A DNA stretch of 64,000 nt from Asaia bogorensis (GTDB lineage Bacteria; Pseudomonadota; Alphaproteobacteria; CACIAM-22H2): positions 3,427 through 67,426 of the forward strand of contig CAMDDQ010000002.1 of assembly GCA_945892765.1 (NCBI GenBank), written 5' to 3'. Positions 1 to 64,000 of this stretch are shown in pieces. The translations under genes were made by a program, and so were the position numbers. The notes beneath the pieces were generated by a model that saw nothing but the letters and a program-made list of their open reading frames with translations, did not search any database and was not told where the DNA came from. The first letter of the stretch is position 1, and each line of letters begins with the position of its first letter.

Positions 1-789
1 TTCATCGCCCAGCCCAGGCTTGAAATCGGTGGCTTTGGGCGCACGGGCCAGCGAAAGGCCCAGACGTTCACCCTCGTCCAAAAGGCGGCGCAGCCTCACG
101 CCATCGATCTTGCTGCCGGTCAGGATAAGGCGGCGGGGGCGGCGGCCGGACCTGTCGAGCTTTTCAACAACTTGAGGGAGATCGTCCAGCGTGCCCAAAA
201 CTTCGATGCCGCGGATGTTGCGGCCGACATGGGTGCCGCGATCGTCGATGATGCCAACCACGCGGTATTGCGCGGTCGGCCGGTGGTCCATGGCGCGAAT
301 GAACATCTCGGCGCCGCTATCGATTCCGACCAGAAGTACCGGCACCCGCCGATTCGCGGTCTGATCCTCGCCTGAACGCAGTTCGAGCCGGCCATCCTTC
401 ATCAATCGATAAAGGACGCGCGGACCGCCGAGGAGGATGAGCAGAACGAACCAATTGATGACCATCATCGATCGGGGCATCGCTTGCAGGCGGGTCAGAA
501 AAAACATGATCGGCAGAAAGATGAGAATCGAATAGGTGACCGCGCGGGCGATGGCGACAAGATCGCTCAAGGACGCATAACGCCAAATGCCCCGGTAAAG
601 CCGCAACGACCAGAACACGCTCGCGGAAACCAGCGTGAACATGACCGTGCCGATGATCAGAAAGTCCTGCGATGCCGACTGGAAGTCCTCGCCCAGCCGC
701 AGGCGCAGGGACAGGACAAAAGAAATTGCCGCCATCGTCATGTCATGCGCAAAGGCGACGACAGGCAGATATCGGCTAGGAAATTTCAC
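1..789 (-). CDS. Polysaccharide biosynthesis protein, WbpM/CapD/PglF-like membrane-anchored nucleotide-sugar 4,6-dehydratase. This is the N-terminal part; the gene continues beyond the window start.
   Basis: Manual minus-strand translation is open from about 789 to 1 with an in-frame stop at 838-840. The N-terminal TM segments read 'VAFAHDMTMAAISFVLSLRLRLG...'. A Rossmann/CoA-binding-like segment follows: 'VPVLLVGIDSGAEMFIRAMDHRPTAQYRVVGIIDDRGTHVGRNIRGIEVLGTLDDL', typical of WbpM-family N-termini. The start codon (GTG 787-789 or ATG 739-741) is uncertain. It was not listed in the ORF track because the stop lies outside the window. Confidence 0.6.
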   Translation of the reverse strand, partial: MKFPSRYLPVVAFAHDMTMAAISFVLSLRLRLGEDFQSASQDFLIIGTVMFTLVSASVFWSLRLYRGIWRYASLSDLVAIARAVTYSILIFLPIMFFLTRLQAMPRSMMVINWFVLLILLGGPRVLYRLMKDGRLELRSGEDQTANRRVPVLLVGIDSGAEMFIRAMDHRPTAQYRVVGIIDDRGTHVGRNIRGIEVLGTLDDLPQVVEKLDRSGRRPRRLILTGSKIDGVRLRRLLDEGERLGLSLARAPKATDFKPGLGDE

Positions 790-880
790 GAATTTTGACC
801 GTAGCTCACGATGACGGCGATTACAGGGCAGGCCAACTCAACCCGAGTCCGACACTACCACACCGAGCCGGCGGCTCGCA

Positions 881-1909
881 TCATCGCTGCGTGCTGCCGG
901 GTCCCCGATCGCGGGGGAGTCGCCCATCCGAAAAATGCCACAGAAGAGCAGCTACGGTGAAGGTCGCGGCGCCCAGTGCCGCCCAACGGGCGCCAGTCTC
1001 GGCCGAGACCGACAGTCCAATCAAGACGAGGTTGGCGATGAGGATGGCGCCGGCCGTCTGGGCGTGGGTAAACCCTCGACGCACCGCCTTTTGGTAGAAA
1101 TGCTGCGCGTGGGCCCGCCACACTTTTTCGCCGCGCGCGAGGCGTTTCAGCAAAGTGAGCGTGGCATCGGCCAGATAATAGAGGGGTAGAATCGCGGCGG
1201 CGCACCAAGCCCCATCGCTCGCCATCGACAAGAGAAGCCAGCCGAGCAGATAACCCAGCGTTACGCTTCCGACATCGCCCAGAAAAATGCGGGCCGGGTG
1301 CCAGTTCCACCACAGAAAACCCGCGGCCGCGCCGGCAAGGGTGGCACCGTGGAAGACCAACGCGCCGCTTAGTCCGAAAGTTGCCGCCACGGCCGCCACG
1401 CCGGATCCCAAAGCCAAGGTTTCAACGCCCGAAATTCCGTCGATTCCGTCCATGAAGTTGAAGAGATTGACAAACCACACCCACAAAACGCCGGTGACGG
1501 CGATATCGACGGCCGGCGGCAGCAATCCCTGAAAGATCGGCGGTTGGTCGAGAAAGGCGGTGAGGCCGACCGCAACTGCGATTGCCTGCCCCAGCAGCCG
1601 CCATGCCGGCGACAGGCCGCGCAGGTCGTCGAACCAACACAAGGCGGCAAGGCCCAGCGTGGCGGCAACGATCGACCAGAATCCGAAGGCTTCCGCAAAC
1701 CCCAGAAAAGCCAATCCGACCCAAACGATAAGCGTGGCGCCGACGACGGCGATACCGCCGCCGCGCGGCGTGGGCAGGCGATGCGAGCTGCGTTCATTGG
1801 GATGATCGAGGATGGCCTTCTGCCGCAGCAGGCGGATCAGGAACCCGGTGCCAGCGAAAGCCAGGGCTGCACACAGTCCCGCGGCGGCTATCGCGCCTGT
1901 CCACGCCAT
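881..1909 (-). CDS. Glycosyltransferase family 4, undecaprenyl-phosphate HexNAc-1-phosphate transferase (WecA/WbpL/MraY family). Initiating transferase.
   Basis: Contains the motif 'NLFNFMDGIDG' and a multi-TM profile typical of polyprenyl-phosphate sugar-1-P transferases. It sits next to the WbpM-like gene, as wbpL-wbpM do in Pseudomonas O-antigen loci. Confidence 0.8.
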   Translation of the reverse strand: MAWTGAIAAAGLCAALAFAGTGFLIRLLRQKAILDHPNERSSHRLPTPRGGGIAVVGATLIVWVGLAFLGFAEAFGFWSIVAATLGLAALCWFDDLRGLSPAWRLLGQAIAVAVGLTAFLDQPPIFQGLLPPAVDIAVTGVLWVWFVNLFNFMDGIDGISGVETLALGSGVAAVAATFGLSGALVFHGATLAGAAAGFLWWNWHPARIFLGDVGSVTLGYLLGWLLLSMASDGAWCAAAILPLYYLADATLTLLKRLARGEKVWRAHAQHFYQKAVRRGFTHAQTAGAILIANLVLIGLSVSAETGARWAALGAATFTVAALLWHFSDGRLPRDRGPGSTQR

Positions 1910-1915
1910 CGCCGG

Positions 1916-3283
1916 TCAGCGTTTTGCGCGGCCGATGGCGGCGGCGAAGGCAGCGGTCAACCACAATCCGCCCTGCCACCAGGCCTGCCACAGCCCGAAA
2001 CTTATTGATGCCAAGACCAGGGCAGTCGTGATCTGCGCCAGCCAGGCCGCCTTGACGTCGCGATCGGACAGCCTGCGAACCGCGGCGGCAGCGGCGAGAA
2101 TCAGCGCTGATCCCAGTGCGGCTCCCACGACGCCAAGCTCCAACCAGAGCTGCAGGGGGGCATTGTGGGGGTGCAGGGGCATCAAGTCGATTTCCTCGCC
2201 TTGAAACCACTGGCGCAGGCTTTGGTAGCGGGGATCGCTTTCGGCAACTTCCCGATCGAGTCGGAGTTTGGCGCCGGTCTCGCCAATATGGCGCGAGGCG
2301 TTCAATCCCCAACCGGAAATCGGCCTCTCCGCGATCTCATGAGCGGAGAACTCCCAAATCCGCACGCGGTGATAGACCGAGGCAAGGACCGAGTGGCTCA
2401 TCTGGATTTGGGTGAGCGGCGGGAGAACATAGGTCGCCAGCGCGGGCGCGAGGACGATTCCGGCGGTCAAGGTCGCGGCGACAAAAGCGGTCGTCGGCGC
2501 GGGCCAGGGCCGGGCAACAACAAAGACACCGGCCCCGGCGAAAAGGGCAACCAACGCCGCCATGCTTTCGGTTTGCGCCACCAGAGCGAAAGCTCCCGCA
2601 GCAACCGTGGCGCCGAGCCATGGAGAGCGCTTCCACAGGACCAGGCCTGCCGGCCACAGACCCAGCGCCACGATTGTGGCCGGGCGATTGAGGACGGTCG
2701 GAAAACTCACGCCCGCGCTGCCCGTCAGGGACCCAAAGGCGTGGCTCAGGAAGCCGGATGTCGCCCATTCACCGAAAAGCAGGGCAAGGCCGGCAAGCAA
2801 ACCGATGACCGCACCCCGTTCAACCGCGCGCCGCTCATCCTCATGAAGGCTCATGGCTAGCCCCAGGGCGACGAGACCACTGAGAAACTCAACCCCAAGT
2901 TCGATGCTTAACGATAGGCTCGAACCGGCGCGCGGCGACCACGCGGCGCTCACCGCGCCCCAGACAACAACGCCGAATACGATCAATGCCGGTGTCGCGG
3001 GGACGCGGGGCAAATAGCGGTGGCGATGCCAATGCACACCGAGACCCAGCAATGCCGTCGCCGGGAGCAGGACACTTAGTCCCTTGGGCGCCAGAACCGC
3101 GAGGGGGAGCAAGAGTGCGGCAGCCAAGCCCAAAGCATGCCCGCCGTGCAAACGCGCAGCGCCGCGCCGGGTCACGAACGGCCCGACAACGGACTTGGAG
3201 GGGTGAGATGACGCCGCTTCCGCCAAAGGTGGCTCCTTATTTCGGGCGCAGACAACACTCGCCGCCCGAATCCTCGACATCAT
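1916..3283 (-). CDS. O-antigen ligase/polymerase family (Wzy_C / WaaL-like) integral membrane protein.
   Basis: About 10 predicted TM helices. Contains 'RVRIWEFSAHEIAERPISGWGLNASR' and 'HPHNAPLQLWLELGVVGA' (H..N...E motif of the O-antigen ligase family). The ORF-track start at 3361 runs through the upstream terminator hairpin, so the start was trimmed to the ATG at 3283. Confidence 0.55.
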   Translation of the reverse strand: MMSRIRAASVVCARNKEPPLAEAASSHPSKSVVGPFVTRRGAARLHGGHALGLAAALLLPLAVLAPKGLSVLLPATALLGLGVHWHRHRYLPRVPATPALIVFGVVVWGAVSAAWSPRAGSSLSLSIELGVEFLSGLVALGLAMSLHEDERRAVERGAVIGLLAGLALLFGEWATSGFLSHAFGSLTGSAGVSFPTVLNRPATIVALGLWPAGLVLWKRSPWLGATVAAGAFALVAQTESMAALVALFAGAGVFVVARPWPAPTTAFVAATLTAGIVLAPALATYVLPPLTQIQMSHSVLASVYHRVRIWEFSAHEIAERPISGWGLNASRHIGETGAKLRLDREVAESDPRYQSLRQWFQGEEIDLMPLHPHNAPLQLWLELGVVGAALGSALILAAAAAVRRLSDRDVKAAWLAQITTALVLASISFGLWQAWWQGGLWLTAAFAAAIGRAKR

Positions 3284-3310
3284 CCCCGTGGATAACCTCC
3301 CCGTCACGCC

Positions 3311-3350
3311 AAAAAAGGAGCCCTCCGTATCAAATGATACGGAGGGCTCC
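3311..3350 (-). terminator. Rho-independent terminator on the minus strand: a 15-bp perfect stem with an AAAT loop, followed by T6.
   Basis: The plus strand reads aaaaaa GGAGCCCTCCGTATC aaat GATACGGAGGGCTCC. On the minus strand this is a hairpin followed by TTTTTT, immediately downstream of the stop of the 3379-4248 gene. Confidence 0.7.
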
Positions 3351-3378
3351 CTTGTCGGCAATCCAACCTATGACGGGG

Positions 3379-4248
3379 TTACATCCAGCCTCGCTCGACT
3401 TTCAGCCGCAATCCCTCGGCGAACGGACGCGGGTGGACGCCAAGGCGCGTCTGCATGTCGGAAATGTCGAACCGTTTATCCTCGCCGGCGCGGGCGAATT
3501 CCGCCGCATCGAAGGGAATCAGGATCCCACATCGCGCCGCGAGGCGGGCAAGCGCAGCCAGCCATCCCAGCGGCACCGCGAGAACACGCGCCTTTCTACC
3601 CATGGCGCCGGCGCAGGCGCGGACCATTTCGGCATAGGTGATCGGTTGTGGACCCGCGATTATGATGGGCGGGCCGAATGCCTGCTTTTGGCTCGTCGCC
3701 GCGACCAGGGCCGCGACCACGTCGTCGACGAAGACGGGTTGCAGGACGTTTCTACCCCCATCCGGCAGCGGCAGGATCAAGGGCAGAAAGCGCGGCCAGC
3801 CCCGTGCCAAGCGCAGGATGCGGTTGACGTTGCGCTCGTCCGGAGCGCCATAGATCATCGTCGGGTGCAACATCACACCCGGCCGTCCGGAGGCGAGGAA
3901 CGCGGCCTCGCCCTTACGCACGGCCTCCGCGGCGGGGTCCGGTAGACGCGTGAACTTGCGCGTGCTGCCGGTGAGTACGATGCGCGGGCATTCTTGCGGA
4001 ATAGCGGTCAGCAGGGTCTCGGTGAAGCGGGCATGAGCCAAACTGACGACACAGTCCACGGCGTCGAGTTTTCCTGCCAAGGTCCGTGGGTCTTCGAGGT
4101 CGGCCGGGATTCGCGAGGCGCGCGGGTCGAGCCGGTTCAGCTTTTCGGTGTTCCGCCCAAGGGCATGAACCTCATGGCCATCGGCGCAGAGCCTTTCAAT
4201 CAGATAGCGGCCGGTCTTACCCGTGGCGCCGAAGACCGCGATCCTCAT
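3379..4248 (-). CDS. NAD(P)-binding SDR / NmrA-like family oxidoreductase (nucleoside-diphosphate-sugar epimerase/reductase type).
   Basis: N-terminal 'MRIAVFGATGKTGRYLIERL' GxxGxxG Rossmann motif. About 290 aa. Confidence 0.6.
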   Translation of the reverse strand: MRIAVFGATGKTGRYLIERLCADGHEVHALGRNTEKLNRLDPRASRIPADLEDPRTLAGKLDAVDCVVSLAHARFTETLLTAIPQECPRIVLTGSTRKFTRLPDPAAEAVRKGEAAFLASGRPGVMLHPTMIYGAPDERNVNRILRLARGWPRFLPLILPLPDGGRNVLQPVFVDDVVAALVAATSQKQAFGPPIIIAGPQPITYAEMVRACAGAMGRKARVLAVPLGWLAALARLAARCGILIPFDAAEFARAGEDKRFDISDMQTRLGVHPRPFAEGLRLKVERGWM

Positions 4249-5381
4249 CGGCGGGCCGGAGCAACGCCGAGCAGTTCGATCTGCCGCTCCACGACTTTGG
4301 TTTCATCGTAAAGAGCGATTGCGCGGTCTCGTCCAGCCTCGCCCATGCGCGCCCGCAGGTCCCGGTCCACGACCAGTCGATTCAGGGCGGCCGCCAACGC
4401 GGGCGGGTCTTCCGCCGGCACCAGAATTCCGGTCGACTCCGCGGCAACCTCTTCGCGGCAGCCGCGGATATCGGTGGCCACCACGGGCAGGCCGGTAAAC
4501 ATGGCCTCGATGATCGACCGGGGCATGCCCTCGCGATGGGATGCCAACACGAAGATGTCGGCAGCCCCCAGCAAATTAGGTATGTCCGCGCGGTAGCCAA
4601 GCAGGCGAACCCGGCGATTGGGATCGGTTTGCGCCTTCTCAATCGCAACGTCGATGCCCGCCGCATGGTCGCTCGGCAACCTTTCGCCGACAGCCCACAA
4701 AATAGCGTTCACCTCGCGCATCGCCGTAAAAAGATCCGGATAACCCTTCTCGGCGACCAGCCTTCCCACAGTGACGATGACCACGGCCTCGTCCGGCGTT
4801 TCGAGCTGCGCGCGCAGAGCCGTACGCTCGCGGTCGCCAGCGGCCACGGGGTAAAACCGCGCGGGATCGGCGCCATTGCCGATCGCCTCGACGATCCCAC
4901 CGCGGCACAGGCGGAATCGCCGGGCCGTGGCCGCGTCCTCCGCCGACTGGGTGAATAGAATGTCAGTGACACGGCCCGGAACGAATTCAAGCGCCATGAA
5001 CAAAGTCCGCTTCCATAGCGGCATGCGGTCGTGAAAATAGAAACCGTGGGCGGTATAAACGATTCGCGGCACGCCGGCCCAGGCGGCGGCCAGACGCCCG
5101 ATCAAGGCACCGATCGGTGTGTGGGTATGAACAAGGTCGAAGTTTTCGCGGCGAAATAACCTCACCAAGGCGCGGAAGGCGCGGAGATGGGCCAAAGGGT
5201 TGTAGCCGCGGACGAAAGGCACGGTCTCGACTGTGAATCCCTGCGCCCGCACGCCGGCCAGAAGTGGTCCGTCGGCACAGACGCCCACGACCTGATGCCC
5301 CGCCTCCCGCATGCCGCGCATCAGCGGCAAGAGAAAGGTATGCAACGTGAAATCGACGGCGCAGAGCTGGCAGATTTTCAC
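4245..5381 (-). CDS. Glycosyltransferase family 1 (GT4).
   Basis: C-terminal 'GMPRSIIEAMFTGLPVVATDIRGCREEV' EX7E-type motif. A GTG start at 5381 overlaps the TGA of the upstream asnB-like gene (GTGA). Confidence 0.8.
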   Translation of the reverse strand: MKICQLCAVDFTLHTFLLPLMRGMREAGHQVVGVCADGPLLAGVRAQGFTVETVPFVRGYNPLAHLRAFRALVRLFRRENFDLVHTHTPIGALIGRLAAAWAGVPRIVYTAHGFYFHDRMPLWKRTLFMALEFVPGRVTDILFTQSAEDAATARRFRLCRGGIVEAIGNGADPARFYPVAAGDRERTALRAQLETPDEAVVIVTVGRLVAEKGYPDLFTAMREVNAILWAVGERLPSDHAAGIDVAIEKAQTDPNRRVRLLGYRADIPNLLGAADIFVLASHREGMPRSIIEAMFTGLPVVATDIRGCREEVAAESTGILVPAEDPPALAAALNRLVVDRDLRARMGEAGRDRAIALYDETKVVERQIELLGVAPARR

Positions 5382-7282
5382 GCGCGCGCCTCCGGCCGGC
5401 CATGCGCCTCGGCCCAGGACTGAAAGGCGAGCAGTGTCCACAAGGTCCAGGCCGTATCGCGGCGGCCGGATTTTAGGTCGGCCAGCCAGCGCTGTGGGGG
5501 TTCCGGCCTAAACAAACCCTGGCGCCTGAGCCGCGCCGGATCGATGGCGCGCCGCAAGCCGTCCGCCAGATCGCCGGTCAACCACGCGGCGACCGGCAAC
5601 TCGAAGCCTTTTTTGGGGCGCGTGAAGACTGATGCCGGGAGAACATCCGCGAAGGCGCGGCGCAGGATGCGTTTGCCGAGACCGGGTGCCAGCTTGAAGC
5701 CGCCGGGCATCGCCGCGGCGCATTCAATGACGTGGTGATCCAAATACGGGCATCTGACTTCGAGTCCGTTGGCCATGCTCATGCGGTCAACCTTCACCAG
5801 CATATCGCCAGGCAGGCCGAACGCGATTTCCGCGCCCAGCATGATATTGATCGGGTCGCTTCCGGGTTGGCCGTCACGGAGTTGTCCGACGAGCGCCTCC
5901 ACGGTCGGCGCCGCCGGTGCCGGTGAGACCAGCAACGCGTCGAGTTCATCTTCGTTCAGTGATCGCGCCCAGCCCGCCTGCCGTTCGGTCGCGGTCTTTC
6001 CGGCATGGGCGGCAAACCGCTTGATCCGCCGGCTCGCCTCCAGAACCGGGTTGTCCTTGCTCTCGGGCAAAAGGCGGACCAGGGACTCGATGACATTTTT
6101 TCGCAGCCAGCGCGGCAGGCGGCGATATCTCTCCGCATATAACTCGCCCTGATAACGGCGATAGCCACCAAACACTTCATCGGCGCCATCGCCCGACAGG
6201 GCAACCGTCACATGCGTCCGTGTTGCTCGCGAGACGAGATATGTCGGCACGGCCGAGCTATCGGCAAAGGGTTCATCGAGCCCGGCGAACACCTCCGGCA
6301 GCGCCGCCAATGCGTCGTTCGCGGAAACCGAGATTTCGGTGTGTTTGGTGCCGAGATGGTTGGCAACTGCGAGCGCGGCGGGTCTTTCTTCGTAATATTC
6401 GGGAGCGCCAGCAAAACCCACGGTAAAGGTACGGACCGTGCCACCCCGTTCGGCCATCACGGCGGCGATGATGGACGAATCGATGCCCCCGGAAAGAAAC
6501 GCGCCAACCGGAACATCGGCCACCAATCGATCCGCCACCGCGGTCTTCAAATGGCGCCTCAACACGGACGCGGCTTCATCCTCGGTGGCAAAGACAGGCG
6601 CGGCGGTTCTCTCGGGCCGATACCAGCGCGCGATGCTCATCCCTGGCGAGGAGAATCGGACAATATGCCCCGGCGGAACCTTGGTAACGCCGGATGCGAT
6701 CGATCGGGGCTCGGGGACGAAGCGCAAGGCGACATAGAGCCGCAACGCCTCCGGATCGATGGGGAATTGGGTACCCACTAGTTTTTCGAGGGCGATCAGA
6801 TCGGAGGCAAAGGCCAGCCGCTTTCCGTCATGGTGAAAAAGCAGAGGCTTCTTGCCGAATCGATCGCGTGCCAGGATCAACTCGCCTTTTTCGGGATCCC
6901 AGAGGGCGAAGGCGAACATGGCGGAAATCCGGTCGAGAAGGCCCTCGCCCCATTCGCGCCAACCCGCAAGCAGGATTTCGGTGTCGGATTGGGTCTGAAA
7001 GCGATGGCCGCGCGCCGCAAGCTCCTCGCGCAACGCGGTGAAATTATAGACTTCGCCATTATAGGTGACGACGAAACCATGGGCGGCCATCGGTTGGGCC
7101 GCCGCTTGAGTAAGGTCGATAATGGCAAGCCGGCGATGGCCGAAAGCGGCACGCTCGTCGAACCAGGTTGCTTCGCCGTCCGGACCGCGTCTCCGGAGCC
7201 GATCCAGTGCCGCCGCCAAGCGCGGTGCCACAATGGCCCGGTTGATGCCGCCGAGATCGACGAGTCCGGCGATGCCGCACAT
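5378..7282 (-). CDS. Asparagine synthase (glutamine-hydrolysing) family amidotransferase (AsnB/WbpS-like).
   Basis: N-terminal 'MCGIAG' with the Cys2 nucleophile. PP-loop 'SGGIDSS'. 634 aa. Confidence 0.85.
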   Translation of the reverse strand: MCGIAGLVDLGGINRAIVAPRLAAALDRLRRRGPDGEATWFDERAAFGHRRLAIIDLTQAAAQPMAAHGFVVTYNGEVYNFTALREELAARGHRFQTQSDTEILLAGWREWGEGLLDRISAMFAFALWDPEKGELILARDRFGKKPLLFHHDGKRLAFASDLIALEKLVGTQFPIDPEALRLYVALRFVPEPRSIASGVTKVPPGHIVRFSSPGMSIARWYRPERTAAPVFATEDEAASVLRRHLKTAVADRLVADVPVGAFLSGGIDSSIIAAVMAERGGTVRTFTVGFAGAPEYYEERPAALAVANHLGTKHTEISVSANDALAALPEVFAGLDEPFADSSAVPTYLVSRATRTHVTVALSGDGADEVFGGYRRYQGELYAERYRRLPRWLRKNVIESLVRLLPESKDNPVLEASRRIKRFAAHAGKTATERQAGWARSLNEDELDALLVSPAPAAPTVEALVGQLRDGQPGSDPINIMLGAEIAFGLPGDMLVKVDRMSMANGLEVRCPYLDHHVIECAAAMPGGFKLAPGLGKRILRRAFADVLPASVFTRPKKGFELPVAAWLTGDLADGLRRAIDPARLRRQGLFRPEPPQRWLADLKSGRRDTAWTLWTLLAFQSWAEAHGRPEARA

Positions 7283-7284
7283 GG

Positions 7285-8382
7285 TTAGGTCAAACCCAGG
7301 TGGAGCGCGTCGAAGGCGGCGGCGGCGCGGGCTACGGAAAAATTCTCTTCGATACGTCGGCGAGCGGCGATGCCGCGCTTGGCCAACGATTCCGGTCCCT
7401 CCCTCAGGAGCCCAACGATGGCCGCACTCATCGCAACCGGATCGGATGGCGGCACGATTCGACCGGTCTCGCCAATGATGCGCGCGGAATCACCGACATC
7501 GGTGGCGACCGCCGGCAACCCAGCGGCCATGCCTTCCGCGATCGCGCTCGGAAAACCTTCGCCGAAAGCCGAGGACGAAACCACTAGGTCGGCGGCAGCC
7601 AACACGCGCGCGACGTCGTCGCGTCGCCCGAGTCGATGCAGCCCGGCGCGTTCGGGGAGCGTCTCCGTGCCCAAACCGACGGCCAGCAATGTGGTTCCGG
7701 GCAACCGGTCGAGACTCGCGAGCATCGTTTCGTGATCCTTCATCGGGTCGCGGCGAGCCACCTGGATCAGGACATGCGCTCCGTCTGCGAGGCCGAGAGA
7801 CGCCCGCAACTCCGCCTTTGCCCTGGGGTCCGGGCGAAATCGTTCGGTGTCGATCCCGTTGTCGATCATGTGAAACCGCTGTGGCCGGTAGCCCAGCCGT
7901 TCATGCGTCGCCCGGCCGGCCTCCGAATTCGCAACGATGGCGTCGGGCAGGTGGGAGAGGCGGGCACCGGCCTGCACGATTAACCGCAACTGCCGGTCAT
8001 ATCGGCTGAGATCCATGTCGGAGCAACGTATGCCCCAGTAGAGCCCCGTCCCGCGGCGTCGACCTGATAGACCAAGGGCGAGGGTCGCCGCGAGATTACC
8101 GTGATACATCCAGCCTTGAATGGCGTGCGGCTTCCACGAGCGGATTTGACCGGCAAGTTTCCATAGTCCGGGGAGAATCGTTCCCACGCCGGCAATTCCC
8201 AGATCCGCGACGGGTACACCCGTATGGGTGATACGCGCGGCGAGGGGGCCGGCCGGGGTCAGGCTGACCACGGAAGCCCTGGGTGCGTTCGGCCGTCTTG
8301 CCTCAAGAAGTGTCGCCAACATGTTCTCGGCGCCGCCGACATCGAGGTCGGTAATGACATGCAGGACACGGTCGGTGCTCAC
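7285..8382 (-). CDS. Glycosyltransferase family 1 (GT4).
   Basis: 'LHVITDLDVGGAE' N-terminus and a C-terminal GT1 E..E region. GTG start with GTGA overlap to the upstream gene. Confidence 0.8.
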   Translation of the reverse strand: MSTDRVLHVITDLDVGGAENMLATLLEARRPNAPRASVVSLTPAGPLAARITHTGVPVADLGIAGVGTILPGLWKLAGQIRSWKPHAIQGWMYHGNLAATLALGLSGRRRGTGLYWGIRCSDMDLSRYDRQLRLIVQAGARLSHLPDAIVANSEAGRATHERLGYRPQRFHMIDNGIDTERFRPDPRAKAELRASLGLADGAHVLIQVARRDPMKDHETMLASLDRLPGTTLLAVGLGTETLPERAGLHRLGRRDDVARVLAAADLVVSSSAFGEGFPSAIAEGMAAGLPAVATDVGDSARIIGETGRIVPPSDPVAMSAAIVGLLREGPESLAKRGIAARRRIEENFSVARAAAAFDALHLGLT

Positions 8383-9533
8383 GGGGCTTCCTTCGCGCCA
8401 CAAAGGCGATGAAACAGGTCCGCATAACGGGCGGCGATACGGTCGGCGGAGAAGCGGTGCGAAGACTCGATCCCCGCCGCCCCCAGGCGCTTGGCCAAGG
8501 CAGGATCGTCGAACAGCCTTTTCATGCCGTCGGTCAGTCCCCCGATGTTCGCCGGTACCAGCAATCCGTCCTGTTCATGGCGGACGATGTCGGTGGGACC
8601 GTACGGGCAATCCGCCGCGATCACGGGGGTGCCAGAGGCCATGGCCTCGACGATGACATGACCGAAACCCTCCCAACGCGACGACAGGACGAACATGGCG
8701 GCGTGGGTCAGCCACGGAGCGATGTCCTCGGCGCTGGTCCGTATCCCGACGCGGCCTTCAATGCCGAGTTCGCCGGCAAGGTGTTGAAGGGCGTCGCGGT
8801 CGGGGCCGTCGCCGATAATGACCAGCCGAGCATTGTCCGGCGCCGCGGCCGCGAAAGCACGTAGAAGTAGGTCGAAACCCTTCTGCGCAACCAACCGGCC
8901 AAGCCCGACCACTACTGGTGCGTTATCTGTCCATGGCCGAATGGCGGCACGGGCGTTTGCTGCGATGTGTTCGACCTCGACCGGATTGTGAATGGTAACG
9001 ACCCGCGTCGGTTCGAGACCATAGGATTCAGTCAATTCGCGGCCGACGCCGCGTGAAAGCGCCACCACGGCATCGGCGCGGCGATAGGCCCAGGCGATCG
9101 CCGCGCGGCTTGCCCAAGACAAATCGGGACGATGGCGATGGCTATTGGTCTCGCGCAACACGACGGCCGGCCGGTCTGAAAGCCCGAGTGTCGCCAACGT
9201 GGCGACGACATTGGCGTGCGCGATGGTCGCGAAAACAAGGTTTGGGCGAGTCGCGGTGATCAAGCGCCTGAGGGGTAGGGGCGCGCCACGCAACCGGCCC
9301 GCGGCCAAGTCGACGAAGTTGATATCTTTCGCAAGCCACTCGCGCCCCGGTCCATTGGCCCGCGCCGCGGCCAGCATCGGCAAGACACCGGTTCGCGGCA
9401 AATTGTTGACCAAGTTGACAACGGTCCGTTGCGCGCCGCCGAGATCGAGGTCGGGCAGAAAAAATAGTACCCGAAGCGGCTCCTTCCCGCTTCGGGCCGC
9501 TGCGGTCAATGGGATTTCCGCAGCAACCACCAA
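8379..9533 (-). CDS. Glycosyltransferase family 1 (GT4).
   Basis: 'RVLFFLPDLDLGGAQR' N-terminus. C-terminal 'GFGHVIVEAMASGTPVIAAD'. Confidence 0.8.
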   Translation of the reverse strand: MVVAAEIPLTAAARSGKEPLRVLFFLPDLDLGGAQRTVVNLVNNLPRTGVLPMLAAARANGPGREWLAKDINFVDLAAGRLRGAPLPLRRLITATRPNLVFATIAHANVVATLATLGLSDRPAVVLRETNSHRHRPDLSWASRAAIAWAYRRADAVVALSRGVGRELTESYGLEPTRVVTIHNPVEVEHIAANARAAIRPWTDNAPVVVGLGRLVAQKGFDLLLRAFAAAAPDNARLVIIGDGPDRDALQHLAGELGIEGRVGIRTSAEDIAPWLTHAAMFVLSSRWEGFGHVIVEAMASGTPVIAADCPYGPTDIVRHEQDGLLVPANIGGLTDGMKRLFDDPALAKRLGAAGIESSHRFSADRIAARYADLFHRLCGAKEAP

Positions 9534-10138
9534 TTGACGTCGTCCAGCCCGGTTGTCCGCTTCCAGAAAAATCCATCGGCGACGTATTCAAGGTCGGGAA
9601 AGCCGTCGAGCCAAAGTCCGCCATAGTCGCGTTTGAATAGCAGGTCGCCATGCCCGCGATAGGTAATGGTCTGCGTCACCGGGGAGAAATATTCCATGCA
9701 GAGGATCCAGCGCCGGCTGACGCGATGAATCTCCCGCATGGCCGCGGCGAGCGCCTCGTCCGGTACATGGATCAACACCGTCGAGGTGAAAACGAGGTCA
9801 AACGAGGTATCCGCCAACGGCAGGGCCGCCGCCGTCGCGTCATGAACCCGCTCAGCCGGCAAAACGGATTCCGCAATCAAGATCTCGCGAGCTTGGCGGT
9901 TTGGCTCGACGGCGTGGAGCGCGGCCCCGGTTAGGCCGGTGAGCGCGCGCAGGTTGAGCCCGATATTGGCGCCGACCTCGAGAATCGACGCAGCCGGGGC
10001 ACCGGCGAGGTGAGGCAGGATCGAAGCAAAAGCCGCGATGCGCTGTCTTACACGTTCCGCGGTCGCTTGGTTGCGCTCGATATACGCGTTGCCAAAATCG
10101 CCGCGCCAGATGCCAAGTTGTTTTTCGCCGAGTGTCAT
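9506..10138 (-). CDS. Class I SAM-dependent methyltransferase, of the family associated with nonulosonic-acid (Pse-type) clusters.
   Basis: 'ILEVGANIGLNLRAL' SAM-binding motif. About 210 aa from the ATG at 10138, which overlaps the upstream stop (ATGA). Confidence 0.55.
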   Translation of the reverse strand: MTLGEKQLGIWRGDFGNAYIERNQATAERVRQRIAAFASILPHLAGAPAASILEVGANIGLNLRALTGLTGAALHAVEPNRQAREILIAESVLPAERVHDATAAALPLADTSFDLVFTSTVLIHVPDEALAAAMREIHRVSRRWILCMEYFSPVTQTITYRGHGDLLFKRDYGGLWLDGFPDLEYVADGFFWKRTTGLDDVNWWLLRKSH

Positions 10139-10890
10139 GGTGAGTCCTGCGGAAGTCCGCGATAAGGGTTTTGCGCCGTGGCGCGGTTGATGGCGAGCAG
10201 CTCCGGCCTGGCCGCGAACAATGCTTCGATGTCGGCGAAGCCAAAGCCCGGGCGCGTCGCATAGAGAGCGTCGAAGACGCGCCTCGCCAGTTCCAGATCC
10301 TCGGCGGTGTCGACCACAAGCCGCCAGTCCCGCCGCGTGGGGCGGCGATCGAGGAAGACACAGGGATAGCGATCCGGGCGGCGCCACAGGAAGGGTGTTA
10401 CGTGTTCGCGTTCATAGGAATCCACGGCTTCCCGATCCGCCTCCGCCAGGGCGTCCGCGCGGACGACTTCGATATCGAAGCCGAGGGGAAAACCGCTTGC
10501 GAACGCGGTTCGCGCATAGGGCAGGCCCGTGGCCTGCCGCATTGCGATAACCGCGGCGCAAACATCGGGGTCGATCATCGGGCAGTCCGACGTCAGCCGA
10601 ACGACGACATCCGCGCGGCACACCGTCGCGGCCATCGCCGTTCGGCGCAATACGTCGTCCTCCGGGCCACGCACCAACGTCACATCCCTCAACCCACGGA
10701 CCAGTTCGGCAATCGGGTCATGCGCCGGGCCTTCGGGAATGGCGACGCAGATGCGATCGAGCCCGCCGATGCGGCGCACGCGCTCGATCATGCGGGTCAG
10801 AAGCGGGGCGCCGGCCAGGGGCATGAGAACTTTGCCCGGCAAACGCGTGGACGTCATCCGCGCCTGGATGACGGCAACAACGTTGTTCAT
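10135..10890 (-). CDS. CMP-sugar cytidylyltransferase (SpsF/PseF-like, CTP_transf_3).
   Basis: N-terminal 'VAVIQARMTSTRLPGKVL' signature of acylneuraminate / spore-coat cytidylyltransferases. Confidence 0.7.
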   Translation of the reverse strand: MNNVVAVIQARMTSTRLPGKVLMPLAGAPLLTRMIERVRRIGGLDRICVAIPEGPAHDPIAELVRGLRDVTLVRGPEDDVLRRTAMAATVCRADVVVRLTSDCPMIDPDVCAAVIAMRQATGLPYARTAFASGFPLGFDIEVVRADALAEADREAVDSYEREHVTPFLWRRPDRYPCVFLDRRPTRRDWRLVVDTAEDLELARRVFDALYATRPGFGFADIEALFAARPELLAINRATAQNPYRGLPQDSP

Positions 10891-11543
10891 GCCGGCATTC
10901 CGCCGAAATCATCGGCAATGGCGCCGCCCAGTGCCTTGACGATCCGCCAGTTTGCCCGCAGGGCGGAGCCGAATCGGGGTTGTCCATCGCGCGGCCGGAT
11001 CGGTACAGATACGTTTGCCCAACGGTGGCCCGAGCGGATCGCAGCGAGCGCCATGGCGGTATTGATCGATCGCCTCGCCGCCGCCGCGCCATGGGTGCAA
11101 TAGACCGATGCCGAAAATGCCTTGAGGCCGCACAAGATGTCGGGAACGCCGAATTGGGCGCGCGCATAAAGATCGAACAGCCATTCGGAGGGTCGGGCGG
11201 GGTGCGGCCGCGCTCCTAGCACCAGGTCCGCTTGCCCGGCCGCGATTGGCGCCAGCATGCGCGCGATCACGGCGGGATCATGTTGGCCATCGGCGTCGAA
11301 AGACAAGGCGGCATCGAGCTTCAAAGACGCCGCTCGGGCGAAGCCACTGGCGAGCGCGCCGTCATAGCCGCGATTGGCGGCGTGCCGGACGACAATGGCG
11401 CCCGCCGTCTCGGCAAGCGCCGAAGTGGCGTCGCTGGAGCCGTCATCAACGACGATCACCTCGCCATAGGGGCGGACGCTACGCACGACCTCGGCGATGG
11501 TCTTCTCCTCATTCAGCGCCGGGATGACTATCCCGGCTTTCAT
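10887..11543 (-). CDS. Glycosyltransferase family 2.
   Basis: 'KAGIVIPALNEEKTIAEVV...VIVVDDGSSD' GT2 motifs. ATGA overlap with the downstream neighbour. Confidence 0.7.
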   Translation of the reverse strand: MKAGIVIPALNEEKTIAEVVRSVRPYGEVIVVDDGSSDATSALAETAGAIVVRHAANRGYDGALASGFARAASLKLDAALSFDADGQHDPAVIARMLAPIAAGQADLVLGARPHPARPSEWLFDLYARAQFGVPDILCGLKAFSASVYCTHGAAAARRSINTAMALAAIRSGHRWANVSVPIRPRDGQPRFGSALRANWRIVKALGGAIADDFGGMPA

Positions 11544-12610
11544 TCGACGTCGGCCAGCCGCACGCAATCGCCGGCGTCGATGGCGCGCCGGGCGACGTGA
11601 CCGATCAGTTCAGCCTTTCGATGCGGGGGCAACCCGTCCACCGGGCAAGGACGTAGCACGACAAGATCAGTCGCCTCGATCTTGCGACCACGCGGGATCG
11701 CCCGCGCCGCCCGGATGGCGCGGCGTTGCAGGACCACGGTTTCGACTTCGTTGTCTTCGACTTTCTTGATCCCATCGCCGAGTGCGGCCTCCAGTTCGCG
11801 CGTGCGATCCACCATCTCGCGCCAGTTGCGGGGATCCATCGAAAATTTGTGATCGGGCCCGGCGCGTTCGCAATCGTCGGTGAAGTGTTTTTCGATGGCT
11901 CTTGCCCCGAGCGCCACGGCGCCGAGCACCGTTGCATGACCGGGCGTATGATCGGAAAGACCGAGGATGACGTCCGGAAATTCTGCCGCGAAGGCAGTGA
12001 GTGCCTTCAGGTTGACGTGCCGGAAATTCTCAAGCGACGCGGTGTAGTTGGTGTTGCACTGCATCAGCACGATGTCGCTGCAATGTTTACGGGCGGCAGC
12101 CATCGCGGCGCGGACCTCGGCCATGGTCGAAGCGCCGGTGGCGATGATGAGGGGCTTGCCATCCTTCGCCATGCGTTCGATCGATTCATGCCAGGTCACA
12201 TCGCCCGAGCCTAGTTTCCAGGCGCAGACATGGGGCGCGAGTCGGTCGATCAGGTCGAGGTCGTAGGGCGCGGTGAAATAATCGATTCCGGCCGCGTTGC
12301 AGGTAGCCTTCAACGTCTCGGTCCACCCCACCGGCAAGGACGCATCGGCATAAACATCGAAGACGCTCTTTGCCCAATTGGCCTGGTGCGATTTCTGTCC
12401 GCCCAGCGCCTTGAAGCCATAGTCGGAAACGATGGTCTCCGCCCTGAAATTCTGGAACTTCGCGGCGTGGGCGCCGGCTTCCGCGCAAAGCCGTATCAGC
12501 CGCTTTGCGCGCTCGAGATCGCCATCGTGATTGGCGGCGACGTCGGCGATGAAATAGGTGGGATTGCGGCCACCCACGCGGTGGCGGCCTATGGTGAATT
12601 CCCGGCTCAT
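11540..12610 (-). CDS. NeuB-family nonulosonic acid (sialic/pseudaminic/legionaminic-like) synthase, paralog 1.
   Basis: 'YFIADVAANHDGDLERAKRLIRLCAEAGAHAAKFQ' TIM-barrel NeuB motif. C-terminal SAF/AFP-like domain. Confidence 0.85.
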   Translation of the reverse strand: MSREFTIGRHRVGGRNPTYFIADVAANHDGDLERAKRLIRLCAEAGAHAAKFQNFRAETIVSDYGFKALGGQKSHQANWAKSVFDVYADASLPVGWTETLKATCNAAGIDYFTAPYDLDLIDRLAPHVCAWKLGSGDVTWHESIERMAKDGKPLIIATGASTMAEVRAAMAAARKHCSDIVLMQCNTNYTASLENFRHVNLKALTAFAAEFPDVILGLSDHTPGHATVLGAVALGARAIEKHFTDDCERAGPDHKFSMDPRNWREMVDRTRELEAALGDGIKKVEDNEVETVVLQRRAIRAARAIPRGRKIEATDLVVLRPCPVDGLPPHRKAELIGHVARRAIDAGDCVRLADVE

Positions 12611-13446
12611 AGCCTGTCGATCTCTTCCTGAAGTGTGGGGAGGCGCCGCCCGAGAGCCGCCTCCAGACGGCTCACATCCATGCGCAGGTCGCGCGCCCGC
12701 CGGGCGCGGCCCGGAACGCCGCGTACGTAGCCGGAGGTCGCGCTGTCGGTCGCCAATCCGAGGCGCCGGGCGACGGCAAAGCCGAAATCCCGCTTCGACA
12801 TCCCGGCGCGGCTGCCGAAATTAAAAATGCCCGAGAGGTTCTTGTCCAAAGCCTCCGCGATCAACGCCGCCAGTGTATCCATTTGCAACGGCGAATAGAG
12901 GGAGTCCAAAAACAGTGTGATCGGATGGCGTTCCGCCAGATTTGCCGTGATCCAGTCCGAAAGGCTGAGACGCCCGGGGGTGCGCGACCGGCCGAAGAAA
13001 TTCGTGCGAATAATCAATGCGCCCGGATGCGCCATTGCCTCGCGTTCACCGTCAAGCTTGCTGCGGCCATAGGTGTTGACGGGGCCGGTGTTGTCCTCGG
13101 CATGCGGTCCGTCCGTGTCCGAATAGACCTGATCCGTCGAGATCGCGACGAGTCTGGTATCCGGGGCAAGAGCCGACACCAGATTGCGCGTCGCGTCGCG
13201 GTTGAGGGCGGCGGCGCGCGCCGGGTTCCCTTCGCATTCATCGACCAGGCTGAGCGCGGCGGAATGAATGACAATGCCGGGGTCGACCGACTCCACCATC
13301 CGACGTGTCGCCTGGGCATCGGTCAGGTCGCATGGGATATCCCCGCCGCGTCCGCCAGTGCCCACGACCTTGCCCCGTTTTGCCATCGTGTCGATCAGAT
13401 AGGGGCCGAGCAGGCCGGTGACACCCGTGACCAAGGTCGGCCGCAT
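12607..13446 (-). CDS. dTDP-4-dehydrorhamnose reductase-like (RmlD family) NDP-sugar 4-keto reductase.
   Basis: 'MRPTLVTGVTGLLG' N-terminus. 'YGRSKLDGE' YxxxK catalytic motif. About 280 aa. Confidence 0.75.
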   Translation of the reverse strand: MRPTLVTGVTGLLGPYLIDTMAKRGKVVGTGGRGGDIPCDLTDAQATRRMVESVDPGIVIHSAALSLVDECEGNPARAAALNRDATRNLVSALAPDTRLVAISTDQVYSDTDGPHAEDNTGPVNTYGRSKLDGEREAMAHPGALIIRTNFFGRSRTPGRLSLSDWITANLAERHPITLFLDSLYSPLQMDTLAALIAEALDKNLSGIFNFGSRAGMSKRDFGFAVARRLGLATDSATSGYVRGVPGRARRARDLRMDVSRLEAALGRRLPTLQEEIDRL

Positions 13447-13448
13447 GG

Positions 13449-14495
13449 TTAGGCAAGTAGTCCATTTTCAACGAGAACGCGGCGGAGCGATGCGGCGTCG
13501 AGCCACTCGGGATTGGTGTCGCTGGCGTACCGAAAGCCCTCGGCAACGCGCTTGGCGCCGCGATCGGCCAGTGACTCCGACCGCCAGAACTTGAGTGAAG
13601 GTTCGATAACAAAGCGGTCATCGAGTTCGACGGTCGTGCGGGCGTCGTCTTCGGTGACCATGACTTCGTGCAGCTTCTCGCCCGGACGAATGCCGACCGT
13701 TCGTTGAACGCGGCCAGGAAGCATCGCTTCGGCCAGGTCGGTGATGCGGACGCTGGGGATTTTGGGCACGAAGATTTCTCCGGCCTGCATTGCGGCAAGG
13801 GCGGACAGAACGAAATCAACCCCCTGGTCGAGCGTGATCCAAAAGCGCGTCATGCGGGGGTCGGTGATCGGCACGTCTCCCGCGCCCGCGGCCGCGAGCG
13901 TCTTGAACAGCGGTACGACGCTACCCCGAGACCCCAATACATTGCCATATCGAACGACGCAAAAATGCGCGCCGCCGCGGCCGCTCAGATGGTTGGCGGC
14001 GACGAAAATCTTGTCGGAGGCAAGTTTGCTCGCCCCGTACAGATTGATGGGGTTGACCGCCTTGTCGGTGGAAAGCGCCACGACCCGCTTCACGCCGGTG
14101 CGGAGCGCCGCCTTCACCACGTTCTCCGCACCCAAGACGTTGGTGCGGATGCATTCAAAGGGATTGTATTCGGCCGTCGGCACCTGTTTCAGCGCGGCGG
14201 CGTGGATGACATAGTCGACCCCGCGCATGGCCATCTCCAAGCGATCGGAATCGCGGACATCGCCAATAAAGTAGCGCATCGGGTTGCCCGCGCCGATCGT
14301 GGGATCGCCCTGCATTTCGTACTGTTTCATCTCGTCGCGGGAAAACACGATGAGGCGCTCGGGCCGCCAATGTCTCAATACCGCGCGTACGAAATGCCTG
14401 CCGAACGAGCCGCTCCCGCCGGTGATCAGGACGGTGGCGCCGTTTAAGTCGATGCGCGGCTGATAACGGCCGCTCCGGTCGGTATCAGGCTTCAT
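13449..14495 (-). CDS. UDP-GlcNAc 4,6-dehydratase, PseB/FlaA1/CapD-like (polysacc_synt_2).
   Basis: 'VLITGGSGSFGRHFV'. 'LYGASKLASDK' YxxxK motif. About 350 aa. The start was taken at the internal ATG (14495). Confidence 0.8.
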   Translation of the reverse strand: MKPDTDRSGRYQPRIDLNGATVLITGGSGSFGRHFVRAVLRHWRPERLIVFSRDEMKQYEMQGDPTIGAGNPMRYFIGDVRDSDRLEMAMRGVDYVIHAAALKQVPTAEYNPFECIRTNVLGAENVVKAALRTGVKRVVALSTDKAVNPINLYGASKLASDKIFVAANHLSGRGGAHFCVVRYGNVLGSRGSVVPLFKTLAAAGAGDVPITDPRMTRFWITLDQGVDFVLSALAAMQAGEIFVPKIPSVRITDLAEAMLPGRVQRTVGIRPGEKLHEVMVTEDDARTTVELDDRFVIEPSLKFWRSESLADRGAKRVAEGFRYASDTNPEWLDAASLRRVLVENGLLA

Positions 14496-16133
14496 CGCGG
14501 ATTTTCTCCAAACGGAAAGGGCCGAGGTAGAGCACGTCAAGGCCACTGCAGAAATAGGTGTGCAACGCTTCTAGCGGGGCGTTGACCGTCGGCTGTTCAT
14601 TGATGTTGAGGCTGGTGTTGAGCACAACCGGGACGCCACCCTTGGCCGCGAATGTCTCGATCAGGCGATGGAACAGCGGATTGTGTTCGGCGCTAACACT
14701 TTGCAGGCGCGCGGTGTTGTCGACATGGGTGACTGCCGGCAAAATGTCGGCGGTCCCGGGCCGTGCCGGAAAGGTCACGACCATGAACGGCGCATCAAAG
14801 CTGTTCTCAAAATAGTCGGCCTGCGCGGCCGGCAGAACCGACGGGCAAAAGGGCCTGAATTCTTCACGGTATTTGATGGTGGCGTTGATGCGGTCTTTCA
14901 TCGCCTTACTGCGTGGGTCGGCGAGAATGGATCGGTTGCCAAGGGCGCGTGGACCGAATTCCATGCGTCCTTGAAACCAGCCCACGGTCCGTTGCGCGAG
15001 CAAGTCGGTGGCCGCGGCTTCGGTCGGGTCGCGGCACTCGGCAAAACGCGCGCCGACCTGAACGAGCGTCCGGCGGATTTCGTCCGGTGAATATTCCGGT
15101 CCCCAATAGGCATGGGCGAGCGGCGCGATGGAATGCCCGTGTTCGACGCATTTCAGCATGGCCGCGCCCAAAGCGACGCCGGCATCATGCGGGACCGGCG
15201 GGACATAGAGCCGGCGGATTCCGGCTTCCCGCCAAATCTCCATGTTCATCTTGCAGTTCAGCGCGACGCCTCCAGCAAGGCACAGATCGGTGCAGCCGGT
15301 GCGTTGAACCAGCGTGCGGGCGAGATGAACGCCGATTTCCTCCAATCGCTTTTGACCACTTGCGGCGATATCGCGGAAGCGGTCGTCGAGTTTCTGACCG
15401 GGCAGACGGCGCGGGCCAAGAACCTCTTCGAGCAATTCCGTGAATATGCGTTCTTGTCGCGTCGAGAAATCGGTCGTGTATATCGGCGCATCGCGCAGCC
15501 GCTTGTCATAGCCGCGCTCGAGCACGAAGCCGAAGCCATCGGGGCGGAGGATACGGTCGAAGGCCTCCAGGAATCGCGGCGTGCCGTAGGAGGCAAGACC
15601 CATGACCTTGTATTCGTCATGCGTCATGGAGAACCCAAGGTACTGCGTCAGCATCCCGTAGAACAGGCCGAGGCTGTTGTGACGTTCGAAACGGACAACC
15701 TCCGACATCGTCTTTCCCCGGCCATGGATGGCGAGGCCCGAACTCGAATCGCCCGAGAAATCGACGCACAAGACGCCGGCCTCGTCGAAGCCGGAGCCGT
15801 AATAGGTGCTGGCAGCGTGGCAGAGGTGGTGGTCGTAGAGTTCTATTTTTGGGCTGTGGCCGAAATTGAAGGCGAAATAATCGGTCAGGCGCTGTGCATA
15901 GTGCGGATAGGATTTGAGCGGCGAACATACCCAATCGACATCGCGCATCGTGATGCCGGCCTTCTTGAGGCAGAATCGGATGGCGCCACGCGGTAGCTCC
16001 CCGCGCGCGTGTTTGGCGAGTGTGAACCGCTCCTCCTCGCTGGCGGCGATTAACTCGCCGTCTCGCAAGAGCACGGCGCCGCCGTCGTGGTGACCGTGTT
16101 TCAGGCCAGAACTGATGCCGATGACGTACATGG
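14485..16133 (-). CDS. Carbamoyltransferase (NodU/CmcH family).
   Basis: 'MYVIGISSGLKHGHHDGGAVLL...DHHLCHAASTYY' N-terminal Kae1/YgjD-like fold with a C-terminal carbamoyltransferase domain. Start at the internal ATG (16133), because the ORF-track start lies inside the upstream gene. Confidence 0.8.
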
Positions 16134-17369
16134 AGCCTTTGTGTTGAAAGAACCGCGAATGATGGAAATTTCCTGACCCACGCGCTCGTCCCAGCCGATC
16201 AAGATCTTGTCGGCGAGCCGCCGGGCGGCGGCGGCGTGGGCGGCGACCTGTTCGGGGCGGTCGAGCAATGCGATGAGTGTGTCGGCGAGACTTCGGGCTA
16301 TGTCGGCGCGAGAAACGCGCTTTGCACAGTCCCGGGGTAACAGCGACTCGGTGATCTGATCGATATGGGCCGCCGGATCGCCCTCCAGCACGACCATACA
16401 TTTGCCGGCGGCGAGCGCCTCAAGATTGGCGTTGCTCAAATTGCCATGTTTGTTGAGCGAGACATAGATATCGCAGGCCGCGTAGACTGCTGGCATCGCG
16501 TCATGCGGCAGACCGTCCAGAAGATGGATATCGCTGGGTCGGCCGGCATCCTGAAGACTCTGAAGTAGCGTGTCCTTGAGGCTGCCCGAACCGGCGATAA
16601 CGAACTGGGCGGCATCCGGCCGGTCCCTGAGGACAAGCAGCGCCGCATCGAGAAATTCCACGCAACCCTTCATGGTCTCCAGACGGCCGACAAAAAGGAT
16701 TGTCGGTCGCCGGTTCGGTCCAAGCCGGGCGCGTAGTGTCTCGACTTGTTCCGGGCTTGGCCCGTCCTGGTCCACGCCGTTCAGGAGAATCGAGAGCGGC
16801 GCCGAGGGCCGGAGCAAACGCGGCAGGTACCATTCGGCGCCGCTGCCCTCCTGAGTGCAGACCACGTGGTCGAAGGGCGCGGCATAGAGCCAGCGCACGA
16901 AACCGCCTCGGGATAGCGCCAGCGCCTGCTCCGCCGGGAACATGCCCATGAACCGCAAGATGACGCGGCCTAATCCAAGACGCGCGAAAAGCGCGGCTAT
17001 GGCGAAATTGGCGCTGGTGAAATAGATGACGTCGGGACGGTGGCGCAGATAGAGCCATAGACAACGCGCGGCATGTGTGAATTCGCGCCACGCCGTATCC
17101 AGCCCCGTCGCGGCGAGCCCGGGGCGCCGCCGATAGGGCAGGATGGCGCAGACGCCAAGGCGATCGACATTGGCCCATCGCCGCCCGGCGAATCGTTGTC
17201 CCGCGGGTTCGTCCTTACACCCGAAAACGGAGATCAGGTCGATGTCGGGGGCGTCGGCGAGGGCTTCCAGCAATTTGTAGATCGCGGGTTGGCCTTTCGG
17301 CCGCCAAGTGCCCGTCGCCAGCGAATCAGAGAAGCCGGAGAACAGCCGTGAGACGACCATCACGCGCAT
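16101..17369 (-). CDS. Glycosyltransferase family 1 (GT4).
   Basis: 'ILFVGRLETMKG...LEALAAGKCMVV' GT1 C-terminal domain. Confidence 0.7.
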   Translation of the reverse strand: MRVMVVSRLFSGFSDSLATGTWRPKGQPAIYKLLEALADAPDIDLISVFGCKDEPAGQRFAGRRWANVDRLGVCAILPYRRRPGLAATGLDTAWREFTHAARCLWLYLRHRPDVIYFTSANFAIAALFARLGLGRVILRFMGMFPAEQALALSRGGFVRWLYAAPFDHVVCTQEGSGAEWYLPRLLRPSAPLSILLNGVDQDGPSPEQVETLRARLGPNRRPTILFVGRLETMKGCVEFLDAALLVLRDRPDAAQFVIAGSGSLKDTLLQSLQDAGRPSDIHLLDGLPHDAMPAVYAACDIYVSLNKHGNLSNANLEALAAGKCMVVLEGDPAAHIDQITESLLPRDCAKRVSRADIARSLADTLIALLDRPEQVAAHAAAARRLADKILIGWDERVGQEISIIRGSFNTKAPCTSSASVLA

Positions 17370-19045
17370 TCGGCCTCGATCGCCCGTCCGTCGAGACCGA
17401 GACCCTTGGCGGCCAAATAGGCTTCGACATGCCAGGAAATGGCGTTGCGGTGATCGCGTCGATCCCGTCGCACGCGGGGATAGGGTGCGATCGCGTAATT
17501 GGCGACGACGTCCATCCAGTAAGCGAAGTGCGAGCGTTCAAATCGGTGCCAGCGCTTGCGGCCGAATGGCACGAACGCGGCCTTGGCGGCCAAGCGCAGT
17601 GGCGCGAGCCAGGCGGGAGATACACGCCGCGGAAAGGCCCAGCCCTGCCAGACGCCGCCCCAATTTTGTTCTTCGAGCATGCGGCGGTAGAGCGACTGCC
17701 CCGCCTTGGCGGCGAGTGGGGCCTCCGCCCAAAAGTCCAAATAGTCGTTGTCCCACAGCGGCAGCCGCCAATCGAAACCCAGGAATTCGTAAATGCGTTG
17801 GCCGCCGATCACGTATTTGCATTGGCGATTGCGGAATTCCGAAACCTCGAAAAGCCCGTGATCGGTCTCGGGCTCGCCAAGAACACCCCCGGACGCTGCG
17901 ATGTCCGTCTTTAGGCGCCCTTGGACCAACGCCAAATTCTCGCGCGTTTTGAGAGACCCCCACAGGCTGTAATGTTTGGCGACGAGCCCGTCGAGAATAA
18001 GGCGCCAGCGAGAATCGGCGTCGAGTTCGGATCGCGCCCGCCGCAGCGCCACAGGGATATGATTGCCGGCAATGAAATCGCCTGTCTGGCCATTAACGAG
18101 CACGGCGTCCTTCGGCAGCCAGCCGGAATCGCGAAGGCTGCGCACGGCATGGAAATCCTGCTGGAAGGGAACCGCGGCCAGGGTGTCGGCAAACCGGACA
18201 TAGGCCTGGTTGTCGGCCGAGGCGAAGACGTCGCGCTGGATTCTCGGATCGAGGCGAATGAATGTCCACGGATAGCCCAGCCGGTCGGCGATGCCGCGTC
18301 CCGCTTCGGCCTCGTAGTTTCCCGGAAGTCCGTAGGAAAAGCACCGCACCTGCCGAACACCGAGCCGATGGAGGCCGGAAACGATCAGGCGCGAATCCAG
18401 ACCCGCGCTGAGCGGCACCACGATCGGGCGGCCGCCCACCGAGGCGGCCATCCGTGCCAACACGCCGAGCGTTACGTCGGCAAGTTGGCTTGTCGTTTTT
18501 GCAGGTGTGCCGGCGCTGCTCTGCCAAGGCGTCCAGGCGTGGTAGCGCTTCTGTAGAGGTAGCGCCGGTCCTCGTATGAGTAGAAAATGGCCGGGCTCGA
18601 TTTGGTCGATGCGGCGGTCCAAAGTTTTGGCGCCGAGTGTGTAGCCTGACATTCCCAGCACCAGGGCCGCTTCGCGATCGAGGTATTCGGGCGATGGGCG
18701 AAGTCTTCCCTGCAAGCGCAAGGCATTGGCACCGATGATCGGCCCGCTGGAACCTTCCGTCACGAAGAGCGGGATGCTGCGAACCCGATCGACGGCGGCC
18801 AAGGTCCACTCCGGCGTCTCAGCAACAAGAGCAAAATGGCCGTGGAGCGAGAGCAAAGCGGAAGCGAGTTTGTCCGCGTCGGCATTGGCGAAAGCGCGCG
18901 CGAGCGATTCCGCCGACTGCCCGTCGACGTAGCCCTTGGTCCAAAGCGCCATCGTGCCATGGCGCGTCCGGCGCCAACCGTAGCCATCCTCAATGTCGAC
19001 AAACGTGGCGGCGGGGATGGCGGTTCGGGCGATTTGGGCGGTCAT
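17360..19045 (-). CDS. Asparagine-synthetase-domain protein lacking the N-terminal Cys nucleophile. AsnB C-terminal / β-lactam-synthetase-like ATP-dependent amidotransferase.
   Basis: PP-loop variant 'VPLSAGLDSRLIV'. The N-terminus 'MTAQIARTAIP' has no Cys2. Start ATG at 19045 overlaps the upstream stop (ATGA). Confidence 0.6.
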   Translation of the reverse strand: MTAQIARTAIPAATFVDIEDGYGWRRTRHGTMALWTKGYVDGQSAESLARAFANADADKLASALLSLHGHFALVAETPEWTLAAVDRVRSIPLFVTEGSSGPIIGANALRLQGRLRPSPEYLDREAALVLGMSGYTLGAKTLDRRIDQIEPGHFLLIRGPALPLQKRYHAWTPWQSSAGTPAKTTSQLADVTLGVLARMAASVGGRPIVVPLSAGLDSRLIVSGLHRLGVRQVRCFSYGLPGNYEAEAGRGIADRLGYPWTFIRLDPRIQRDVFASADNQAYVRFADTLAAVPFQQDFHAVRSLRDSGWLPKDAVLVNGQTGDFIAGNHIPVALRRARSELDADSRWRLILDGLVAKHYSLWGSLKTRENLALVQGRLKTDIAASGGVLGEPETDHGLFEVSEFRNRQCKYVIGGQRIYEFLGFDWRLPLWDNDYLDFWAEAPLAAKAGQSLYRRMLEEQNWGGVWQGWAFPRRVSPAWLAPLRLAAKAAFVPFGRKRWHRFERSHFAYWMDVVANYAIAPYPRVRRDRRDHRNAISWHVEAYLAAKGLGLDGRAIEAECA

Positions 19046-20688
19046 GCCTCTCCGGCCAACAGGCGGCGGAAGTCTGAAGGGTCCGCGCGTCCCGGGCCTC
19101 CGGCCACGGCCTCGACCAACGAAGGGGCGTCGACGATCGGCCGGTTTCGTTCGTCCATTTTCGCGGGAATGACTCGGCATCGTCGCGCGATCATCGCCGC
19201 GACCGGCGCCGCGAACGGGGCCATGCCCATGTCGATGAAGACCACTGGCCGGTCCGTGCACAGCGCCTTCCAAAAAGCGGTCGTCGAGGCGAAGTCGAAA
19301 ACGAAGACATCGGCGGCGTCGATCACATCTTCAAACGGGACATAGGTCGTGTCGGCGATTGCGGCGAGGGGATGGGGCCGGCCGCGCAGGAGCCCTTCGG
19401 GATGAGGCTTGCACAAGACATCGACCGGTGAGGCCTTTAACATTTCGGCCAAGCGCAACTGCCAGTCGAGATAGATGGGATCGGCAAGCCAGGGTTGAGG
19501 TAGTTGTCGGTAGCCACGGAGCAACGTCGGCGCGTAGACGGCCAGTCGCCGCCCGACTTTCGCCGGCCGCGGCGATTTGGAAACTGCGGCGAAAGCCGGA
19601 TCTCCATCAGCGCCCTCGATCCGACACTTTCGCCACGGCACCATACGTTCGGGCCGTGCCAGCCGTGCGATGGCGGCCATTGCTTCCGTGGCCACGACGT
19701 AACGGCCGGCTGCGGTAAATTCACGTTGCGCCGTGTCCTCGAGTCGGGCCAGCATGCCGAAGGTGCCGCCATGGTCGAAGCGGACAACCCCGCCGCCGCG
19801 GCGGAGGACCTCCAGCCCCGCGGCCCGAGCCGGCCAATACCCCCCGGTCCCCGACCACAGGATCTGGGGAAGGCGGATCTGCCGAATCGCGGCCAGGTCG
19901 CGGGCGGCTTGCTCGAACAGGCTTTGCGCCTGGTCCAAGACGAGCCACTCAAGGCGCAGGCGGACGAGGTCGCCGAGTCCCCCGATTCTGGTAAGCGCCG
20001 ACGCCGCCGACGCCGCCAGTTCGCCAACGGCGAAGAGCGGTTCGGCCATCCGAGAGCGGACGTCAAGAAGCAGACTTTCCGCATGTCCAAATCCGACGCC
20101 GCCTGGAAAACGGCGGGCCGCCGTCGCCAGCATCGGGTTGTGGCTTATCGCGGTCGCGCGTGGCGCCAGCAGGGCGCGCGGAAGCCGCCACGGCACCGTC
20201 CAACTGGCCGTGCGCAGCGCGCGCCGAATGACGGCGTATTTCGGTACGGAAGGCGGTTTGATGCGGGACAGACCGGCCGCGCGCGGCGGCGTGTCCGCTT
20301 CGCCGCGTAGCCAGGGCAATTCGGCGGGGCCGCCGCTAAGGCGAATTCCGGCCTGCTGTTCGCGGGTCACGGCGAGCGCGGACTCCGCCAACCAGCCGGC
20401 GGTCGCGACGAGGGTCAGTCCCGCCAGCACCGCGACGTCGCGATGGCTCTCGTCGCGGAGTGTTTGCAGGAATTCGAGCCACCGCTGCGTAAGCGCATCG
20501 ACCGTGGACGCGATTTCCGCTGGCGGCAGCGGCCACGCCACGCTTTCGCGCCACGCCGGGTCGCGTTCCATCGCCTCCAAGTCGAAGGCGACGGGCCGTG
20601 CCGCCTCGTTCACGCGTCGCGGGATTGCGGTCAATCGCGCTTCCGGCGCGCGACCGCGCGTTGCCATTGATCCGCGTACCAGGCGCAA
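19042..20688 (-). CDS. Hypothetical GT-B-like protein of the TagF/KpsS (CDP/CMP-sugar-dependent transferase) type.
   Basis: C-terminal 'VLCKPHPE...ADVFVFDFASTTAFWKALCTDRPVVFIDMG' resembles the K-P-H-P and D-Y/F-S-S motifs of CDP-glycerol glycerophosphotransferases and capsule KpsS/C proteins. The start is uncertain; the ORF overlaps the upstream gene by 58 nt. Confidence 0.4.
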   Translation of the reverse strand: MRLVRGSMATRGRAPEARLTAIPRRVNEAARPVAFDLEAMERDPAWRESVAWPLPPAEIASTVDALTQRWLEFLQTLRDESHRDVAVLAGLTLVATAGWLAESALAVTREQQAGIRLSGGPAELPWLRGEADTPPRAAGLSRIKPPSVPKYAVIRRALRTASWTVPWRLPRALLAPRATAISHNPMLATAARRFPGGVGFGHAESLLLDVRSRMAEPLFAVGELAASAASALTRIGGLGDLVRLRLEWLVLDQAQSLFEQAARDLAAIRQIRLPQILWSGTGGYWPARAAGLEVLRRGGGVVRFDHGGTFGMLARLEDTAQREFTAAGRYVVATEAMAAIARLARPERMVPWRKCRIEGADGDPAFAAVSKSPRPAKVGRRLAVYAPTLLRGYRQLPQPWLADPIYLDWQLRLAEMLKASPVDVLCKPHPEGLLRGRPHPLAAIADTTYVPFEDVIDAADVFVFDFASTTAFWKALCTDRPVVFIDMGMAPFAAPVAAMIARRCRVIPAKMDERNRPIVDAPSLVEAVAGGPGRADPSDFRRLLAGEA

Positions 20689-21707
20689 TAACGTTTATAC
20701 CCGGTCTCCAACCCCCATCCGGCCTTGAAGCCCAGTTCCTCCTCGGCCTTCTTTGTCGACAGGGTGCCGCGCACCGGTTTGTCGGCGGCGCGCGGTCTCT
20801 CCTCCAGCGTTGCGGTTGGCACCACTGTCTTCACGATGGCCGCAAGCTCGGCGATGGTGCGCGCGTTGCCGAAGGTCAGGTTGAACGTGTTGGTGTAACC
20901 GGGGCGCTTCTTGAGCGAGAGAGCGCGCGCCATGCCCTGAACCAGGTCCTCGATATAGGTGAAATCAAGTCGGCCATCGCCGCCGCCCTCGAGCAACAGC
21001 GGTTTGCCCGAAAGGGCGTTTTCGATGAACGCCTGGGAGACACGGCCGCTGATGCAACGCTCGCCATAAAGCGCGCTGGGACGAACCACGACGCAAGCGA
21101 TGCCGTGTTGGTCGGCATAGGTGCGAACCAGTCTTTCGCCCATGTATTTCGCATTCGCGTAGATGCCGCGAGGCTGGGGGCGCGTGGCCTCATCCACGGT
21201 CGGCGTCTCGAAATCGCCGTAGACGGTGCTCGAGCTCAGAAACATCACCTCGATCAGGTCACCCCCGCGACGGCACAATTCCAACACATTGCGAAGGGTG
21301 AGGAGTTGCAGGTCAAAGCAAAGGCCCGGGTCTTTGCCGGCATCGACGGCGCTGGCGATGGCCGCCAATTGAACGACCTTGTTGGGCCTGAATTCATCGA
21401 AGAGACGCGTGACGTCGGTCAAGTTGCGGGCGTCGGCATTGCGGATAAGTACGCCCGCCTCGCGCATCAGGCTGAACCGGTCGAGCAGAAAATCGAGATA
21501 CATCTGGCGGCGCAGCGGATCCAGCGCCGGGTCACCGACATTGGCGATCAGATTATTGACCACCAGATTGTCGGCGACCATGACCTCGGCGTTGGCGCGA
21601 CGAAGTGCCAGGGCCAAATTGTGTCCGATGAAACCGGCGCCGCCGACCAGCAGGATGCGCTGACCGGCGAGCGGCGCCACGAAGCTGTCATAGGAGATGA
21701 GGGGCAT
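20631..21707 (-). CDS. NAD-dependent epimerase/dehydratase (extended SDR).
   Basis: 'ILLVGGAGFIGHNL' and 'YANAKYMGE' YxxxK motifs. Confidence 0.8.
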   Translation of the reverse strand: MPLISYDSFVAPLAGQRILLVGGAGFIGHNLALALRRANAEVMVADNLVVNNLIANVGDPALDPLRRQMYLDFLLDRFSLMREAGVLIRNADARNLTDVTRLFDEFRPNKVVQLAAIASAVDAGKDPGLCFDLQLLTLRNVLELCRRGGDLIEVMFLSSSTVYGDFETPTVDEATRPQPRGIYANAKYMGERLVRTYADQHGIACVVVRPSALYGERCISGRVSQAFIENALSGKPLLLEGGGDGRLDFTYIEDLVQGMARALSLKKRPGYTNTFNLTFGNARTIAELAAIVKTVVPTATLEERPRAADKPVRGTLSTKKAEEELGFKAGWGLETGYKRYCAWYADQWQRAVARRKRD

Positions 21708-21719
21708 TGGGGGTGGCCG

Positions 21720-22598
21720 TCAAATGTCTCGGAAATGGGTTTGGGTGTCGCGGTGCCAGCGCTCGAAGAAATCCGACATCGCCTTGGGATCGTCCCCTTG
21801 CCACGGGATCGATTTGCCCTTGGCCTCCTTGCGCGCGACCACGACCAGCCAGTCCTGATCGACATAACGATTGATGGCGACGGGGGCAAAGCCGGAAACG
21901 GCCAGAATCCCGCGCAAGGAATTGGCGCTGAACCGGAAGCAATGGGTGTCGGCGGGATTCTTGCTCAAATAATAGTGCAGCGGCTTCTTGAACGGCACGA
22001 GCAGGCGGCTGCCTGTTGCCACCAGGATGTGACCGCCATCGGCGAGCACGTCATGAGCGGCGTCGAGCATGGCGCGGCAGGACTGGCAGTTTTCCAACGT
22101 CCACATGATGGTGACGACGTCGAAGCGGCGTTTTTGCCCATCCGGCCGGTCCCGATAATCCTCGATCGTGCCGTTGAAATGTTCGACGCCAAGCTCCCGA
22201 AGCCGGGCGCAATTGGCCGGCGACGGCTCGATCCCGAAGGTGCGGGCGCCATAAGGCTGCCCACCGGCAATGCGGAGAAATTCACCCTCGCCGCCGCCGA
22301 TGTCGCACAACGTCTTGCCCTTCAGCCCGATTTGTTCGTCGAGAAAGGCGGCGACGAACGTCAGCCGGGCCGTCACCGCCGGAATGCGCGCGGTGTACCC
22401 CTCGCCGAAGATGTCGTCGGACCAGGACGCCGCGATGTCCTTGGCCGATCGCCGGCTGCGAACATAGACAAACCCACATTGGCTACAGATGTAAACGGGC
22501 TGGTCGCCGGTGTATTCCCGGCTATGCGGCACCTCGACGGGCCGGTCGGCGCCGCACAGATCGCAAGGAAAATTCGTGTGCTTAACGGTCGGCATCAT
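21720..22598 (-). CDS. SAM-dependent methyltransferase with an N-terminal zinc-ribbon.
   Basis: 'CDLCG...CSQCG' Cys4 ribbon followed by 'LCDIGGGEGEF' class-I methyltransferase motif. Confidence 0.65.
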   Translation of the reverse strand: MMPTVKHTNFPCDLCGADRPVEVPHSREYTGDQPVYICSQCGFVYVRSRRSAKDIAASWSDDIFGEGYTARIPAVTARLTFVAAFLDEQIGLKGKTLCDIGGGEGEFLRIAGGQPYGARTFGIEPSPANCARLRELGVEHFNGTIEDYRDRPDGQKRRFDVVTIMWTLENCQSCRAMLDAAHDVLADGGHILVATGSRLLVPFKKPLHYYLSKNPADTHCFRFSANSLRGILAVSGFAPVAINRYVDQDWLVVVARKEAKGKSIPWQGDDPKAMSDFFERWHRDTQTHFRDI

Positions 22599-22618
22599 CA
22601 GCCTTTCTCAATGTCGAA

Positions 22619-23728
22619 TTAACGCAACGCGTTGCGCAAATGCCATTCATTGTCTTGAATCGTCCAGATTTCAGGATTTCGATGAAGATCGACGATGTGC
22701 TCGAATTCGCTGCGGCTAAGGCCCAGGAAATCGAGCGTGGCATCGATATGTTCCCCGGGGAACTCGCCGTCATAACGTTGGGCAAGCTCGAGACCCTGGG
22801 CCCGGGTCAGGCGGCCGTTTTGGATTTGCCTGCTGGCGTCGCGCACGGCCCGGCCAAATCCGAATTTGATGAATTGAAGGTAGTAATAGAGGTCGTCGAT
22901 CTTGTCGTCGAGGCTGTCGAAACTCGTGAACGTGCCTTCGCTGCGGCCCCAGGGAACAGTCTTGAAGTCTATCTTTTCGGCGATGAGTTCGTAATTGGAC
23001 ACCACGTCCCATCGATGGAAGTAGGCAAAATAGAGCGCCTTCACGCCGACGGCGGCGACGGCGTCGCGGTCGGGATAGTGATAGGGGTTGAGATCGCCGG
23101 CCCCAATCTTGTCATCGACCCAGTTGCGCGGATCGTCGCCGATCTGATGTTCGATGACTTCGGTGAAGTCTCGAATTTTCTTGGACTCCTCGTTACGGAC
23201 CTTGCCGCCATATTCGCTTTCACCATGTTCGGCGTAAAAGACCAGCGCGATGCGATAACGCACGGCGACCTGCAAGGGAATGGTATTGACCCCCGCGTCC
23301 CAGGCCACCTTGGGATTGCCGCGCTCGACAAAAAAGCGATGGGCGAGGTGCCGCGCTACTTGCTGATTCGGCCGGACGAGAAGGTGGTCGAATCCCGCCT
23401 TCAGCATCTGCTCGCGATTGTGTTGCGCGATTTCGGAGGGGATCATCGGCGAAAAGGTGACGAGCAGCGGATTAAGGCCGTAGTCGAATTTTAGTCGCCA
23501 GGCGATCGCGCTTGAATCCTTGCCGCCGCTCCAGGGCACGACACAATCCCAACTACCATCGGTGGATTTATAGGCGGCGATGAGGTCCAGGAACTCCTGG
23601 CCTCGGGCCGCCCAATCCACATGGTTTTTTTGTTCGGCATTGAGGCAACCGTTGCAGATTCCCTCGGGATTGAAGCCGATACGTGGCCTGCTCGACGGCA
23701 TCAGACATTTTTTGCAGAACTGGAACAT
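22619..23728 (-). CDS. N-acetyl sugar amidotransferase (WbuX/PseA/LPS biosynthesis PP-loop ATPase family).
   Basis: 'CKKCLMPSSRP...CNGC' Zn-ribbon. 'VVPWSGGKDSS' PP-loop. Confidence 0.8.
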   Translation of the reverse strand: MFQFCKKCLMPSSRPRIGFNPEGICNGCLNAEQKNHVDWAARGQEFLDLIAAYKSTDGSWDCVVPWSGGKDSSAIAWRLKFDYGLNPLLVTFSPMIPSEIAQHNREQMLKAGFDHLLVRPNQQVARHLAHRFFVERGNPKVAWDAGVNTIPLQVAVRYRIALVFYAEHGESEYGGKVRNEESKKIRDFTEVIEHQIGDDPRNWVDDKIGAGDLNPYHYPDRDAVAAVGVKALYFAYFHRWDVVSNYELIAEKIDFKTVPWGRSEGTFTSFDSLDDKIDDLYYYLQFIKFGFGRAVRDASRQIQNGRLTRAQGLELAQRYDGEFPGEHIDATLDFLGLSRSEFEHIVDLHRNPEIWTIQDNEWHLRNALR

Positions 23729-23751
23729 TGCCTACTCGATGGTGAACGACA

Positions 23752-24510
23752 TCATGGACGGACTTCGATTCCGGCTTTGGTGAGAAAGGATTTCGCGCTT
23801 TTGATCGCGGTCTCGGTGAAATGGTAGATGTTCTGGGTGCAGACGGCCGAGGCACGGGCCGCCCGGAATCCCTCGACGAAGTGTTGCCATTGGCCGGCGC
23901 CGCCGAGGATCAGGACCGGTACGTCGACCGCATCGGCGACTGCCCGGCAAAGTTCGAGATCGTAGCCCTCGAGCGACCCATCGCGGTCCACGGCCTGGAT
24001 AAGAATCTCCCCGGCCCCACGCCGCACCGCCTCCCGCGCCCATTTCTCCGGTGTTAGGCCGGTGGGCGAGGACGCGAAATCCGCGAATACTTCATAGCCG
24101 CCCTCGGCGTTTTTTCTGGCGTCGATGCAGACGACAACACATTGAGCGCCATAGGCCCGCGCGATTTCGGTAATGAAGTCCGGCCGCCGGATCGCCGCCG
24201 AATTGACCACGACTTTGTCCGCGCCGATGCCCATCATCTCGCGCACGTCATCGAGATGGCGAAGCCCGCCGCCGGCGGCGAGCGGCACGAAACACTTGCC
24301 GGCGAAACGGCGCACGACCTCAAGAAAATTGGCCCGCTGCCCACCGCCTGGCCGGGTGACGTCGAGCACCACGATTTCGTCCACGGACCACGCATCCACG
24401 AAATTGAGCGTATAGCGATAATCCGGCACGAAGTCCTTGGTCCGGAACAAGACCCCGTCGTTGAAGGTGAGGACGGTCACCAGGCGTTTGCGTAACACGA
24501 CCCTCCTCAA
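23752..24510 (-). CDS. Imidazole-glycerol-phosphate synthase cyclase subunit homolog (HisF-like, WbuZ type).
   Basis: 'VPLAAGGGLR', 'VVVNSAAI' and 'VPVLILGGAG' HisF barrel motifs. Encoded inside a glycan locus next to HisH-like and WbuX-like genes. Confidence 0.8.
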   Translation of the reverse strand: MRRVVLRKRLVTVLTFNDGVLFRTKDFVPDYRYTLNFVDAWSVDEIVVLDVTRPGGGQRANFLEVVRRFAGKCFVPLAAGGGLRHLDDVREMMGIGADKVVVNSAAIRRPDFITEIARAYGAQCVVVCIDARKNAEGGYEVFADFASSPTGLTPEKWAREAVRRGAGEILIQAVDRDGSLEGYDLELCRAVADAVDVPVLILGGAGQWQHFVEGFRAARASAVCTQNIYHFTETAIKSAKSFLTKAGIEVRP

Positions 24511-25127
24511 CCCTCTTCGAGGAAATTCCGTAACACGGTGAGGCCGTGTCGCTGGCTCTTTTCGGGATGAAATTGGGTCCCGTAGATCCGCCCCTTCTCG
24601 ACCGTGGCCGTAACCGGCCCGCCATAATCGGTCTCCCCGGTGATGACGTCGTCGTCGCCGCGGATGTGAAAACTATGGACGTAGTAGAAGAGCGCGTCGT
24701 CGGGGACGTTCTTGAACAACACGCTATCGCGCTTTCGGCGCAACTCGTTCCATCCGACATGCGGGACGCGCAGGTTCGTATCCGTTGGTTCGATGCGAAC
24801 AACCTCGGCGTCCAGCCAACCCAGGCCGCGGTGATCGCCGAATTCCGCGCTGCCGCGAGCGAGCAATTGAGCGCCGAGACAAATGCCCAGGATCGGCTTG
24901 CCCGCCCCCAGAACCAGTCGGTTCAGCGCATCGGCGAGGCCGCGGCGGCGCAGCTCGGCCATCCCATCGCCGAAGGCGCCAACCCCCGGCAGGATATATT
25001 TGTCTGCGGTTTCAAGCGCTGCGGGCTCGGCGGCAAGCCGGGGCGCGAAACCGAGCCGTTCGACCGCCCCGGCCACCGAGGTAAGGTTGCCCAGCCCGTA
25101 ATCGACGATGGCGATCGTCGCCGTCAA
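24507..25127 (-). CDS. Glutamine amidotransferase class I, HisH-like (WbuY type).
   Basis: 'IAIVDYGLGNLTSV' and 'GICLGAQLL' (catalytic Cys) with 'HSFH'. ATGA overlaps on both sides. Confidence 0.8.
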   Translation of the reverse strand: MTATIAIVDYGLGNLTSVAGAVERLGFAPRLAAEPAALETADKYILPGVGAFGDGMAELRRRGLADALNRLVLGAGKPILGICLGAQLLARGSAEFGDHRGLGWLDAEVVRIEPTDTNLRVPHVGWNELRRKRDSVLFKNVPDDALFYYVHSFHIRGDDDVITGETDYGGPVTATVEKGRIYGTQFHPEKSQRHGLTVLRNFLEEG

Positions 25128-26950
25128 GCCGCTGCTCGGCGATCGAGGAAAAGGCGGGCCGACACGAAACTGAACAGAAATTTCGAGAAGCTGTTGTCGG
25201 TCATGTCGGCGTCGAAGAATTCGAGAAAACGCTTGCGATCAACGACGTCGAAAATTGGACCAGGGGCAAGCAGGCGCTCGCGCACCCGCGGATCGCGGCG
25301 GTCGAGTAGCGATTCGATGGAGGCATTGAATCCCCGCTTGCGCCGGTCCAGGCGCACGCGGTCATGCAGACTTCCGGCCCCGGCTTCGCGCAGCGGCCAT
25401 TTGACGAAGCCGTCGCGAATCAGGTGCGCGTTGGGAATCCGATAAGCGAACTCCGCCAGATCGCGGTCGAGATAGGGCGAACGGTTCTCGATGGAATATT
25501 CCATCGAATTCATGTCGTCCTCTCCGAGGATCACCGGGATGGATTCGTGTTGGAGTTCGTTCAGCATCCGGTTGCGCAGCAAATTGCCGCTATAGGCCGC
25601 CTCCGCGAAGGGTTCGTCGAAGGGATCGCGCAACAGGGAAGAAAAGAAGGCGGCGTTCAGGAAAATATGGTCGCGCGCGCAGGGCTCGGAGACAAAACGG
25701 AGGGGCTCCTGGAGCAGCGGGTTCTGGACAAAGGCGCCATAACTCTTGCGCCATTCGTCGAGGACGCGCGGGAAATCGTTGCGGTCGCGTTGTTCGGCCA
25801 ACCAGAAGGCGTAGTGGTCGTAATAGCCGGTGAAGAGTTCGTCGGCGGCGGTACCCGAGATCGCGACCTTATAACCTCGTGCCGCGATCGCCTGCGACAG
25901 GAACGCGTGCAGGTAATAGGTGATCGTCGCCACCGGGGCGTCGTGATAGGCGATTTGCGAGTCGAGGCGGTCGAGGAAACCCTCGGTCGATGTGTGGACG
26001 ATGTGATGCTCGCAGCCGAGATCCTCGACCACGGTCGCAATATTTGCGCTTTCGTTGTAGCGGGCGTCGCCGTCGATGATCGAAAAGGCATGGAGGCGGG
26101 CGCCGAAATGTTTGACCGCCAGGGCCGCCAGGGTTCCCGAATCGATGCCGCCGGACAGGCAGAAGGCGACCGGGACGTCCGCGCGCAGCCTGATTTCAAT
26201 GGCTCGAGTCAGGCGTGCGCGCACGCCATCGGCGGCGTCCTGCGCCGACATGGCCTGAGGCGTGTATTCCAGCCGCCAGTAGCGGCGGGGCATGGGCAGA
26301 TCCGGACCGGCCAACTCGGCGAAGGATGAGGCCGGCAGCGCGCCGACTCCGTCGAAGAAGGTGTCTTGTCGCTTGTATAACGACTTGTAGCCATTAACGA
26401 GGTAGCGCCGCACCTGACGAAGATTGGCGGCGGGCCGATGACCCGACAGCGCCTCGAGAAATTTCACTTCGGAAGCGAAGTACAAGGCGCCGTCATGGCG
26501 CATGAAATAAAGCGGCTTTTCGCCGAAGCGGTCGCGCGACAGGATCAACCTGTCGCTTGCCGTATCGAGAAGGGCGAACGCCCACATCCCCTCGAAGCGG
26601 TCGAACGAAGCCTTGCCCCACTCCCGCCATGCCTCGACGATGACCTCGGTATCCGACGTCGTCGTGAAGCGGTGTCCTAGCCCCTCCAACTCCGCGCGCA
26701 GTTCGACATAATTGTAGATTTCGCCATTGTAGATCAGGGCGAGGTTGCCGCGCATGAAGGGCTGATTGGCGCGCGGATCGAGATCGATGATGGCCAGTCG
26801 CGTGTGAAGCAGGGTCACGGAAAAGCCACCCAAGATGCCGCGATGGATGCCGCTGCCATCGGGTCCGCGGTTCTTCATCGCGGCGAAGGTCGCGGCGATG
26901 CGCTTATCATCGAGCGGGATTCTATGGATAGCGCCGGCAATGCCGCACAT
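25124..26950 (-). CDS. Asparagine synthase (glutamine-hydrolysing) family amidotransferase, second copy.
   Basis: 'MCGIAGAI' Cys2. 'LSGGIDSG' PP-loop. 608 aa. Confidence 0.85.
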   Translation of the reverse strand: MCGIAGAIHRIPLDDKRIAATFAAMKNRGPDGSGIHRGILGGFSVTLLHTRLAIIDLDPRANQPFMRGNLALIYNGEIYNYVELRAELEGLGHRFTTTSDTEVIVEAWREWGKASFDRFEGMWAFALLDTASDRLILSRDRFGEKPLYFMRHDGALYFASEVKFLEALSGHRPAANLRQVRRYLVNGYKSLYKRQDTFFDGVGALPASSFAELAGPDLPMPRRYWRLEYTPQAMSAQDAADGVRARLTRAIEIRLRADVPVAFCLSGGIDSGTLAALAVKHFGARLHAFSIIDGDARYNESANIATVVEDLGCEHHIVHTSTEGFLDRLDSQIAYHDAPVATITYYLHAFLSQAIAARGYKVAISGTAADELFTGYYDHYAFWLAEQRDRNDFPRVLDEWRKSYGAFVQNPLLQEPLRFVSEPCARDHIFLNAAFFSSLLRDPFDEPFAEAAYSGNLLRNRMLNELQHESIPVILGEDDMNSMEYSIENRSPYLDRDLAEFAYRIPNAHLIRDGFVKWPLREAGAGSLHDRVRLDRRKRGFNASIESLLDRRDPRVRERLLAPGPIFDVVDRKRFLEFFDADMTDNSFSKFLFSFVSARLFLDRRAAA

Positions 26951-26953
26951 GGA

Positions 26954-27970
26954 CTATGTCACCGCGTCCCGCGGAACGATTTCACCCCGGCGCAAAGCGC
27001 GCAGCAGACGCCGTCCGATAAGCGTCGGACGTTCCGCGGCGAGGAACTGCGTTGCCGGCCGCGCATACAGCAGATCGTCATCGGTCAACACGACTCCGGC
27101 GGCAAGGTCGTGTTTGGCGACGATGCCCTTTCGGATTGCATCTCGGTTCCCGGCTTCCGCCGCCTGCACGGTCTTCGCCGCATCGCCCAGCGCGGATTTC
27201 ACGCCCCGGATGGATTGGATGAGCGCCGCCAGCTCGGGCCCGGTGAACGACAGGCGGTGATCGCGGAAGCTGCTCGTCTCCCTCAGATCGGCATCGGTAA
27301 CGTGGACTTCGATGATTGCGGCGCCCAAAGCCACGGCCGCCAGCACGGCCTCGGACCCAATGACATGGTTGGAGTAGCCGACCGTTAGATCATAACGCGT
27401 CTTCAGGAAGGACACGGCGCGTACATTGGCCTGTTCGATCGGCGTGGGATAGCCGGACACGCAATGCAGCAGCACCAACCTTTCGTTCAATGCCTTCTGA
27501 CCAACCTCGTCGCGTACCCAACCGACCGCTCGGTCGATTTCGTCGACAACACCGCAGCCGGTCGAAAGGAGGACCGGCTTGCCGGTGCGGGCGGCGGCGC
27601 GGATCACCGTCTCAAAGGTCAAATCGCCACTGGCGATCTTGATGGCGGGCGCGAATTCGGCGATTCGCGGGACCCAATCTTCGGAAAGCGGCGTCGAAAG
27701 CAAGGGAATGCCGAGTGCCTTGGCTTCCGCCGCCAGGCGGTGGTGGGCGGCGATGTCGAGGGCGACGCGTGAAACTCGCGCAAAACGTTCGGCGTCCGAA
27801 GCGGACGTGTAACGCTCGGGCGTGTAGCTCTGAAGCTTGACCGCGTCGGCCCCGGCCTTCGCGGCGGCGGCGAGGATTCGGGAGGCGGCGTCGACATTGC
27901 CTTCGTGGTTGACGCCGATTTCGGCGACCACGGCGACCTCCCGATCAAGGTCACGGCCGAACAGGTTCAT
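26954..27970 (-). CDS. NeuB-family nonulosonic acid synthase, paralog 2.
   Basis: 'VAVVAEIGVNHEGNVDAASRILAAAAKAGADAVKLQ' with a C-terminal SAF domain. The true start ATG at 27970 overlaps the upstream stop (ATGA). The ORF-track N-terminal extension of 200 aa is spurious. Confidence 0.8.
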   Translation of the reverse strand: MNLFGRDLDREVAVVAEIGVNHEGNVDAASRILAAAAKAGADAVKLQSYTPERYTSASDAERFARVSRVALDIAAHHRLAAEAKALGIPLLSTPLSEDWVPRIAEFAPAIKIASGDLTFETVIRAAARTGKPVLLSTGCGVVDEIDRAVGWVRDEVGQKALNERLVLLHCVSGYPTPIEQANVRAVSFLKTRYDLTVGYSNHVIGSEAVLAAVALGAAIIEVHVTDADLRETSSFRDHRLSFTGPELAALIQSIRGVKSALGDAAKTVQAAEAGNRDAIRKGIVAKHDLAAGVVLTDDDLLYARPATQFLAAERPTLIGRRLLRALRRGEIVPRDAVT

Positions 27971-28917
27971 GCCGCGCCCTCCGGTTGGGCCAAGAACGGA
28001 TAGGGGCGGTTCTCGAACCCGACCATGTCGCGACGGATATGGAAGGGGTTGGTGATTCCAAGATCGTTGGACCCCGCCATGGCGCTCGGCGCATGATCGA
28101 AGCCGCGTTCGCGCAGATGGCCGATGACATGGTCGTCGTAATCGTCGGCCTGGCCCTCGGGGTAGGAAAACAGGCTGCAACGCCGTCCTAGCTCGCGTTC
28201 TAGAGCGGCGACCGATTCGTTGATCTGGCGGCGCATCTCGACCTCCGGCACCTTCGCCAGCGACACATGGTCCACGGTGTGGGCACCAAAATCGACAAGC
28301 GGCGACCGGGTCATCGTCCGGACCTCGTCCCAATCGAGAAAGCGATAGAGCGGGTGATTGGGATCGGCCTGCGCTTGGAGCTGCGATTCCACCGCGGCCA
28401 CGATTGCGTCCTTGTCGGAATTGGGCAGACCTTTGCAGGCGCGTTTGACCGAGGCCAGAGCCTGGAGGCGGGACTCGCTTCCCGTCAGGGAAAAACGCGT
28501 CTCCACGCCGCTCAAGACAAGAGTCAGCCGGTCGCGTTTGGTCTGCACAATCGCCGCTTCCAACCGGTCGGTCCATATCGCGCGGCCAGTGCCGATGAAC
28601 CCGGTCGCGAGATAGAAGGTCGCGGGAACGCCGAATTTCTCAAGAACAGGCAAGGCCTCGGCGAGATTGTTGTAGAAGCCATCATCGAAGGTGACGGCGA
28701 CCGCACCCGCCGGCAGGTCGCGCTCGCCGCGATGGGCGGCGGCGATGTCGCTCAAGCGGACGACCGGACGGTTTGCCGCCAAATGCTGCATCTCGGCGGC
28801 GAAACGCGACCGCGGCACATGTTTTCCCGAACTATTGCGATGGTTGAGTTCGAGATCATCGGCGTGAACGCCGTGATAGAGCAGAACGAAATATCGGCCC
28901 GGCGGGTCGGCGATCAT
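27967..28917 (-). CDS. Polysaccharide deacetylase family (CE4).
   Basis: 'VAVTFDDGFYNN' NodB motif 1. 'HTVDH' His motif. Start ATG at 28917, with ATGA overlap. Confidence 0.7.
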   Translation of the reverse strand: MIADPPGRYFVLLYHGVHADDLELNHRNSSGKHVPRSRFAAEMQHLAANRPVVRLSDIAAAHRGERDLPAGAVAVTFDDGFYNNLAEALPVLEKFGVPATFYLATGFIGTGRAIWTDRLEAAIVQTKRDRLTLVLSGVETRFSLTGSESRLQALASVKRACKGLPNSDKDAIVAAVESQLQAQADPNHPLYRFLDWDEVRTMTRSPLVDFGAHTVDHVSLAKVPEVEMRRQINESVAALERELGRRCSLFSYPEGQADDYDDHVIGHLRERGFDHAPSAMAGSNDLGITNPFHIRRDMVGFENRPYPFLAQPEGAA

Positions 28918-29738
28918 GGCGACTCCGCATAGGCGCGCAGCAGGCGGCCGGCGCGTTGCCTTAGTAGCCAGGGCATCGGACCGAAGTAACGGCCTTCGCC
29001 CGTCTGCGGCTCCGCTTTGGCGGTGCCGGCGACAAAACATGCGAGCAGATCAATGGTCATGCGCGCGCACAAAATGGCGGTATGGCAGCGCAGATTGACG
29101 ACATTCATGCCCTTGATGCGGCCGATGGGCTCGGCGGCGTAAATCGCGCCGGTATCGATTCCGGCGTCGATGCCGTGCAGAGTGACATTCATATCCTGGG
29201 GTCGCCCTTCAAGCACCGCCCATAGATTGGTGTCGAGGCCGCGATAGGCCGGCAATTTTCCGCCATGGGCGTTGACCGTGCCGAGCCTTGGCGCATCGAA
29301 GATCCGCGCCTTGACCACGCCGGTGCCATAGACCAGTTGAAGGTCCGGCGACGCCTCGGCAAGCGCCGCCGCCGCGTCGTCATCGTTGATGGATCGTACC
29401 TTTTTGACCGAGAGAGATTGGGGCAGGCTGCTGTCGCCATCGGGGAAGAAAAGTGAATTTTCGAACTCGGCTTGGGCGCGGGCGAAGGATAGGGGCTGGA
29501 AATAGGGGTTGAGCGCAAGGCCGCGCCATAGATTTGGGAAAGTCTGCCGCAAGTGTCGCTTCGCGTTGCGGCCCCACGGATAGGGCCTGGTCTCGAACAG
29601 CGCGAGAACAAGTTCGACACGTTCCGGCTTCTCCCGCCACAAGCGGCGAAGATAATAACGGTGGTGCGGTGTGTCGGTCGTAAGCACGGCAACCCGAATG
29701 ACGCCATCCCGCTTCGTGGAGCCGGCATCTTCGTTCAT
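28914..29738 (-). CDS. Formyltransferase (Fmt / ArnA-N-terminal-like sugar N-formyltransferase).
   Basis: 'NAHGGKLPAYRGLDTNLWAVLEG' resembles the formyl_trans_N H..LP.YRG motif. Start ATG at 29738 overlaps the upstream stop. Confidence 0.6.
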   Translation of the reverse strand: MNEDAGSTKRDGVIRVAVLTTDTPHHRYYLRRLWREKPERVELVLALFETRPYPWGRNAKRHLRQTFPNLWRGLALNPYFQPLSFARAQAEFENSLFFPDGDSSLPQSLSVKKVRSINDDDAAAALAEASPDLQLVYGTGVVKARIFDAPRLGTVNAHGGKLPAYRGLDTNLWAVLEGRPQDMNVTLHGIDAGIDTGAIYAAEPIGRIKGMNVVNLRCHTAILCARMTIDLLACFVAGTAKAEPQTGEGRYFGPMPWLLRQRAGRLLRAYAESP

Positions 29739-31663
29739 GTTCTCGTGGCGATCAGCGGGGCCGCGCCAGCCGTTTGCTTCGCGAAGGCCTCGGCATACCA
29801 ACCGCCCCGGCGAAGCAGGGCCTCATGGGCGCCGATGGCGACGAGTCTGCCGCCATCAATGACGATGATCTGATCGGCGTCGGCAACGGTCGACAGGCGG
29901 TGGGCGATCACAACGATGGTCGTTGCCGTGTCCCGCCGGATGCGGCGCAGCGCCTCGCGAAACTTCACCTCGGCGTCCGCGTCGAGTTGACTGGTTGGCT
30001 CGTCGAGGATCAGGACGGCAGACTGTCGCGCGAGGGCGCGGGCGAGGTCGAGACGCTGGCGTTGGCCCCCGGAAAGTCGATGCCCATCTTCGCCAAGTGC
30101 GGTGTCGTAGCCCTTCGGCAACTTCTCGATGAACTCCGCCGCCCCCGCCAGATTGGCCGCCGCGCGCACCTCGTCATCCGTGGCCTTCGGGTTGCCATAT
30201 CGAATGTGCTCGGCGACGAGGACGTCGAAAATCTGGGGGCTCTGCGACACATAGGCAATGCCGGCGCGCAGGGAATCGAGCGCGAATTCGGTGAGCGCCG
30301 CACCATCGATAGAAATCGAACCGCCTGTCGGATCGCGGAGGCGTGGCAAGAGGTCGATCAAGGTCGATTTGCCGCTGCCCGAAGGCCCGACCAAGGCCGT
30401 CATTTGACCGGCGGGGATGTCGAAGGAAATGTCGTGCAGCGCCGGTACTTCCGTTCCCAGGCCGTAATCGAATGTCACGCCGTTGAAGCGGATCGCCCGC
30501 CGCAGCCCGCTGAAGCGGCGCTCCCCGCCCTTGTCTTCGCGGGCCGCGTCGAGGGCTGCCAGCCTTTGTTCCACGGCGCGGAGACTCGCCGAGAATCCGA
30601 GGACGACATGGTGCATCTTGACCATTTCGGTTACGGCCGGAAGCAGACGCAGCAGGATCAACAGAAATAAACCGATCGTTTCGAGCGGCATCGCGGCAAC
30701 GGTCGTGGCCACGTACAGCATGACGAAGCTGAAGGCCACGACGACCGGCTCCATCAGGGTGTTGATGCTCGCCCCCAGCGATTGGAAACGTACGGCCCTT
30801 TTGGCCTGTCGCAGCGTCAACATTTCCATGCGCGCAATCTCGCCGGCTTGGGTGCCGGATAGACGAATGAGGCGCACGGCCTTCAATCGCTCGGCGAGGA
30901 ACGTGGCCACACTGCGACTCGACTCGCTGATCCTCTGACTGGCTTCGCGGCTTTGCCCGATCAGGCCGCGGAGCATTCCGACCGAGCCGCCGAACACAAC
31001 CAATGACGCGAGCGTCATCCAGGGCGACAGCAGGGTCAGCAATCCGGCGTAGAAGGCCATCAGGATAGTGCCGCCCGCGACGCGAACGACGCACATTACT
31101 GCGCCGACGGCGCGCGGGGCCTCGACGACCAGGTCATTCACGACCGCGCCGAGCCGAGCGTCTTCCTGCGCGGTGACGCGTGCGGTCAAATAGCGGCGAA
31201 ACCCAAGATTGCGCAGCGATTGGATGGACGACTCATTGACCCGCGCCTCATAGATCATGCGGGCGTAGACGAAGGCCTGGCGAAGAAGAATTCCGGCGAA
31301 ACTCGCGGCCAGCAGGGTGACCAGGCTGACCTGGAGGCCGAGGGCCTCGTGCGCCGAGATGATCCAGCGCCAAAACGTTCCTTGGGCGAGCGGGCCAATA
31401 GCCTCGCCGGCTTGCATGAATTGAAATACAGGCAGCAGCATCGAAACGCCGAGGCCCTCGAAGGCGACGGCGCCAACCTGCAACACCAGCAATATCCCGA
31501 CACGGCGGCGCGTGAAGCCGACCCGCGGCGCGGCGCGTATGGCGTCCTTGTACGCCAAATCCGTCACTCCGACCGCGGCCTTGCTCCGTCGAGCAAGAGG
31601 CTCCTGATCGGATCGCCGCCGAATCGATGACCGTCGAAACGGCCGGAGAAGGAGGGACGACAT
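29735..31663 (-). CDS. ABC transporter, fused permease-ATPase type I exporter (MsbA-like).
   Basis: Six TM helices followed by 'GPSGSGKSTL' Walker A, 'LSGGQRQRLDLARAL' signature and 'ILDEPTSQLD' Walker B. The N-terminal 100 nt overlap the upstream ORF, so the start is uncertain. Confidence 0.8.
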   Translation of the reverse strand: MSSLLLRPFRRSSIRRRSDQEPLARRSKAAVGVTDLAYKDAIRAAPRVGFTRRRVGILLVLQVGAVAFEGLGVSMLLPVFQFMQAGEAIGPLAQGTFWRWIISAHEALGLQVSLVTLLAASFAGILLRQAFVYARMIYEARVNESSIQSLRNLGFRRYLTARVTAQEDARLGAVVNDLVVEAPRAVGAVMCVVRVAGGTILMAFYAGLLTLLSPWMTLASLVVFGGSVGMLRGLIGQSREASQRISESSRSVATFLAERLKAVRLIRLSGTQAGEIARMEMLTLRQAKRAVRFQSLGASINTLMEPVVVAFSFVMLYVATTVAAMPLETIGLFLLILLRLLPAVTEMVKMHHVVLGFSASLRAVEQRLAALDAAREDKGGERRFSGLRRAIRFNGVTFDYGLGTEVPALHDISFDIPAGQMTALVGPSGSGKSTLIDLLPRLRDPTGGSISIDGAALTEFALDSLRAGIAYVSQSPQIFDVLVAEHIRYGNPKATDDEVRAAANLAGAAEFIEKLPKGYDTALGEDGHRLSGGQRQRLDLARALARQSAVLILDEPTSQLDADAEVKFREALRRIRRDTATTIVVIAHRLSTVADADQIIVIDGGRLVAIGAHEALLRRGGWYAEAFAKQTAGAAPLIATRT

Positions 31664-32499
31664 TTATGCGCCGGGGCATATTGAATAATACAAACGACGC
31701 GAACGCCACCGCGGCATCGAGAGCCGAAATGCAGGCAGTTCGAGGTGTCGACGAATGCCCCTCGGCCGGCCGGACCGACCAGCGCAACGGCGTCTTCGGG
31801 GCGGCAATGTTGAAACACTTCTTCGTCGCTCAGGCGAGTATCGCCCGAATATGAGCGGCGCTCGTAGGATGTCGCGCCGCGAACGCGGGACGTAACATCC
31901 GCCGGCAGAAAGGTCAGGGGGCCGCTTTCGGGTCCGACGTCCAGCACATTGAGGAATGCCTGCAGGAATCCCACGCTCGGTTTATCGAGGTGGTAAAGCT
32001 CGCTCTGGATTGAGGCGGCGCGGCCTGGGGACACGCAGAGCATGATGTTTTGCAGGCGCGGCATCGTGCCGAAATAGCCGGCGGCGATCTCTACCATCGC
32101 GGGCGACAGGGCCGCGTCGAGAAAGGCGGGGCGATCGAGAATGTCGCGCGATGTCAGGATGTCATAGAAAGGCTGCGCCCCATCTTGAGGTACGGAACTC
32201 GCGCGTTCGGCGTAAAGCGCCTGCCCGGCGGAAACCAACGCCGCGACCTCCGGGACGATCGATGAATCGATAGGCGCAAATCCCTTCGCCCGGGGAATGT
32301 GGTTCCCCCGCGGCGACCCCGCCGACACCGATCGGGCGACCCTGCGGCGAGGCCAGCAATCCAACGGCCGGCGCGCAACGTCCAGGGCCTCCGCGGCGAC
32401 CCTGATCGCCGGAAAGGGCAAGCCCGCGCGCAGGCCGTAAATGAACATCATTTCTTGGACCGGTGTGCGGCGCGGTTTGATTTTGGCGGGGACGTCCAT
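31564..32499 (-). CDS. Putative Fe(II)/2-oxoglutarate-dependent oxygenase (PhyH-like).
   Basis: 'LYHLDKP' (HxD) and a later 'NCLHFGS' His, consistent with the PhyH facial triad. The match is weak. Confidence 0.35.
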   Translation of the reverse strand: MDVPAKIKPRRTPVQEMMFIYGLRAGLPFPAIRVAAEALDVARRPLDCWPRRRVARSVSAGSPRGNHIPRAKGFAPIDSSIVPEVAALVSAGQALYAERASSVPQDGAQPFYDILTSRDILDRPAFLDAALSPAMVEIAAGYFGTMPRLQNIMLCVSPGRAASIQSELYHLDKPSVGFLQAFLNVLDVGPESGPLTFLPADVTSRVRGATSYERRSYSGDTRLSDEEVFQHCRPEDAVALVGPAGRGAFVDTSNCLHFGSRCRGGVRVVCIIQYAPAHKCRPSFSGRFDGHRFGGDPIRSLLLDGARPRSE

Positions 32500-32505
32500 G
32501 GTTGC

Positions 32506-33348
32506 CTATCCCTGCGCCGCCGCCGCCCGTGGCTGAGAAATCGCCGCGCTCGGCCGCAAACGGAAACGGGCCATGCGGATGGGCACGGTTGGCTTGTAGC
32601 CCGCGGTCGCCCATTCGCGAACTTCCTCGCAATCCAGCCGCGTCCCTTTGATCGCATCCATAAAGAATCGCGAGTTGTGGTGCCAATTGACGTTGTCGTT
32701 TTGGTATTCGCAATCGGAGTCCGCATAGGTGAAGGTCAGCAGGAATACGCTTCGTTCGTGAATGAAATCGGCCATGTCGCGGATCAATTGTCGAACCGCC
32801 TCGGGCGGCATATGCACAACGACATCTTGGGCGTAGATGACATCAAACTTTTTCCCGGCCAGCGCGGCCAGCGAGCCGCCGCTCAAATGAACGAAATTCG
32901 GGTTCTTGTGCGAAAGGCCACATGTGGCAACCCACCCGCGCGCGCGTTCGAGGCATTCGCTTGAGATGTCGGCGCCGGTGTAACGGCCAGGCCCCAGATG
33001 CAGAATGAAATTGACCCCCGTGGCGCCCCCGCCGCAGCCATAGTCCAAGAACGTCGTCGCCGGCGTAATCCAACCGTGGGTTGCGAAATATTCCGGCGCG
33101 AACCGGCGGCGACGCTCCTCGGGTGTGCCGGTAACGGCCGCGCCCGATTTGCCCGTCCAGGCGCCGCGGGCGCGGCGGTCCATCATCCGCTCGTAGAAAT
33201 CGGTGTAGCTGCCGCCCCGAAGCCTTGTCGTCCACAACAGCCACTTATTCACGGTGCGCCGGAACGGCTTTTTGACTCTATTGAGGAAGGCCAGGACGAT
33301 CGGGAACAGCCCGAGTGCCACCAATATTCTCTTCAGAATCTTGCGCAT
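32506..33348 (-). CDS. Class I SAM-dependent methyltransferase with an N-terminal TM anchor.
   Basis: 'ILVALGLFPIVLAFL' hydrophobic N-terminus. 'FLDYGCGGGATG' SAM motif. Confidence 0.65.
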   Translation of the reverse strand: MRKILKRILVALGLFPIVLAFLNRVKKPFRRTVNKWLLWTTRLRGGSYTDFYERMMDRRARGAWTGKSGAAVTGTPEERRRRFAPEYFATHGWITPATTFLDYGCGGGATGVNFILHLGPGRYTGADISSECLERARGWVATCGLSHKNPNFVHLSGGSLAALAGKKFDVIYAQDVVVHMPPEAVRQLIRDMADFIHERSVFLLTFTYADSDCEYQNDNVNWHHNSRFFMDAIKGTRLDCEEVREWATAGYKPTVPIRMARFRLRPSAAISQPRAAAAQG

Positions 33349-33403
33349 GGTTCCATCCGGTGTTTATCGCTGGGACGCCTGCCAATGGCCAAGGGGCGGC
33401 AGA

Positions 33404-34420
33404 TCACTCGATTGCCTCGGGCGTGAGCGCCTCGAACGCCGCGATGCGCCGCCGAAGCCTGCGGCCGGAAAGATGAGGCGCATCAGCTGGGGACAGCGGT
33501 CCCTCCGGACGAATGATCTTGATGTCAGTTTCGGCGATCCTGTGGCCGGCATCGAGGTCGCGTGCAGCGTAAAGCCCGCGGCGCATGCGCCGGCGCATGG
33601 CGTCCTCGCCCGGCGCCGGAATCTTTTGTCCGTTGCCTAACATCCGTTCAATGCGGCGGATCGAGGTTACCAATCCCGCCATACCGACGGGATCAAGCGA
33701 CAGCGGGTGATCGCCGGGGCGCTGATTGCTGTCCAGCGTGAAGTGCTTCTCGATCACCCGTGCCCCCAACGCCACGGCCACGATGGGTGCCTCGGCGCCG
33801 ATCGTGTGGTCGGAGTAGCCCAGCGTGACATCGGGGAACCGGGCGCGCATGGTCTTAAGCGCGAGCAGATTGGCGTCCTCGTCGGGCAACGGATAAAGCG
33901 ACACGCAGTGCAGCAGCACAAGCCGTTCGGCCGGAACCAAAGCTGCGGCCCCGGCGACTTCGTCAAGCGTGGACATCCCCGTGGACAGCAGCACCGGCTT
34001 GCCGGTCGCGGCCCCGGCACGGATCAATTGGTGGAACGTGAGATCGCCTGAAGCGATCTTGATTGCCGGCATGCGTGGCGCCATTGCGTCAAGGATGTCG
34101 AGGGCGAATGGTGTCGTCAGGAAGTCGATTCCGAGGCCCGCGCAACGGTCGATAATTCGATCATAGGTCTCGGGGGGAAGCTCCAAAGATTTGAATCGTT
34201 CGAACTGGGATCTATAGGCGCTTCCGGCCATCGGCATCGGCGCGGCATTTGGGTGAATCAGAGACCCGGCGTCATAGGTCTGAAATTTGACGGCATCAGC
34301 GCCAGCGCCAGCCGCTTCCTCCACGAGTCGCAGCGCGACCGTCGAATCGCCATTGTGGTTGCCGCCGATCTCCGCGACGACATAGACGTGGCGGCCCAGG
34401 TCGGTGCGGCCGATGATCAT
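33404..34420 (-). CDS. NeuB-family nonulosonic acid synthase, paralog 3.
   Basis: 'VYVVAEIGGNHNGDSTVALRLVEEAAGAGADAVKFQ' with a C-terminal SAF domain. Start at the internal ATG (34420). Confidence 0.8.
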   Translation of the reverse strand: MIIGRTDLGRHVYVVAEIGGNHNGDSTVALRLVEEAAGAGADAVKFQTYDAGSLIHPNAAPMPMAGSAYRSQFERFKSLELPPETYDRIIDRCAGLGIDFLTTPFALDILDAMAPRMPAIKIASGDLTFHQLIRAGAATGKPVLLSTGMSTLDEVAGAAALVPAERLVLLHCVSLYPLPDEDANLLALKTMRARFPDVTLGYSDHTIGAEAPIVAVALGARVIEKHFTLDSNQRPGDHPLSLDPVGMAGLVTSIRRIERMLGNGQKIPAPGEDAMRRRMRRGLYAARDLDAGHRIAETDIKIIRPEGPLSPADAPHLSGRRLRRRIAAFEALTPEAIE

Positions 34421-34421
34421 C

Positions 34422-35834
34422 CTAGGTCGCGACCCCGTGAGGGGCGGAACCGGCGCCCTGCCATGAATCGGCGCCACGGGTCATGTGTTGCGCCGTCCAG
34501 TAGTCGAAGGGCGTGGCGATGCGCAGCGCATCATAGGGCGCCAACTCGATATGCCCGACGGCGCGGCCGAACAAATCGCTGCCCGAGATCAGATTTTCAG
34601 CCTTTAATGCGTACAGGCCGCCAGCCTCGCGGTAGATGACGTCGCGATCCTGGCGCACGACTCGTTTCTGGTAGCCGACCGGCGTGAGTCCGAATCGTCC
34701 GACTTTCCAGTGATAGGTGAGGTCTTCCACGACCGCGACGACCGAATCTGTATCGTAGAGCAGTAGGGTATCCAGCGCCTCTACGACATGGTCGCGGCGA
34801 ATGAAAGGCGATGTGGGATGGATGATCAGGACGAGATCCGGCTGATATCCATCGTCGGCCTGAAGGCGGTGCAACAGGTCGGTCAAGACCGCCTCGAACG
34901 CGATGGCCGGACTGTTCAGCGCCTTGCTACGCAGGAAGGGAGCCTCGGCGCCGGCCGCCCGCGCTGCATCCGCGACCTCGGCATCGTCGGTCGAGACAAC
35001 AATGCGCTCGATCATTTCGACGCCGCGGAGCTTATCGATGCAGCGGGCCAGCAGGTTGCCGTTCTCGAGGGATAGCAAGGGCAGCTTCGATCCATTGAAC
35101 CGGTCGGCCCTCGCCGGAAGGACGGCGAGGACCCGCCGCTGGAAGCGTTCGCGATGTTCTGCGACGAAGCGGTGTTTGACCGCCCGCCGCGTTTCCATCC
35201 GCCCTTCCCAGTTTCGAGACATGCTCTTGCCGTGCTCGCGGCGGAAGTAGAGCGGCAACGATACATTCCGAACTTGGAACTTTTCGATGAACTTGATCCA
35301 GAAGTCATAGTCTTCTTGGTAGCGAATGGACTCATTGTAGCCGCCGATCGCGTCGAAACAGGGGCGGCGATACATGGCGCCGGCGGCCGGCGCGGAGCGA
35401 TCGAGCAGCTCCACCTCTTCATTCACACGGTAGTGTCGTACGCGCTCGATGATGTCGCCATGCGAATCAACGGCGACGAGGTCGCAGAAGACAAGTCCAA
35501 TATCGGGGTGACGATCGAGATAGGTCGCCAGCACCAGAGCCAGGTTTTCGTCGTACCAGTCATCAGCGTCGAGTCGCACAATGTATTCGCCCGTCGATGC
35601 GGCGATCCCGCGATTGCAGGCGGCGGCCAGGCCGATCCCGGCGGTGCGGACGATCTTCAATCCGGGTCTTCCCTCATAACGAAGGAGAATTTGAGGCGTT
35701 TCATCGGTCGACCCATCGTCGACGACGACGACTTCGACCGCCGCATAATTCTGGCTGAGCGCGCTGTCCAGTGCGCGCGGCAAGTATTTCGCGTAGTTGT
35801 GCGCAGTGACGATGATGCTGACGGGAGTAGGCAC
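34422..35834 (-). CDS. Bifunctional fusion: an N-terminal GT2 glycosyltransferase and a C-terminal NeuA-like CMP-sugar cytidylyltransferase.
   Basis: N-terminal 'VSIIVTAHNYAKYL...VVVVDDGSTD...RLDADD' GT2. C-terminal 'LAVLPARADRFNGSKLPL' CTP_transf_3 signature. GTG start overlaps the upstream TAG by 1 nt. Confidence 0.7.
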   Translation of the reverse strand: MPTPVSIIVTAHNYAKYLPRALDSALSQNYAAVEVVVVDDGSTDETPQILLRYEGRPGLKIVRTAGIGLAAACNRGIAASTGEYIVRLDADDWYDENLALVLATYLDRHPDIGLVFCDLVAVDSHGDIIERVRHYRVNEEVELLDRSAPAAGAMYRRPCFDAIGGYNESIRYQEDYDFWIKFIEKFQVRNVSLPLYFRREHGKSMSRNWEGRMETRRAVKHRFVAEHRERFQRRVLAVLPARADRFNGSKLPLLSLENGNLLARCIDKLRGVEMIERIVVSTDDAEVADAARAAGAEAPFLRSKALNSPAIAFEAVLTDLLHRLQADDGYQPDLVLIIHPTSPFIRRDHVVEALDTLLLYDTDSVVAVVEDLTYHWKVGRFGLTPVGYQKRVVRQDRDVIYREAGGLYALKAENLISGSDLFGRAVGHIELAPYDALRIATPFDYWTAQHMTRGADSWQGAGSAPHGVAT

Positions 35835-36601
35835 TATTCTCTGTCTCCGCGTAGCCTGACGTTGATTGACGAGTCGATCTCCATCGCCGGTACTTGGCTG
35901 TTCAACGCGACGATTTCCGGATGGGCGTCAAGCCAGGCGATAATTTCCTTGAGCCGCGGGGGATTGCCTCCGAAGGCCTCATAGACCGCGCGGACGACGG
36001 CAAGGTCCTGCGGCGTGTCGATCGTCAACCGCAGTTCCGGCCGCCTTAGCGCGGGGTCGGCGACTGCGAATTTGCAAACATTGAATCGATCCGGCCGGCG
36101 AATCATCAAAGTCATGTACTCGCTGGCCTTGGGGTCTTCGGCGAGATCATGGCAGCGTTCGAGCGCCTTCAACGACATGACTTCGCATCGCGTGCCGCGC
36201 GGCGGATCCTCCGTGTAGGTATAATCGGCGCCGGCCTCTTTATGGGCCGCCAGCAACTGGTCCATGATTTCCGGATCGGTCAGCGGATTGTCACCCGTAA
36301 TCCGGACGATTGTGTGGGTGGCTCGACTCCAAGCCACCTCGATGAAGCGCGACATCACGTCGAGCTCGTCGCCACGGTAGACGCGCGCGCCGATCGTCCC
36401 AGCCAGTTCCTCAAGCGGATCGTCGTCCGGGTTCGTCGATGTACACCAGACGACATCCTCCGAAAGCCTCGCCTGCGAGACACGTTCGTGAAGTCGAAGA
36501 ATCAATGGTTTGCCCACGAGGTCGGCCAGGGCCTTCCTGGGAAGCCTTGAGGATTTTAGCCGTACGGCAACCAGGGCCAGCGTGCCGCTATGCGGGATCA
36601 T
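35834..36601 (-). CDS. CMP-sugar cytidylyltransferase (SpsF/PseF-like), second stand-alone copy.
   Basis: 'LALVAVRLKSSRLPRKAL' signature. Confidence 0.7.
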   Translation of the reverse strand: MIPHSGTLALVAVRLKSSRLPRKALADLVGKPLILRLHERVSQARLSEDVVWCTSTNPDDDPLEELAGTIGARVYRGDELDVMSRFIEVAWSRATHTIVRITGDNPLTDPEIMDQLLAAHKEAGADYTYTEDPPRGTRCEVMSLKALERCHDLAEDPKASEYMTLMIRRPDRFNVCKFAVADPALRRPELRLTIDTPQDLAVVRAVYEAFGGNPPRLKEIIAWLDAHPEIVALNSQVPAMEIDSSINVRLRGDRE

Positions 36602-37590
36602 GGGAGATCCTCCGCCAGGATCGGCTCGTCAGGCAGTTTGGCCGCCGCCAACAGCCGTCCCGCGAGCCGTTCAACGTCCGACTCGCTTAGCCCGGCCCGA
36701 TTGGTGCGCTTAAAGACCGCGTCTTTGGCGGTGAGGTGGTGGTCCCTGGGCAATGAACCCGCGGCGACAGCCTGCCGTTTCATCTCGTAGCGATACTTCG
36801 TCTCCGCGGGCGAGAGTGCGTCGCCGCCGTCGCCGAGGGATGTCCCGACGAGGCGCAGGAATCGCGTGAAGTCGGCGAACTCGGCGGGCTCGAGCGCCGA
36901 GAAATGGTCGCGACCCTTCCTCGACCGATCGTCCGTCACGTGTTTTTCAATGACCTCCGCTCCGGCCGCGAGCGCCATCGCCGGCAGGGTTCGGGCTTGT
37001 TCGCGGGCCGATGCGTCGGTGTGATCGGCAAATCCGACCGGCAACCCGAAACGCTGCTTCAAAGCCGGAAGTCGCGCGAGCTTCATGTCCTCTATCCGCG
37101 TGGGATAGCTCTGAAATCCGTGCATGAGCGTGACGCGCGCCTGGGTGAGGGGACTAATGACACCCAGCGCCGCGGCAATCTCTGCGTCCGTGGCGCCGCC
37201 GACGGCAAGGTGCAGGGGCTTGCCCGTGTGCGCCGCCGCCGCAAGGAAACGAAGGTTCGCGATATCCGAGGTAGGAAGCTTGTAGCCGCTGACGCTGCCG
37301 CTGCCTTCGGCCAGGTCCAAGCTAGGCTCATCGAAGGCCTCAACCCAAATTGCGACCGACGCACCGCGATATTCCGCAAGAATTTCTCGCCATGTTTCGG
37401 CGGCGATTTCGATCTGTCCAAAGGATTCGAATTTCGGATGGAAACGCGAAATCAGCGCGTCGCGGCGGAAGATCTGGAATTTTACCGCGTCAGCTCCGGT
37501 TCCCGCGGCCAGTTCAAACAATCGCCTTGCCAGCGCGGGGTCGCCTTCGTGAGCGGAGGCGATCTCGGCAACGATATAGGGAAGGTTCAC
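36598..37590 (-). CDS. NeuB-family synthase, paralog 4 (divergent).
   Basis: 'YIVAEIASAHEGDPALARRLFELAAGTGADAVKFQ' with a C-terminal SAF domain. 330 aa. Confidence 0.75.
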   Translation of the reverse strand: MNLPYIVAEIASAHEGDPALARRLFELAAGTGADAVKFQIFRRDALISRFHPKFESFGQIEIAAETWREILAEYRGASVAIWVEAFDEPSLDLAEGSGSVSGYKLPTSDIANLRFLAAAAHTGKPLHLAVGGATDAEIAAALGVISPLTQARVTLMHGFQSYPTRIEDMKLARLPALKQRFGLPVGFADHTDASAREQARTLPAMALAAGAEVIEKHVTDDRSRKGRDHFSALEPAEFADFTRFLRLVGTSLGDGGDALSPAETKYRYEMKRQAVAAGSLPRDHHLTAKDAVFKRTNRAGLSESDVERLAGRLLAAAKLPDEPILAEDLP

Positions 37591-37631
37591 GCCGATCCAA
37601 CTCTAGTTGAAGGGCCCAATTGCAACACTGG

Positions 37632-38771
37632 CTATATCGCGGTCGCGTCGTGGCGCCGCTGTTCTTCGGCCTTATCGGCGTGATGTTCGTGGTGATCGAC
37701 ATCGGCGCGAATGAAGCGGCCCGGCGCGGACTCCGATTCCTTCGCCAGCCGTTCGCGTTCGGCCAACTCGGTTGGGCTCATCTTCCGCCATTCATAGGAC
37801 GTCATGACGAAGCAGCCCTTGCAGGGGTCGAATTCGTCCAGACGACCGCTGCGATTCCAGTCGCGCAGCGTCTCCATGCGTTCGCCCTTCCAGATGTCTT
37901 TGAGCGGCACCTTCGTCGCGTCGCCGATGGTATAGGTGCGCTCCCAATCCGAACAGCAAGGGAAGACCTTGCCGTCGCGGGCGACGATCATGCGCTGCCA
38001 GGGCTGGTTGCACCGCTTGCGTCCGACGGCGATCTGGTCGCCGCTGTAAAAGGCGTTGCCTTGGCCGCGGTCGCTGACATCCTTGACCGCGATGTCGTCG
38101 GCGATCTCCTTCCACATTTCAAGAAAACGATCGACCTCGGCCTGATTCTCCTTCATGCGCACCATTTGAATGCGGATGAACGGCTTGACGCGGCCCTTGG
38201 CCTCTCGAACTTCGTGGAATTTGCGGATGTTGGCAGTCAGGCGGTCGTAATCCGAGCCGACCCGAACTTTCTCGTAGGTCTCCTTGGTCGCCCCATCCAT
38301 GGAAAAAATGATGCGGTCGAGACCGGCATCGATCAGCTTCTCGATGCGCTTTTGCGTGTAGGGGATGCCGTTGGTGTTGATCTGGACCTCGAGGATTCCC
38401 TTCTTCTTGGCGTAAGCCACGAGGTCCTCGAGCCCGGTGTGCAAGGCCGGCTCGCCGCGCCAATTGAACTTGATCGATTTCGTGCCGCCGGCGGCCGCCT
38501 GATCGATGGTGGATTTGGCGAAAGACATGTCCATGCGACCGGTGATCGGAACCCCGGTCGTGCCATGAACGCACATGATGCAGCGCAGATTGCAGGCCTC
38601 CGTCACCTCGATGTCGAGATGCAGGGGGAACGGCGTCACATGATCGTATTTCGCGACGAATCCCCATTTGGCCCGATAGATGAAGAAATTGAGATCGAAG
38701 CCGCGCTTGGCCCATTCGAGCGCCGCGTTGATCTTGCGGGCGAAGCCGTTGATTTCTTCATACTTGGCCAT
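37632..38771 (-). CDS. Radical SAM enzyme with a C-terminal SPASM/twitch-like Cys cluster.
   Basis: 'EVTEACNLRCIMCVHG' CxxxCxxC. C-terminal 'CNQPW...FPCCSDW...CKGCF'. Start at the internal ATG (38771). Confidence 0.75.
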   Translation of the reverse strand: MAKYEEINGFARKINAALEWAKRGFDLNFFIYRAKWGFVAKYDHVTPFPLHLDIEVTEACNLRCIMCVHGTTGVPITGRMDMSFAKSTIDQAAAGGTKSIKFNWRGEPALHTGLEDLVAYAKKKGILEVQINTNGIPYTQKRIEKLIDAGLDRIIFSMDGATKETYEKVRVGSDYDRLTANIRKFHEVREAKGRVKPFIRIQMVRMKENQAEVDRFLEMWKEIADDIAVKDVSDRGQGNAFYSGDQIAVGRKRCNQPWQRMIVARDGKVFPCCSDWERTYTIGDATKVPLKDIWKGERMETLRDWNRSGRLDEFDPCKGCFVMTSYEWRKMSPTELAERERLAKESESAPGRFIRADVDHHEHHADKAEEQRRHDATAI

Positions 38772-39774
38772 GATGCGTCCCACTGTAGCCGACTTCGCCC
38801 GCTTGCCTGAAATAGTCGAAGGTGCGGCGCACGCCTTCTTCGAGTGCAATTCGCGGCATGAAATCAAGCAATCGAGCCGCTTTGGATATGTCGGCGAAGC
38901 TGCGGCGGACCTCGCCGGCACGCTCCGGATGGTGCTTTAAACCGATTGTCCGACCGGTGCCGTGGCGAACAACTTCGGTGATCAAAGCGGCGAGCTCGTT
39001 GACCGTGCTTTCGGTTTGGGTGGCGATTTGGATGACTTCGCCGCCGATTCCGGGGCGAGTCGCCGCGCGAAAAATTGCCTCGATCAGATCGTCGACAAAG
39101 ACGAAATCGCGGCTTTGGTCGCCGTCGCCGTAAACCTCGAGAGGTTTGCCGGCCAAGGCACGCTTCAGAAAGGCGGCGACGACGCTGTCCTTGTGCGCCG
39201 ATCCGGGTCCGTAGACATTGCCGAAGCGCAGAGCCACGGTTTCAATGGCGAATGTGTGGAAATAGGCGCTGCAATAACCCTCGCCCGATAGTTTGCTCGC
39301 GCCATAGGGGGATTTCGGCCGGGGCGGCAGATTCTCGTGCAGCGGTGGGGCATGATCGCCCAGCGGTGCGGCCGACGATGCGAAGACAAATCGCCCGACG
39401 CGGTTTTTGCGCGCTGCCTCCAGATAGTTGAGCGTGCCGACCACGTTCACGGCGCAGTCGAAGGCCGGATCGGCGATGGACGACATCACACCGGCGTTGG
39501 CAGCAAGATGGACAATGACATCTGCGCCATCGGCCGCGCGCAAGGCCGCCGCCGCGTCGCGTATGTCGGCGATCATGACTTGGCAACCGGCCCATTCAGG
39601 CCCGGCACCATTGCCGCCCGAGTCGACCGCGTTGGTGCCATCGGGCAATGCCGAGCGCTTACCGGTCGATAGATTGTCGACGACCCGCATGGAAGCGCCC
39701 TCGCCATGCAGCCGCGCGACCAGGGCCGACCCAATGAAACCGCAGCCGCCAGTAATCAGCCAATTCATGCCCAT
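38758..39774 (-). CDS. NAD-dependent epimerase/dehydratase (UDP-hexose 4-epimerase-like extended SDR).
   Basis: 'WLITGGCGFIGSAL' and 'YGASKLSGE'. Confidence 0.8.
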   Translation of the reverse strand: MGMNWLITGGCGFIGSALVARLHGEGASMRVVDNLSTGKRSALPDGTNAVDSGGNGAGPEWAGCQVMIADIRDAAAALRAADGADVIVHLAANAGVMSSIADPAFDCAVNVVGTLNYLEAARKNRVGRFVFASSAAPLGDHAPPLHENLPPRPKSPYGASKLSGEGYCSAYFHTFAIETVALRFGNVYGPGSAHKDSVVAAFLKRALAGKPLEVYGDGDQSRDFVFVDDLIEAIFRAATRPGIGGEVIQIATQTESTVNELAALITEVVRHGTGRTIGLKHHPERAGEVRRSFADISKAARLLDFMPRIALEEGVRRTFDYFRQAGEVGYSGTHHGQV

Positions 39775-40913
39775 TTCACTCGCGGTAGGATGTAGTCCTT
39801 GCGTATGGCGTTGCCGTGACGGCGCACGAAATCGATCATGCCCACAATCAGTTCATCCGAGAGCGGATGGGGCTTCAATCCCAAATCCAGCAACCCGGTG
39901 TTCTTGGGATTGTAGTAGTGCTCTTCGGCCTCGCGCCTAGGGTTGTCGACCGGCCTTATCGCTACCTTGATCCCCGCGGCTTTGCCTGCTCGCTGAACGC
40001 GGTTCGCCAGTTCGTTCACCGAGAAGGTTTCGGTGAATTGGTTCAGTACACGGAATTCGCCGACCTTCGCCGGCTGGCGCAGAGCAAGTGCGACGCATTG
40101 GAGCGTGTCGCGAATGTCGAGATAGCCACGGGTCTGACCACCCTTGCCATACACAGTCAGCGGCTCGCCCGCTACCGCCTGCACGACAAATCGGTTCAAG
40201 ACGGTGCCGAAGATGTCGTCGTAGTTGAACAGCGGCGCGAGACGTTCGTCGGCGGCCAGTTCCTCCGTCTCGATCCCGTAGACCGGCCCTTGGTTCAAAT
40301 CGGTTACGGCAATATTCCAAACGCGCACGGCCAGATAGAGCAAGTCGCTGTCCTGGACCTTGGTCAGGTGATAGATCGATCCCGGCGTTTTCGGATAGAG
40401 GAAGCGATGTTCGCGTCCGTTGTGGGTGACGTCCAGATACCCTTCCTCAATATCTATATTCGGCGTCCCGTATTCGCCCATCGTGCCAAGCTTGACGATG
40501 TGGCAGCCGGGTGCTTTTTCGCGAACCGCCCATACAACGTTGAGCGTCGCCAGAAGATTGTTTTGAACGGTCGCGGCGGCGTGAGGCTGGCTCATCATCG
40601 AAAAAGGCGCCGAGGGTTGCTCGGCATAGTGAACGACGGAATCGGGACCGAATTCCCCGAACAGGCGCCGTAGGAATGCGTAGTCGGTGACGTCGCCGAC
40701 ATGCACGGCGATGCCGCGCCCACCGGCCGCGCGCCAGATCGCGGCGCGCTCGGGCATTTCCGGAACCCCAACCAATGGCTGGCAATCGAGATCGCGGCAA
40801 TTGCGCCGGCGCAAGTAGTTGTCCGCCACTGCCACGTCATGGCCCTGCGCGGCGAGGTTCATGGCCGTCGCCCAGCCGAGATAGCCGTCGCCGCCGAGCA
40901 CGAGCACTCTCAT
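39765..40913 (-). CDS. UDP-sulfoquinovose synthase homolog (SQD1/SqdB/Agl3 family).
   Basis: Near-identity to the SQD1 signature: 'VLVLGGDGYLGWATA', 'HYAEQPSAPFSM', 'VKLGTMGEYGTPNIDIEEGY', 'YHLTKVQDS', 'TDLNQGPVYGI'. Confidence 0.8.
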   Translation of the reverse strand: MRVLVLGGDGYLGWATAMNLAAQGHDVAVADNYLRRRNCRDLDCQPLVGVPEMPERAAIWRAAGGRGIAVHVGDVTDYAFLRRLFGEFGPDSVVHYAEQPSAPFSMMSQPHAAATVQNNLLATLNVVWAVREKAPGCHIVKLGTMGEYGTPNIDIEEGYLDVTHNGREHRFLYPKTPGSIYHLTKVQDSDLLYLAVRVWNIAVTDLNQGPVYGIETEELAADERLAPLFNYDDIFGTVLNRFVVQAVAGEPLTVYGKGGQTRGYLDIRDTLQCVALALRQPAKVGEFRVLNQFTETFSVNELANRVQRAGKAAGIKVAIRPVDNPRREAEEHYYNPKNTGLLDLGLKPHPLSDELIVGMIDFVRRHGNAIRKDYILPRVKWA

Positions 40914-41953
40914 GCGGCGGTCTCGGGTCTCAGAAGGCCGCTATCCCTTAAATAGGCGCGCAGCGAGTCGCGGTCCATGGGTGGGTGGTTGGCCGATGTA
41001 TAGGGCTGCTCCACCTGTTCGCGGAGAGTTTCGGGATAGCTGAAGTTCACATCGCGATAGAGATCGCGCAGGGCCGGGAGCACGGCAAAATGACGGCCAA
41101 GCTCGACTGACCGCCGGGTCTCCTCGCTGGTCATCAACTCCTCATAGAGCTTTTCTCCGGGGCGTGAGCCGATTTCCTTGATAAGGATCGCCTTCGGGTC
41201 AAGACCGAAAACCGGCGCCAATTCCTCGATCATCACACGCGCGAGGTCGGAGATGACGATCGTCGCCATCTTCGGGATGAAGACCTCGCCCCCGCGGGCC
41301 AGCGCCCCGGCCCCCAACACTAGATCGACGGCCTCGTCCAACGTCATGATGAACCGGGTCATCGCGCGATCGGTCAACGTGACGGCTCCGCCGCGCCGAA
41401 TTTGTTCGCGGAACAGCGGCACGACTGAACCGCGCGAACCCAGGACATTGCCGAAGCGGGTCGACGTGAATAGCGTTCCGTCGGGTGAAACGGCGGCAGC
41501 CGACATCAATCGCTCGCCCATCAGTTTCGATGCGCCCATCACATTGGTGGGGTTCACGGCCTTGTCGGAAGAGGTGTAGACGACCCTTGCCACCTTCGCC
41601 GCGCGGGCCGCGGCCACTACGTTTTGCACGCCCAGAATATTGGTTTGTACGGCTTCGAGCGGGCTGCGTTCGCACAGCGGCACATGTTTCAATGCCGCGG
41701 CGTGGAGGACGATGTCTACTCCCCGGCAGGCGTCGGCTACCTTGTCGCCGTCACGCACGTCGCCAAGGAGGGGAACAACCCGGTCCGCCCTGTGAGTCTC
41801 GGCCAGAAAGAACAGCTCGCTTTCATTGTTGTCGAGGGCGCGCAGTTCTCCCACGCCGAGGCCGAGCAGCCGAGTGACAAGCGCTCGCCCGACCGTGCCA
41901 GCCGCGCCGGTAACAAGCACGACGCGGCCTGAGAAAAGCATGCTAGGAGTCAC
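40910..41953 (-). CDS. PseB/CapD-like UDP-HexNAc 4,6-dehydratase, second copy (polysacc_synt_2).
   Basis: 'VVLVTGAAGTVGRALV' and 'MGASKLMGE'. Paralog of the 13449-14495 gene. Confidence 0.8.
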   Translation of the reverse strand: MTPSMLFSGRVVLVTGAAGTVGRALVTRLLGLGVGELRALDNNESELFFLAETHRADRVVPLLGDVRDGDKVADACRGVDIVLHAAALKHVPLCERSPLEAVQTNILGVQNVVAAARAAKVARVVYTSSDKAVNPTNVMGASKLMGERLMSAAAVSPDGTLFTSTRFGNVLGSRGSVVPLFREQIRRGGAVTLTDRAMTRFIMTLDEAVDLVLGAGALARGGEVFIPKMATIVISDLARVMIEELAPVFGLDPKAILIKEIGSRPGEKLYEELMTSEETRRSVELGRHFAVLPALRDLYRDVNFSYPETLREQVEQPYTSANHPPMDRDSLRAYLRDSGLLRPETAA

Positions 41954-42085
41954 GGATGGACTCGGCGACGTTCAACGGCCGATCGCCTCGATCCACGAAG
42001 TTTCCCGACGCGTACGCCGAGCGAGGCCCGTTCGCGAACTCATTGATAGCCTTGGGTACAGATAACATCTCGCTATGTGTAAGAA

Positions 42086-43624
42086 TCAGGTGGCTTGTTG
42101 GAGAACGGCATTCACGTCGCTTTCGCCAAGGCTGTCGATTAGGCCCCCAAACGCGTTCTTTACGGCGGCGTCCAAGAGTGGCTCGGTCTGACCCTTGGTC
42201 TTGAGAGCAAAATTGTGCATATCGAAGGAACAGGCGATAGCCGCAGCCAGGAAACGGCTTCCATCCTTCCATGCCTTTTCGGCATCGACACCGTAGAGCG
42301 CGCGCTGAATGAACCCTTTGATTTGCGCCTCATCAATAACCGTCATGACGTGAGGGGCCATCGCATACATATTGTGTCGGCCGAACGTAATGACTGGCCG
42401 ACCGAGTGCCGCGGCTTCAAATCCCGCGGTCCCGGTAATGGTCACCGTAAATGCGGCCCGTCGCGCGCAATCAATGCCGCTTTCGCCCACATGGAGAAAG
42501 ACGACATTCTTCAAATCACCGATCTGATCGTAGAAATCGGTTGGCCGACGTCCGAGGGTGTAGAGATTTTCCTTGATCGCGAGAACGACACCCGCCGGTA
42601 GATCGCGGGCGATGGAGAGAATCGCGGCATGTTGGTTGAAGTATTCCGGAGACATGAGTTGCAAACTGGTTTCCGGCTCCTTGTGCAATGGGAAATATGC
42701 AAAGCGTCGGTCGGCAAGATCGGCAAGCCGGATGGTGCGTGAACCTGTCATGCGACGATAGGCGGCGTGTTCCCGAAGCGGGAAAGAAACGAACTCGCCG
42801 AAATCGAAACTCCGGGCTTTCTGATAGCCGCGTAGTTTCCAGTAGCCGTAGCTCAACGCGGCTACCGCGGCGCGGCGCAAACTTGTCGCGAGCGAGTGGC
42901 CGGTAAACCAGGTTTTCTTGGCGACAGCCATGCTGTAAGGCTGCTCTATTGTCGATTCCGGCCATGATGTCATGGCATGATAGGCGCGCTCGACCGCTGG
43001 GTTGAAGTAGTACTCGGTCGGCGTCCAATACCAGTAGTTTTTGTAGCGGCTCGTATCGAGTCGACGATAGAGAATGCCATGGGCGCGCGCCATCACGGCA
43101 GCGTCCTTGTCGCCTTGAAGCAGGATGGTCAGACCCTTGCCCTCGATTTCGCGGCGCCAGAAATCGAGCAACTCGCTATGCGCGTGCAGCATCTGGATAT
43201 AGCTGACGTCCCGATAGTGCTTCGATCGCGGGTAGTGAAAACTGCCGGGGCTGAAACCGCGTCCGAAATGCCGGTGGATGCAAGCAATCAGGCTGAATGT
43301 CGTGTCGCTCAGCTTCTCGAACGCCTGGGCGCGGGCGATGACCTCGGTTTCGTTCAGATCCGTGGCGCGCATGGCTTCCGGAATAACGTTGTTGTTGGAT
43401 ACGGAATCCCAGCGGCCGTGGGCGTTCATTTCTCGGAAGGCGCGGAGTTCCTCCGGACTGCGAACGTAAAGGTGGATCTTGGAGCCGTACCGCTCCTTGA
43501 GGCGGTCCGCCAGCTTGAGCGCGAGATCGCGCCAAACCGCGCGCACCTCAATCCCAACGCTGGCGAATCGACGTGACGCCGTCGCCTCATCGACATCTGG
43601 CGAGAATCCCGTGGCCGAACTCAT
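42086..43624 (-). CDS. Capsule-polysaccharide-biosynthesis (KpsS/KpsC-like, Capsule_synth) GT-B protein. Putative CMP-ulosonic-acid transferase.
   Basis: 'FAYFPLHKEPETS' and C-terminal 'TVTITGTAGFEAAALGRPVITFG' resemble KpsS/KpsC family motifs. The assignment is from memory of the family profile, not a computed search. Confidence 0.5.
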   Translation of the reverse strand: MSSATGFSPDVDEATASRRFASVGIEVRAVWRDLALKLADRLKERYGSKIHLYVRSPEELRAFREMNAHGRWDSVSNNNVIPEAMRATDLNETEVIARAQAFEKLSDTTFSLIACIHRHFGRGFSPGSFHYPRSKHYRDVSYIQMLHAHSELLDFWRREIEGKGLTILLQGDKDAAVMARAHGILYRRLDTSRYKNYWYWTPTEYYFNPAVERAYHAMTSWPESTIEQPYSMAVAKKTWFTGHSLATSLRRAAVAALSYGYWKLRGYQKARSFDFGEFVSFPLREHAAYRRMTGSRTIRLADLADRRFAYFPLHKEPETSLQLMSPEYFNQHAAILSIARDLPAGVVLAIKENLYTLGRRPTDFYDQIGDLKNVVFLHVGESGIDCARRAAFTVTITGTAGFEAAALGRPVITFGRHNMYAMAPHVMTVIDEAQIKGFIQRALYGVDAEKAWKDGSRFLAAAIACSFDMHNFALKTKGQTEPLLDAAVKNAFGGLIDSLGESDVNAVLQQAT

Positions 43625-44916
43625 TCGGCGCCCAACAGCGACATCAGCTTGTCAAGGCGCGGCGGATGGGCCGCCAACAGGCGCTCGCGCTCGACGAAAA
43701 GGCTCCCACCCTCCCAAGGCGCGTCGCTTAATGCAGATTCCAGCCGTCTTTCGAAATCTGGCGCCGCTGGGTTGACGAATATCGTGCCATATCCCTGACC
43801 GAGCGACGTCTCGCCCTGCCGGTCGTAGTGCTCTTCCCGGTAGTCCGCGCAATCGATGAAACGTCCTTCGGGGCTCGTGAATGCGACATTGGTCGGTGCG
43901 TTCACGATCGCCCGCCTGGACAGGGCGATCAGCACCTCTGGATGGGCGAGGCTGACAACGATGTGGGGATCGTGAAGCCAGCCAAGAGTATCGGAGAGGT
44001 AGGCGGCATTTTCGGCGAGAGGATGCGGTCGCACGAGAATCGTCGATTTCCGGCGGAGTTGCCGAAGGGCCATTAGAATCTGGCGGAAAGTCCTTTCTGC
44101 GGAATCGGGCGTGCGTAGATTGGCCGAGCTTGCCGTCTTCGGCGCAAAGAAGCAGTAGATCTCCCCAATTGGGTGCCCCGTCGCCCGCAACCGCTCCCGC
44201 TCGGCCGCCGCTTCGGCGATCACCAAGCGACGCCACGCTTCCAATTGGTTCGGGAGGCCCATGCACAAATTCGGTAGCGGCTGAACTGTGCCCCATCGAT
44301 TCAAAGCGTTCAGATAAAGGGTCTGCCGGTCATGGTAGTGGATCAGCGCATCGGCATCCCGCCCGAACAGCCGTCGCACCATGCTGGGTCCCAAATCCGA
44401 CACCATCAGGCGTGGCTGTACATGAGGATGAATGCCGGCATCGACTCCTCGCCCGCCCGCCAGGATGATGCCGCGGCCACGGCGCAGCCGCGCCAAAAGG
44501 AACCAGACCGGGTATGGGCCCGAGCTGAATTGTCGCCCGGCGAATAGGATCGGCCGCTTCCATCGCAACACCCAAACGCAGATGCGCCCGAATCCCGATA
44601 TTCTTCGCCACCATCGGACCAGGGTATTGGGCGCAGTCTTGGCATCGAGACAATGAAGCGTGCCGCATCGTTCGAGCCCGCGCATCAGCGTCGAATTGCG
44701 CCGGATGAAATCGAAATTCTTGGCGGAGAAGGTGACAAAACGGATTTGCCAGTCCGGCCGGGCTTCCTTCAACGCCAGCGCGGTTGGTAGATAGGTGTCG
44801 AAGTCGATGACTCGGGGCGAAAGCATGAAGACAACAAGACGCCGCCGGGATGCGCGCGCCGGCGCGAACGCAGCAGCGCCGTCCGCCATCGGGGTGTCCG
44901 CGTTCTCCGCCAGCAC
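43621..44916 (-). CDS. Hypothetical TagF-like GT-B protein (putative CDP/CMP-sugar transferase).
   Basis: 'ILVRPHPL' and downstream 'IVNAPTNVAFTSPEGRFI', similar to the HP and C-terminal motifs of glycerophosphotransferase-like enzymes. The match is weak. Confidence 0.4.
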   Translation of the reverse strand: MLAENADTPMADGAAAFAPARASRRRLVVFMLSPRVIDFDTYLPTALALKEARPDWQIRFVTFSAKNFDFIRRNSTLMRGLERCGTLHCLDAKTAPNTLVRWWRRISGFGRICVWVLRWKRPILFAGRQFSSGPYPVWFLLARLRRGRGIILAGGRGVDAGIHPHVQPRLMVSDLGPSMVRRLFGRDADALIHYHDRQTLYLNALNRWGTVQPLPNLCMGLPNQLEAWRRLVIAEAAAERERLRATGHPIGEIYCFFAPKTASSANLRTPDSAERTFRQILMALRQLRRKSTILVRPHPLAENAAYLSDTLGWLHDPHIVVSLAHPEVLIALSRRAIVNAPTNVAFTSPEGRFIDCADYREEHYDRQGETSLGQGYGTIFVNPAAPDFERRLESALSDAPWEGGSLFVERERLLAAHPPRLDKLMSLLGAE

Positions 44917-45675
44917 CTAACGCCGCTTCGCCGGAGAGGTCGCGCGCTGGTCGCAACGCATCATGTCGTCGCGTTCGGCGAACCACTCGGCCGAATATTC
45001 GCAATCCCGGTATTCGTCGAAATAGGGTCCGCCGATTGTGTAGTGGACCAACGCCGCATCGGGTCGGGGCGCTGACACGCCGACCAAGTGGTTCCATTTC
45101 GACGGCAGCTCGCCGATCAGTGAGTCGTCCTCGAGCCATTTAAACTGGTGGAGTTTAAGTCCGTTTGCCGCATTGACATAGGCCGGCGTCAACGCCCGAC
45201 ACCGGTCGCAATTGAACAGCATGACACTCGACCAGTTCTTCTTCCCGTATTTGGACTGCGGCTCATCGAGAAATTTCTTGGTCTCGGACGGGACATGATT
45301 GTGTTTGACCGCCATGACGGCGAAACGTTCGTCACGGAGGTGCCACAACGCGCCGATGTCCTCGCGCATGATCATGTCGCAATCCATGAAGATCGCCCAA
45401 CCGCGATAGTCCACAAGATGCGGCGTAAGGAATCTGGAAAACGAAAAATCCGACGATTGCAACGGCTCGCGCGGCCGCGTGAGTGAGCCGGCGAGTTGGG
45501 TCAACATTAGAGGCACCACACAAACCGGCTGGGTCGCCCGTTTGTGTATGCTGTGGACCAGCACGCTGAAGGCTGCCGCCTCGCGCGGGTCATAACCGAT
45601 GAAAACTCTGATCATTTTGGGAAGGAAACCTTGTGATCTCGGCAAAGCTACCGCAGTCCGGGTGAAAGCCTTCAC
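44917..45675 (-). CDS. Putative nucleotide-sugar glycosyltransferase with a DxD motif (Gly_transf_sug / OCH1 / Gb3-synthase-like).
   Basis: 'IRVFIGYDPREAAAFSVLVHSI' and 'AIFMDCDMIM' (DxD). Confidence 0.5.
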   Translation of the reverse strand: MKAFTRTAVALPRSQGFLPKMIRVFIGYDPREAAAFSVLVHSIHKRATQPVCVVPLMLTQLAGSLTRPREPLQSSDFSFSRFLTPHLVDYRGWAIFMDCDMIMREDIGALWHLRDERFAVMAVKHNHVPSETKKFLDEPQSKYGKKNWSSVMLFNCDRCRALTPAYVNAANGLKLHQFKWLEDDSLIGELPSKWNHLVGVSAPRPDAALVHYTIGGPYFDEYRDCEYSAEWFAERDDMMRCDQRATSPAKRR

Positions 45676-45755
45676 CCAGTGGAACTCGACACCAACCGCG
45701 CTCTAGGCCGCGGCAAACTGGGCTCGCCGAGGGCGAGCGCCAGAGACAGAGACGC

Positions 45756-46259
45756 CTAGGCGCAGGCGGCCACCGCGTCGAGCGGAAGCCTCACGCGCAC
45801 CGGGCGGCCAAGGAGTTGCAGAAGGACGACAACACGCTGAGAATCGGACCCGTCGTCAAACAACCCGATCTGATCGCTCAATGCCCCGGTGACCACGCGT
45901 ATCCGATCGCCCTTCGCGAAAATTGTCCCCCGGCCAAGGACCACGAAGCCGCAATCATCCTCGCGCGCCCGGATCGCCTCGATCACCTCCGGCGGCACGG
46001 GAATTGGTCCGTCACCGCCCGATACCAGCCGGTGAACGCCGACGGTGGAGTCGATGGAACGCCACCGCTGCCGCTCCATGTCGATGCCAACGAACAGATA
46101 GCCCGGAAACAGGGGGGCGGCGACAATTTCCGCGCGACCCGCATGCCGGCGCTGTTTCTTGTGACGGGGCAGGTAGACGGCGAATTCCTGGCGGCGCAAA
46201 TGCATTTCGGCCTGGGCTTCGGCGCGCGGCTGCGTATGGGCGACGTACCAGCGCTGCAT
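45756..46259 (-). CDS. NusG-family transcription antiterminator paralog (RfaH/UpxY-like).
   Basis: 'RWYVAHTQPRAEAQAEMHL' NGN domain. C-terminal KOW-like 'FAKGDRIRVVTGALSDQIGLF'. It lies directly upstream of, and on the same strand as, the glycan operon. Confidence 0.7.
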   Translation of the reverse strand: MQRWYVAHTQPRAEAQAEMHLRRQEFAVYLPRHKKQRRHAGRAEIVAAPLFPGYLFVGIDMERQRWRSIDSTVGVHRLVSGGDGPIPVPPEVIEAIRAREDDCGFVVLGRGTIFAKGDRIRVVTGALSDQIGLFDDGSDSQRVVVLLQLLGRPVRVRLPLDAVAACA

Positions 46260-46260
46260 G

Positions 46261-46890
46261 TCAGCGGTTCCGTCCGTGCGTGAGCCGTAGCAGATTGGGA
46301 GTCAGGATGCGTTCTGGATCGAAATTTGCTGCGGCTTCGTCAAAGGCGGCCTGCGGTGATCGCGTCTCGGTGAGGATGACGGCATCGACCGTGCCAAGCT
46401 GGCCCGGCAGCCTCGATACCTTCAGCCCGGCGAAAGTGTCGGCCTTACTCTTCGAATCCTGGATGCCGACCAGGACCACGCCATGTTCACGCGCGCATAG
46501 GGTGGCGATTTCCGCCAACTCGCTCGAACCCCACAGGGCGATGCGGCGCCAGTTTCGTTGCTCGCACAGTCCGAACAATTCCGAGAGCTGGCTGCGGGCC
46601 TTGCGAAAAAAATTGAACGACGACGACAGGTATTCCGCGGTCAGCCGGCTTTTTTCGGCGAATCCCTTGGGCGTGAGATAATACGCATAACGCTTCCGGG
46701 GAATTTGCCGGACCTTAATCAATCCCTTGCTCACACACCGGCGCAGATAGGCGTTCGTCAGTCCCAGCGCGATGCCAAGATCGCGGGATGCCGATCGCTG
46801 CGTGAGATCGCTGTTTTTTTCGACGGCGTTGAGCAAACCGAGCGTGATTTCGGTATCGCCCGCGCCCGTCGATGCCTGTGACTTCGCCAA
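46261..46890 (-). CDS. Winged helix-turn-helix transcriptional regulator with a C-terminal Rossmann-like domain.
   Basis: 'TQRSASRDLGIALGLTNAYLRRCVSKGLIKV' wHTH. TTG start at 46890 preceded by an AAGGA Shine-Dalgarno sequence. It is the first gene of the locus. Confidence 0.5.
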   Translation of the reverse strand: MAKSQASTGAGDTEITLGLLNAVEKNSDLTQRSASRDLGIALGLTNAYLRRCVSKGLIKVRQIPRKRYAYYLTPKGFAEKSRLTAEYLSSSFNFFRKARSQLSELFGLCEQRNWRRIALWGSSELAEIATLCAREHGVVLVGIQDSKSKADTFAGLKVSRLPGQLGTVDAVILTETRSPQAAFDEAAANFDPERILTPNLLRLTHGRNR

Positions 46891-46900
46891 GGGTATCCTT

Positions 46901-46939
46901 GTTCAGATCGTGAACGATACCCCGTTCATGGCATGAACG
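46901..46939 (-). promoter_or_regulatory. Tandem inverted repeats GTTCA-N5-TGAAC (candidate operator) in the locus promoter region.
   Basis: 'gttcagatcgtgaac' at 46901-46915 and the perfect 17-bp palindrome 'cgttcatggcatgaacg' at 46923-46939, centre-to-centre about 23 bp. They lie 10-50 bp upstream of the regulator TTG start. Confidence 0.5.
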
Positions 46940-46993
46940 TCAAGGCGCCCCGCCGCATTTCCTGTAGAGGAATTCCGGGATGAATCGCGGCGG

Positions 46994-48571
46994 TCAAGCC
47001 TTCGTCGGAAGGCGTTTGATGGCCCATTTCACCGCGGCATCGTCGGTTCCAGTCGCTCCCTCGACGACGATCTGCTCGCAACGCCGGGGCTTGCCAGCCT
47101 TGCCCAAATAGACGCTCTCCGCGAGCCCGATCCGCCCGCCCGCGACCTGAAGGCGCCAGCCGGGCCCGCGCGGTGGCCGCAACAGCGCCATGGCGCTGTT
47201 TTGCGCGAGCGACACCTGCACTTCGGGATGGATGTGGAAGCGGAGAGCGAAAGGCCGTCCGGCGGGACCGGTCAGGCGATCCTCGCCGCGCAAGTCATCG
47301 CCGGCGGCGGAAAGATAAAGCCGACGATGGTGGATGACGCCGAGCGTGCCGTACCCGTCGTGGCTTGCTTCGATCCAGATATTCTCATCGGCTTCGGCGC
47401 GGCGGCACTCCACGTGCACTGGCCGATGGCCGAGACCGCCATCGGCGAGCAGCTCCGACGAATTGGTGTTGGCAACCACGACGGTGCTGTGGGCGGCGGT
47501 GGCGCGCTGGGCCGTCCGCCACGCGGACGAATCCGCGCGTGTACCGCAATTGACGATCAGGCGTTCGCGGCCGACGCTCATCTCAAAGCTGAGCGTGCCG
47601 GCATGGGCTCTCCGATCGAGCCCCGGCGGCGGTGGCGCGCCGGCGTCGAAAATAACCAGCGTGCGCTCCGCGCTCAGGCGTTGGAAGCCCAGATGCGGCG
47701 CCGCGGCCGGTGGTTTGCCCTTGGCTTCGCTGGCGGCAAGGATAGCGTCGATCTCGGCGCCGTCCTCCTCGCCGCTGTCGTTGAACAGGGCCAGACCGCC
47801 ATCGCCATGCCGAAAGAAGCGGAGCATCGGAGCAACGCGGTCGATGGCGTGATGCAGGGCCTCGGGCACGCCGATGCCGCAATCGCTCAAGAGGACGCGC
47901 AACTCGACAAGAGCCCGCAGCGCTTCGAGTTGGGCGGCCGGCGAACGTTCGACATGTCCGCCGTCCACCAAGATTTGGCGCCCAAGCTCGCGCTCGAGCA
48001 AGGTCAGGCCGCGGGTGAGGAGGGCGTCCCGGCCGGGCAGGCAGGCCCCGGCAAAGATCAATCCCTTGATGGCGATGAGGCGGGCAACTCCGTCGGGCCC
48101 CGCGCCGGCGCTGCGCGCGAGACGGCGGAGTTGCCGGGCGAAGCTTCGGCGGAGGCGAAGGTCAAGGTCGGCGTCGGGTTTGAGAAAATCGTAAGCGCGC
48201 AGCCACGACGTCAAGCGAGCGCCCAGAATGTCGGCGCGCCAGGATACCGGATTCGGATCGCCATGGAGGTCGATCCAGGACGAAACCTCGGCGATAGCCA
48301 GGTTCCGCGCATCGGCGTCGCCCGACGCGCGCAAATCACTCAACCACTCAAAAGAATGGAAGCCGGCGCCAGCCGAATCGCCGGCTTCTGCTCGGGCTTT
48401 TTCTTCGAAGGCAATTTGGGCGCCACGATTGGGATCGCCGGCCCAGGGGTAGGATGGAATGCAATGTGGCCGTGGAACGGCGCCGGTGGTCCAGTCACGC
48501 CACAGCCGCGATAGCCGCGCGATCAATGTGGGCGGGCGAGAACGGGGCGCCTTCCCGGCGGTGCCTTCCAT
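46994..48571 (-). CDS. Heparinase II/III-like family protein (conserved alphaproteobacterial housekeeping neighbour of rpe).
   Basis: 525 aa. 'VDGGHVERSPAAQLEALRAL' and C-terminal Hepar_II_III-like regions. Confidence 0.65.
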   Translation of the reverse strand: MEGTAGKAPRSRPPTLIARLSRLWRDWTTGAVPRPHCIPSYPWAGDPNRGAQIAFEEKARAEAGDSAGAGFHSFEWLSDLRASGDADARNLAIAEVSSWIDLHGDPNPVSWRADILGARLTSWLRAYDFLKPDADLDLRLRRSFARQLRRLARSAGAGPDGVARLIAIKGLIFAGACLPGRDALLTRGLTLLERELGRQILVDGGHVERSPAAQLEALRALVELRVLLSDCGIGVPEALHHAIDRVAPMLRFFRHGDGGLALFNDSGEEDGAEIDAILAASEAKGKPPAAAPHLGFQRLSAERTLVIFDAGAPPPPGLDRRAHAGTLSFEMSVGRERLIVNCGTRADSSAWRTAQRATAAHSTVVVANTNSSELLADGGLGHRPVHVECRRAEADENIWIEASHDGYGTLGVIHHRRLYLSAAGDDLRGEDRLTGPAGRPFALRFHIHPEVQVSLAQNSAMALLRPPRGPGWRLQVAGGRIGLAESVYLGKAGKPRRCEQIVVEGATGTDDAAVKWAIKRLPTKA

Positions 48572-48583
48572 TCCGGCAGGCGA

Positions 48584-49246
48584 TCAGCCGTTCCTGAGGC
48601 GCCGGATGTTTTCGGCGTAGGCGGTCGGGCCGCCGGTGAACGTCGCCGTGCCGGCAACCAGAACATCGGCGCCGGCGGCGGCGGCGCTGCGCGCGGTCTC
48701 GAGATTGATCCCGCCATCGACTTCAAGATCGACACTTCGGCCCAGGGCATCGATGCGCCGGCGCAAAACCCGAATTTTGTCTAGTTGGCTGGCGATGAAT
48801 GCCTGACCGCCGAAGCCCGGATTGACCGACATGACCAAGACCAGGTCGATGTCGCCGAGGATGAAATCGATCGCCTCCACCGGGGTCGCCGGGTTCAGCG
48901 ATACGCCCGCTTTCTTTCCCAAGGATTTGATGAGCTGCACCGTGCGGTGCAGATGCGGACCGGATTCCGGGTGAACCGTGATGATGTCGGCACCGGCCTC
49001 CGCGAAATCCCGGATAAACGGGTCGACCGGGGCGATCATGAGATGTACGTCGAAAACCAGCTTCGTGTGGGGCCGCAACGCCTTCACGACACCTGGGCCG
49101 ATGGTGATGTTGGGCACGAAGTGGCCGTCCATGACGTCGACATGGATGTAGTCGGCGCCCGCCGAGGTCACTGCCCGCACCTCTTCCCCAAGCCGGGCGA
49201 AATCGGCCGACAAGATCGACGGTGCGATGCGCACGGATTGCTGCAT
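48584..49246 (-). CDS. rpe: Ribulose-phosphate 3-epimerase.
   Basis: '[16 protein letters not shown]...[13 protein letters not shown]...[10 protein letters not shown]'. Confidence 0.9.
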
Positions 49247-49342
49247 GGATGACCTTAAAGATTTCCCCGTGTCGTATCAGGTGGAAGTGTTGACGACAAG
49301 GGACAAGGCTAATGGCGGCAAGCTGCCGCCCTTCCGCGAAGG

Positions 49343-50368
49343 TTAGGTGGCACGCTGCATATAGTTCTTGATGAGGTGTTCGGCGATCTGGACCGCATTC
49401 AGCGCGGCGCCCTTGCGCAGATTGTCGCCAACCACCCACAAGGCGAGGCCGTGCGGCACCGTATGGTCTTCCCGAATGCGGCTGACAAAGACATTATCCT
49501 CGCCGGCCACCTCGATCGGCGTCACATAACCCTCGTCGGCGCGTTGGTCGACCACCGAAACCCCGGGCGCCTTCTTGAGAGCGGCCCGCGCTTCGGCGGC
49601 CGAAATCGGCCTGGCGAATTCAACGTTGAGTGATTCAGCGTGGCCGATGAACACGGGCACACGCACACAGGTGGAGATGACCTCGATATCGCGATCGAGA
49701 ATCTTCCGCGTTTCCACCCGCATTTTCCATTCTTCCTTGGTCGCGCCGTCGTCCATGAAGACGTCGATGTGCGGGATGACGTTGAAGGCGATCTGCTTGG
49801 TGAATTTGTTGAGCTCGATTCTGTCGTTGACGAATATCGCGCGGGTTTGGCTGAACAGCTCGTCCATCGCCTCTTTTCCCGCGCCCGAGGTCGATTGATA
49901 AGTGGACACGACCACCCGTTTGATTCGGGCGATATCGTGCAGGGGTTTGAGGGCAACCACCATCTGGATGGTCGAACAATTGGGATTGGCGATGATATTG
50001 CGCCGGGCGTAATTGGCGATCGCCTCCGGGTTCACCTCGGGCACGACGAGCGGCACGTCCGGCTCCATGCGGAATTGCGACGTGTTGTCGATAACGACGC
50101 AACCCGCCTTGGCGGCCTTCGGGGCGAAGACCGCGGACACTTTCGAGCCCGGCGAGGACAGCGCGATATCGATTCCCTTGAAATCGAATTTCGCGAGGTC
50201 GCGGACCTTCAAGACATTGTCCTCGCCGAATGAGATTTCCGAACCGACCGATCGCTCGGACGCCAGCGCCACGACGTCATCGACGGGAAATTTGCGTTCA
50301 GCGAGCGTCGCCAGCATTTCGCGCCCGACATTGCCGGTGGCCCCAACCACTGCAACCCGGTAACCCAT
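49343..50368 (-). CDS. asd: Aspartate-semialdehyde dehydrogenase.
   Basis: 'VAVVGATGNVGREML...NPNCSTIQMVVAL...STYQSTSGAG'. ATG at 50368 with an AAGGA Shine-Dalgarno sequence. Confidence 0.9.
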   Translation of the reverse strand: MGYRVAVVGATGNVGREMLATLAERKFPVDDVVALASERSVGSEISFGEDNVLKVRDLAKFDFKGIDIALSSPGSKVSAVFAPKAAKAGCVVIDNTSQFRMEPDVPLVVPEVNPEAIANYARRNIIANPNCSTIQMVVALKPLHDIARIKRVVVSTYQSTSGAGKEAMDELFSQTRAIFVNDRIELNKFTKQIAFNVIPHIDVFMDDGATKEEWKMRVETRKILDRDIEVISTCVRVPVFIGHAESLNVEFARPISAAEARAALKKAPGVSVVDQRADEGYVTPIEVAGEDNVFVSRIREDHTVPHGLALWVVGDNLRKGAALNAVQIAEHLIKNYMQRAT

Positions 50369-50532
50369 GGTCCTTGATCTCCGTTTGGCTTGACAAGCAA
50401 GACCGCGTTGCTTACCCCTCATGGAAGGGCGATTGCAAGTGCGCTTGCCGGTTCCTTGCAGCAATGGCGGCGTGGGCGGCAGGGGCGCGCGTCTGACAAC
50501 CAGACGGCACGCTTTCCCCGGGGTCTAGCATT

Positions 50533-51219
50533 ATGCCCAATCCTCCGTCCAGCCACTTCCACCGCAGGTTGCGAGGCGTCGTCGCCGCCCGGCTCAATGA
50601 TGCCTTTGGCCTTGGCATAGGCGATATCCCGGCCCAACCAGCCAAGCGTGGCGAGGATCTGCTGTTTCTGGGGCGCTGGCTTGCCAATCCCCTGAAAGTC
50701 GGGTCGGTGCTGCCGAGTTCCCCGGCGCTGGCGCGCCTTGTCGCAAAACACGTCAAAGTTGCCGAAGATCAGGCCATCATCGAGCTTGGCGCCGGTACCG
50801 GTGCCGTGACCCGCGCTCTGAGAGCCTCAGGGATCCCCAACGACCGCCTATTCGTCGTGGAAATCGACGGCCGAATGGCTGCGTTCTTGCGGAAGCAATT
50901 CGCCAGTCTTCAAGTCATCCATGGCGACGCCACCAACCTCTCACATTTGGTGCCAGCGGCGTGGCATGGCCGGATCGGCACGGTCATCTGCGGAATTCCG
51001 ATGGTGAATCTGCCGCTTGCCATTCAAAAGCGGATCGTCGATGAGTGCTTTTCGGTCTTGGCGCCCCGGGGCCGCTTCCTGCAATTCACCTATTTGCCGG
51101 TATCCCCTCTGCCCAAGGGTCGGCTCGGCCTCACGGGCAAACGGTTGGGCACGACAATCTTCAACCTGCCGCCCGCCTCGGTTTGGGCCTATCAAAAGGC
51201 CGAACCGGAAGCCGCTTAG
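50533..51219 (+). CDS. Class I SAM-dependent methyltransferase (phospholipid / rRNA-adenine-methylase-like).
   Basis: 'IIELGAGTGAVTRAL' motif I. 228 aa. Confidence 0.55.
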   Translation: MPNPPSSHFHRRLRGVVAARLNDAFGLGIGDIPAQPAKRGEDLLFLGRWLANPLKVGSVLPSSPALARLVAKHVKVAEDQAIIELGAGTGAVTRALRASGIPNDRLFVVEIDGRMAAFLRKQFASLQVIHGDATNLSHLVPAAWHGRIGTVICGIPMVNLPLAIQKRIVDECFSVLAPRGRFLQFTYLPVSPLPKGRLGLTGKRLGTTIFNLPPASVWAYQKAEPEAA

Positions 51220-51224
51220 GCCGT

Positions 51225-52337
51225 TCAGGCCGAGAGCTGGTCGAGCTCCCTTAACACGGCGTCGCCCATTCCGGTCGTTGAAACGGGTGTCTTGCCGGGT
51301 TGCATGATGTCGGCAGTACGAATGCCGGCGTTCAGCGCGGCCTCGACGGCTCGCTCAACCAACCTCGCATCTTCCTCGAGGTCGAACGAATAGCGCAGCA
51401 TCATCGCGAAGCTCAGCACGGTGGCCAGCGGATTGGCGATATCTTTGCCCGCGATGTCGGGGGCGCTGCCATGGACGGGTTCGTACAGCGCCCGGCGCCG
51501 TCCCGAACCGTCGGCCTGGCCCAGCGAGGCTGAGGGCAACATGCCGAGCGAGCCGGTCAGCATCGCGGCGCAATCGGAGAGCAAGTCACCGAATAGATTG
51601 TCGGTGACGATGACGTCGAATTGCTTCGGCGCGCGCACGAGCTGCATGGCGCAGTTGTCGGCGTACATGTGCGACAGCTCGATGCGTGGATAGGAGAAAT
51701 CGCGCAGCTTCTGCACCTCCTCGCGCCAAAGCTGGCCGCTTTCCATGACATTGGCTTTTTCCACGGAACAGAGTTTCCCGCGGCGTTTACCGGCAAGCTC
51801 GAAGGCGACACGGGCGACGCGGTCGATTTCCGCGGTCGTGTAGACCTGGGTATTCACACCGCGTCGGCTGCCGTCCGGCAATGTCTCGATGCCGCGGGGC
51901 AGGCCGAAATAGACGCCACCGGTCAACTCGCGGACGATCAAAAGATCGAGACCGCGTACAATTTCAGGTTTAAGCGTCGAAGCGTCGAGCAAGGCCTCGA
52001 ATAGGAAGGCCGGCCGCAGATTCGCGAACAAGTCCAAATCCTTTCGCAGCCGCAACAGGCCGCGCTCAGGCTTCTTGACGAAGGGTACCGAATCCCATTT
52101 TGGGCCGCCGACGGCGCCGAACAACACAGCGTCGGCCTGCATCGCCCGATCGAGCGTGGCATCGGTGAGCGGTGTGCCATGAACGTCGTAAGCGGCGCCG
52201 CCGACCAACCCTTCTTCGATATCGAAATCGACGGCGCGGTTGCGACTCATCCATTCGATGATGCGGCGAACTTGCCGCATGGATTCGGGACCGATGCCGT
52301 CGCCGGCAAGGATCAGGAGTCTGCGTTTGGCGGGCAT
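51225..52337 (-). CDS. leuB: 3-isopropylmalate dehydrogenase.
   Basis: '[12 protein letters not shown]...[26 protein letters not shown]'. Confidence 0.9.
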
Positions 52338-52342
52338 CGGGT

Positions 52343-52954
52343 TCACTTGAACAGCCACGGCTGGGTTCGCCGCGCCGCCTGTTCGTAAGTTGCGATCGCG
52401 GGCGCCTTCTCCAGGGTCAATTCAATATCGTCCAGGCCGTTGAGCAGGCAATGTTTGCGGAAGGGGTCGATCTCGAAGGTCACCGTCCTGCCGTCGGGAT
52501 CGATGATTTCCTGTTTCGCCAAATCTATGGTGAAAACCGCGTTGGCGCCGCGCCCGGCGCACTCTGTGAGGCGGGCGATTTCCGGCTTTGGCAAAACCAC
52601 GGGCAGAATGCCGTTCTTGAAGCAGTTGTTATAGAAAATATCGGCGAAGCTTTCGGCGATGACACAACGGATGCCGAAATCGAGTAGGGCCCAGGGCGCA
52701 TGCTCCCGGCTCGATCCACAGCCGAAATTCCCTCCCGCGATCAGGATGCCGGCCTTGCGGTAGCGGGGTTGGTTGAGGACGAAATCCGGCCTCTCGCTGC
52801 CGTCGGCGTTGTAACGCAGGGGATAGAGCAGGGCCGTGCCGAGTCCGCTCCGCCTAATTGTTTTCAGGAACCGGGCCGGAATGATCCTGTCGGTATCGAC
52901 GTTGTCGATCGGTAGCGGAGCCGCGACTCCGGAAAGCGTGTCAAACTTTTGCAT
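52343..52954 (-). CDS. leuD: 3-isopropylmalate dehydratase small subunit.
   Basis: '[21 protein letters not shown]...[18 protein letters not shown]'. Confidence 0.9.
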
Positions 52955-52987
52955 TTTTGTCCGCTTGTTGTCGTCGTGTCGGCAGCG

Positions 52988-54394
52988 CTACACGACCTCG
53001 CGCACATCCGCGAGGCGGCCGGCCAACGCGGCCGCAGCAGCCATTTCAGGGCTCATCAGATGGGTTCGTCCGCCCGGTCCCTGCCGTCCCTCAAAATTGC
53101 GATTGGAGGTCGAGGCGCAGCGCTCGCCGGGCTTCAACTTGTCGGCGTTCATTGCCAGGCACATGGAACAGCCAGGTTCGCGCCATTCAAATCCCGCGTC
53201 GATGAAGACGCGATCAAGCCCCTCCGTTTCCGCCTGGTTCTTGACCAGGCCGGACCCGGGAACCACCAACGCCCGGACCGAATCGGCCACATGGCGGTTC
53301 TTGACGACGGCGGCGGCGGCGCGCAGATCCTCAATGCGTGCATTCGTGCAGGAACCAATGAACACGGTGTCGATCTGTATGTCGCGAAGGTTCATGCCTG
53401 GCGTGAGACCCATATAGCTCAGGGCGCGCTCCATGGCTTCCCGGCGTCGCGGATCGGCCTGTTCGGCCGGATCGGGGACCGTTCCATCGATCGCGGCCAC
53501 ATCTTGGGGGCTGGTGCCCCAAGTGACCTGGGGCGCGATTGCGCCGGCATCGAGCGCGACCTCGCTCTCGTAAATCGCCCCGGGATCGGAGGGCAGCGTC
53601 TTCCAATAGGCGAGCGCCATTTCCCAGGCCCCGGCCTTCGGCGCCAACGGACGCCCGCCAAGATAGGCGAAGGTCTTTTCATCCGGAGCGATCAAACCCG
53701 CCCGTGCTCCCGCCTCGATGGACATGTTGCACATGGTCATGCGGCCTTCCATCGACAGCTCGGCCACCGCCTCTCCGGCAAATTCGATGACATGTCCGGT
53801 GCCGCCGGCCGTTCCGATCTGGCCGATGATCCCCAAGACCAAATCCTTGGCCGCGACGCCTTTTCCACGCCGCCCCGACACGGTGACGCGCATGTTCGAG
53901 GCCGGACGCTGGATCAGGGTTTGCGTGGCCAGCACATGCTCGACCTCGGAGGTGCCGATGCCAAAGGCCAGCGCGCCGAAGGCGCCGTGGGTGGACGTAT
54001 GGCTGTCGCCGCAGACGATGGTCATGCCCGGTTGGGTCAAACCCTGCTCCGGGCCCACGATATGAACGATGCCCTGCCTTATATCCCCCATGTCGAAATA
54101 GCGGATGCCGAAGGCGGTGCAGTTCTGCCCCAAGGTTTCGACCTGGAGCAGCGATTGTTCGTCGGTTATGCCGAGCCGGCGGTCGGTTGTCGGGACGTTG
54201 TGATCGGCGACGGCGAGCGTCAGGTCCGGGCGGCGCACCGGCCGCCCGGCGCTACGCAATCCCTCGAAGGCCTGCGGCGAGGTGACCTCGTGAATGAGGT
54301 GGAGGTCGACGTAGATGAGGCACGTACCGTCCTTCTGCCGATCAACGACATGGTGGTTCCAAATCTTGTCGAACAGGGTGAGCGGCTTCGACAT
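52988..54394 (-). CDS. leuC: 3-isopropylmalate dehydratase large subunit.
   Basis: '[12 protein letters not shown]...[24 protein letters not shown]' aconitase-family motifs. Confidence 0.9.
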
Positions 54395-54426
54395 GTCGCT
54401 CCCGCCTCACCGCGCCGGTTCGTGGA

Positions 54427-54864
54427 TCATTTGTCCGCCTTGGCCGCCTCCGCCGCGACCGGGGTGGCGTCCGCAATCAGCTCAGCTTCTGGCAAATCCG
54501 AGGCCGTCGCCGCACGTTCGGCGATACGCGCCTTCTTGCCGGTCCGGCCGCGCAGGTAATACAGCTTGGCCCGGCGCACATCGCCGTGGCGGACGACTTC
54601 GATATCGGCGATCCGGGGAGAATAAAGCGGGAAAACACGTTCAACACCCTCGCCGAACGAGATTTTGCGCACGGTGAAGGACGAGTTGAGTCCGGAATTG
54701 CGGCGCGCGATACACACGCCCTCGAACGCCTGTAGACGCTCGCGCGTGCCCTCGACCACCTTGACGCTGATCTTGAGCGTATCGCCCGGTCGGAAGCTCG
54801 GCACTTTGCGTTGCGCCGTCAGCTTGGCGATCTGTTCATTCTCGAGTTGTTCGATGACGTTCAT
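54427..54864 (-). CDS. rplS: 50S ribosomal protein L19.
   Basis: 'MNVIEQLE...[16 protein letters not shown]...[41 protein letters not shown]'. Confidence 0.85.
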
Positions 54865-54887
54865 GGTTAGTCCTTTCTGCGAATGCA

Positions 54888-55607
54888 CTACGCGCGGGCA
54901 GCCACATATCGGGCCCACAAGTCGGGCCGCCGCTCGCGCGTTATTTGTTCGGCCTGACTAAGGCGCCAGGCCCGGATTTTCTCATGGTGACCCGAGACCA
55001 ACACATCGGGCACGGGTCTTTCTTGCCAAATCTGTGGCCGGGTGTAGTGCGGATATTCCAGGAGGCCGCGCTCGAAGCTCTCCTCCGCCAGCGATTGTTC
55101 CTGCCCCATGACGCCGGGCAACAGCCGCACGCAGGCATCGATCAGCGCGATTGCCGCCGGTTCGCCGCCAGACAGCACGAAGTCGCCGAGGCTGACTTCT
55201 TCCAATCCGCGCGCGGCGATGACCCGTTCATCGATGCCCTCGAATCGACCGCACACCATGACGACGCCGGGGGCTTCGGCAATCTCGCGGATGCGCCGTT
55301 GCGCCAGCAGGTTGCCGCGCGGCGATAGGCAGATCGTGGGCCGCGCCGGGCCGCGCTGGACCGCCCAAGCAAGCGCGGCGTCGATGACGTCGGGACGCAT
55401 GACCATCCCCGGGCCGCCGCCGAAGGGGTAATCATCAACCGTGCGATGGCGGTCGGTGGCGAAGCCGCGAATGTCCACGGCCTCCAACGCCCAACGCCCA
55501 TCGGCCAGGGCGCGGCCGGCCAAGGAATGGCCGAGCGGCCCCGGAAACATCTCCGGGAACAACGTCAGCACCGTAGCTGACCAGGGAAGCCTTGCGGTCT
55601 CGGTCAT
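54888..55607 (-). CDS. trmD: tRNA (guanine37-N1)-methyltransferase.
   Basis: '[17 protein letters not shown]...GGGPGMVM...LSPRG...[12 protein letters not shown]'. Confidence 0.85.
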
Positions 55608-55611
55608 TCCA

Positions 55612-56208
55612 TCAATCCCGATCGACGGATCGTCCGCTCGCAGGGAGGGGCGGGCGAAGCCCGCCTTGTTCGATATCCGGGTCATCGTCGGTTTCCGTCG
55701 GAGGATCGACAACGACGCGTCCTCCGCCCAGATCGACGACCGGCACCGTCCGGCGACCGAAGGGAATCATCATTTCAGACGTTTCGCCGGCGATTTCGAG
55801 ATAGGGCCCGCCGCCATGGTTGTGGACAGCCTTGACCGTTCCCAAAAAGCCGCCGTCGCTCGACTCCGCGCGCAAGCCGATCAGATCGGCTTGGTAGTAT
55901 TCCTCCTCGGCCAGTTTCGGCAGGGCATCGCGCGAGGTAAACAGCCGCGTGCCCGCCAATGCCGCGGCGGCGTCGCGGTCTTCGACGCCGCGGATCGCCG
56001 CGACCAGCCCTCCCCTTGCCGCCGCCAGCTTCTTCAACGCGAAGCGCCGCGAGCCCGACTCGTCGAAAAGGGGTTGATAGGCGGTGATCGCGGCCGGGTC
56101 GGAGGTGAAGCTCTGGACACGCACGGCGCCGCGCACGCCGTGTGGCCCCACGATCACACCGACGCAGATGGGCTGCGTCGGCGTTCCAGGCTGCTTCACT
56201 GCGACCAT
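55612..56208 (-). CDS. rimM: Ribosome maturation factor RimM.
   Basis: '[22 protein letters not shown]...YYQADLIGL'. Operon order is rpsP-rimM-trmD-rplS. Confidence 0.8.
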
Positions 56209-56223
56209 CGTCCGATCCGGCGT

Positions 56224-56586
56224 TTAGGCGGCGGGCGCGCCGCTGGCCGGCGCCGTAGCGGCGGCGGCCTCGGTGCGCTCGCGTGTCTTCTTGCGGGGCG
56301 CGCTCTTTTTCGGGCTTTCGCCATAGGTCGGCATCGGCGCCAGACCGGCTTTCCCTAGGAAGCGGCCGACACGATCGCTCGGCTTGGCGCCGACCGATAG
56401 CCAATATTTGATGCGTTCGGCATCCAGCGTTACGCGGTCGGGATGGTTGTCGGCGACCATCGGGTTATAGGTGCCGAGCTTTTCGATGAAACGTCCGTCC
56501 CTTGGGCAACGGCTATCGGCGACGACGATACGGTAGAACGGCCGTTTCTTGGCTCCGGCCCGGCTCATGCGAATTTTCAAGGCCAT
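56224..56586 (-). CDS. rpsP: 30S ribosomal protein S16, with a C-terminal Ala/Pro-rich extension.
   Basis: '[42 protein letters not shown]'. Confidence 0.85.
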
Positions 56587-56620
56587 GTCGGTCTCGACCT
56601 CATTTCTGGTTGGAGTGACA

Positions 56621-57001
56621 TCATTCCGGCTTGTGACAGACGGCCTCGATGTGATGGCCGTCGGGATCGATAACAAAAGCGCCATAGTAGTCTGCATGGT
56701 AGCGTGGCCGGGGGCCGGGCTTGCCGTTGTCCTTGGCGCCCGCCGCGATCGCCGCCTTGTAGAAACGATCCACGGATTTGCGGTCGGCGGCCACAAAAGC
56801 AACGTGGAAACCGGGCATCACTTTGGGTTTTGCGCGCCCGGCCGCCTGGCCGGGCCAGAAACTCGGCTTGCCCTCGCGGCCGTAACCGACTGCGTGGGGA
56901 AAGGTGAGCGCGCGTTTGTAGCCCATCGGCTTCAGTACCTTGTCATAAAAGCCGCGGCTGCGCGTCAAGTTCGCGACCCCGACGGATAGGTGATCGATCA
57001 T
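56621..57001 (-). CDS. VOC family protein (glyoxalase/bleomycin-resistance/dioxygenase fold).
   Basis: '[23 protein letters not shown]...[10 protein letters not shown]...GHHIEAVC'. Confidence 0.6.
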
Positions 57002-57016
57002 GGTTCGGTCCCCGGC

Positions 57017-58381
57017 CTAATGACGCCGCATGAGCGCGGCCATGCCTTGGCGCGCCAATCCCTTTTGGCCCATGCGGCCGACCTGTTTCACGATCCGGCT
57101 CATTTCCATGTACTGCTTGATCAACCGATTGACGTCTTCGACGGACGTGCCCGAGCCGCCGGCGATGCGACGCTTGCGCGACGCGTTGAGCAATTTGACG
57201 TTGCGGCGTTCACCCCGCGTCATCGATCCAATGATCGCCTCCTGGCGCCGCAGGACATGCTCATCGACTTTCGCACCGGCTAGCTTCCGTTTGATCTGAC
57301 CGATGCTCGGCAGCATGCCCATGACCCCAGACAACCCGCCCATGCGGCGGATTTGGCGCAGTTGGGACGCCATATCGTCGAGGTCAAAATCGCCTTTTTG
57401 CATTTTGCTGGCGATCTTCTCGGCCTCGTCGCGTTCGACCGTTTCGGCGGCGCGTTCGACCAAGCCAACGATGTCGCCCATGCCAAGGATTCGGGACGCG
57501 ATGCGGTCGGGTTGGAAAATCTCAAGCGCATCGGGTTTTTCGCCGGTGCCGATCAATTTGATCGGCCGACCGGTGACCGCGCGCATGGACAAGGCCGCGC
57601 CGCCGCGGGCATCGCCATCGACACGGGTCATGACGATGCCGGTAACACCGAGCTGTTCATTGAAGGCCCGCGCCAAATTGACCGCGTCCTGCCCGGTCAT
57701 GGCGTCGACGACCAAAAGCGTCTCGGTGGGCGAGGCGATCGCCCCGATGGCGCGTGCCTCCGCCATCAACTCATCGTCGATATGCAGGCGGCCGGCGGTG
57801 TCGAGCAGGAGTACATCGCAGCCCTCGCGGCGGGCGGCATCCAAGGCGCGGCGGGTGATTGCCTCGGGCTGCTCGCCGATGACGATCGGCAACGTAGCCA
57901 CGTCCACCTGGGTTCCCAGAACGGCGAGTTGCTCCTGCGCCGCCGGGCGCCTGGTGTCGAGCGAGGCCATCAAAACCTTTTTGCGCTCGCGGGTCTTGAG
58001 GCGCAGCGCGATCTTGGCGGTCGTCGTCGTCTTGCCCGAACCTTGAAGTCCGACCATGAGGACGACCACGGGAGCGGCCGCGCGCAGATTGATGCCGGCT
58101 TCATCGACCGGCTGACCGCCGCCCAATAGCTCGACCAGCTGATCGTGGACGATCTTCACCACCATCTGGCCGGGCGTAACGCTCCGGATCACGTCCTGGC
58201 CGATAGCGGCGCCGCGAACACGCCCGGTGAAGTCCTTGACCACGGACAGGGCGACGTCGGCTTCAAGCAGGGCAACGCGCACTTCGCGCAGCGCGGCGTC
58301 GACATCGGCCTCCGACAACGCCCCGCGCTTGCGCAAGCGTTCGAAGACTTCACCGAGTTTTCCCGTCAAGGATTCAAACAT
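57017..58381 (-). CDS. ffh: Signal recognition particle protein Ffh.
   Basis: 'MFESLTGKLGEVFERLRKRG...VGLQGSGKTTTTAKIA...DTAGRLHID' and a C-terminal M-domain. Confidence 0.9.
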   Translation of the reverse strand: MFESLTGKLGEVFERLRKRGALSEADVDAALREVRVALLEADVALSVVKDFTGRVRGAAIGQDVIRSVTPGQMVVKIVHDQLVELLGGGQPVDEAGINLRAAAPVVVLMVGLQGSGKTTTTAKIALRLKTRERKKVLMASLDTRRPAAQEQLAVLGTQVDVATLPIVIGEQPEAITRRALDAARREGCDVLLLDTAGRLHIDDELMAEARAIGAIASPTETLLVVDAMTGQDAVNLARAFNEQLGVTGIVMTRVDGDARGGAALSMRAVTGRPIKLIGTGEKPDALEIFQPDRIASRILGMGDIVGLVERAAETVERDEAEKIASKMQKGDFDLDDMASQLRQIRRMGGLSGVMGMLPSIGQIKRKLAGAKVDEHVLRRQEAIIGSMTRGERRNVKLLNASRKRRIAGGSGTSVEDVNRLIKQYMEMSRIVKQVGRMGQKGLARQGMAALMRRH

Positions 58382-58569
58382 CGCCGCGGCGCCGCCTTGC
58401 CAAAAACAACAACACGCCGGTGCGCGAAACTCGCGGACCGGCGGACCCTCAAGGGGTTCGAATCGCCACAAACTGCGTGGACGGGCGAAATCTAGAAGTC
58501 GCGCCCTGCTTCGTCAAGCATCCCCAGATCCGTTCGGCCGGGAGCGTTGCGGTTGCGCCGGCGCGCGAC

Positions 58570-59352
58570 TCATTCAGCCGAGGTGTACGGCCAACCCCAT
58601 TTGGCGAAGATAGACGACCCTTGCTGGCTCGCCAGGAAGGCGACGAAGGAATGCGCCAAGGTCTTGGATTCACCCAGATCGGTGAACATGACACTTGTCG
58701 GGCGGTACAGCGATTCCGGCAGGCCGCCCGAAATTTCGGCGAATTCGCTCTCCTCGACCTTTCCGGCGCCCCAATTCAGCCAGACATCGATCGTGGTGTT
58801 CATCGCCCAAAACTGTTCGGCTTCCTTGCGGTCCCTGGCGACGGCGACAACATTGTCGAGGAGTGCGCTTAACAGAACTGCATCCGCCGCATCGGCCGGC
58901 GTGGATGCCTGCAACCAATCATGGGTGCCCGATACAACCATGATGTTCGTGCCGGGTCGCGCCAGATCGCGCACCGTGGAAATGTTTTCCGGGTTGCCCG
59001 GCCTGACGACAACGGAGGGCGGCCGCGAGAAGAGCGGTATCGCGGGCCGCGGCGCCAACCCGACGGGCAAGCCGGCCGCGATTTCAGTCAACGCCGTCTC
59101 CCCGTCGTCGAAAAGAAGATCCGCGCCCGCCGCGGCTTGGAGGGCTCCGTTCGCTGAGGCGATCGAGATCTCGATGCGCCCATCCTGCTTCTTGGCGAAG
59201 GCCTCGGCGGCTTCGACGAAGGCAGGAGCCGCGCCGGCCGCGCCAAGAACCTTCACGACCAAGGGCGCACCGGAGACCTGCGGCCCCGAGAGGCAAGTGG
59301 CACCGACGAACCCGATGAGTCCAAGCGCGGCAGCGGCGATACGTACGTACAT
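58570..59352 (-). CDS. Periplasmic substrate-binding protein (ModA / PBP-like, type 2) with a signal peptide. It is an orphan: no permease or ATPase gene is adjacent.
   Basis: N-terminal 'MYVRIAAAALGLIGFVGATCLSG' signal peptide. About 260 aa with a layout similar to ModA-type binding proteins. Confidence 0.45.
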   Translation of the reverse strand: MYVRIAAAALGLIGFVGATCLSGPQVSGAPLVVKVLGAAGAAPAFVEAAEAFAKKQDGRIEISIASANGALQAAAGADLLFDDGETALTEIAAGLPVGLAPRPAIPLFSRPPSVVVRPGNPENISTVRDLARPGTNIMVVSGTHDWLQASTPADAADAVLLSALLDNVVAVARDRKEAEQFWAMNTTIDVWLNWGAGKVEESEFAEISGGLPESLYRPTSVMFTDLGESKTLAHSFVAFLASQQGSSIFAKWGWPYTSAE

Positions 59353-59536
59353 GGGCTCACCTTATTTTGTATGTCGACCGGCCAGCGAAACGACTGTGTC
59401 CCTTATATGTACGTTGCCCCCGCCGATTTCCTCTGGTGGTCACGGGGAAGTGAGCCAACGTGACAGGCATTTGGCGGCCTCGCGGCGAAGGGCGAATCCT
59501 ATGGACTTGCGGACTTCGGCCGCCCTATAAGCCGAA

Positions 59537-60373
59537 ATGACGAGCGGACGGGCTTTTCTCAAGATGCATGGGCTCGGCAACGATTTTGTCGTCGTTGACG
59601 CTCGCGGCGAGCCATTTGTTGCGGATGAACGCGTGGCGCGACACATCGCCGATCGCCATATCGGAATTGGCTGCGATCAGCTTATCGTCATCGAAAAACC
59701 TCGAAATGGGCAGGCCGACGCGTTCATGCGGATTCGCAACGCCGATGGCGGCGAGGTTGCCGCATGCGGCAACGCCACGCGCTGCGTTGCCCAGCTCTTG
59801 ATGGCCGAATCGGGTCGAGACCATGCCTACATCGAGACCGTGGCCGGACGGCTCGAGGCCGCGCGCGCCGATCGTGGACGGATCGCGGTGGATATGGGTC
59901 CGGCGCGAACCGACTGGCGCGACATTCCGCTGGCGCGCGCCATGGACACACAAAGGCTGCCAATTTCGCTCGGTCCCCTGAAAGACCCGGTCGCGGTGAG
60001 CATGGGGAACCCACATATGGTTTTCTTCGTGGACGACGCAGACGCGGTGGACCTCGCGACGCTGGGGCCGGTGTTGGAGACCAACGCGCTGTTTCCCGAA
60101 CGGGCCAATGTCGGCGTGGCCACCGTTCTAGCCCCCGACCGGGTTCGTCTGCGCGTGTGGGAACGAGGCGCCGGCCTCACGCGGGCCTGCGGCAGCGGCG
60201 CCTGCGCCGCGATTGTCGCCGCCCATCGGCGCGGTCTTTCGGAACGCCGCGCCGTGGTCGCCGTGGATGGCGGTGAACTGTCGATCGAGTGGTTGCCCAA
60301 CGGACACGTCACGATGATCGGACCGGCGGCCATCGCCTTCACCGGAATCATGGACGGGACGTTGCTGTCATGA
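59537..60373 (+). CDS. dapF: Diaminopimelate epimerase.
   Basis: 'FLKMHGLGNDFVVVD...IIEKPRNGQADAFMRIRNADGGEVAACGNATRC...ACGSGACAA'. Confidence 0.9.
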   Translation: MTSGRAFLKMHGLGNDFVVVDARGEPFVADERVARHIADRHIGIGCDQLIVIEKPRNGQADAFMRIRNADGGEVAACGNATRCVAQLLMAESGRDHAYIETVAGRLEAARADRGRIAVDMGPARTDWRDIPLARAMDTQRLPISLGPLKDPVAVSMGNPHMVFFVDDADAVDLATLGPVLETNALFPERANVGVATVLAPDRVRLRVWERGAGLTRACGSGACAAIVAAHRRGLSERRAVVAVDGGELSIEWLPNGHVTMIGPAAIAFTGIMDGTLLS

Positions 60374-61608
60374 GCGGTCCCGAGATCGTCACTTTCGGCT
60401 GTCGGCTCAACGCTTATGAATCAGAAGCCATACGCGCGGCGACCGCCGGGCGCGACGACCTCGTCATCGTCAATACCTGCGCCGTCACGGCGGAGGCCGA
60501 GCGGCAAGCACGGCAGGCGATTCGCCGCCTGCGGCGCGAACGACCGAACGCCTGTATCGTCGTCACCGGCTGCGCCGCCCAGATCAATCCAGGCGCCTTC
60601 GCAGCGATGCCCGAAGTCGACCGTGTCCTTGGCAATAGCGAGAAATTCCGACCGGAGCGCTATGCGGACACCGAGGCTCGCGTGACCGTCGGCGACATCA
60701 TGGCGGTTCGAGAGACGGCCGGGCATCTTGCCGCTGGTTTTCGTGAACGCGTCCGCGCCTTCGTTCAAGTGCAGAACGGCTGCGACCATCGATGCACCTT
60801 CTGCATCATTCCTTACGGACGTGGTCCCAGCCGCAGCGTGCCGACTTCGCGCATAGAAGAAGAACTGAAGGCGCTGGTCGCGGCCGGTTATCGCGAGATC
60901 GTTCTCACCGGCGTCGATCTTACCTCCTATGGCGGCGATCTGCCGGAGCGCCCGCAACTTGGCGGCATGATTCGCGGCTTGCTCGATGCGGTTCCGGGGC
61001 TGGCTCGTCTGCGGCTCTCCTCGGTCGATCCCGCCGAAGTAGATGACGATCTGTTTCGTCTGTTCGCCGAAGAAGGCCGGCTGATGCCCCATCTCCATCT
61101 CAGCCTTCAATCCGGCGACGATCTCATCCTCAAGCGCATGAAACGCCGGCACAGCCGCGCCGATGTCGTTCGGTTGTGCGAGCGCCTACGCGAGGTGCGT
61201 CCCGATATCGCCTTCGGCGCCGATCTCATCGCTGGCTTTCCGACCGAAACCGAGGAGATGGCGGCGGGGACGCGATCGTTGCTCGACGAATGCGGCATCG
61301 CCTTCCTGCATGTCTTTCCCTTTTCGCCGCGAGTGGGAACGCCGGCCGCGCGGATGCCGCAGCTTCCCGTGGCGCTGCGGCGCGAACGTGCCGCCCAATT
61401 GCGGGAGCAGGGCGTCGTGTTGAGACGGCGATTTCTCGCCGGCCTCGTTGGCGCAACCGCCGATGTGCTGGTCGAGGATGGGTCGTTCGGGCGCACCGAA
61501 CATTTTGCGCCGGTCCGCGTCGATCGCGAGTCGCACCTCGGCGCCTTGGTTAAGGCTCGCCTAGAGGCCGTCGAAGGCGAAGAGCTGCGCGCCCGCGTCT
61601 TGGCGTGA
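60370..61608 (+). CDS. mtaB: tRNA t6A37 methylthiotransferase (MiaB-like MtaB), radical SAM.
   Basis: 'IVTFGCRLNAYESE...VNTCAVT...VQNGCDHRCTFCIIP'. ATGA overlap with the dapF stop. Confidence 0.8.
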   Translation: MSGPEIVTFGCRLNAYESEAIRAATAGRDDLVIVNTCAVTAEAERQARQAIRRLRRERPNACIVVTGCAAQINPGAFAAMPEVDRVLGNSEKFRPERYADTEARVTVGDIMAVRETAGHLAAGFRERVRAFVQVQNGCDHRCTFCIIPYGRGPSRSVPTSRIEEELKALVAAGYREIVLTGVDLTSYGGDLPERPQLGGMIRGLLDAVPGLARLRLSSVDPAEVDDDLFRLFAEEGRLMPHLHLSLQSGDDLILKRMKRRHSRADVVRLCERLREVRPDIAFGADLIAGFPTETEEMAAGTRSLLDECGIAFLHVFPFSPRVGTPAARMPQLPVALRRERAAQLREQGVVLRRRFLAGLVGATADVLVEDGSFGRTEHFAPVRVDRESHLGALVKARLEAVEGEELRARVLA

Positions 61609-61615
61609 TCTCGGC

Positions 61616-62572
61616 ATGACCGAAACGACCGCCGAGGGCCGCGGCTGGTTGGGCCGGCTCAAAACCGGGTTGAGCCGCTCGTCCTCGCGTTTGGTCGAAG
61701 GCATCGCCTCCGCGCTCACCAGTGGCAAACTCGATGAGGCCACTCTCGAGCGGTTGGAGGAGTTGCTCGTCGGCGCCGATCTGGGTCCGCGCACGGCGGC
61801 GGCGCTGGTTGCCGCCTTGAAGGCGCGCAGGTTCGACCGCGGTGTTACGGCCGACGACGTTCGCGCCGCACTGGCCGGCGAAATCGCAACCCGTCTTGCG
61901 CCCGCGGCCCGTCCCCTTGTTCTCGACCCCGCGCGCCGGCCCTTCGTCGTGCTCGTCGTCGGCGCCAATGGCGGCGGCAAGACCACGACCGTCGGCAAAC
62001 TCGCCAGCCTGTTCGGCGCCGATGGCAAGCAAGTCGTCCTGGCAGCCGGCGACACTTTCCGCGCTGCCGCCGTCAGCCAGTTGCGGCTGTGGGGCGATCG
62101 TGTCGGCTGTCCGGTGATCGTTGGCCCCGAAGGCGGCGATCCCGCGTCCCTTGCTTATGACGCTCTCGAAGAAGCGCGTCGCCGTGACGCCGACCTCCTC
62201 CTCATCGACACCGCCGGGCGTCTTCACAACAAGGCCGGCCTCATGGCCGAATTGCAAAAGATCGTACGCGCTCTGCGCAAGGCCGACCCAACCGCGCCGC
62301 ATGAATGTCTGCTGATCCTCGACGCAACCATCGGCCAAAATGCCTTGGCTCAAGTCGAGACATTTCGCACCATGGTCGATGTCAGCGGACTCGTTTTGAC
62401 GAAGCTCGATGGCTCCGCGCGCGGCGGCATCTTGGTCGCGTTGGCCGAAAAATTTTCGCTTCCCGTGCGTGCCATCGGCGTCGGCGAAGGCGCGAAAGAT
62501 TTTCGGCAGTTCGATGCGGTGGAATTTGCAGGGGGGCTGTTGTCGGAACCGCTGCAACCGCAAGATGTATGA
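61616..62572 (+). CDS. ftsY: Signal recognition particle receptor FtsY (short form, NG domain only).
   Basis: 'VVGANGGGKTTTVGKLA...DTAGRLHNKAGLMAEL...VLTKLDGSARGG'. Confidence 0.9.
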   Translation: MTETTAEGRGWLGRLKTGLSRSSSRLVEGIASALTSGKLDEATLERLEELLVGADLGPRTAAALVAALKARRFDRGVTADDVRAALAGEIATRLAPAARPLVLDPARRPFVVLVVGANGGGKTTTVGKLASLFGADGKQVVLAAGDTFRAAAVSQLRLWGDRVGCPVIVGPEGGDPASLAYDALEEARRRDADLLLIDTAGRLHNKAGLMAELQKIVRALRKADPTAPHECLLILDATIGQNALAQVETFRTMVDVSGLVLTKLDGSARGGILVALAEKFSLPVRAIGVGEGAKDFRQFDAVEFAGGLLSEPLQPQDV

Positions 62573-62914
62573 CGATCTCTCCGCTATCGCTCAGTTTGTG
62601 CAGTTACCAGCGTTGTTGTGTGGAAGTGTCATACCACGGCGTGTGCTAACAAATTTCACGTACGCAACCATTGGGGGCATACGCAATATTTGGATGATTT
62701 GCAAACTCGACCCACAGGATATTGAATTTTCTTGACAGGGGGTTGAATTGCCATGATCTTCTGCCGCTTAGGACCGGTTGCGCGTTGTGTGCAGTGGTCG
62801 AGGGGTGGCCCGATCATCATGCGATGATCAAGTCCGCGAAAAAGCTCCGCGGTACCGACAGCCACCACCCTCGGCCGACCCGGTCCTTAGTGTGACCAAT
62901 AGGAGGTCAATGAC

Positions 62915-63004
62915 ATGCCAGTGAAGAAGGCTGCTGCAAAGAAACCGGCGAAGAAGACCGTGGCGAAGAAGCCCGCCGCAAAAAAGACTGCAAAAAAGAA
63001 GTAG
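62915..63004 (+). CDS. Candidate 29-aa Lys/Ala-rich polycationic micro-protein (histone-H1-tail-like).
   Basis: ATG at 62915 is preceded by a perfect AGGAGG (62901-62906) at 8 nt spacing. It encodes MPVKKAAAKKPAKKTVAKKPAAKKTAKKK. A 10-bp stem hairpin (63011-63047) follows. It is below the ORF-track length cut-off. Confidence 0.4.
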   Translation: MPVKKAAAKKPAKKTVAKKPAAKKTAKKK

Positions 63005-63010
63005 TTGGTT

Positions 63011-63047
63011 GGAGTCTTCATCGGCCTAGCGGCCGTTTGAAGACTCC
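63011..63047 (+). terminator. Stem-loop (GGAGTCTTCA...TGAAGACTCC) downstream of the micro-ORF. No T-tract follows.
   Basis: 10-bp perfect inverted repeat with a 17-nt loop that contains a ggcc/ggcc mini-palindrome. Confidence 0.35.
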
Positions 63048-63478
63048 ATCGCGTCCGGGCGCGGTTTGCCCCCGGCCTGCTTCAGTCGGCGGCCCTCTGG
63101 GTCGCCGACTTCCTTTTTTGGGCAACAACGTTTTAGCGTTGCCCGAGCCGTCCATCCCTCAGATTCAGACGAGAATGTTCAGCAGGCTCCCGCGCGGGAC
63201 CGTAGGCAGATGGGAAATCGCGACCGGTTTATTGGCCCCCGGTTGGGGCTGGGCGGCGACCGCTAGACGAGCATTGGTCGCCGTCAGCGGTTGCGTTCGC
63301 GCGGCAGCCGTCGTGGGTGGTTGCGGTTTGACCGGCGCCGGGCGCGGCGCCCCGCCATTGGCGGGGGCGACGTGTCGCGAAAGTGCTTCCAAGACGGAAA
63401 AGCTGGGTGGGATTTGCATCCGGGCGCTCGCGTGTCATTGCCGTCGCCCTGTTGTATGCGCCCGTGACTAACGATCGG

Positions 63479-64000
63479 TTAACGGCGGTATTGAATGCGC
63501 CAGACGACATTGCCGACATCGTCGGCGGCGAGCAGGCTGCCATCGTCGGCGATCGCGAGGCCAACCGGGCGGCCCCAAACCCGAGCACGGCCGGGGCCCT
63601 GTGTGGCAAAGCCGGTGGCGAAAGCCTCGTAGTGGCCGGAGGGGCGTCCATTCGTGAAGGGCACGCGAACAATCATGTAGCCGGTCGTCTGGCTTGCATT
63701 CCAGGAACCGTGAAAGGCAACGAACGCGTCGCCGCGATAATCGTCGGGGAACTGCGTCCCAGCGTAAAACGCTAGGCCCAGCGGGGCCGAGTGGCTCTGG
63801 AACAGCACATCGGGAACCAGGCTGCGTGCAACGAGATCCGGGCGTCTTTCGGCAAGTCGAGGCTGCGGATTGCGTCCGATATAGGCATAAGGCCACCCGT
63901 AGAAGCCGCCATTCTCAATCCGCGTGAGATAGTCCGGAACCAAACCGTCGCCCAGACCGTCACGTTCATTGACGACGACGTAGAGGTCGGCGGACCCCGG
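63479..64000 (-). CDS. PQQ-dependent sugar dehydrogenase (soluble aldose / sorbosone dehydrogenase, β-propeller). C-terminal part; the gene continues beyond the window end.
   Basis: 'GFYGWPYAYIG...GRPVGLAIADDGSLLAADDVGNVVWRIQY' C-terminal blades of the SGDH family. The minus-strand frame is open to the window edge. Confidence 0.55.
   Translation of the reverse strand, partial: PGSADLYVVVNERDGLGDGLVPDYLTRIENGGFYGWPYAYIGRNPQPRLAERRPDLVARSLVPDVLFQSHSAPLGLAFYAGTQFPDDYRGDAFVAFHGSWNASQTTGYMIVRVPFTNGRPSGHYEAFATGFATQGPGRARVWGRPVGLAIADDGSLLAADDVGNVVWRIQYRR

Follow-up and report, generated by a model that had tools for sequence, protein, structure and literature searches.

A probable lysine-rich micro-gene with a conserved folded leader, fixed downstream of ftsY in a clade of uncultured Alphaproteobacteria

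The 64,000-nucleotide stretch of DNA analysed here (the window) contains a self-contained unit at positions 62661-63120, shortly after ftsY, which ends at 62572 (TIGR00064, 300.9 bits). It is made of a TTGACA promoter box, a 5′ hairpin of about 125 nucleotides, a micro-ORF, a 3′ hairpin and an intrinsic terminator. As judged from its substitution pattern, the micro-ORF is very probably a real coding gene, and this is well supported. The original prediction had proposed a genuine coding micro-ORF overlooked by annotation and a search for synteny after ftsY with a conserved reading frame. Indeed, 11 other distinct lineages carry the same unit immediately downstream of dapF-mtaB-ftsY; the frame is conserved there and substitutions are concentrated at third codon positions. 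No tRNA or tmRNA was found in the region. The elements of the unit are the following.

62661-62718, plus strand: upstream conserved block, with TACGCAA twice and the palindrome TTTGCAAA
62719-62749, plus strand: promoter box ATATTGAATTTTCTTGACAGGGGGTTGAATT, with TTGAM repeated three times at intervals of 10-11 bp; the second copy is the -35 element TTGACA (62732-62737)
62754-62759, plus strand: putative -10 hexamer GATCTT, 16 nucleotides past the -35 element
62765-62892, plus strand: long leader hairpin, predicted to be 5′-terminal (MFE -72.4 kcal/mol; z = -6.4 against dinucleotide shuffles)
62765-62777 with 62880-62892, plus strand: closing stem P1 of the leader, from folding
62778-62794, plus strand: side hairpin of the leader, from folding
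62795-62809 with 62861-62877, plus strand: stem P2 of the leader, from folding
62812-62829 and 62832-62855, plus strand: inner hairpins of the leader, from folding
62901-62906, plus strand: Shine-Dalgarno sequence AGGAGG, 8 nucleotides ahead of the ATG at 62915
62915-63004, plus strand: micro-ORF encoding MPVKKAAAKKPAKKTVAKKPAAKKTAKKK and a stop codon (29 amino acids, 13 of them Lys)
62947-62975, plus strand: tandem repeat AKKTV / AKKPA inside the ORF, with a 15-nucleotide period (five codons)
63011-63047, plus strand: hairpin of the 3′ UTR, immediately following the stop codon; outer stem of 10 bp, from folding
63084-63120, plus strand: intrinsic terminator from the terminator scan, a 12-bp stem (63084-63110) followed by TCCTTTTTT

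The motifs on which the original prediction was built are present: TTGACA at 62732-62737, the TTGAATT direct repeat (62722-62728 and 62743-62749), the inverted repeat GATCATC-atgc-GATGATC (62812-62829), AGGAGG-N8-ATG (62901-62906, ATG at 62915), the 29-amino-acid ORF ending at 63004 and the hairpin with its 10-bp stem (63011-63047). The intrinsic terminator (63084-63110 plus T tract) lay outside the range covered there and had been missed. The leader is structured as claimed, but it does not extend over about 340 bp: only about 150 nucleotides (62765-62914) make up the 5′ UTR, the rest being promoter and upstream region. The 342-nucleotide gap between ftsY and the ORF is comparatively AT-rich (53% G+C as compared to 63% for the window), the AT-rich part being 62573-62764 (47% G+C).

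Relatives were found mainly through FtsY homologues and subsequent inspection of their contigs. In each carrier (L001, L002, L015, L085, L086, L097, L099, L100, L102, L103, L105, L106 and L107), a K-rich ORF of 14-29 codons lies straight after ftsY. The Shine-Dalgarno sequence, the ATG and the in-frame stop are preserved in 12/12 distinct lineages, and AGGAGG, AAGGAG or GAGGAG with an 8-nucleotide spacer is found in 11 of the 13 family sequences; the Shine-Dalgarno sequence is a strong one, optimally spaced. The encoded peptides have 14, 15, 16 or 29 residues (14-16 in the sister clade), and orthologues differ in length by whole codons in all cases. As compared to L001 and L002, identity reaches 97-100% at the first two codon positions and 83-90% at the third, with neutral sites at 76-82%. 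Five of the six distinct substitutions fall at third positions (binomial estimate, p about 0.02). Within the short-ORF clade, the variable columns number 2, 2 and 11 at codon positions 1, 2 and 3, respectively (binomial estimate, p about 0.002). Nine codons encode Lys in every lineage, five of them switching between AAA and AAG, and neither AGG nor GAG ever appears at the Lys codons. Gene callers had called the 29-amino-acid gene in four ENA assemblies.

Given this coding signature, conserved across 12 distinct lineages, it is hardly credible that the frame is a chance one, or that the real gene is the antisense 44-amino-acid, Phe-rich ORF at 62887-63021. Chance can produce low-complexity ORFs, and the gene caller of the L096 assembly did pick the antisense ORF. 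However, the latter has neither a Shine-Dalgarno sequence nor a promoter, and in the short-ORF clade the antisense strand is Leu-rich in a different frame. The antisense ORF was discarded, its frame being broken by a 1-nucleotide deletion in L001. The toxin of a type I toxin-antitoxin pair was also rejected as a candidate: the peptide has no hydrophobic segment and the hydrophobic antisense ORF is not conserved.

The composition of the peptide is highly biased. K, A, P and T account for 25 of the 29 residues of the window peptide, and no other Lys-rich stretch occurs in any of the six frames of the 64-kb window. Pooled over the family, the composition is K112 A51 M12 T9 P6 V3 I2 G1, with zero Arg, Asp, Glu or aromatic residues. 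Lysine makes up 45-64% of the ORFs, and the non-lysine residues are all small (Ala, Thr, Pro, Gly, Val, plus a C-terminal Ile). The short-ORF relatives follow a KKK-A period of four residues and have no Pro. The repeat inside the window ORF was detected by Tandem Repeats Finder (period 15, 1.9 copies, 92% matches), and this five-codon repeat may be what makes the 29-residue form longer than the 14-16-residue forms.

The original prediction had likened the peptide to a histone-H1/AlgP-type tail. The likeness holds for the composition and the pentapeptide repeat, but the match to Pfam HC2 (PF07382), at 15.1 bits and E = 0.026, is below the cut-off of 40 bits. Both the repeat and this weak HC2 match fit an H1-tail-like composition. 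A nucleoid-associated or ribosome-binding role, as put forward in the original prediction, would be plausible. Neither peptide variant was present in an exact look-up of a 15-billion-sequence collection, and phmmer with the 33-amino-acid stop-to-stop translation gave 0 matches against 1.84 billion representatives. For the peptide, NCBIfam yielded no family at E <= 1 and the PDB no chain at E < 9, and none of the ribosomal-protein family models of NCBIfam and Pfam matched. The literature search found analogues only (ScvA, Hc2, AlgP, DdbA) and no paper on the peptide's sequence. Genes of 14-29 codons are shorter than the minimum that annotation pipelines and protein databases accept, and a peptide of 14-29 residues is beyond what profile searches can handle.

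The carriers are all uncultured Alphaproteobacteria, from freshwater and soil; their sources include Lake Baikal, the Swiss-lake 'CH-Jul18' series and the ENA ERZ272xxxxx samples. In a neighbour-joining tree of FtsY they are monophyletic, and every sampled member of the clade has the unit, which is lacking after ftsY in 27 other alphaproteobacterial loci. The unit is vertically inherited at one locus throughout the clade. There are two main carrier groups, the FtsY identity between them going down to about 60%. Because no relatives were found between 94% and 69% FtsY identity to the window, a single genus-level group accounts for all known cases of the 29-residue form. A pattern scan of metagenomes with the promoter box gave 6 matches, the real ones being L085 and L086 only, both near L015; in a viral collection it returned only chance matches in coding regions. 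The genes downstream of the unit vary among carriers: a minus-strand GSDH gene in the window clade, and elsewhere pfkB-eamA, eamA, an SMR gene or a minus-strand NUDIX gene. Therefore, the unit is kept for its own sake.

The upstream part of the unit is also conserved. Positions 62661-62764 are 93-95% identical to L001 and L002, as compared to 76% for the adjacent spacer (62573-62660). Within this region, the block at 62661-62718 is possibly a regulator binding site; it can be aligned only in part with the short-ORF clade. The 19-mer ATATTGAAWTYTCTTGACA of the promoter box occurs once in the window (0.01 expected), is also present in L001, L002 and L015, and is identical in L106. TTGACA-N5-TTG is retained in most lineages, and a GAT at the -10 spacing is seen again in most of them. 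Since a strict sigma-70 scan of the window and of the L100 and L107 units called no promoter, we infer the transcription start, near 62766, and hence the 5′-terminal position of the hairpin. The predicted transcript is discrete, about 350 nucleotides long and strongly folded (z = -7.75), with the U-tailed terminator at its end. Equivalent terminators were found by the scan in L100 and L107 and are visible in all other members. Where L001 and L002 differ in the 3′ UTR hairpin, the change either still allows G-U pairing or affects the loop. The corresponding hairpin of most short-ORF relatives forms between the last Lys codons and a pyrimidine tract following the stop codon.

The leader is 97-99% identical to those of L001 and L002 (146-148 of 150 positions), neutral sites being at about 76-82%. 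The few changes preserve pairing, and the loops are conserved too. Thirteen leaders, with a representative of every clade among them, were folded. Most showed the same architecture and, under one promoter rule, the hairpin is 5′-terminal in 13/13. Across clades only the architecture is kept, with compensatory changes; what recurs is a G-rich stretch and the helix arrangement. P1 and P2 covary in a seven-sequence subgroup of the sister clade, to which the count was limited because the MAFFT alignment of all leaders misplaced the 3′ strands of L102 and L103. A covariance model, R1, built from the GUAGGGAGG subgroup recovered its own members (E 1e-16 to 1e-26) but gave no match to the window, L102 or L103 leaders; a riboswitch-like conserved core was dropped for this reason. 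No Rfam 15 covariance model matched anywhere in the window at its gathering score; sub-threshold matches (E 0.15-4) were all terminator-driven, and the units of seven related loci matched no Rfam family.

Overall, the promoter is nearly invariant and the leader is constrained to the level of second codon positions in essential genes. A fixed locus through deep divergence, together with this constraint, argues for a function important to the whole uncultured clade. We tentatively favour, with somewhat less than an even chance of being right, an independently transcribed and translated micro-gene for an H1-tail-like, nucleic-acid-binding polycation. The consensus -35 element with its AT-rich upstream flank, a stem-loop that starts within 0-4 nucleotides of the predicted 5′ end, a strong ribosome binding site left unpaired and a tight terminator would together yield a small mRNA that is stable and efficiently translated. 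The peptide would then be abundant, and would behave as a diffusible, intrinsically disordered polycation, like a free-standing histone-H1/Hc2 tail or a protamine. It would bind polyanions, most likely chromosomal DNA, with nucleoid compaction or shielding as the outcome; RNA, ribosomes or polyphosphate are less likely targets. Because the leader is conserved beyond the needs of a stabiliser, it probably also carries a regulatory site, possibly for feedback by the peptide. Several points speak against this reading: the peptide has no statistically significant homologue, 14 residues is very small for a stoichiometric nucleoid protein, the AAA/AAG third-position flips would also be tolerated in a purely RNA-level (A-R-N)n tract, and the promoter was missed by the strict sigma-70 scan. 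If it is right, few known nucleoid or nucleic-acid-binding proteins would be as small as those of the family, which would also be a clean model for how a cell doses simple polycations. Similar micro-genes could be searched for with the succession promoter box, 5′ hairpin, AGGAG-N8-ATGGCNGCNAARAAR and terminator.

Constraint on the leader exceeds that on the ORF, so that the RNA could be at the centre of the function. It is conceivable, though unlikely, that the partner of the peptide, once made, is RNA or the ribosome instead of DNA, the product being a tiny basic ribosome-associated protein or RNA chaperone and the leader its autoregulatory site. Ribosomal-protein operons and pairs of arginine-rich peptides and hairpins are precedents for autoregulatory binding to a hairpin. 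Size and charge are within the range of the smallest ribosomal proteins, and the expression signals resemble those of highly expressed genes. The conservation of the leader down to its loops exceeds what a stabiliser needs, and the difference in leader between the 29-residue clade and the 14-16-residue clades is what co-evolution of peptide and RNA predicts. However, the peptide matches no ribosomal-protein model and has no arginine, whereas small ribosomal proteins mix Arg and Lys. Moreover, the locus is outside any ribosomal-protein operon and confined to one clade, and no leader sequence core is common to the clades, as shown by the failure of R1 on the window, L102 and L103.

It is quite unlikely, in turn, that the effect comes mainly from the RNA itself, acting as a dual-function or regulatory sRNA. 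The purine-rich run of Lys codons would then serve as an (A-R-N)n tract for the distal face of Hfq and the U-tail would occupy the proximal face. The conserved leader would act as the regulatory surface, and translation would be secondary or would only tune RNA stability. A short, discrete transcript with a U-tailed terminator is in line with this, as is a leader conserved above the ORF third positions. AAG/AAA repeats match the A-R-N motif, with which the third-position variation is compatible. The tract and the U-tailed Rho-independent terminator are both present; both are also explained by lysine coding. Against an RNA effector stand the translation signals held in 12/12 distinct lineages (Shine-Dalgarno sequence, 8-nucleotide spacing, ATG and in-frame stop) and the absence of AGG from the Lys codons, though A-R-N permits it. 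In addition, the spacer codons specify small residues only, indels are whole codons and Rfam families are unmatched. Since the leader sequence is not conserved between clades, there is no conserved base-pairing seed.

The density of Lys codons also brings to mind a lysine-sensing leader peptide, in which ribosome speed over 9-13 Lys codons would report lysyl-tRNA supply and control terminator read-through into downstream genes such as pfkB-eamA, or the fate of the transcript itself. An ORF of 14-16 codons with 9-10 codons for the same amino acid, followed by a terminator, is the classic attenuator layout; lysine is used exclusively, arginine never, and dapF, a lysine-pathway gene, belongs to the same cluster. 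In most short-ORF members the 3′ end of the ORF pairs with the sequence after the stop codon, so that translation would remodel the RNA. However, dapF lies upstream of the unit, not downstream, and none of pfkB, eamA and SMR belongs to lysine biosynthesis. What follows the unit is not conserved: the window clade and L107 have no downstream gene or have one on the opposite strand, and the unit is nevertheless retained. In the folds, the hairpin at the stop codon and the terminator are separate, with no antiterminator pairing to the 5′ arm of the terminator. The non-Lys codons specify small residues only, a restriction that a pure codon sensor does not need. A lysine sensor of this type is thus very improbable, and the attenuator was rejected on account of the variable downstream genes and the lack of an antiterminator in the folds.

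More speculatively, and with a low probability in our view, the unit could be more than a plain structural gene and form a self-contained device of RNA and peptide. In one version, a stand-alone sensor of lysine supply, ribosomes passing over 9-13 consecutive-type Lys codons would remodel the stop-codon hairpin and thereby set the stability or activity of a regulatory RNA. In the other, an autoregulatory pair, the polylysine peptide would bind the 5′ hairpin of its own transcript, which co-evolves rapidly with it, and by this route act as a dosage-controlled RNA chaperone or condensate former. We know of no described bacterial precedent for either device as a monocistronic unit without a regulated downstream gene.

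Returning to the favoured polycation micro-gene, we compared it with known systems. In Coxiella burnetii, ScvA is a basic peptide of about 30 residues from the small-cell variant and is reported to have a probable part in chromatin condensation (PMC13568565, citing Heinzen et al. 1996). Like the window peptide, ScvA is free-standing, very small, highly basic and encoded by its own gene. It comes, however, from an obligate intracellular pathogen of the Gammaproteobacteria that has a developmental cycle. Its abundant residues are Arg and Gln, not Lys, and to our knowledge it has no comparable conserved leader or ftsY synteny. Chlamydia Hc2 (PF07382) is made of lysine-rich pentamers (PMC2848022), Pseudomonas AlgP is an H1-like protein tied to polyphosphate granule spacing (PMC9239181) and actinobacterial DdbA has an H1-like DNA-binding domain (PMC3643593). 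Hc2, AlgP and the HupB/DdbA tails share the K/A/P/T composition and short tandem repeats with the window peptide. Those, however, are domains or proteins much longer than 100 residues, in most cases attached to a folded domain, whereas the window family consists of the repeat alone, in 14-29 residues, and its short-ORF form has no Pro and a four-residue period.

The ribosomal proteins bTHX, bS22 and eL41 have 25-35 residues, are mostly basic and are preceded by strong ribosome binding sites. They mix Arg and Lys, are widespread in their phyla and match family models; the window family does none of these and is restricted to one clade. The hisL, pheL and thrL leader peptides resemble the unit in having an ORF of 14-30 codons dominated by one amino acid and followed by a terminator. 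In contrast to these, the unit has no conserved downstream operon, its long hairpin is upstream of the ORF rather than across its end, and its spacer residues are constrained. Dual-function sRNAs of the SgrS/SgrT and RNAIII/hld type are short, terminator-ended transcripts with a tiny ORF (reviewed in PMC12612679). Finally, ompA-type leaders have a stabilising stem-loop no more than a few nucleotides away from the 5′ end, as predicted for the unit. As compared to these, the hairpin of the unit is about 115-125 nucleotides long, is branched in the window clade and is under near-absolute sequence constraint within the genus.

The 342 nucleotides that follow ftsY in the window are without a plausible gene and lead to a Lys-rich micro-ORF. 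The motifs listed in the original prediction were all found in place, including the 29-codon ORF and the hairpin downstream of it. An intrinsic terminator was in addition detected beyond position 63047, where that prediction ended. The features are as follows.

60289..61608, mtaB, directly upstream of ftsY
61616..62572, ftsY (TIGR00064, 300.9 bits)
62722 and 62743 (starts), two copies of TTGAATT, read in the sequence
62732-62737, TTGACA, read in the sequence
62812-62829, inverted repeat GATCATC-atgc-GATGATC, read in the sequence
62901-62906, Shine-Dalgarno AGGAGG, 8 nt ahead of the ATG at 62915
62915-63004 (+), 29-codon micro-ORF, MPVKKAAAKKPAKKTVAKKPAAKKTAKKK
63011-63047, 3′ hairpin, from folding
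63084-63120, canonical intrinsic terminator with a 12-bp stem, TCCTTTTTT, from a terminator scan

The gap had been described as AT-rich. Its G+C content is indeed 53% as compared to 63% for the window, but the AT-richness sits on the promoter side (47%). Six-frame translation of the 64 kb shows no second Lys-rich stretch. No tRNA or tmRNA was found at the locus and no Rfam family matched the window. Judging from the sequence comparisons described below, the ORF is very probably a real, translated and selected micro-gene.

Two species-level relatives, L001 (a Rhodospirillales MAG) and L002 (Baikal-deep-G46), carry the unit and have FtsY proteins 93-94% identical to that of the window. Identity to these relatives was computed part by part on a 6.4-kb alignment with the window. 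It is 80-82% at third codon positions of ftsY and mtaB, 76% in the spacer right after ftsY (62573-62660), 93-95% in the promoter region (62661-62764) and 94-95% in the 3′ UTR up to the terminator. The leader (62765-62914) is identical at 146/150 positions in L001 and 148/150 in L002, its rare changes being transitions that preserve pairing (G-C to G-U). Within the micro-ORF, identity is 97-100% at codon positions 1 and 2 and 83-90% at position 3. The six distinct substitutions comprise five synonymous third-position changes and one Val-to-Met change (a simple binomial with a third-position probability of 1/3 gives p ~0.02 for at least five). In four ENA assemblies, the 29-aa gene was picked up by gene callers; the peptide is absent from a collection of 15 billion proteins.

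Among 28 other alphaproteobacterial ftsY loci of the genome collection, only L015, whose FtsY is 60% identical to that of the window, has a Lys-rich micro-ORF after ftsY. This ORF, MAAKKKTKKKAAKKKK, comes with the same promoter box as in the window, a folded leader, AAGGAG-N8-ATG and a terminator. A metagenome scan with the promoter box yielded two close relatives of L015, and contigs of FtsY homologues yielded more carrier lineages, with FtsY 65-85% identical to that of L015. The peptides of these short-ORF loci are MAAKKKAKKKTAKKKK (L100 and L103; L104 is the same sequence as L103 in another assembly), MAAKKKAKKKAAKKKK (L099, L105), MAAKKKAKKKAKKK (L097), MAAKKKAKKKTKKK (L102), MAAKKKGKKKAKKKI (L106) and MAAKKKAKKKAKKKI (L107). 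No further Lys-rich micro-ORF was found among the 108 sequences examined.

The original prediction had taken an unconserved reading frame as the mark of an sRNA. In these distant relatives, the micro-ORF follows ftsY and its frame is kept. In a codon alignment of nine short ORFs, the first, second and third codon positions have 2, 2 and 11 variable columns, respectively (p ~0.002, binomial estimate), and peptide lengths differ by whole codons throughout. Nine codons are invariantly Lys; five of the nine switch between AAA and AAG and none changes to AGG or GAG. The strictly conserved Shine-Dalgarno, ATG and frame, together with this lack of AGG or GAG changes, weaken the rival view that the transcript has a dual function centred on the RNA, its A-R-N tract and U tail serving as Hfq sites. 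Summed across all family members, the composition is K112 A51 M12 T9 P6 V3 I2 G1, without any Arg, acidic or aromatic residue. That only small residues occur at the non-Lys positions indicates that selection acts on the peptide and not merely on Lys codons. The window ORF carries a 15-nt (five-codon) tandem repeat, and the 29-aa form may have grown by repeat expansion.

Two kinds of gene call at these loci were rejected as artefacts. An antisense 44-aa Phe-rich, membrane-like ORF (MKTPTNYFFFAVFFAAGFF...; window 62887..63021 (-), locus L096 3594-3728 (-)) comes from the opposite strand of the Lys-codon run and is annotated in place of the micro-gene in one ENA assembly. Its frame is broken by a 1-nt deletion in L001, and the short-ORF clade is Leu-rich in another frame. 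JGI 'proteins' of 39-85 aa (L100 3570-3752; L097 3628-3750; L105 1237-1356; two JGI contigs with gene tables only) run in frame upstream through the leader, whereas the Shine-Dalgarno and conserved ATG mark the true start of a 14-16-aa peptide. Calls of this kind could give rise to misleading protein clusters. Separately, two in-frame A AAA AAG heptamers (GCA AAA AAG; 62980-62986 and 62992-62998) lie near the end of the window ORF. A AAA AAG is the classic dnaX-type -1 slippery sequence, and slippage by -1 would carry the ribosome past the TAG stop. The second heptamer is gone in L001 and L002 (GCT AAG AAG), and both are probably incidental.

The promoter box, ATATTGAATTTTCTTGACA, occurs once in the window as compared to 0.01 expected; it is identical in L106 and near-identical in the other carriers. 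It consists of three TTGAM repeats spaced by 10-11 bp, the middle one being a perfect -35. Most lineages retain TTG five bases past the -35, and most members have GAT-N2-T/C sixteen bases past it. Because a strict sigma-70 scan called no promoter at the unit, we only infer that the latter is a degenerate -10. Under a single rule (-35 end + 16 + 6 + 7), the predicted 5′ end lies 0-4 nt ahead of the first paired leader base in 13/13 sequences. Upstream, the block 62661-62718 is 93-95% conserved within the genus. It contains two copies of TACGCAA with a distance of 19 bp between them, as well as the palindrome TTTGCAAA; in the short-ORF clade, the palindrome CTTGTCAAG is found at a comparable distance. 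This block may be a transcription-factor site.

The 150 nt ahead of the ATG fold with -72.4 kcal/mol (z = -6.4 versus dinucleotide shuffles) and the whole presumed transcript with z = -7.75. In most lineages, the leader MFE fold is a single hairpin of ~115-125 nt. It is closed by a stem of ~10 bp (P1), which is followed by an asymmetric internal loop and another stem (P2) opening with a G-rich run (GGGAGG, GGGGGUG or GAGGGGUGG); the tip is variable. Between the hairpin and an unpaired Shine-Dalgarno lie 10-25 nt. The window clade has an extra side hairpin and two inner hairpins. L099, L105 and L106 gave another top-scoring fold; the long hairpin was obtained for L105 with slightly shifted coordinates, and for L106 a matching closing stem was found by eye only. 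A terminator scan also reported a minus-strand site inside the window leader (62868..62849 (-)), which mirrors the leader hairpin 62832-62855 and its A-rich loop; none was seen in other clades.

When nine short-clade leaders were aligned by MAFFT on sequence alone, double compensatory changes were present at eight pairs. Within the GUAGGGAGG subgroup of seven members, 92.9% of P1+P2 cells pair as compared to 21-49% with slid partners, five pairs are changed on both sides, and 0/500 shuffles reached the covariation score. The covariance model of this subgroup did not match the leaders of the window, L102 or L103; a conserved core resembling a ligand pocket is therefore absent. What is kept is the architecture, under strong lineage-specific sequence constraint. 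We read the hairpin as a 5′-terminal stabiliser, putatively with a lineage-specific protein- or peptide-binding surface. In a rival explanation, the peptide would bind the ribosome or RNA and autoregulate via this leader.

At the other end, a terminator with a U tail follows the micro-ORF in all members. A pyrimidine tract right after the stop base-pairs with the final Lys codons in most short-ORF members (15 bp in L015; similar in L097, L099 and L102), so that the stop codon lies in or beside a hairpin that translation must open. The window 3′ hairpin is entirely past the stop codon.

A neighbour-joining tree built from 38 FtsY proteins places all carriers in one clade, within which the window group branches deepest. 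Outside it fall the loci of Reyranella, Stellaceae, Tistlia, Kiloniellaceae, Rhizomicrobium and Micropepsaceae, which have no unit after ftsY. The simplest history is a single origin and vertical retention at one locus. Gene order is dapF-mtaB-ftsY-unit in every tabulated short-ORF locus. Downstream of the unit, the window clade has a convergent GSDH-type gene; elsewhere there is pfkB-eamA in L097, L100, L106 and two further contigs (gene tables only), a co-oriented 318-aa gene in the pfkB position in L015, eamA in L102, an SMR gene in L103 and a convergent NUDIX gene in L107. The unit is thus retained independently of any downstream gene. This unconserved context and a missing antiterminator weaken the idea that the ORF is a lysine-sensing leader peptide.

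In all carrier loci the poly-Lys ORF follows the dapF-led cluster dapF-mtaB-ftsY (window ~58.5-62.6 kb). dapF encodes diaminopimelate epimerase, of the lysine pathway; since the cluster also occurs in genomes without the micro-gene, this link may be coincidental. Two distant carrier lineages (L090 6246-6758 (+); L107 5020-5532 (+)) have, a few kb past the unit, a gene for an ECF sigma factor containing a PhyR_sigma2-type region and, after it, a gene of 256-277 aa; this shared synteny may also be coincidental. In related loci, a divergent ffh gene lies upstream of dapF; the match to the Rfam 'ffh sRNA' (RF01793) at L015 714-765 (-), which scores 48.8 bits and so exceeds the gathering score, is unrelated to the micro-gene.

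The peptide may act as a free polycation resembling a histone-H1 tail or a protamine, which would bind DNA or other polyanions. Its K, A, P, T composition, pentapeptide repeat, weak HC2 similarity and expression signals are consistent with this function. Pfam, NCBIfam, Rfam and PDB hold no entry describing the family, and literature text searches found no paper on it. Very small basic peptide genes are a known category; the family, its promoter-leader-ORF-terminator design and its fixed post-ftsY position appear undescribed. The nearest precedents are AlgP (PMC9239181), DdbA (PMC3643593), the lysine-rich repeats of Hc2 (PMC2848022) and a small peptide of the Coxiella small-cell variant, ScvA, which, according to a passage of PMC13568565 citing Heinzen 1996, is thought to be active in chromatin condensation.
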